The notes beneath the pieces are model-generated. The model was not told where the DNA came from. It ran no database searches and saw only the letters and a list, made by a program, of their open reading frames with translations. Below, piece after piece: positions 1 to 36,008 of a stretch of 36,008 bases of DNA. The DNA comes from Paraglomus brasilianum (taxonomy: Eukaryota). Position 1 is the first letter of the stretch; every line of letters begins with the position of its first letter. Made by a program: the position numbers and the translations under genes. The stretch lies in the NCBI GenBank assembly GCA_910592345.1, contig CAJVPI010000308.1, forward strand, positions 1-36,008, read 5' to 3'.

Positions 1-71
1 TTACATGCGTGCGAATTCGACATATAATTTACGAAATTTTGTGTTACTCAGTCATTTATGGGAGGGGGCTG
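1..71. mobile_element. Possible terminus of a TA-targeting (Tc1/mariner-like) DNA transposon cut by the window start
   Basis: Ends ...ATGGGAGGGGGCTG|TA (reverse complement TA|CAGCCCCCTCCC), a TA+CAG end. It retains CpGs, unlike the adjacent DNA. No partner end is visible. Confidence 0.3.
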
Positions 72-1641
72 TATATTCCTATCTGAAATGGAACTGATGA
101 TGTGGTATTAAGAATTTGTATGGTATTACTAGGTATAAAAGTTACACCTGTCTTTTTTGTACAAATTTATTATTCCCCTACCACCAAATCAATATCCTTG
201 TTAATTACACCCAACTTCTTTAGTCACTCATCCAATCATAATCTGAACAAATAGCTATGCTTGTACATGTAATACTACCAATATAAATTTTACGAAGTAT
301 TTATAAACACGAGTTGTACTCCATGTCCACACAGTTAAAAAATTTACTTTGATACTATGTTGTCTCCTCACTTACTGGTTATGACAATGCATCTGAATTA
401 GATGCTTTAATTTATCATGCTTTTTTTTACCAGACCCTTTTCAACAAGCATTACCTGCTGCACATACTAATCCTCCTCAAAGTAATCAATTTTTGGATTC
501 TATTGCTTCAACTCAATTCACAACTCTCCCAGATAATCTTCATCAACAAACAATTTTGATATTAAACCCACTTCTTCACAATGTCAATGGGTTGCATTTG
601 CCCACTGATGGTCAGCCTGCCAATTCGTAAACAAAAAACACCAACACAAAGGCAGGAAAACACACAATCATTAATTTGTCACTTGTCGGACTAGCTTACA
701 CCTGGGAGAGCAGTGGTGCACTAGCCGTTTTGGGATTTAGTTCTTTTCCAGTGGAAGCTTTTGCTCAAACTAAATATCTATACAATTAGTAACCTTTAAA
801 CTAAAAAGGATTTATACTCATGATCTGTATATTATTGGTCTTGTATACACTGTCCCTGGATTATTGCTCAAGTATCTCTGTGATTTCTTTGATGGATTAA
901 TCTCAAAGCCTATCAAAATGGGGAATTATACCATCTATTGTGCGCGTTAACAATAATTAAACAATAATCCTGAATGCAAAAAAAAAGTACTAAATAGAAT
1001 TAATTGGCAAGAGTTAATTCTATTCACTGCTGACAGGAAATAATTATATTTGAATTGTATTTTTATTAGAATAAAAGAGAACTATCCTAATGGCAATGTC
1101 TTGCTGAATGATCTGATGATCTGAACGAAGATTTTCTTTTATTATTATGAAAATGGGTAGTTGGTGATTTGGGGGTTCAAATTTGGTTTTTGTATGGGAT
1201 ATATACTCAGGGATGCTACCTACCCTGTATCTTTTTCCTGACCTCAAATGTAATAGTAATTTCCAACAGCAGTTACAAGTTCGGTAGTATGAAGGAATAA
1301 AGTCAAATCTGTACCCCAAATCCTTGCCAATCAATAATAATAATAAGCAATGCTATGGTTCTTTTTCTGGTCCATACTTACAAGTCATAAGGCAGACATA
1401 TCTGTATAATGAAGTAAGAAAGGTTTGCCAGACTGCCAGAAATTGATAAATATGAAGTCTACTCATTGATTATTGGTTGTTTAAATCTGGGGGGATTAAA
1501 AAAATGGCCCAATTTCTTTGAAGATGATTTTCTGACAATCATCTGTTGCACCATTTTCATAGACCAGTCATCATATATGTGTACTAGCATCCCTTGTTTT
1601 GCACATCAAGCAAACTTATGTGTGTGTTGCGTCTGAGTTCA

Positions 1642-1715
1642 GGACCAGTCTCAGTTCCAAACCCAGTCACTCAGTCCAGAACTCAGTTGTGTCAGTCCAG
1701 AACTGAGACAGGTCC
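1642..1715. repeat. Small foldback (MITE-like) inverted repeat
   Basis: GGACCAGTCTCAGTTC (1642-1657) and GAACTGAGACAGGTCC (1700-1715) are 15/16 complementary; internal direct repeat CAGTCCAGAACT occurs twice. Confidence 0.6.
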
Positions 1716-2559
1716 CCAACTGAGGTACACATGTGTAGCAAGTCATCACCTCAATATAAAGTTGCATCATCAGGAGCTGTCACTATTGTGACATATTTTA
1801 GACATTCTTCTTGGACAAGCTGCACCAAGAGCAGAAAGCATTATATATATGGAAAATATTATGCTTTAGTAAGACCAACTCAAACACAATGGAATAGTTA
1901 TTATTTCTGCTTTTGCATCACTAGTCCATAATAAGAGAGCTTTGAAAGTATGAGTCCCATGTTTAATTATAAAACAGAAACTGATTTTTCTCAAAAATGA
2001 CACAGAAACTTGCATTTTTTAAAAATGTCTCAATGAGATTTGCAGGATGTTTGCTGATAACCATGTGACATTTACAACATTTACAACCAGAAAATATTGC
2101 AAACATCTTGTTGTGATGTCACCAACAAATTGCTAAATTTCTATTAGTATCCTGGCAATCTTGTCATAAGATTCTGCTAGATTGTTCAACTTTGTAAAAT
2201 TTCCATGCATCCCTGAAATCTCATGGGCACATCTTCACAATACACTAAAATTAGAATCCTCATGGCAATCAGATAGTAGTGATCTTATTCTGATGTCACA
2301 GGGAGATTTATAAAAACTACAGGTTTCTGTAAAGTACCAACAAATATCGTAACACATGGTGCAATAATCAAAGAATTGGACTCACACTTATTGTCATTCA
2401 TGGCTTATTTCATGCAACTATATAAGCATGGCATGGCCAAGGTGATTTCAGCAAGAATATGGTCTGCTGTCTAGAGTGTCAGTGGAAGCAATGGAAGCAA
2501 CTGTTGTTCATTATGGCTTTCTTCCTTTACCATGGCAGTGTCTTCAATAATAACCTTCC

Positions 2560-2860
2560 TTCACTAAAATTACCCCAAATTGGCTTGTGGGTAGTGGGTA
2601 CAATACTATTATAAAGAGTGGTTCAATACATGGCCATCTGTCATCTTGGCAGAACTCTCAAATTTTCCAGCAAAGAATATCCCATTTGATGATGATACTG
2701 TGTCAAACTTTATATTTACTAACATTCAGGAATATTGGAAGTTTACAACAGAAGTAACAATTGAATTAAGTACTCTTGCAGTTTGGGTATTTTTGATTTG
2801 CATAAATTCTGCATCATGTGAATGCTTGTTTCTTTAATGGACTTTGTACAATAGATTGCA
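2560..2860 (+). pseudogene. hAT transposase remnant (C-terminal dimerization region)
   Basis: Frame reads W-VQYYYKEWFNT..ILAELSNF..PFDDDT..EYWKF..ELSTLAVWVFLICINSASCECLF, matching the hAT dimerization motif (ELxxLAxR...SAxCERLFS). The R>W and R>C changes are expected from CpG decay; stops and frameshifts are present. Confidence 0.7.
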
Positions 2861-3227
2861 GGTAAGTTTATTGTGTTTGACTTAATATTAAAGATGTATT
2901 TAACTATCATTAGACAACAGCTGAAACTTATACTACAATCTGTTAGCTTGGAAAGGTTTTCTCAATGGCACAGAAGATGCAGGCTATAATCATGCAGTTA
3001 AGATGTCACAATAGTTAGAACAACATATACATGTAAATACTGACATACAACAGATTATTGTTTAACATTAAGTAAATTTCCAGCACCTGAACCTGAACCT
3101 CTTCTTTGTAGTATCAAATATTTTTATTAGTTAATAAAATTACACTATTCCTTCTTGGAAAATGTAACTAACCTTGCATTACCTTATCAAGTCACTGTTG
3201 GAAACAATGCAACTTTTGTTGAAAATG

Positions 3228-3366
3228 TGATTATAAAGAGGTTGTGACTATATAGAGGGTTTTTCCTATAAGTTTAATAGTAATTGGTTCTCAAACATTG
3301 TGTGCTTATAAAGAGGTTTTTATATGATATGCTTATAGAGGGGGTGACTATAAAGAGGGTTGACTG
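3228..3366. mobile_element. pogo/Tigger-like element end with subterminal repeats
   Basis: Repeated (GTGA)CT(T)ATA(A/T)AGAGG units ending ...GACTATAAAGAGGGTTGACTG|TA (reverse complement TA|CAGTCAACCCTC). Confidence 0.55.
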
Positions 3367-3735
3367 TATATCAGATCATATTTCATATGTGACCTTTGCC
3401 CACCCACCACCCTTGGATAAGCATGTGCTTTTATATGAAAAGAAAAAAAAAATACACTGCCATTTGTGATGTCGCCTGCTAACAAACAATCATGTGCAGC
3501 ATTCACGTAATTTTTTTTCTCAGCATAAAATCGTCATTTGAACGTTTTCTTTTCGCCAAATTCTGTAAAAAAAAAAAAACTTTCAATTTTCTTATGCTGT
3601 ATATTCATGAATTACAAATTTCCCTTGCTTCGCCTTTCTTTTAAGCCGATCTGATGAATCAGATAAGTGAGTCACATGATAAAATCTTCCTCCGCAGTCA
3701 AGCAAAATCCCATGATCAACGATGTTAATTTTAGA

Positions 3736-4584
3736 TGGTAGTACGGCGTCGCGCATTTAGGCGCCGTGTCGAATTTTGAGTGTCAGGCGCAAAAAATGTT
3801 TCGATTTTTGCGTGTCAGCACAAATACAATTAGCTAAATTAGAATATGATTGGTTCTTTATAGAAATTACGATTGTTAACTAATTTTAACTCCGTTTCGA
3901 TTTTTGAGTGTCGCTAAAAGATATATAAGCGACCCTTATTCCACTGTCGAATTCTCATGTTGTTCATGTTATTATAATAATAGTACCATTCCCTGAAAAT
4001 AATAATCAAATAAACGATTCCCTTTGAAATCGAAATTTTATTTTTCGTTTATCGCTGAAATATTAATTATTTGACCGGACACACTAATAAACGGCTCTAT
4101 CAAGCTGTAAATGTCCATAAACGGCTCTACCAAGCTGTATAAGTTGTCCGCTGATCTATTACTCTTAATTGAGGAACGAGAGCTTATAATTAATTATTGA
4201 AAACGATTATTGTTTAATTAGTTTTATATTGGAGACAAGTGACAGATACCCGACGTCGATACACCAAATCGAAGATAGCCCTATTTAATTATTAAATATA
4301 ATTTATTCCCTTCGATTCTGCAATAAAATAATTGTTGTTGTTATTTTATCGTAGGTACCCTTATTTGGAATTACGAGTGATTGAAGCTCGAATAGGGAGT
4401 TAGGAAGCGCGCATTTTTAATTATTAATAGGTCACTTGTAGATTAGAATTCAGTCTTAATTGACCAACTACCGTAATAAGGGCGGTAGCACGAAGCTAAT
4501 CTGGTAACATCCCCCGGTCGGAAGAACACCCCTACGCGAAAGATTTAATCGCCCTCCCAAACCCCAGACCACCCGACCGTAACA
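3736..4584. mobile_element. Putative solo LTR (~849 bp)
   Basis: TG(GTAG)TACGG...CCGTAACA termini flanked by TTAGA (3731-3735) and TTAGC (4585-4589), a 4/5 TSD match. It has a TATATAAG at ~3922 and internal tandem repeats. Positions ~4392-4584 match a second copy at 35833-36008 in inverted orientation. The left boundary is less certain. Confidence 0.65.
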
Positions 4585-5894
4585 TTAGCGAAAGTAAAAA
4601 AACTTCCTCCTAAGTCTGATAATACAAACCCTTTTCATGAAGAACAGCCAAGGCGGCTTCCTTTTCATCAGATTTGAGACAACAATAATTTGGTGTATTG
4701 TCTGAATTAAAAGTAAAATGTGTGGATTGATTGCCTTTTTCGATTTTATTTGAGCAATTACCATGAACAAACATGGTGTTTACTGTCTTCATAAACACTG
4801 ACATCTCAGTGAAGATAGATTTTACATTGGGGACAAGTGGCAACAATTCTGTCTCATTTTCATTGACCATGCTCATTAACTGTTTTATTCTTCATGGTCA
4901 ATCACCTCCCTCTTTATTTTTAAACTTTTCTAGGGCTTCTCTAAAGATCTTCTTTTTATTTCTTTCTCAACTTGCACATTTATTTAGTTTTTGTTGAACC
5001 ATGTTTTGGGCACAATCTCAACAATAAAATTTGTTAGCTCTTTCTAAATCACAGTGAGATGGATACACTAATATTGTGTGTTTAGAAATCTTATTAAGTT
5101 GAAAAAATTATCCGTTTATGATTCGATTCTAGCAGGCAATATACTGTAACACAATAAGCAGTAGATGCGCCATTCGCTTGCAATAGTCTGTTTATAACTG
5201 TAAAGAAAAGCTCAATTGGCATAAATAGTCGCTTGATTGCACAATTAATACCTCCAATTCAAACCTTCAACGAGATTATAGAAAATAATCGTTTATTACT
5301 CAATCGCCCGACTTCTTCATAACTTTTCGAAAAATAGTACTCGACCCGATAGAGTGACGCAAGGCTTTTCTTATAAGTCAGCTTAAGTATTTGGGGCAGC
5401 TATTTGTTTCTCTTGCGACGAATTAAAAATACCGTTGTTTCGAAAATCAGGACCTGCTTCTTGAGGTATTATATCCTGTAGATGCGATCGAACATGCACG
5501 CAACCTCGCAACCTATTAATGGATACAGGACTGTCGGCACATATTCTCATTCAAAAGAACCTATTCGTAAGGACGTTGTCAAGTTCATAGAAATGTAGTG
5601 ACAAAATAATTTTGTTGGTAGTGTTTAGTTTGTTAGATTTGATACTTTTAAAATGCTATGCTTGCATTAGAAAACATACAGGGCTAACGTGTACACATGT
5701 TCACGTCAATTTATATAACCGACGATGTAAACCACGTGTATCGCACACAATTTCTATTCAGATGCGTTCAGAACGACCTCCAAATCATCATCCGCGTCAT
5801 GATTCCCATAACGCAGATGTTTGAACCAGAAAATTTTATTTAAGCTGACAACGTTTCTTCATTAACCTGATTAAATTAATTACTGCATATTAAT

Positions 5895-6263
5895 ATACAC
5901 CACCTGGGGTGCTGAAAAGTTTTGCGCGTGGACCTTTATTTCCAGAAATTACATAATAATTATCAATACAACTAGTTTATTTCTTCAAAGTACCCTCCAT
6001 TAAACTCTATACAACGTTCAACAAGAAATCAGCTGAAGAATTCAAAAATATGTTTAATGAAAGAACCGGACTTGGCGTTTCTACTAAAACTATTGGGAGA
6101 AATTTACACACGAAATTAATTTTTTCTCTCTCGCGTTTCGACATCCAAATCTTTACTTACTGATCAGCAAAGAGAAAATCGCCTAAACGGGTGTATTGAA
6201 AGAAAGGATTGGTCTATTCGAAAATGGAAGTCCGTTATTTGGAGTGATGAAAGTCGCTTTACC
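5895..6263 (+). pseudogene. Tc1-family transposase remnant
   Basis: After correcting dinucleotide slippage, ~6020-6263 reads NKKSAEEFKNMFNERTGLGVSTKTIGRNLH..SLLTDQQRENRLNGCIERKDWSIRKWKSVIWSDESRFT. This is the Tc1 HTH/linker and first catalytic-Asp motif (WSDESRF). A TIR-like GGGTGCTGAAAAGTTTTGCG lies at ~5907-5926. Confidence 0.85.
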
Positions 6264-7634
6264 AGATTTGAATTCTATTAAACATTTATGTCAAAACTGG
6301 AAAACCCGTTCAAGTTTGCCTAAAATATAAGGAAACTTTATGAAGTGGAAAAGAAGAAAAAAACGCCAAATGTCTGAAACAGTGTTAATAGTTAAAGCAT
6401 AATGTTACAATAGGCAGCTTCAAGATTGAATAAAATTATTAGAAAATAGTTTGTTAAATAAAGATCAAGAAATAAGCAGAATATATTATTCAACAACCAA
6501 AAAATTACCAGCTTTACACAAACTCTTGTAAGTAAAGCCAAAGAAAAGATTAAGGAGAAATTCCAAACTTTTATTATTCAAAAGAATAAGTAAATAATAT
6601 GAGATTAGAATATAGATTCTGGAATAGCAAAGGATGGCTCTCCTTAACTTTAAGTAAAAATTTCTTTATCTAAGATATTCCTGGAGTATTTTGGTATCAT
6701 TGATTTAAAAACGTAAGGCGCAATTTTTCTTAAAATGCTTCTAATAGTGTAATTCTTTGGTTCCATAGTAAATTTAATGTAAATTAGTTCATTTATATAT
6801 ATATATAGATAGATAGGCCTATGTTAAACATGTTATAACTTTAGATTCATCTAATTATAATGTTAGTCGCCTTCTGGTACGTACGTATAATATTAATTTA
6901 AACCCGTAATTTAATAATTTGTGTAATATGTAAGTTATAGCTGTGATACGTACGTAATCAAAATGTTATTATAATTAGTCAACTTTCAGCCACATCATTT
7001 ATGTCACATAATCAAAATGTTCACTTTGTCAGGTTTTGTTGCAGTCATATAATGCCTGATATGTTTGATGTAATGAGTTCAAGTCCTGGAGATTGAAGAG
7101 GTTGAGAAAAGCTTTGATGAACAGTTTCTGTTTTTCGTCTGAATACGGTCATAGTACAAGACAATAACTCTGAAATAGTGTTGTGTGTTTTTTTTTTTTT
7201 AATTTCTCCTTCTTATTCTATAATAATAATAAATGTAGATACAAATCACATGATTAATAATATTATTAGAGATGCTTATTTTGGTGTTTACAATTAGGTA
7301 GAAATCAAAGGGTTTAGAAATTGGCCATAATAATAAATAAAATGTGGTCGTAGCGCGTAGATAGATGATTGTCTACACAATATATACAAGAGCTCGTGTA
7401 CTTTACGCGTCTAAAGGAACAAATATTTGAATTTGAATGCATCCAACGAGTTCTAGTTCGTCAGACAGGGGATGCATCGGAAGTCACTTCAATTATAAAG
7501 TTTAGACTTGAAAATAAACCAGAATGGTTCGTCAAAACAAAATTATCCTTACGGCTAACCAAAGATTTGTAATAATTTATTGTGCATCGATCGTGCATAG
7601 AATACCATAAATCTATAACTACATTAATTTGACA

Positions 7635-8598
7635 TTACGTTTTGGTAAGCGTCTTATCAAGCCATTCTTTAAAACGCTCATAAGTCCATCCGTCGCTGTC
7701 GTTGTTGGGCACAATCAACCCATCAAACAGTACTGTTGGACTCACATGAACCCCATTCTGACGTCCGAGTTTGATATGATATTTCAATTCGGCAGTCACA
7801 CCATTCCCATAATTGCGAGGGTTGTCAGCATCGCCAACACGAAGCAGTTTAAGAAATTCTTCAGGCGAGACCCCGACTGAACCGGCGAGTTTCGATAAAG
7901 ATTCGTGTATTTGAGCGCGACTTTGCGTGTAAGTTACTTCATCAAAATATCTGATCAAGAGTATCGTATTGCAAACAATTCGCTCATAAAATAAACAACC
8001 GAAATAGAACAGCATTATGAAGATGTTTGACTCACTGTTTCTGAGCTTCGTACAGCACTGCAGAGAATTCGTAGAATTTGGACGGATTAAGTTTTTCAAC
8101 AGCTAATGCAGCCTAAATAACGAGTATACTGAAATAAGTAATACAGTGGAAGGAGCCAAATTGAAAACTTGTGCTTACTTCGTTAACTATAGCAGAGACG
8201 GGATGCCAAGCTTGAATTTGTTGGCGAAAGATAAATTGAACTTTATCCGGATATTTCTGGTTGATATAGGGAAAAATTTCCTGCAAGATAATGGGTGTTA
8301 TTTCCTTATCGTGAGACAAAGAAATGATTTGGACTGACTTGACTGACCGTGTGCAGCTTTTTGAACAGTCGTGCAGAAAACGGACACTACAGCAAGGAAA
8401 CTTGCATTAAATAACAAGGCTACGACGGCAATGGATTTCCACAGGCTTGTACATACCACATAGTCCAAGTACGCCTCGAGCACATGCGGGGCTGAAGCAA
8501 GACCGTACCTGTGACCTTTACGGAAGTTAATCAAACCTATACTTAACTCACTAAACTTTGCATATCAGCCTACCAGCGGAGTGAGGGGCAAGTGCCAT
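7635..8598 (-). CDS. Thioredoxin-fold (DsbA/Thioredoxin_4-like) protein, 6 exons
   Basis: GT-AG splicing gives MALAPHSAGHRYGLASAPHVLEAYLDYV|CPFSARLFKKLHT|EIFPY..FRQQIQAWHP..|AALAVEKL..|YFDE..RQNGVHVSPTVLFDG; CxxS motif and cis-Pro loop (SPT). Confidence 0.85.
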
Positions 8599-8651
8599 TG
8601 TTGAAAACGAAAGTGCTTCTTTCAAAGGTTATTCCTCAAATATTTCCCTTG

Positions 8652-8661
8652 ATCACGTGAT
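8652..8661. promoter_or_regulatory. Palindromic E-box (ATCACGTGAT), bHLH site
   Basis: Perfect 10-bp palindrome ~54 nt upstream of the ATG at 8598; a similar TCACGTGAC lies at 33680-33688 upstream of the small minus-strand gene. Confidence 0.45.
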
Positions 8662-9390
8662 TTTCAAAACAATAAATTTCTTTTTACTGAAACACTCTGG
8701 CAAATACATTCTAATCGCCAACACCTTAATACAGTTAATTAATACTTGGGATTTTTTCTACAACAAACCCGTTCTTTAAAAATAATACTCTTCCCAAATA
8801 GTATGAGATATAATACCACGTATATGATAGCGAAAAACGAGGATATCTGCTTTTCCGTTACTAACAGAAATTTATGATAAACATGTGCATCTCGAATTGT
8901 GCAACTTGTCATCCTGATAACGAAGTCGTCTGGCCTGACCGTGTGATACGCAAGCGTTATCACGTTCAACGCAATTAAACTCGGAATTCATACAAGACCC
9001 AACGGTGCTGCTGATTGTGCCTAACGACAGCGAACCTTGTCAAGAATGACTTGAGAGGACGCTTGCGAAATCGTAATGTTGTAGAAATGCAAGAAGTAAG
9101 TGAATTCTATGACATATGATCGGGACTTTCTGGCTTTGCTGATGTATCAAATACTACTAATAAGAACGAAATAGTTATGAACCAATAAAGTATTATTATG
9201 AGGTAATGCTCTTTCGTAAGGACGATTTAATATTTTGAAGCTTTGATGAATCATGCACACCACCGAAGGCACCTTTTTAGCCATACTTGCATTATCCAGT
9301 TTCCTCGGCTATTATCACAATTGAAGTCTATAACAATAAAATGACATTCCAAGGCATCCCCTGTACGACAGGCCATCTGCTGAAATGCAT

Positions 9391-11113
9391 TCAAATATAT
9401 TCAAACACCTTATTCTCTGTAGATGTATAAAGGACATTACTTTTCATAAACCCATTAAATTGGGATGCTGCAGATATAGTATATGCACCCATCTCTTCAA
9501 AATAGAGCCAATCCCCTGGAAATAATTCAGGAAGCCTAGAATCCTTGTTGACACAATCGATAGAGTCGCAAGTTGGACCCCAGACACTGCTCGAATACTC
9601 TGACTCACCAGTCATGGTAGTATCAAAGTAAAATATATCGTCCTTAATAAGGACTTTTGGATGAACAATCTGATGATCAAAAAGGATGCAGTTGAATGCC
9701 CCATACACACCATCATTAATATAATCTTAAACACAAGTAGATAACTCATTAGCATAGTCTTTGTATTAACAGCATGTAAAGCAAACCCTTTGTCGCGCTC
9801 GCAATATCACTCACACATGAAAGACTGTTCATCTCCCGCTAGCTTCTGTTCACTGTCCACGAAATCATTTTCTCCTGCTTCCTGATTTCTCAGAACAGGT
9901 CTTCTAGCAATAATTTGTGTAGCAATAGTATAGGCCGGCGCAGCATAATACCTTCCAGGCTCAGCAATAATGCGTATATCTTCCGGGAAATAGTTCTTTA
10001 ACGCTGTATCGAGTACATTGGCGATTTTTTCGAATGTAATACCATCACCGTTATGCAAGTGAGAGAAACCGCCACCAACGTCGAGGAGACTGAAGTTAAA
10101 GTTGTAGCGTGCTGCTTTGTCAAAAACGACGCGCGCACGCCAAACTGCATCTGCGTAAACTTCTTCGTCGTAGCAGCCACTACCTACGTGGAAGCTATGA
10201 TTGAGATAGAATATCGTAAGATTGACTGGAATGCAATAATCGCCCTCTATTAATTACATACTATTTGATTATTAATTATCATTTTACCTGACACCAATGA
10301 CATCTAGCTCAAGATTTTGTGCAGTTTGCAGTAGTTGATCAACAGATTCCAAGGATGCCCCAAACTTCAGCCCCAACCTGCACAACGATTTAGAATCGTC
10401 TGCTAGTATTCTCAATACTAGTTGTGCACTTGGGAAATGCTGTTTTATCTTATGCAGTTCATCCACATTATCGAAAGTCATCATTCTAACTTCCTTCTGC
10501 GCGGCATAACGAATGAATGATGCTTGTTTGCATGGATTTGCATAAATAATCCTGCCTGGGTCTACGCCCATGCTGAGGATAGTCTGTATTTCCAATTTGC
10601 TAGCGCAGTCGAACCCCACTCCTAACGCGGCAAGGAGTTTCAGCATCATGGAGTCCGGATTACATTTAACAGCTGCAATGTACATAGACAAAAGCGTTCA
10701 GACTCCCAGAAAAGTATTTATATATCATTATCACGTATTTAAGCTATTCTACATTATTACCATTGATTACTGATATACTCGGTCACTTGCATACCATAAA
10801 ACGGTTCAACACGTGGTAAACGAGTTTTCCAGCGCAGATGCTGACGGTAAACTTCACCCAAATCAGCAACGAAAAAGGCATTCTCGGCTTCCAAATCAGA
10901 TTCGTCGCTGACTTTCAACGAGGTAATATGTTGCTTCATCAATTCACTCACGGGTAGATCGCTGATACCAAGCAGATCATCTACAAGCTTAACCTTATTG
11001 AATTTCGATGTGCAGAAGAGATTTGAGCGAAGATGTTCGGATCCACATGTTGATACCGTTGCTGAGAAGCCCTTCATCGATTGATGAGGTGATAAGGTCG
11101 TAGAAATTGACAT
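9391..11113 (-). CDS. SPE1: Ornithine decarboxylase; coding exons 11113-10795, 10672-10288, 10194-9815, 9725-9391
   Basis: PLP-lysine motif PFYAVKCN, GFDCAS, IIYANPCK, SFHVGSG, LDVGGGF, AEPGRYY, YYINDGVYG and catalytic WGPTCD are all intact. Confidence 0.96.
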
Positions 11114-11133
11114 TAGACGATGGTGAAAGGTGT

Positions 11134-11643
11134 TCAGGCGACGCCGGGCCAGGGGGGCGACCGCTATAATGAAAAATTTGTTACCAAGATGCACAAAACA
11201 ACGTTAATCAATGCGAATACAGTCAAACTCCGTTACAGCCAGGCCAATTACAGTTCGATGTAACGGCTTTAATGGCAAATTTTTGAAGCCACTATTCCTC
11301 ATAGTCACAGAGTTAAGAAGTTTACTATGGACCTGAATTGGTTGGCTGTAGGGGAGGCCGACTGTAAAGGTTTAATTATTGTCATGTATATATATTTAAC
11401 TATTTTTTGGAAAAAGTATTCTTGACTATCAGTAAAACTCTAAATACACTGTCTGGTCAAGACTACAGTCGCTGCGTATCTGAATGCTGGTAACGCTCCA
11501 GAATATATGGAGCATCTTGCTTTACTCGGTTTCAGTTGTAGTGAATAGGGCATCATTATATAACGAGTCCGCCTATAATATTTACTAACCTGATGTCCTC
11601 GAAATACGATTAGTTTACCGACTTGTTTTAGTGGTGGCGCCGT
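11134..11643 (-). promoter_or_regulatory. Spliced non-AUG regulatory uORF of ODC: exons 11643-11590 + 11163-11134, (M)APPLKQVGKLIVFRGHQ|RSPPWPGVA*
   Basis: ACG in AAC-ACG-G context. The phase-0 donor CAG|GTTAGT and acceptor TTATAG|CGG join in frame. The PPW motif and TGA lie 20 nt upstream of the ODC ATG, and the upstream leader has no ATG. Confidence 0.7.
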
Positions 11644-12802
11644 GTTGTAGGAACAGCACACTTCCCCAACGCGGAAAAGTGATAACGAAATAGTGAAGAG
11701 TGTCCGCGCAGTATGGAACCAAAAACAAAGCAAGAATAATTAAGTAGGATATCAAGCTGGTCAGTTAAATGCGGTATTATTGAGGTCTATAAATCTCTTG
11801 CGACAAGGGAGACAGCAGAAGGAGCAAAGAGCAAGGGAGAAAAAGTTTTTGGTGTTTTTCTATTGAAAATTTCTATGGCTAATTTTAAACAAATAAATTT
11901 GTAGGACAATTTAAATAAATTCGCCTATCCTTATTATTATGGGTACTTTATCGTTAAAATAATAGTCAAACGTCAGTTAATTGATCTCGAGATGTTTGTT
12001 TGTAAATGCATACTAAAGTCAGTTCTGTTCTTGGCTTCCAGAAAAGTTTGTAACCTTATCATTTTAAACTCCCTCAAAGCAATGCTATCACTCCAAGGCT
12101 AGTTATAAGTATAGCCAATAAACCTTCTAAGCACGGACGTCTTGAGCACAATGAGTAGAACGTCTTTTCTAACGGAAGTGTTCTAAAATTTTCGAGACTT
12201 GGGCCGACACGTTTTTTACATTATGCCCGTACTAAATCGGACCTCATTACTATAGTTTGATTTTACAGGACTAAAGAATTCACACTAACAGCATTTGTTT
12301 ACGAAAATTCAAAGATGAACTTGCCACGAATGGGTAAAGGAAATCACGTTAAAAGATCACTGACAATAATCCTCCAAAGGGCATTCAAAGCAAAAGATAA
12401 CAAGAAGTGATTGTCTTAATCGCTGATACATGAAGAGTAGACCTTTTCTCATTATTATGGTGACGCGTCTCTTGTATTATCTATTATAGAGATGCGGCTG
12501 TGACAAACTGGCCGACATACCAACAACAACGCAACTCAGGAACCCGAAATTAAATTGTGCTCGACATAAAATTGATGTCACATGACTTAATTAATTAAAG
12601 ATTAAGATTAATATTAATATAGTAACTACAGCACAATCATCAAGTAACTACAACTTTTAAGATTTTCATATTTTGCCAACCTTGCCATTCTTTTTGGGAA
12701 AATTCCGTGTGAAGAGTCTATTCCAAAACCGACTAACACACTAAATAAGGCAGCCAACTGAGAATGAATTTACCTTTTTTGAAGTGATCAACTCAATTAC
12801 GG

Positions 12803-13300
12803 TACACAGTGACTCTTTATAGTGTGAGACAAAAAATCCCACGAGATATCCACAAAAGGAAATCTCACCACATAGTGATATACTAATACTATTACTATAG
12901 CGAATATCAATGCTTGTTTGATGCTTAACATTCTCATAGTTATAGTTACAATATCAACCCCACGAGATCATTTTCTTACATTTGTAATTCTTCCAAAGCA
13001 TTATTTACTTTACCAAGTATTTTGTCTCTTCATTATTCTCCGGCTCTTGAACTTCTTCACCACCTACAAACTTGACAATTTCCTCATCTGTCATTTGTTC
13101 CTTGATTATCTCTCCATAACAAAGAAGAAAAACTTTTCGTCGCTCTAATTTGACAAATTATTATCCCTCCACTACACGAGATTATTCCATAATATCTATT
13201 TGTAACACATACACTATATAGAGACGCTCTCTAGTTTAATTAGAAGGAAAAAAGTTTTCCATAATAATCGAAATCCACTGTAGCGGAGGTCCACTATAAA
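12803..13300 (-). mobile_element. Degenerate pogo/Tigger-like deletion derivative
   Basis: Ends carry CTCTTTATAGTG / CACTATA(T/A)AGA motifs like the element at 3228-3366. An internal minus-frame segment, EIIKEQMTDEEIVKFVGGEEVQEPENNEE, resembles the acidic C-terminus of Tigger/CENP-B-type transposases. Confidence 0.4.
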
Positions 13301-15342
13301 GACTACTAATGCGTGAGAAAGCAAACGTTATCTACAAGACTAACTGAAAATAATAAAGAAGCCTGGCCTAATGTATATAGTAGAAAGGGGAAGAAAGGAA
13401 ATTAACCAAAGGCCAGAATGAGGAGACAAAAAGAGGTCAGTAATTGAGAAGGATATGTTTGAAGTATATGATATATTAATATAGGATGTCTAAATAGTCC
13501 AAATGTACAGTTTGTTAAGAAAAAACCCGGAATAAGAATTTTAAGCACTGTACCTCGTTCGAAAGCTGAAAACAAGCAAATTTTAGTAATAAGAAATTCT
13601 CTCTCCCCTAGTTTCAATTATGCGCTCACAACAACTTTTATTGATCTCATTAGAGTGGTTTCTGAAATACCCATCCATTTATCTACCATAAACTGCTCCA
13701 ATTCTTCAAGATTTGGGGCATTTATTTGTTTTAAAAGATTTTCGCGTTTAAACAAGAATAAAAATTTAAATAACCTAATTTAGCAATGAGGGACGAAGTC
13801 AAGGCTAATTCAGCACCAGCAGCCCAAAGAATAATATGGCTAAGAAAACTCTACGAGTAACAGTTGAATATAAGGTAGACAAAATAAAAGTAATACAATA
13901 TTTAAAAATTCGTTATCAAGTACTGGATTAAAATTGGTATGTTGTGACATACTCACTTCAGATGTTTAAAAGCCTGTATTAGTTGTATGGTTAGAAACAA
14001 TGGATGTGTTACTGGTTTGCGAACCATGAAATAATAATAACAAATTACTTGTCTTTTATAAAAAGAACCTAGAGAGAAGCAAGTTTCAACGCTTTACCTT
14101 ACGAAAGTAATAATGAAGGGAGGGTGATTCTCTGACATTATTATAGTTCAAAATTTTACTAAACAGAAAATAAACGTTTTCATACGAGATAAAATTGGAA
14201 TTATGTAATGAATAATTATTGCGTTTACTTGAAAAAACCAAAGATGATGAAGAGCAACGTGGTTAAAAATGCACTGGTACAATAATGAATGTAATAATCG
14301 CTATCAAATTACATTGCATGTAGTAGTAGAATTTAATCAACCGTCTACTGAATGCAGAGGATAATTACTCTAAGATTGTATAGGGACATAATAACGGAGT
14401 ATTGAAATACTACGCGAAGCATTTAGTCTACTGTAGATACGGATTAATGTCGTGTGATATGAGTACGAGACTAGCGTAATTGGTAAATACAGGAGTATTA
14501 ATCCACAGCGAAAAGAATGAACGTGAAATCCAAGTTGGTTTTTTGTACTACCTTATGTAAACCATGACCTACAGTACTTCGAAAACTTGGGAGCTTCCGG
14601 CCCAACAACAGTTACGAAACCATTGTTGAAGATAAGATATTAGAACAGCAATGTGTAATAGCAGTACACTTGTTGATGCAGCTTTTTATCGCATGTATTA
14701 CGAGACAGATAACGATACTGAATGTATTATATATAGTAGGTGGAAATGAAGCATAGTTAGTAATTATACAGATCAAATGATTTCTATTGGCGTTGAAGCA
14801 TTTCAATCGAAATATATATTTTTACGACATTAATTTTATAATAACAACATTTGGAATAATGGTCGTGTGCCTTCGATAGAGCAGATTACAACAACGGGAT
14901 GGCCCATCTAGAATTAGTCAAGTGCATAAAGACAATATTAGCGTTGAAGGAAAGTTGTGTTAATCATACAAGCCCAAGCTTATACACGTCAGCAAATATG
15001 ATTACGCAAATCAGACACAATTCTTTAGTCGCCAGGAGTTATTAAAAAACATGGATGAGGAAAATCGAAATTGACTTTACTATTACTATTGGTATATAAA
15101 GTAGAACAAAATAAAAATAAGCTATGACGTGATGAGGAAGTCGGAAATTGAATAAATCTAATCTCCATAGTAATGCTAATAGTAAATAATTAACGTTATC
15201 TTATCACGTTGGTGCAAGTTGCCCGTTGTGGCTTACCACTTTTAACCCCTGAAATTAGTTCGTTCGCATACATAAAGTATAAGCAATTACTTAATACAAT
15301 AATTAGTAAAGAAATAACAATAACAAACCATAGAATTTTGTA

Positions 15343-17945
15343 ATGACGAGAGTAACCCGCTTACGGCGAAGAGAGCCGCACGCCGATGTCCACTCCGAAG
15401 ACGAAGAAGACACAACGATCGCACAGGGACTTCTTGTTCTGAGCGACATATCACAGTCCGATGTCTCATCCGACGAGGACGACGCAGATTCAGAATTAAC
15501 ACCAAGTGAGGGTGAAGAGGAAACGCCGGAACGTATCTCTGAGCATTCGCCAGAGAAATCTGGCCATGAGTCACCAAAAGACGACGTCGTGGAAGAGACT
15601 CACGCTGAAGTTAGCATTGACGGTATGTTATTTATCATTAGTATGACGTAGGCGGAAGAAGCAAAGAATGTAAATTCATTTCAATAGGATCTTTTCTTTG
15701 CATATAGAAGAAGCAGGAACCGAAGACACCCATTCAGAAAAAGGCGTGCAGAAAGAAAAAGAAATAACAGACAACGATCTATCAAGGCCTCCTACAGCGT
15801 GGGAAAAAAAAGTTCAAGCAAGACAGGAGTACCGTAAGAAACTAGCGGAGGATCCGGCGTTTGTACCTCATCTTGGGGAATTCTGGGGCCATGATGACCG
15901 CTTCATGGACGATGGTCTAAAGAATGACTCTTTTCGTCGTCGTAGCCAGCTTCCATTTGCATCAAAGTCAGTTATGAAAATATAACGAATGTATACATAT
16001 TTTCAAAGGCACTAACGTTTTTTCGTTGAACAGAGGCAAAGACGGCTGGGATTATGTCGACGGCCCATCCCCGGCTGGAAAATGGGGTCATGATGGTTTT
16101 GAAGAGCTGATGAAAATGGAAGCCGAAGAAGAAAAGAAGTATCCATCGATCAACAGAGGTCATAATCAGGTATATCTCGAGTATTGGATCGATGGCGACT
16201 ATATAGGATCTAACGTCATCTCTTATCAAAAGTTTCCTCGTCCTCCACCACATGGGCCATTTGGTAGCAGACGATCACTTCCACCGCAATTCGAGTCAAC
16301 ACGTCATTTTTCACAGAAACCACAAGAATTTCGTCGTCCGCCTCCACGTCCATCAGATAGCGTACGTTCGATTCACTCACAACCAACACCAAAATCCGTT
16401 GAATCAACCTTCAATGGTCTGTCTCATGTTATTCATTGCATACCGGAACTTGTACGATGGCAATTTTGACTAACTCTTATCGAATACTATCATCTAGGTC
16501 GATCTCATGGCATGCACAATAATAATCGAGGACAACCAAGAAACTTTGTCAACAGTCATAGGCCAAAATTCGTGAGCGAACCTCGTATGCATTTTCAGCA
16601 GCCGCCTAATAACTTTAATACAATGCGAAGTCCGGCCAATGTTAACCAAAAATTCAAGAAACGTCAGGACTATGGGAGACTCAATTTCGATCGTCATAAA
16701 CCCCGAAATAACAGGGATGTAAATTCTGAAGTTAAGCAAGTTCCTGTTGGAACGGAAGACCCAGTAGTTATTGGGAAAGTAGAGATCGAGGATATAGCTG
16801 TAGACGAAAAAGATAATATTAATAGTATTGATAATCAAGACAAGGGAAACTTTGACCGAGCAGAGAAAGCTAATGACGACGCTGAGGCTTCTAAACCAGA
16901 GTCATCTACCAACACCGAAGCAACGAAAGATGTGGAATCTGTGACGACTGATAGGACAACAGTACAGCCTCCTTCGGAGAATGATACTGGAGAGGACAAT
17001 GAGGAGGACGATTTACTACAGTCTCAAGAATCATCTGACATTGAAATAATACTAGAACATCCAAAATCGCCAAATAATGCTCTTCAAGATTATGTCCAAC
17101 GTCTTCAAGAATCAACTCATCATGGTTCAGTTGTTACGCAAGCGCCGTCTCTAGATTTATCAGATAAGGACGTTGAACACGAGAGTAATGCTCATAGAAC
17201 ACCAACAGTACGCGTAACATTGCCGGTGACCGGGGAACTCGTTGAAGTGCCAATTGCTAAGCATGAGGTTCTTGCACAAGCAGAAAAGACCGTTGTTGAA
17301 ACAGATCGCGGACAGTCCGCACAGTCAGCGTCCAAGCGATACTCAACGCGTCGGGCAGCTGCTACTGCCACCGCCAATACGGTGCCTTCATCTCCCGAGA
17401 AGGATGCACAAGCTAAGATAGAAACGAAAGGGTCTATCCCAGCGTCCGGTGAGTGTTTTTGAGGAATACTTTCTATTACTTTGAATATAGTCGAGTACCA
17501 AATATTTTGATAGCCTTTTCCGGGATACTCCATTAATGAGGATCTGTAATTGTACCGTACAGCAATATATGCCAAACCATTCCAACCCCGCTCCTTGACT
17601 AACCAATCGGAGCCACTTGCAGAGTCTGAACGTTCAGCTGATACCGAGAATACCACAGAAGTTTACGACTCTAATGATGGCAATGATAGTTACTCACCCG
17701 ATCACCCTAATTATCAAGGGCCTTCTTATGAGCATCCTCCAATTACATATCCACAAGATGGTACAGTGCCAATGCCGTATTATACAGACCCGAACGGCAC
17801 GGTGTATTACTATGATCCCAACGTATACTATTATTTCCCATCGTACCCTCCACCATATGTGCCTGGGACAAGCAATCCACCTACCAACCAATACGTGCAA
17901 ACAGGCTATGCGAATGGCCATTATGATGGAAATGGTTACATGTAA
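15343..17945 (+). CDS. CASC3/Barentsz (Btz) domain protein, exon-junction-complex component; multi-exon
   Basis: Btz/SELOR signature DPAFVPHLGEFWGHDDR...KWGHDGFEE, an acidic N-terminus and a Pro/Tyr-rich C-terminus. ORF pieces 15343, 15698, 16026, 16512 and 17550 join through GT-AG introns. Confidence 0.85.
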
Positions 17946-18762
17946 TTAATCAAAACGGAGGTTTCTCGAAAGTCGCAAGGATAAACGATAATTCCTGCAG
18001 AAGATGTCACTGGATGGCAAGAGGATTAATGTTGAAGCAGACGTTAGCACCAGGAGGAGATTCAGCAGTTTGGAGTCGTGAGATTGATTATTATGAATAT
18101 TTACCATTAATGTGAGAATCAACATGTTAACTTGTATCATCTAGTTTAATATTAAGGCAGTCTGTATAAATATGTGTATATTGAACTTTCTTCGATATTA
18201 CAGGAGTTGTCGTTTCTACGCAATTCACTCAAAGTTGCGTGATGATATAAGCCAAGTGTGCCGTTGAGCAAATAAAGTATTGTATAGTCTGTTGTAACAT
18301 ATACGGATTATTAAAGATTGGGTTCCAATGAAAGAGTTTAAACCAGAAATAGTCTTACTACCGTTTCTAATTTGGCAAACGAGTTAAGTTGCAGTTTTAA
18401 GTCACGTTTGTTCGAATGCATTTGCATTAAACTCATTGTCAGTTATATTCTAAGAAAACGATCTGTCGGATGAATTTGGCGAATGAAATCCAACTCAGGT
18501 TGGCGTGACATTCGATTATGACTCCAATGCTTCCTCGATTCTCCCCTTATATTTATTGGTCATGTGAAATTATATAATGGATAAGCCCTAATATCATTTG
18601 CGAGCATAGATACCTTTGAACTAATCATATTCTTGAATAGACAGTGAATGATCAGGCACGAGTCAGTTAATAAATGGCATATGAAAATGGTCATTGAACG
18701 AGTTGTGAGGGAGAGCTGACCTTGAGATTTAGCTCTATACTCGGCCTCACAGTTATTAGAGT

Positions 18763-19260
18763 TTTCCCGCCCGCGTAGTTGCGTTCTTATTGATGGTAAT
18801 CCTCGGTTGCAAATTTGCTTGACATGAACGGGGTAAAGCCCCTCCCTGGTGTGTATGGGAATGTATCGCGTAACTCGCGAACATCTACGCGACCAGTCAA
18901 CTACCAAAACAAATCGCGTAACCTAAATATCTGCACAACAACGCGTAGACGTTCATGCATGCATCCACGACAATCGCGAAATATGGTTCTATTTTGGAAC
19001 AAACTGTTTACATTCTTTTCACATTGTGAATGCAATGTACAACGCACACGTGCGAGAGTTCAGTGAATTCATTGTCTCAAATCAACCTAATCAGTATTGG
19101 TGCACAGTCTCTATACCAAATTAGGTCAATAATAGCTGACCGACTAACATATTTGTATACTAACGCGCAAAGTAAAAATTTCAAAATCAAAACAGACGCG
19201 TTAGAACTTAACTCGTCTAGCTTTAAATGCTCGTGATCAGAATGTAATATAAATGACGCG
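18763..19260. promoter_or_regulatory. Cluster of CGCG-core (MCB/SCB/E2F-like) sites
   Basis: CGCG at 18772, 18867, 18876, 18888, 18915, 18942, 18975, 19164, 19197 and 19257. These include ACGCGT twice and CGCGAAA; TTTCCCGC lies at 18763-18770. Confidence 0.6.
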
Positions 19261-19417
19261 AGAATGTGGAGTTCACATCTTTTCTCCAAGACAACATTCG
19301 ACTCGTTCTCACTTCAAGACCGTATATTATTATCATTCACGTATTAGAATAACTTCTAAGTTTCCCGACGACACATTTTCCTAAACACACGCTATTTCTG
19401 TAAGTGTATGCCGACCG

Positions 19418-20752
19418 ATGTCTACTACCCTAAGCAACAATACGATCTTACCTCCACTTGCACACCTCAACCTTAATCCCTACACGTTGTCTATTGAACG
19501 AAAGCAATTCAACGCACATTGTCAGCAGCAGCCCATGAGTTTAACAGAGAGACACTCGCAAACTTTTGTTTCGCAAATGTATACCCCACAATTACATCAG
19601 GAAACACTACCACGAATGCTCCCGACACGGCTAAACAATTCTCAAGGATCAGAAGAAAAAGTATGGAACTGTACCGAATGCGAAAAAAGTTATAAAGGTC
19701 GAAACGCGAGATCTATCCTGAGAAGGCATCTGAAAGACAAACATGCCGTCGACGTTCCCCGTGGAACCCGTTGGGATAATGATCCGAATAGACCAAAGTC
19801 TGATGCTGAACGGCGAGAAAGAATGTTGTTATCTAAGCGAAGGTACAATATAAAGTGATTTGTGTACTCAGCAATGTTGATATATCCTATAGAATAGATG
19901 TTAAATGAACGTAAATAGAATGTCGCAATTCTGAATAACAATGTTTGGTTATCCCATCCCACATCTGTTAATAAGCCTTTTTGAAATATACATGTAGATG
20001 GGCACAAAAAGCTCGCGCAAAAAAGAACAGCCTAAAGCAATCAACTGAGACTGATGGAAAAATACACGTTAGCACAAATGCTACTGATAATGTCCCCATC
20101 AAGCATTTTCCAACTGGTAAATAGATTCTGCATATCATACAATATGTTTCGCAATGAATACTGTCTTCTTACTTATTACATATACTTGTTTTTTATTTCC
20201 CCAGTACTTCCGTCGCCAACACATACAAATAAGACTTCGACAACAGACTCTAGCCCGACACGCTTTCAGTCGTCATTTCCAACGCAAGGTTGCCCGCCTA
20301 CACCCGAAATGCCACAAACGCCGGAGATGCAGATAACAGACTACTTTCCTCCGTCACCTAGTTTGTGCTCTCCCATCTTGGACAACAGGCACATAAAGCA
20401 TCGATGCAGCAGCGATAGTATCGATAACATGTACTCGCCTAATGCGAATGAAGCCCAATCGAGTGAAGATGAGAATGAAAGCAGCATATTTAATTCACAT
20501 TTTAGAAATTGCGGAGGACAGTCGCCCATGACATTTACAGATAAAAAGTCGTCGATTTTATATAACGGTCAACATACTTTACCGTCGTTTGCTAGTCTGT
20601 CATTGATGTCTGCTATTAGTGGCGGGTGTTTGCCACAACCAAGAATGGTGAATGAAAGAATGTTTAGAACATATGAACCATCATCGCCGGCGAGATATGC
20701 ATACAGTATGCAGATACCTGAGCGTGCTAGGATGATGGCCAGCGTTAGTTGA
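19418..20752 (+). CDS. Putative transcription factor with a single C2H2-like finger plus basic helix; exons 19418-19842, 19998-20116, 20205-20752
   Basis: CTEC-x15-HLKDKH followed by RRERMLLSKRRWAQKARAKK across the splice, then an S/P-rich tail; intron phases are compatible. Confidence 0.75.
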
Positions 20753-21978
20753 TGAATTGGGTAAGTAATGAGTTCACATGTGGTTGATGGGTTATACTCG
20801 TAACTAATACATTGATAAACTTTTAATTGTCGTTACATGTAGATGAGTATACACGGTGTATCGAAGGAAATTGTAAATATGGACATTGATAATTGTATCC
20901 CAAGTATCTTTTTTTGTGATCTTGCTATATAATATATATATAGGATTAATAATATGTACATATTATTCATTATACGTTCAGCACCCCTCTTGCAGTAGAA
21001 ATAAAGCTTCCTTTGGTGCTTGAGTTCTTATTTTCACCAGTGTTATATGATAAGTGATGATATATTATCTTCGTCGTCGGGAATATGCTTATATGTTAAA
21101 TAAGGGAAATATATATGAACATAATAAGATTACTGAATTAATATCGGAAATAAAAATGTGTAATATCGATTGAAATGATACAGTGGTTAGAATAGTTCAG
21201 TGTAGAAAAGGTGGAATCATTGGGATGCATTATGAAATAAGAGTTTTTACCAGCAATAGGGAAAGGCTACCGTTGTTTACGGCATCTGTGAATGCGATGG
21301 ACTAAACATGAGGGTTCTTCTTATCTTGCTTCATGTGTGATATTTGTATTAGCCGCTATGCATATGACTCGCCACGATAACCACACGCCTTGGCGAATAC
21401 TCGTATTTCTTCTAAGATCTAGGAAAACATAACCCAACAAGCGTAGAGCTATTAGCATTTCGCTTGGCGTCATGTCGAACTATATATACTCTTTCTTAGT
21501 TCAGTGTTTAAGTATTAACTCTTGGCAAGGCGTCGAGCGTAACCTTGTTTCAACAGAATACATCATTAGGCTAATGATCCCTACATTATATCAGTTTGTT
21601 GGGTTTATTTTATTTTTTCTTATCAAAGAGTTTGGGTACCATTTATTTTAAAGACGTCTGAGCAACTTGTTCTCCTCAAAATTGTTCTCATTTTTTCCAA
21701 TCCTGGTCATGAAATTAGAGTTTGAAGTGACCTGAATTGCTCTCTTATATACACTAGGGAAGGGGGAAACGTTTATGCGGATCCAAATTGTAATATAACT
21801 GATAATGAATTTAGTACCCGTTCGCTAGTTGCTCCTTATGGTTAAGGGAATTCAGAATTTATCGCTCATGAGCAGTGCATGTTCAAAGCTGTATTAACCG
21901 ACTTCTTGGCTTCCCAGAATCCACAATTCGGCGAATGATTAAGGGTATTGGACATAACTATATTGATAAAAACTATGG

Positions 21979-21986
21979 TGACGTCA
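21979..21986. promoter_or_regulatory. CRE/ATF site TGACGTCA
   Basis: Perfect palindrome 50 nt upstream of the ATG at 22037. Confidence 0.4.
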
Positions 21987-22036
21987 TATCTTCATAACAA
22001 GTTATCATATTTTCCTAAACAGAACGTTGAAAATTT

Positions 22037-23650
22037 ATGGATGGGAAAGCTATATACGAAAAATTTAACACAGTCCTCACGAACTATGCCATGTAATTCG
22101 ATCTGATAATTCCTTCTTCCTTGCTAACAACAAAGCTATATACAAATTCTCGATTGATATCTCTTCACTTCAGCGATGAAATAGGCATACTTCCTTATTC
22201 TCCGCCTGTTCCTCTCTCACACGATAATAATTACCCATTGATCGTTGATGAGAAAGCAAAACTGGGAATACCTGTTGATTGTGCAAATAAACTGTTTCAA
22301 TATGCCCATGAGATCTTCATGAGTACACGGAGGAGTGGAGGTTCTTTGTTTGACAAAGATTTACTACTATCTTTTCAAATAGTCTTTACATATTAACCTT
22401 GAGAAAACATAGATGATTTAGATGAAAGCAAAGTAGCGGCTATGATTGACGAAGCTAGCCGATGCCTGGTTTTGATAAACCCAGACTGTTATACTGCTGT
22501 AAATGCCAGGTATTAATACGTAACTCGTTATATAGTTAATATAGTAAAAGACTTGCATCCGCTAACATTTGCATTTCGATCAGAAAGGTGTTGGTGAGTC
22601 ACGGTATTGTAGACCCATCAGAGGAACTCAATCTCCTTGCTCTAATATTCACCGTTCCCAAACACTCAAGAAGCTCGGTTGCATGGTATCACAGGTACCT
22701 GCCTAAACTTTATACTCTTTGGACCATTGCTAATGAAAGTTGAACTGATGGATATATACTGTAATAAGAAAATGGCTCCTTCAAGCCTACCCTCATCTAA
22801 TGGAATACAAGTATGAACTCTTACTTGCCCAGCGAGCAGCCGAAGTATATCCAAAGAATTACTATGCATGGAATTATAGACATTGGGTAGTCTCAAAGAT
22901 ACCACATGATTCCTTTATCTTATTAGAACATGAGCTACAGAATATGAAACAATGGATTAGAATGAATGTATCCGATTACTCTGGTATGCAACATCGACAG
23001 AGATGTCTGATCGTAATGACTCAGCGACATATGTTGAACGACCAGGAGAACCGCGATTTATGTGGGGTCTCTCGTAATGATTTGTGGAATAGAAGAAAAG
23101 ATAGCGTCTATCTTCCCAGTAAAAATAGTAACGAGATTATACAATTATGGCGAGATGAAGTATTATTCACTAGAGATCTAATACTGACATATCCTGGTCA
23201 TGAAACATTGTGGTATCATTTGAGATTTGTGTCATTTGCATGTAGATGGTATGATATCAACAGAAGCGCGTATGGACTGATAGATAGGTCGGATAGCAAC
23301 AATTCCGCTAGCGCAATAGGTACGTGGTCTGATCAAGAGGGAGAGCTTGCCTTCGTACATCATTGTATTGAACTGGAGGAAAAGAAAGGCCTGGTCATGC
23401 CTACAAACACAACGAATGCGTCTCTTCAGAAGAAATATGCCTTAGCCTATGAATTATGGGTTAGTGAATTGGTATGGTAGTATAAATATGCCTGTTACAT
23501 CACTATTTGGTATTGAACTATATTGGCGCTGATCTCCATCGATTTTAGGATTGTAAGACTGCTAATGAAATGAAGAAGGTTACATCTCGCCTAAGTGAAC
23601 TTGTTGAGGAAACTAATTACTACCATGTTCATGCTGAGACCGGGCAATGA
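22037..23650 (+). CDS. Protein prenyltransferase alpha-subunit repeat protein (PTAR1/Ecm9-like), multi-exon
   Basis: PPTA repeats INPDCYTAVNAR, AAEVYPKNYYAWNYRHW, NVSDYSGMQHRQ and TYPGHETLWYHLR; canonical introns; last exon ends at TGA 23648-23650. Confidence 0.85.
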
Positions 23651-23935
23651 TTGTGTGCTAAACGGTAGAATTTTTTATTACAACGAATCCGATCTGACGG
23701 CAATAAAGATTTATCGCAAATATATTGAATATTTAGATTGATATTCATGTTCGACACATGAAATCTAATGGTAAAGTCTATCGAATAATAATCATTCCCA
23801 ACAGAATACAAAAAAAACAACAACCTGAATTTACAGATAATTAAAAGTTTGCAAAATCCACTATTACTATATATGGTGAACTCAATTAATTAATCAAGTA
23901 ACCAATACAACTACCATTACTCATGTATCTTTCTC

Positions 23936-25153
23936 CTACTCATGTATCCTTCTCCGACTAACGTATTCTTCATCACTCGTCTCATATCGACGCATACCCT
24001 CCTCTTCACTATCTTCAAGCCTGCTCTGACTATGACTGCCCGCCCTTCTTCGTCGGCTAGTCGAGCGAGAAGCCAGTCGCTTACTAACTGCCACTCCATC
24101 ATCATCGTAGTCATCTGTTGTGATTTCATTGTTCATCATTTCGTTGGAAGATGTCGTGGGTCTAGGAGTAGTAGATCGGCCACGCCGAGGAGTAGGAGAC
24201 CGAATACTTCCACTCTGTTTGTTAACACCTTTCCCTCTCCTACTACTTCCATTATCCTCATTATTAGTGTTATTATTGCTATTGACTGCACCATTGGTCT
24301 CATCTCTCTTGCTCCGACGTGATGGATTAAAATGATTACACTTCGGGCAGAAATATTGCACGTCGTTGAGATCTTGTTGCGATACAAGTCCATTATGTGC
24401 ATGACAGTTAGAACATATCAGAGCATATTTCTTATATGGTCCCTCCTCTCCAGCAAGCAGATCAATTACTCGATCATACCAAGTTCGTTTAAGAGGAGTG
24501 TTTGAAGGGGGTATTGTTGTGTTATAGTAACCAGGCGGTGTCAGAGAAGACTCGTCTTTTGTTTCCGAGGTTGAGGTAGGCAGACGAAGCCGCAATCCTG
24601 TAGCGGGCACTTGACTATTATCCGTAAAATGAGCATCGTTTTGACTCCATTCATTTGGTAGAGCGGGAAAATTTACCGACTTGGCTAGACTTTTCTGCGA
24701 ATTATTTACATCAAAACGTTCAATTAAATTCTGTGTCGCGTAATATCCTGTCTTTTTCTTCAACTCTTCAATTTTGAGTTTCTTTCTTGCAACGAGATGT
24801 TTCAATTGCGACCTTTCGTTGGCTTCTTTACGTCTATACCACATGCTCATGAACTTTTTAACCATCCATATTATACAGGGGAAAGCGAATACTGGAAATA
24901 GTTTAAGAAGCCACAACTGCCATGTCTCGTCATACTTACTCTTCCAGCCAAAGAAGTACCAACCACTCACGTAGGCAATATACAGCACTGTAGAAAATGC
25001 AAGCCAGAAGATTGTCGACCGCTTCTGGCGAAGTTTTATGTCACATAGGCGAACCTCCGAAGTGCTTATCTGTTCATCGAGTTCCGAGAGTATTTTTTCG
25101 TAATTGTCGTCGTCTTTCTCTTTCAAACGCAGAAGCGAGAGAAGGGGACCCAT
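23936..25153 (-). CDS. LNP1: Lunapark family ER three-way-junction protein
   Basis: MG start, YEKILSEL coiled coil, two TM helices, KIEELKKKTGYYATQNLIERFD, WYDRVIDLLAGE, and zinc ribbon YALICSNCHAHNG...FCPKCNHFN. Confidence 0.92.
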   Translation of the reverse strand: MGPLLSLLRLKEKDDDNYEKILSELDEQISTSEVRLCDIKLRQKRSTIFWLAFSTVLYIAYVSGWYFFGWKSKYDETWQLWLLKLFPVFAFPCIIWMVKKFMSMWYRRKEANERSQLKHLVARKKLKIEELKKKTGYYATQNLIERFDVNNSQKSLAKSVNFPALPNEWSQNDAHFTDNSQVPATGLRLRLPTSTSETKDESSLTPPGYYNTTIPPSNTPLKRTWYDRVIDLLAGEEGPYKKYALICSNCHAHNGLVSQQDLNDVQYFCPKCNHFNPSRRSKRDETNGAVNSNNNTNNEDNGSSRRGKGVNKQSGSIRSPTPRRGRSTTPRPTTSSNEMMNNEITTDDYDDDGVAVSKRLASRSTSRRRRAGSHSQSRLEDSEEEGMRRYETSDEEYVSRRRIHE

Positions 25154-25676
25154 TAGGTCACTCAATGGCAACAATGTCAAAATCTGTGGAGTGCGATCCA
25201 CTAGTTAGATAACTTTTATTTAATGAATTCGACAGTCTCTTCCGTACGAGTAACTTTTGAGGCGGGGTGTTACAGTGTAACACTTGTACAGCTTTTTGGG
25301 CTGGTGAAATTTGTTTATGTTTAATCCATTTATTTTAACGACATCATTTTACCATGCGAAAGATGGACCAGCACTTGAACAAAAAGAATTGTGTTTGTAG
25401 TAGTATTATTATTATTGAGACTTTATTTCAGATTGTTCTGAAATAACGGAATAATCTATTATATTAATAAATTGTATCATTATTTCGTAAATTCTACCAA
25501 CGTGCAACGTTATCGAGAAACACGTGCAGCAGAATCACATGAATTAATACAAAAAATGTATTGAAGGTCTAGTGGTACATACAGGTTGGATTAACAAAGT
25601 ACATTATCGTATCGTCATGATAAATTGAATTCAGAGAACTTTTCTTTCTTTCTTTTTTTTTTTTTTACCTGCAGAT

Positions 25677-27325
25677 ATGAGTTCGGGAAGCGCAACAGTA
25701 AGAGCAGAAAGTGTGCCTCCCGCACAACCTGTCACAAAGGTAGCATACCCATTCTGGTTTGGTGGTAAGTTCTTGGTATAAATTCACCTTCTCTCTCACC
25801 ATAAGTTTTGATGATTCTCAACGTTACTGAGATTGGATATTCCATTTCCATTCAGGTGCAGCAGCAGGAGTAGCAGCGACTGTAAGCCATCCATTTGATT
25901 TGATAAAAGTACGTCTCCAGACTACTAATGCTCAAAGAGGTAGTGCGGTTAAGACTTTCAAGAATATCATACGGATAGAAGGTGTAAGAGGATTATACAA
26001 GGGATTGTCCGCTAGTTTATTGCGACAAGGGACGTATTCGACTACGCGTTTCGGCGCTTACGACAAGTTTAAACATGCACTCTCGAGGGATGGAGGTAAA
26101 TAATTCATCATGACATGAAAGCAATGATCTAACGACCACATAGTCATCTAAATTGGTCGTCAACACTTTATAATAAAACATAGTGAAACTTTCTTTTAAA
26201 CTTTATTGTAAATGTATTCATCTTCTTTGGAAGCAAATAGGCTTGTTTAAGAAGTGGCATGAAAAATTTGCGATCGCCATTGAGCAAGTTAAACCGACTT
26301 TGTTGTTATTATGCCTTTCTTTATGGACTCTGCTTTGTAAAGCTTTGAATAGATTGTAGGTTATATAGGATACCGAAAAAAAAAGAGATAAAATTGGATT
26401 ATCCAGGAATACCGTTTCCACGTAGACTTTGGTGCGATTTCTGCGTGTAAGATTAAAAGCGAACAGCAATCCAAAACAAAGGACTATAGTAGTACTAGTG
26501 AACCGGACCAGGTTTTTACACGGGAGGGGGAAAAAAGAAGACAATGCGGCATCTTTTACTTACATACACTTTCTACCCATTCTGACTCTCAGAACAACTT
26601 CCATTCTTCAAGATGCTTCTCTGTGCTGCAGCGGCAGGTAGCTTCGGCGGTGCGTGTGGTAATCCTGCGGATGTCGTAATGGTACGCATGCAGAATGACG
26701 CTAAGCGTCCTCTGAACGAGCGATATAATTATAAGCATGCCATTGATGGTCTTATTAAAATTCAACGAGAGGAAACATTCCGCGGACTTTTCCGGGGTAT
26801 AGGGCCTAATGTAAATCGAGCCATTCTGATGACTGCCTCACAATTGGCAACATATGATAAGTTTAAGGAACTGTTATTGGGAACGGGGGTATTCAAGGAT
26901 AATTATATAACGCATTTCGGTGCCAGTTCTCTATCGGTAAGTCGAAAATTGTTGGGCAACGAAAATTCTGTTATCAAATAGCTTTAGTTTTAAGACCGGT
27001 GATTTGCTAGGGTTTGGTCGCGACGACGGTCTGTTCGCCACTTGACGTCATTAAGACCCGCATTATGAGTGATGCTGGATCAACAAAGGTATATATAATC
27101 AATCTCTCGATTACAATTCTGACTATATGTGTAACATTGAATCTAATTGTCTACCAGGGAGTCGTTGCCAGTCTTGCTCTAATTATCCGTAAAGAAGGCC
27201 CGGCAGCGCTTTTCAAAGGTTGGCTGCCAGCATTCATTCGTCTTACCCCTCACACAATAGTCACTTTCATGGTCCTCGAACAATTTAGAAATGTTTATGA
27301 CCATATAATACTTGACGTACATTAA
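25677..27325 (+). CDS. DIC1: Mitochondrial dicarboxylate carrier (SLC25A10-like), 5 coding exons
   Basis: YPFWFGG, three Px[DE]xx[KR] repeats (HPFDLIKVR, NPADVVMVR, SPLDVIKTR), SASLLRQGTYSTTRFG, RAILMTASQLATYD, FIRLTPHT. Confidence 0.92.
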
Positions 27326-27397
27326 CTGATATGATTGTAAATAACCCGAAATAAATAATAATATGGACATACTGTGTTAAAACTTTATCGTTCACTT

Positions 27398-28269
27398 CTA
27401 CTGGCCAAATGTATTTGGTCCACTCTTCATGTATTCAATTTCCTCCGGTGTAAATTCCCTCTCGAGCACTTGGTTTCTGTGAGGAAATCTGCCGAAACGC
27501 TTGATTATCTCATAGTGTTCCAAAACAAAGTCATGATCTGTTTTCAAAATGCCTTGATATACAGGAGGAGCCGAATTCCAGTTTTCAAGTGACTTCTGCA
27601 TGCAGAGTTCTTGATCTTGCAGATTTTCGGAATGTTCAAGGGGCTGTAACGTATTTGAGAAACGAGAATATGAATTGATATGCTGTGATTAAGCGAAACT
27701 AAGCTGGCGTGATCTACATTTACCAAGTAGAAGAAGATTCTTTCGATGTGATTTACTTGTTCGTCCCACTTATTCTCAAGGACGTAACGAGTTATTTCCC
27801 GTGCCATTGGATCGAATACCCGGAAAGGGATGGCAGTCTTACGATAAATGTTGCGAGGAAGTTGATCGAGAAGAATTACTAGGCTGAGTGCGCCCTGTTT
27901 TAGTTAATAAAAAGTACCAAACCAAGGGAATTTCATTCCCTGTTATCTTCATAAACTCGACCGTTAACACACTAAACTATACAGGATCCTAACCTGAGGC
28001 GTTTGTTTCATTTCATCAATATATTTTCTCTCGTTTTTAATCTCCTCTAGCACATCTCCAAACCCTTCACGACAGGCATCGTCTACGGCCTTACCACCGT
28101 TAAACCACCTCGTTATCAAATCGTTTGAGATGGGATCTCCATACTTGAAGTCTATTAACCTTAACTAAGTTAATCGGCACAAGGTTATGCTGGAATATAG
28201 GCAAGATACTTTATTATTACCATTGAACCAGAATGTATACAATTTTTTTTGTAACTCTTTGGCTTGCAT
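27398..28269 (-). CDS. DUF924 family protein, 4 exons
   Basis: YTFWF, RWFNGGKAVDDAC, LDQLPRNIYR, RIFFYL|PLEHSENL, HYEIIKRFGRFPHRN..L.RE.TPEE motifs. Confidence 0.9.
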
Positions 28270-28456
28270 TTTAGATGTCTTTCTTGAGGAGGAACAGTTG
28301 TCAATTACTTACCGAGAGGGAGTATTAGTAGTATTAGTATTAGTATTAGACGTAGTTGTAGATGTTCCGTGAAAATCCTTATTATTATTCAGATCTTCGG
28401 GTGTACGACGTGTACGACGCGGCACATTTATTTAAGCCCTGTCGATCAAATAGTAA

Positions 28457-28720
28457 AATCGTTATCATCCGTATTTACTATGCAAGGAACAACGGTTTTG
28501 GTATCGTTTTGAAGCTAATTGGTTTATTTTTTGAAATAAATGATGATACTAAATACATTAAACCACATTATTATGACATAATTTCTATACGCTGCGACTT
28601 CATTGAACTGCCGCTTATAGAAATACTGCTCTTCCACACACCGTGACAAGTCCAATCAATCAGCTTCAAAACGATACCAAATCATTGTTCCTTTTATAAT
28701 AAATACGGATAATAGCGACT
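28457..28720. repeat. Inverted repeat, ~68-bp arms with ~129-bp spacer (MITE/foldback-like)
   Basis: 28457-28524 and the reverse complement of 28654-28720 align at roughly 85%, with a perfect core TTTGGTATCGTTTTGAAGCT. Confidence 0.75.
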
Positions 28721-29646
28721 TGCGAAAATAAAGATTTTTCATATGTTTACATGATATTTAGAGAAGGTATCTCGCTAATATCAAATTTGTATTCTAAATG
28801 TCAAATCACGCGTCTGATTGTATGCTACAATGTATTGCAAACAATAGATACGAAAACGAGATTTCCAACGAAGCGGCTTTAGAAAGATCCAAATTTTTCC
28901 CAACCATTTGCAGCAGAATAACGATATAAAAATAACAGTTTATTAGTTTCAGTTGAGGAGAAGCAAACCGATTCTTCAACACAAACGAGCATAGATATTT
29001 ATTTGGAATAACGGTTTTCCCTCTAACGATTCGCTTTCTTATAAAGTTTACCAATTTAATCACGTGGCTTTCGATACGATTTACCGAGTTTGTGTCTTAA
29101 TTGATGCTACCATTCTAATTTATTACTTTTTATGAAAAACGCTCACATTTCAATTTATGCGGAGGCGCTTGTATGCATGGGCTCGTGGCTTCAGATATTT
29201 TAAGTAAAATTTTATTTTCTCGTCGATGAAGCAAGATATTTTTATTTAACCTTTTTGCGTCTACGAGATGATGTAAATTTTAGGTACAGTTTATAGTGTA
29301 GACTTTTAAGCCGCGTAACCCCAATTTTTAGTATGTTAGTTGAGTAAAACAGGCTCTATTGCTAAGTAAGTTCGTACTAACTTTTTGTAATGCAATCGCA
29401 TCGCTCATTATGTCATAATTCACAAGTGGACGTCAATTTCATTACGGTATGATCGGTTTTATACCAAAGACAAATCATGTCTGATCTGTTAGAATTAATT
29501 TCGTTATTCGAATATCTCGAATACAGTCATAAATAATGTTCTGTTAACTGAATTCTCTACGCAAATTTGCAACTAATTTATTGTAATAAAGTATGTATGG
29601 ATTTTGTAGATTTTAACGGCTAAACATAAATCTATGTACGTGCTGT

Positions 29647-31472
29647 TTATCTGAGTTTATGCTCTTTGAGATAACTCTGTAAGCTGTATATTTCACAAAG
29701 ATCTTCATAGGACTTTGCCCTTACTAATGCATGATATTCATTGTCTTTAACAGAATCTGCATATATTTGCATAAGTGTATATTTTGTATTGGCGTAGTTG
29801 TTGTGAATATTGATTGCCTAAACATAAGAGAGATAAGTGATTATTCTTTAGTCCCTGCTAAAAGAAACTGTACTCACCTTTTTAATATACATTATGGCAA
29901 TCTCTCTTTTTGGTAATAGCCCTTCATTACAAAATATGGATACATTACTCTGTGCACCTCGAGCAATCATTATTGAACTAACAGCTGTAATATCATTAAT
30001 TATCAAGTCTTAATCTACTCAATATTAAACACAAGTCGTCACAACATGTTACCTGATAGTTCCTTTACTTTTTGTATATCAGATCTGTCAAATATGTCAC
30101 CATTTGCTATGACAGGTATTGATTTCACATTCTCAACGATAGGTTTAAAGATTTCCCAATGTCCCTTGTCACTAGGACGCTCATTTTTTGTTCTATTGGC
30201 AAAAACACATAAATTCTAGTTAACACTTGGTGCAAGATTTGAAATATCAACATTAACATGGTCTTACATACCGACAATGAATTGCAAGTGCTTTGATGCC
30301 TGTTGATTCAATCATCTTACACAACTTTATCGTTTCTTCTGCTGTTTCTAGCATCCTAATTTTACAAGTAACTGGAAGACCGCAGTTCTCAACTAAGTTT
30401 GTCAAAATAGCTTTAAGCTTATCAGGATCTGTCAAAAGAGCAGCACCCATGCCTCCTTGAATAGAAAACTTTTTTGGGCATCCACAATTGACATCTATTC
30501 CTGAAACATCTTCTTTTCTGTTGCAATCAAAACATATGACTTAGTAAATATAATTGGCTAAATGGTAATGAATCTGATAGATGTAAATTTCGTTATACTG
30601 TTTATTCACCGATTCTAGTAACATTGTCTCTAATTTATACTAAAATCATTTCTAAAAATATATATGGATGAGTTCGTCATAATCAGATGTAGCTTAAGCA
30701 TTAGACTAAAATCTTAAGGAATTGGATCACATCAGCTATTCCAGATTCACTGTTGGGTATAAGCTTGCGTTTGGATATTCTCCTTCAGTAAATGTTTTGC
30801 CAAACATCTTCATCAAGATTGTGGATATGCTACACGTTTTTAGTAGAGATTCAAACAGCATCGCCTATGAATTGGGGGAAAACGTGCAACAAAGTTTGTG
30901 CACAAAGGCCGTGGTAACAAAGATGCACCTACTTCCAATCAACTTACACTTTTAAAGCAGCTTGAAGGGCAAGTTCGGGATCAGATGTACCAATCTGGAA
31001 AATCAGCCGACATTTCTCAGAAGGATGTGTTCTAAAGTTGATAGAATTCTTCTCATCGATGTATTCGATTATTCCGGTTGCTTCTGCAAAAACAATTCAT
31101 TTAACCTATAAAATGTGACATTCAACGCAAATGTTTACGTCCAACATAGGTAGAAATAGTATACCAACAAAATAACTTACTATTGACGCGACGTTCGGAT
31201 GCAATTATGCGCTTGTCAACAATCTCAGGAGAGTATACTAAGTCTATAGGAGAGGGAAACATTATCAGGGGATATACTAATTCTCCATGTCTCTAAGACT
31301 ACTATAATACCTGCACCAAACTCCAGTGCCAATAGCCTCATTGGCAGAGTTCCCACACGCACCTAAAAGATTACACAGCAATGTATAATATTCTTTGAAT
31401 TTTTATACAAGACGACAGTTTTTGACGTACCATGGGCGCTAAAATTATTTTGTTACCATAGGAAATAGACAT
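29647..31472 (-). CDS. DUS2: tRNA-dihydrouridine synthase 2 (Dus2/Smm1), 8 exons
   Basis: ILAPM|VRVGTLPMRLLALEFGA|DLVYSPEIVDK, IFQIGTSDP, catalytic GIDVNCGCPK, GGMGAALL, PVTCKIR, AIHCR, IANGD, MIARGA; stop TAA at 29649-29647. Confidence 0.92.
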
Positions 31473-31735
31473 AACTATAAGGAGTAGATGACAACTTGCG
31501 TATTTAAAGTCATGTGAAGATTTCAGCTTACCAATCAATTTGAGCAAATATATATATCTGCTCAAACTGAAATAAATACATTTTGCTGTTCACTTTCATT
31601 ACATCTCTGTTCCATACTATTTATACTATTTAGAGAGGTATTGTCTAAAAACTTTGTTTTGATCTTCGTATATTCTACGTTTATGCCAAGATTCTCCCTT
31701 CCAGATTTCCAACTCTGTTCCATTATTCTTTAAAC

Positions 31736-32951
31736 ATGGCCGCCGCGACTGCACCTAGTTTACATGTTGCCGGTGAACTGACGAACGTACTATATTCTGA
31801 TGTGACGGCTCGAGATCTCGAGTGGACCTTAGCATCTGGTTCCGCTACCGAGACACAAACTTTCTACATATGCACTGACAGTGGTCATTTTTGTTTCGTG
31901 CAGATGCTCCATTCAAACATTGGGTAGGTTAAGTAGTTAACATGAGATTTACAAACTATCAATTTTGTATAGTTAACAACTTGTATGTCGTGTAGTTGGT
32001 ATCCCACAATTCAATTTAGCGCCCGATTTTTTGGTGATGGTATTAACACGTTTAAGTCGGGCAACATGTCCAACTTCAAGCTTTCTCCCGATCGCCGATC
32101 AGCTACTACTGATGGTATGAAAATCGAACTCAACTCTGAATGTACTAAATATACTGTTTCTCTTGTACATGCCAATGAACTACTTATATCATTCGTATTT
32201 GAGCGAGTCGACCGTGGCTTCAAAATTGGCGAGGGCAAGACATTCTTTGGCAGCGATAAGTCAACAGGGTTTGTCGAGCACAAATTCTGGCCTAAAGGGA
32301 AGGTATCGGGAAATGTTTTTATTAATGGAAAACCCTTTGATTTGAACGGGGTGGGTTTATTCGTGCATGCGTTGCAAGGAATGAGACCACATCTTATTGC
32401 CACTCGCTGGAACTTTGTTGATTTTCATTCGGACGAAGTAGCTTTATCGATGGTGGAATTTGAAACTACACCGGCTTATGGAAGTGTTAAAGTTAATCAG
32501 GGCAGTCTGGTTGTCAAGGATAAATTGGTGGGAGTTTCGGTGAAGAATGCAGTAGAATTCCTAGAGACTGAGTTGGACGAGGAAACTGGATACCATATTC
32601 CTCGGGAGATTAATTACACATGGAATGGGAAGGCATTAGAATCTGAAGAGGCATTCAGAGTAAATTTGAAAATTAGGCCACAAACACTTATGGACAAAAT
32701 TGATGTACTCAACGAGATTCCTTACGTCATAAAAAAAATTGTGCAAGGTACGTAGCGAGGGCGCAAAAACTGTAATCGATAATTTCTCAATTAACGTGGA
32801 ATCAAACTCTTCCTTTTTATATTTAGCTATGGTGGCTAAGCCATACATTTATCAATGGTACAACGAAGCAACAGCAGAAGTAATTATTGGCGATAAACCT
32901 CCGATAATTGCAACAGGCAAACTGTTCAACGAGGCTACTTTCATTTACTAG
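31736..32951 (+). CDS. SVF1: Survival factor 1 (Svf1) family protein, 3 exons
   Basis: DLEW..ETQTFY..FVQMLHSN, HKFWP, FVHALQGMRPHLIATRWNF, MVEFETT, KIDVLNEIPYVIKKIV..KPYIYQW, NEATFI. Confidence 0.92.
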
Positions 32952-33065
32952 ACATTTACTAAATTAATTTGCTATTCGTAATGTCTTATCGATCACGTCG
33001 TATAAAGTCTTCTTCCATTAATATAATATAATGCGATGTTATATAAGTAATACAATTGATTGGCT

Positions 33066-33547
33066 TTAATCGCCCTCTCTTGTATTCAGCTCTGTACGAA
33101 CAGCCATCCAAGCTGCCTGTGCGTTTGCGCGTATCTGTTCCTTTTTATTAAATAACACAGCAGATGACCTATCCTTTACCTTCGTAAAGGTGGCTAGAGT
33201 ATTAGATGTGTACTCCTGTGTAAAAGATGATGCATGAGATAGACTGGCTGCACCAACTTGTGTGGCTTGAGAACCAAACGTTCGTAACAACGTTAACAGA
33301 GTGTTCAGGTCAGCTAAAAAAAAAAGATTCACGAGAAATTTGATTTGAGAGTTAGTCGGTAGAAGGTTATGAAAGTCAGTTAAATAGCGAAAGAGAATAC
33401 CTATTGCTGCTGTAAGTGGGTATGAGATGGATAGAGAATTTTCTCTGAAAATATGTTTACCATAGCTTCATAAGTACATAAAAAACAATCTAACGAACTA
33501 TACAAGCTTCCCCTTTTATTACATTTTCTGTAATACTCTGCTTCCAT
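33066..33547 (-). CDS. Small hypothetical helical protein (~93 aa); exons 33547-33523, 33409-33401, 33313-33066
   Basis: The model MEAEYYRK-S-AI-ADLNTLLTLLRTFG...TREGD* uses GT-AG introns with compatible phases; strong acceptor (T-tract+AG, CTAAC branch) before exon 3. Confidence 0.6.
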
Positions 33548-33894
33548 TTTCTTCGAGCATGTCAAGGCCCTGAAGAAGTTCGTCAAGGGAACCTTTAAAA
33601 TCTTTTCCAACGAGTTGTTTCTGAGAGGTCATCCTGGCAAAGAGAGTTTCTGTCTAGAATTTTGTTAATATTAATATTTTCACGTGACATTTTGCTAATC
33701 GAGTGATGCGTTGTACGACGTGTCGGTTTAATTCCTGTCTTGCACAATTACAATCATAATCAAAATAATGGTAATTTACTTTGCATCAAACCAGAATTAG
33801 AGTCGAGATAAACCTTTTTATATAAATAAAATGACAGCTCAATCAGAAGCATTTTAAAAGAGCGTATTAATATATTTTTTTTAAATTAATGATA

Positions 33895-34769
33895 CAAGTC
33901 AACCTCGATAAGTCGGCCCAGCTGGGCTTTGACCGACTTATCGAGAACACGTGACCACCGAATAAATGCAGGAAATAATCTGGTCCCATGTTGGGACCTA
34001 TGGGATAAGTGCGGGTTCCCCCTATTCTATAAGTGCATGATATTTGTTGGCCCTTATTGTTATGTAAAAAATTCTCCATAAGTGCACGATTCAATTAAAC
34101 AGCCAATCAAATTTATAGACCATTTCCATTTAAGTACTGTATACTGTTGATCAATCACTATTACTCTTTAATCTTTAAGAAAAAATTAAAAGAACTACAT
34201 TAACAAACAAGCAAAATTTACTTGTTCTCAAGAACAAAGACAGGAACCCCAATTACAATGCTACCCATGTAATAGTAGTAGTAAATGTTGCTCAATGGGT
34301 TAAGACAACATTTTAATTTAACTTAGACATCAACCCAACGACTGTTGGACGTTTACTGAAGCGAAATGACATTAAGGAACATGAAAATGTCTCTAATTTG
34401 AAAAGATCAAGAGATGTCCAATATCCCGATCTTGAAAACGCAATGTACGAATGGTTCATACAGTATCAAACTCACGTCACATTAACTGATGAAATTTTAA
34501 AAGAGAAAGCGAAACAGTTTGCAAAGCTGTTGAATATATCCGAAGATGAATTTAAGTGTTCCGGTAAATGTTTTGAGTATTTACCGCTTTTTGCAACATC
34601 AGTGTTGCTTTTTCTTAGGTCTGTTGTTTAATAAAAACGATATTACAAATAAAGTGTACAAATATACACACCTGACTTCAATATTACTGGTCTCCCTAAG
34701 TGCAGGTTTCTCTCTAAGTGCAGGTTTTGGCTTTGGTCCCAACGACCTGCACTTAGGGAGAGTCCACTG
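33895..34769 (+). mobile_element. Non-autonomous pogo/Tigger (CENP-B-type) element remnant
   Basis: PTTVGRLLKR, then KRSRDVQYPDLENAMYEWF..LTDEILKEKAKQFA..FKCSG (CENP-B HTH); no DDE domain follows. The right end is ...CCTGCACTTAGGGAGAGTCCACTG|TA with two direct TCTC(C/T)CTAAGTGCAGG repeats. The left end is uncertain. Confidence 0.85.
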
Positions 34770-34771
34770 TA

Positions 34772-35490
34772 AATAGCAAAATTGGCTATTTGTTCATTTT
34801 CATTAATCTTTGGTTTTCTCCATAAACCTTTTGTCGAGTCAACAACTACCGCGGAAGAGGTTCAGTAATAGCCTTGGTATTTAGTTCTTTCAATCAAAGC
34901 TTGGTCAGCCACTACTCGCGCCGAACAATAATTGAAAATACCGCCTGCGTAATTGTTAATATTAATATACTAGTGACCTATTTAATTAACAGATTTAACC
35001 ACACCCTATACGATGTATTTTCTACCCATATCCAAATAAGGGTACCAACAATTATTCAATTTTATAATCGTTGGATCGAAGAGAAATTTAATTTTTAAAT
35101 TTAGTTCAAAGCAATCAATAAGTCGGATTTGGCTTAAAAGAACAAGCGTCAACATCGTGTCATGCATAAAAGAAAACCAAACCTTCGAGACTTACCTGTT
35201 ATGGAAGAAGAAATTATTCTTTGCGGCTCTGCTCTTCTGCACCCTTTCTTGATAAACTTCCAGATCTATGAAAAATACTTTAGAAAGTTTTTTTTTCTTA
35301 TTTTTCGTAACAAACCAAAAGTTACCTTTTCTAGCATCCATTTCTTCCTCAGGTAAAGATAAAACATAAAAATCAGGGTTATCGAAAGCAGGGTAGTAGA
35401 GGCAAAGCTGATGTTATCCATTGTGATGTTTCTTGTGATAAATATCAATATAATGACAATTTATGAGTAAGAGGAGGAATTGAAGTTATA
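34772..35490 (-). pseudogene. Degenerate multi-exon gene of unknown family
   Basis: Canonical 60-nt intron 35325-35266 and a GTAAGT donor at 35195. The joined frame reads HQLCLYYPAFDNPDFYVLSLPEEEMDARKDLEVYQERVQKSRAAKNNFFFHN. A later exon reads GIFNYCSARVVADQALIERTKYQGYY*TSSAVVV...; in-frame stops are present. Confidence 0.45.
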
Positions 35491-35832
35491 GTCTCCTTCC
35501 CGACACTTTATAAATGAGACGCGATGGGATACATTATAGCACAAATATTATATTATCCCGAGTACATCAAATTATAACTAACACAAATTGACTAATTTGG
35601 ACTAGTGTATAAAAGTGTCGGATAACTGCCCTACTACCACCATAAATTACCGGATTCATGGTTTTTTACTAGTAAAACATATGAAAAGTCTTTTTTTTTT
35701 TCAAAATCTCTCCTGCCAATGCGTACTATGTGAACGACAATAGTTTTTTTATGTTTTGAAGCTAAGTGCTTTTGAAAAAAATCAACAGCAAATTATATAC
35801 ATTCTTGTTATAAAACTGAAGTAAGAGTATAT

Positions 35833-36008
35833 TGTTACGGTCGGATGGTCTGGGGTTTGGGAGAGCAATTCTTCCGACCGGGGGATGTTACCAGATTAGC
35901 TTCGTGCTACCGCCCTTAATACGGTAGTTGCTCAATTAAGACTGAATTCTAATCTACAAGTGACCTATTTATATAATTAAATTAAATGCGCGCTTCTCAA
36001 CTCCCTAT
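35833..36008. mobile_element. Second copy of the LTR-like repeat, inverted, truncated by the window end
   Basis: Starts TGTTACGGTCGG and is the reverse complement of ~4392-4584, with a 22-nt indel and scattered substitutions. Confidence 0.9.

Follow-up and report, generated by a model that had tools for sequence, protein, structure and literature searches.

An intron-split, ACG-opened upstream reading frame with Pro-Pro-Trp near its end, a predicted polyamine-responsive element of the uCC kind, in the ornithine decarboxylase leader of Paraglomus brasilianum

The closest described systems are the upstream conserved coding regions (uCCs) of ornithine decarboxylase (ODC) leaders and the uCC of vertebrate AZIN1. 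ODC uCCs are found in animals, Pezizomycotina, Basidiomycota and Zygomycota, the shortest being a Zygomycota form of 22 codons, and they show adjacent prolines and putative AUU, UUG and ACG starts (PMC2811004, section 6). The Zygomycota case summarised there is that of Ivanov, Loughran and Atkins 2008, and four independent origins of uCCs are argued (PMC2811004). The vertebrate AZIN1 uCC (Ivanov et al. 2018) has an AUU start, a stall at Pro-Pro-Trp (PPW) and an eIF5A-dependent queue of ribosomes (PMC11550727, PMC9082881, 10.1101/710061). In mouse liver the strongest Azin1 disome signal lies upstream of PPW, and disome footprints measure 59-63 nt (10.1101/710061). The queuing model requires distances in multiples of 30 nt; the test uORF of PMC9648851 did not itself follow the model, and the role of queue position and backward scanning is treated as unmeasured in that paper. 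Concerning structure near the start codon, a hairpin placed 6 nt before AUG pushes the yeast 43S complex backwards and reduces 60S joining (Wang et al., 10.1101/2021.12.08.471614).

The window, the whole 36,008-nt stretch of DNA analysed from Paraglomus brasilianum, carries on its minus strand an ODC gene encoding 472 aa (9391..11113), with three introns backed by RNA joints. The gene was identified by tblastn together with these joints. Its exons match P0015, a protein of 472 aa with the source label Paraglomus brasilianum, which clusters with Glomeromycotina ODCs in a quick tree (SH-aLRT 99). Both ODC Pfam domains, PF02784 and PF00278, are present, and the protein is nearer to human ODC (E 8e-131) than to AZIN1 (8e-91). 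Alignment to human ODC places the motif AVKCN at 107 and GPTCD at 411, and the residues Lys109 and Cys414 are the counterparts of human ODC K69 and C360. With the motifs of the PLP lysine and the catalytic cysteine both intact, the product is, judged from its sequence, a catalytic ODC rather than an antizyme inhibitor, in agreement with the catalytically intact enzyme proposed in a first-pass annotation of this DNA.

RNA contigs also reveal a 34-nt exon extension (10761..10794, minus strand) that arises through an alternative 5' splice site of the first CDS intron. The alternative joint 10761/10672, present in contigs of the runs X1 and X2 of one study, would stop ODC after 119 residues, and the productive joint 10795/10672 is present in X2, X3 and X5. 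Use of the 10761 donor may be a form of unproductive splicing that adds another layer of control; splicing that depends on polyamines is reported for Azin1 and SSAT (PMC7846877). The context of the ATG at 11113 is poor, with C at -3 and U at +4, and several Glomeromycotina ODCs start with MKG, MKA, MKR or MKK, matching a second Met at 11077. The working start of ODC may be the Met at 11077, or both 11077 and 11113 may be used.

The leader of this gene contains a predicted uORF that is split by an intron; all features below lie on the minus strand. The uORF opens with ACG (11641..11643), and re-checking of the sequence confirmed the A at -3 and the G at +4. Exon 1 of the uORF (11590..11643) comprises 54 nt or 18 codons and ends in CAG/GTTAGT, with the donor GT at 11589, followed by a phase-0 GT-AG intron of 426 nt (11164..11589) that ends in TTATAG. 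Exon 2 (11134..11163) is 30 nt long and encodes RSPPW and four more residues, nine codons in total, before TGA. Splicing joins 27 codons from ACG to the stop, in which Pro-Pro-Trp (11149..11157), the predicted ribosome stall site on the basis of PMC11550727, occupies codons 21-23 of 27 and the C-terminus reads Val-Ala-stop. A 20-nt spacer (11114..11133) separates the uORF stop from the first ODC ATG at 11113, and the uORF frame differs from the ODC frame. The ACG, donor, intron length, PPW exon and spacer had all been placed at these positions in the first-pass annotation, and every one of them matches the sequence. It had also described a leader free of ATG upstream of the donor and an intron holding several: no ATG was found between 12011 and the leader donor, and the intron contains four. 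Up to the limit of RNA contig cover, leader exon 1 (11590..11845) is without AUG and pyrimidine-rich in its 5' part, and the spliced leader, at least 306 nt long, lacks any AUG. The chance expectation for CCN-CCN-TGG in a 306-nt leader is 0.024; the motif occurs three times on both strands of the 36-kb window. An in-frame fusion of the uORF with ODC was considered and rejected, as the frames differ and the main frame has an upstream stop in exon 1. In the uORF frame a TAA overlaps the ODC ATG (TAATG; 11113-11115) six codons past the uORF stop, and in L014, a chytrid-like locus of the comparison set, the uORF stop overlaps the main ATG.

Similar to the Zygomycota uCC of PMC2811004, this uORF lies in an ODC leader, is short (25-30 codons here), has adjacent prolines near its C-terminus and uses a non-AUG start in good context, ACG being among the putative starts listed there. 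With the AZIN1 uCC it shares a near-cognate start, PPW near the end, a stop before the main ORF and a gene of the polyamine pathway, but it opens with ACG rather than AUU, its Trp is codon 23 rather than 42-49, and it sits on a catalytic ODC. The hallmarks of animal uCCs, the AUU start and a terminal Pro-Ser, are both absent from the window uORF. The uORF is a member of the described uCC kind. It is less new than was proposed at first, since short Zygomycota uCCs and putative ACG starts had already been described (PMC2811004, section 6). That section names no uCC intron, no start-proximal hairpin and no Glomeromycotina, chytrid or Neocallimastix case, nor does it say which group uses ACG, and supplement file 1 of the same paper gave no match for ODC, Zygomycota or PPW. 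What appears to be new here is a conserved upstream hairpin, as predicted by folding, together with a wider fungal range and a lineage-specific intron.

The junction 11590/11163, a prediction of the first-pass annotation, is borne out by RNA contigs of two studies, in two of four runs (X1 and X3, but not X2 and X5, whose contigs are without cover at this place). In X1, whose being RNA is a guess, the joint has 227 nt on its shorter side, and one 841-nt contig spans 11816, the leader junction and the ODC CDS. In X3, a rhizosphere metatranscriptome of a separate study, the joint has just 18 nt on its shorter side and is weak alone. The ends of the joint read CT..AC on the plus strand. Contig cover of the leader extends to 11816 (X1) and 11845 (X3), and therefore the RNA begins upstream of the ACG, although contigs give neither the true transcript start nor expression levels. 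The X3 contig derives from a related strain and carries a 9-nt in-frame insertion after Trp-Pro, with frame and stop preserved; a loose end matching this insertion is found in X5.

Unspliced leaders were observed in X6, the fourth run of a set whose other members (X10, X13 and X17, from other organisms) yielded no leader contigs. Two X6 contigs run over the two ends of the leader intron (11136-11292 and 11472-11681). An unspliced X6 contig from a related strain has 10 substitutions and 2 insertions as its listed differences, all in the intron, and one change makes the donor the commoner GTAAGT. In the X6 contig of the same strain none of the listed differences falls within the 92 nt of exon, two of the 12 differences being unlisted. 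The source of these contigs may be pre-mRNA or DNA. Retention of the leader intron would break the uORF and place four AUGs ahead of ODC. In the relatives L002 and L006 the uORF is uninterrupted although an ODC CDS intron is retained, so the uORF intron is likely lineage-specific.

Metagenome contigs were scanned for relatives of this ODC, and the best 80 of the 199 obtained were taken further. PPW within 14 residues of a stop and upstream of the ODC match was found in 32 of these best 80 loci, comprising 12 fungal, 19 animal-type and one unrelated-looking locus; the animal-type assignment rests on PPW-x-PS-like ends, and the six such loci included in the tree, which contains no named animal protein, fall outside the fungal clade. 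Within Glomeromycotina, the Glomerales transcript L007 shares with the window 17 of the 18 residues up to Trp, spanning the splice junction. In this one pairwise comparison, 10 of 18 codons differ synonymously and one is changed, and nine of the 13 base changes fall at third positions. The other two frames keep 7/17 and 6/17 residues, and random placement of the 13 changes kept as many residues in 0 of 100000 trials; the two ODC proteins are 64% identical. The uORF is conserved at the peptide level and in one frame, as read from these substitution patterns. Conservation of PPW and synonymous-biased change, two of the features to be looked for in related ODC leaders, were found in the 12 fungal PPW leaders and in the L007 comparison, respectively. 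The AZIN1-like N-terminus of 'PP plus basic' residues did not hold up as a conserved feature, as Pro-Pro follows the start in none of the 10 fungal relatives translated.

The fungal carriers comprise Glomeromycotina (the window and L007), Mortierellomycotina (L002, L005, L006 and L012), L004 from the Mucoromycotina side, the chytrid L025 near Spizellomyces and Rhizophlyctis, and Neocallimastigomycota (L023, L024 and L027). Two more carriers, L011 and L022, are loosely placed in the quick tree, which carries SH-aLRT values only, and so is L015. Fungal loci without PPW are L009 and L010, in leaders of 349 and 1344 nt, and L015. Leaders are short or absent in L001, L013, L016 and L035, and in L003, L008, L020 and L028 the leader falls short of the length needed in their relatives; no Mucorales leader was assignable among the best 80 of 199 loci. 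L004 (156-245) keeps the ACG, the hairpin and the spacing but has Val-Pro-Trp instead of Pro-Pro-Trp, and is thus a natural test of the importance of the first proline. L015 (476-635) lacks both PPW and hairpin; its ATC-ACG-G begins a longer frame in which Pro-Ile-Pro-Cys stands at the distance usual for PPW, and its ODC groups in the tree with P0186, a protein from EukProt. The predicted N-terminal extension of P0005, a protein that groups with Glomerales ODCs, resembles the GHQRSPPW region of the uORF in a shifted frame, which suggests a further carrier with an AUG in the ODC frame inside the uORF. Three animal-type loci (L061, L066 and L069) have PPW uORFs with an in-frame Met and no clear AUU, in agreement with the AUG-started uCC versions mentioned in PMC2811004.

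By analogy with the described systems, we consider it likely that this intron-split, ACG-opened uORF of the known ODC uCC kind lowers ODC synthesis at high polyamines. As in the AZIN1 work, most scanning 43S complexes would bypass the weak ACG and initiate at ODC. At high polyamines, with eIF5A impaired, the few ribosomes on the uORF would pause at Pro-Pro-Trp and a queue would build, and a queued 43S complex would park on the ACG, initiate and feed the queue. On the assumption that the second Pro is in the P site during the stall, the distance from ACG to this residue is 63 nt in the window, about two ribosome lengths, so that a queued 43S complex would be parked on the ACG. Of 13 cases, eight have 60 or 63 nt between the ACG and the second Pro; the other five do not fit a 30-nt multiple, with 51 nt in the four leaders of the Mortierella group and 54 nt in L004, which has Val-Pro-Trp. 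This range of 51 to 63 nt would also suit a uORF that, though translated and conserved, acts as a fixed brake, through mRNA decay after the stop or stall, or in response to a signal other than polyamines. That explanation gains from a published diproline uORF that fitted collision-dissociation better than queuing (PMC9648851), and from the statement that AZIN1 alone had been directly tested as of 2010 (PMC2811004). It loses from the retention of PPW from fungi to animals on one enzyme family, in the 32 ODC loci counted above, and from the N. crassa ODC leader, where translational repression is partly relieved by polyamine depletion (PMC2811004). We regard it as distinctly unlikely and prefer the polyamine-responsive uORF.

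For this uORF, ACG 11643 is the predicted start. Eleven of the 12 fungal PPW leaders have an in-frame ACG with a purine at -3 and with Trp at codon 19-23; in the remaining one, L014, only 12 codons are covered. As L023 and L024 are near copies, the 11 ACG leaders represent 10 distinct sequences. By chance, about 0.016 such ACG contexts would be expected per leader, and several of these ODCs use ACG sparingly for Thr (0/19 Thr codons in L023 and 0/23 in L022). The same ACG context accompanies Val-Pro-Trp in L004. Run as a control on the 19 animal-type leaders, the script that located these ACG codons picked up the known AUU in 14, at a codon distance of 42-47, and an ACG at 19-23 in none, with one ACG at 24. 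The retention of purine-N-N-ACG in the fungal leaders thus speaks for the start chosen in the first-pass annotation. The uORF frame of the window stays open for 32 codons upstream of the ACG, and a real frame might begin here at another near-cognate codon (ATT 11691, GTG 11661 or TTG 11733) and yield a longer peptide. ATT 11691, with A at -3, is followed after 10 nt by the hairpin described below, and a downstream hairpin at such a position can aid a weak start (10.1101/2021.12.08.471614). In the predicted equilibrium fold, the ACG of the window is buried in a second small local hairpin (pair probabilities 0.77-0.87). However, in five of the 10 relatives checked (L022, L007, L027, L004 and L023) the frame is closed by a stop codon 3-12 codons ahead of the ACG, and therefore the upstream ATT and TTG are unlikely to be conserved starts. 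In addition, the peptide likeness to L007 starts only after the ACG. An alternative start in this lineage is accordingly very improbable, and ACG 11643 is retained as the putative start codon.

A 9-bp hairpin of about -10.4 kcal/mol is predicted 5' of the ACG in the window (11659..11681). When the 50 nt before ACG were folded, 11 of 13 fungal leaders reached a z value of -2.9 or lower and none of 13 animal AUU leaders did, their lowest value being -2.13; the fungal set excludes L002, which has 9 nt of cover, and the animal set excludes the duplicate L050. The two fungal leaders that miss the cut-off are the window (-1.23) and L015 (+0.50). A sliding profile over 11 fungal leaders, without L002, L015 and L024, gave a mean z of -4.04 for the 40-nt segment ending at -5, with 10 of 11 leaders below -2, and values from -1.61 to +0.24 at all other offsets; at -5 none of 13 animal leaders reached this level. 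The stems of the relatives end 9-14 nt before the ACG, have stabilities of -8.9 to -15.6 kcal/mol and vary in sequence, each of the seven outer positions being occupied by three or four pair types. An automated helix scan, with a background of 0 to 6.6%, placed a helix in the interval -17 to -9 in 10 leaders out of 11; the exception was the window, where only two of the outer seven pairs are G-C. Pairing is kept in 76 of 77 cells against a shuffled mean of 46.7 (0/20000), a count that is partly circular because the stems were placed by the authors from each fold; the hand-centred fold windows are partly circular as well. The stems were not brought into register by MAFFT. Rfam gave no match with E up to 1 in 11000-12600. 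On the evidence of these folds, the hairpin may be common to relatives across early-branching fungi and may help to set ACG usage.

The hairpin of the window ends 15 nt before the ACG (14 when a terminal U-U is counted), the longest spacer of the set. In the models its stem is clearly the counterpart of the L007 and L011 stems, the differences being U-A to U-G. Its pairing probability is 0.83-0.96 with up to 60 nt of context and 0.07-0.11 with at least 80 nt upstream, as it competes with another helix, and of all the hairpins compared it is the weakest. Taken as a whole, the first exon shows no unusual degree of structure (z -0.11). The weak stem, long spacer and competing folds, a tail three codons shorter than in the related strain and unspliced contigs in an RNA library would fit an element that works in relatives but has lost strength or degenerated in the present lineage, or that intron retention bypasses for the most part; we rate this the least likely explanation of all in view of the strong synonymous bias against L007, the lack of listed exon differences in a related strain with at least 10 intron differences, and the possible origin of the unspliced contigs from pre-mRNA or DNA.

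The fungal hairpins resemble the engineered start-proximal hairpins of Wang et al. (10.1101/2021.12.08.471614) in lying just 5' of the start codon, and their stabilities are near the -12 kcal/mol plateau reported there. They differ in being natural, in lying 9-15 nt before a near-cognate codon rather than 6 nt before AUG, and in being coupled to a predicted stalling uORF; animal-type leaders show no hairpin before the start. In the open literature we found neither a description of such a hairpin nor a Glomeromycotina case, either of which Ivanov 2008 or 2018 could contain. Since the 40S subunit holds positions -9 to -14 clamped in its exit (10.64898/2026.05.12.723742), the hairpin could not slow a 43S complex arriving at the ACG. 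In the polyamine-responsive uORF it would refold at the mRNA exit only when a 43S complex dwells there. Among its possible roles we favour, at about an even chance, that of a rear stop keeping the parked complex in place over the ACG. The push-back result from yeast (10.1101/2021.12.08.471614) argues against this role, and a hairpin that pushes lone complexes back and keeps basal ACG use low is a plausible though less probable choice; action on something else is unlikely. The rear-stop and push-back readings predict opposite reporter results. More tentatively, and with some doubt, one ancient sensor may be common to early-branching fungi, consisting of a hairpin, a 9-14 nt spacer, ACG, about two ribosome lengths and PPW, in which the hairpin would be an undescribed rear stop clamping the 43S complex together with the queue.

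With this uORF, the range of a known feedback switch likely widens to arbuscular mycorrhizal fungi. Gene callers miss the frame because it needs splicing and lacks an AUG. The hairpin is the more useful part of the finding, as it completes a natural element of about 110 nt with start, stall site and structure at near-fixed distances. Such a layout would permit a direct test of queue position and backward scanning against near-cognate initiation. The sharing of ACG, spacing and hairpin from Mucoromycota to zoosporic fungi suggests one early fungal origin, and is thus relevant to the question of a single or a repeated origin of uCCs in fungi. If the three-part sensor is real, it would be a natural instance of a 5' structure under selection for promoting conditional initiation, and a single origin near the root of Fungi would replace the independent fungal origins supposed so far.
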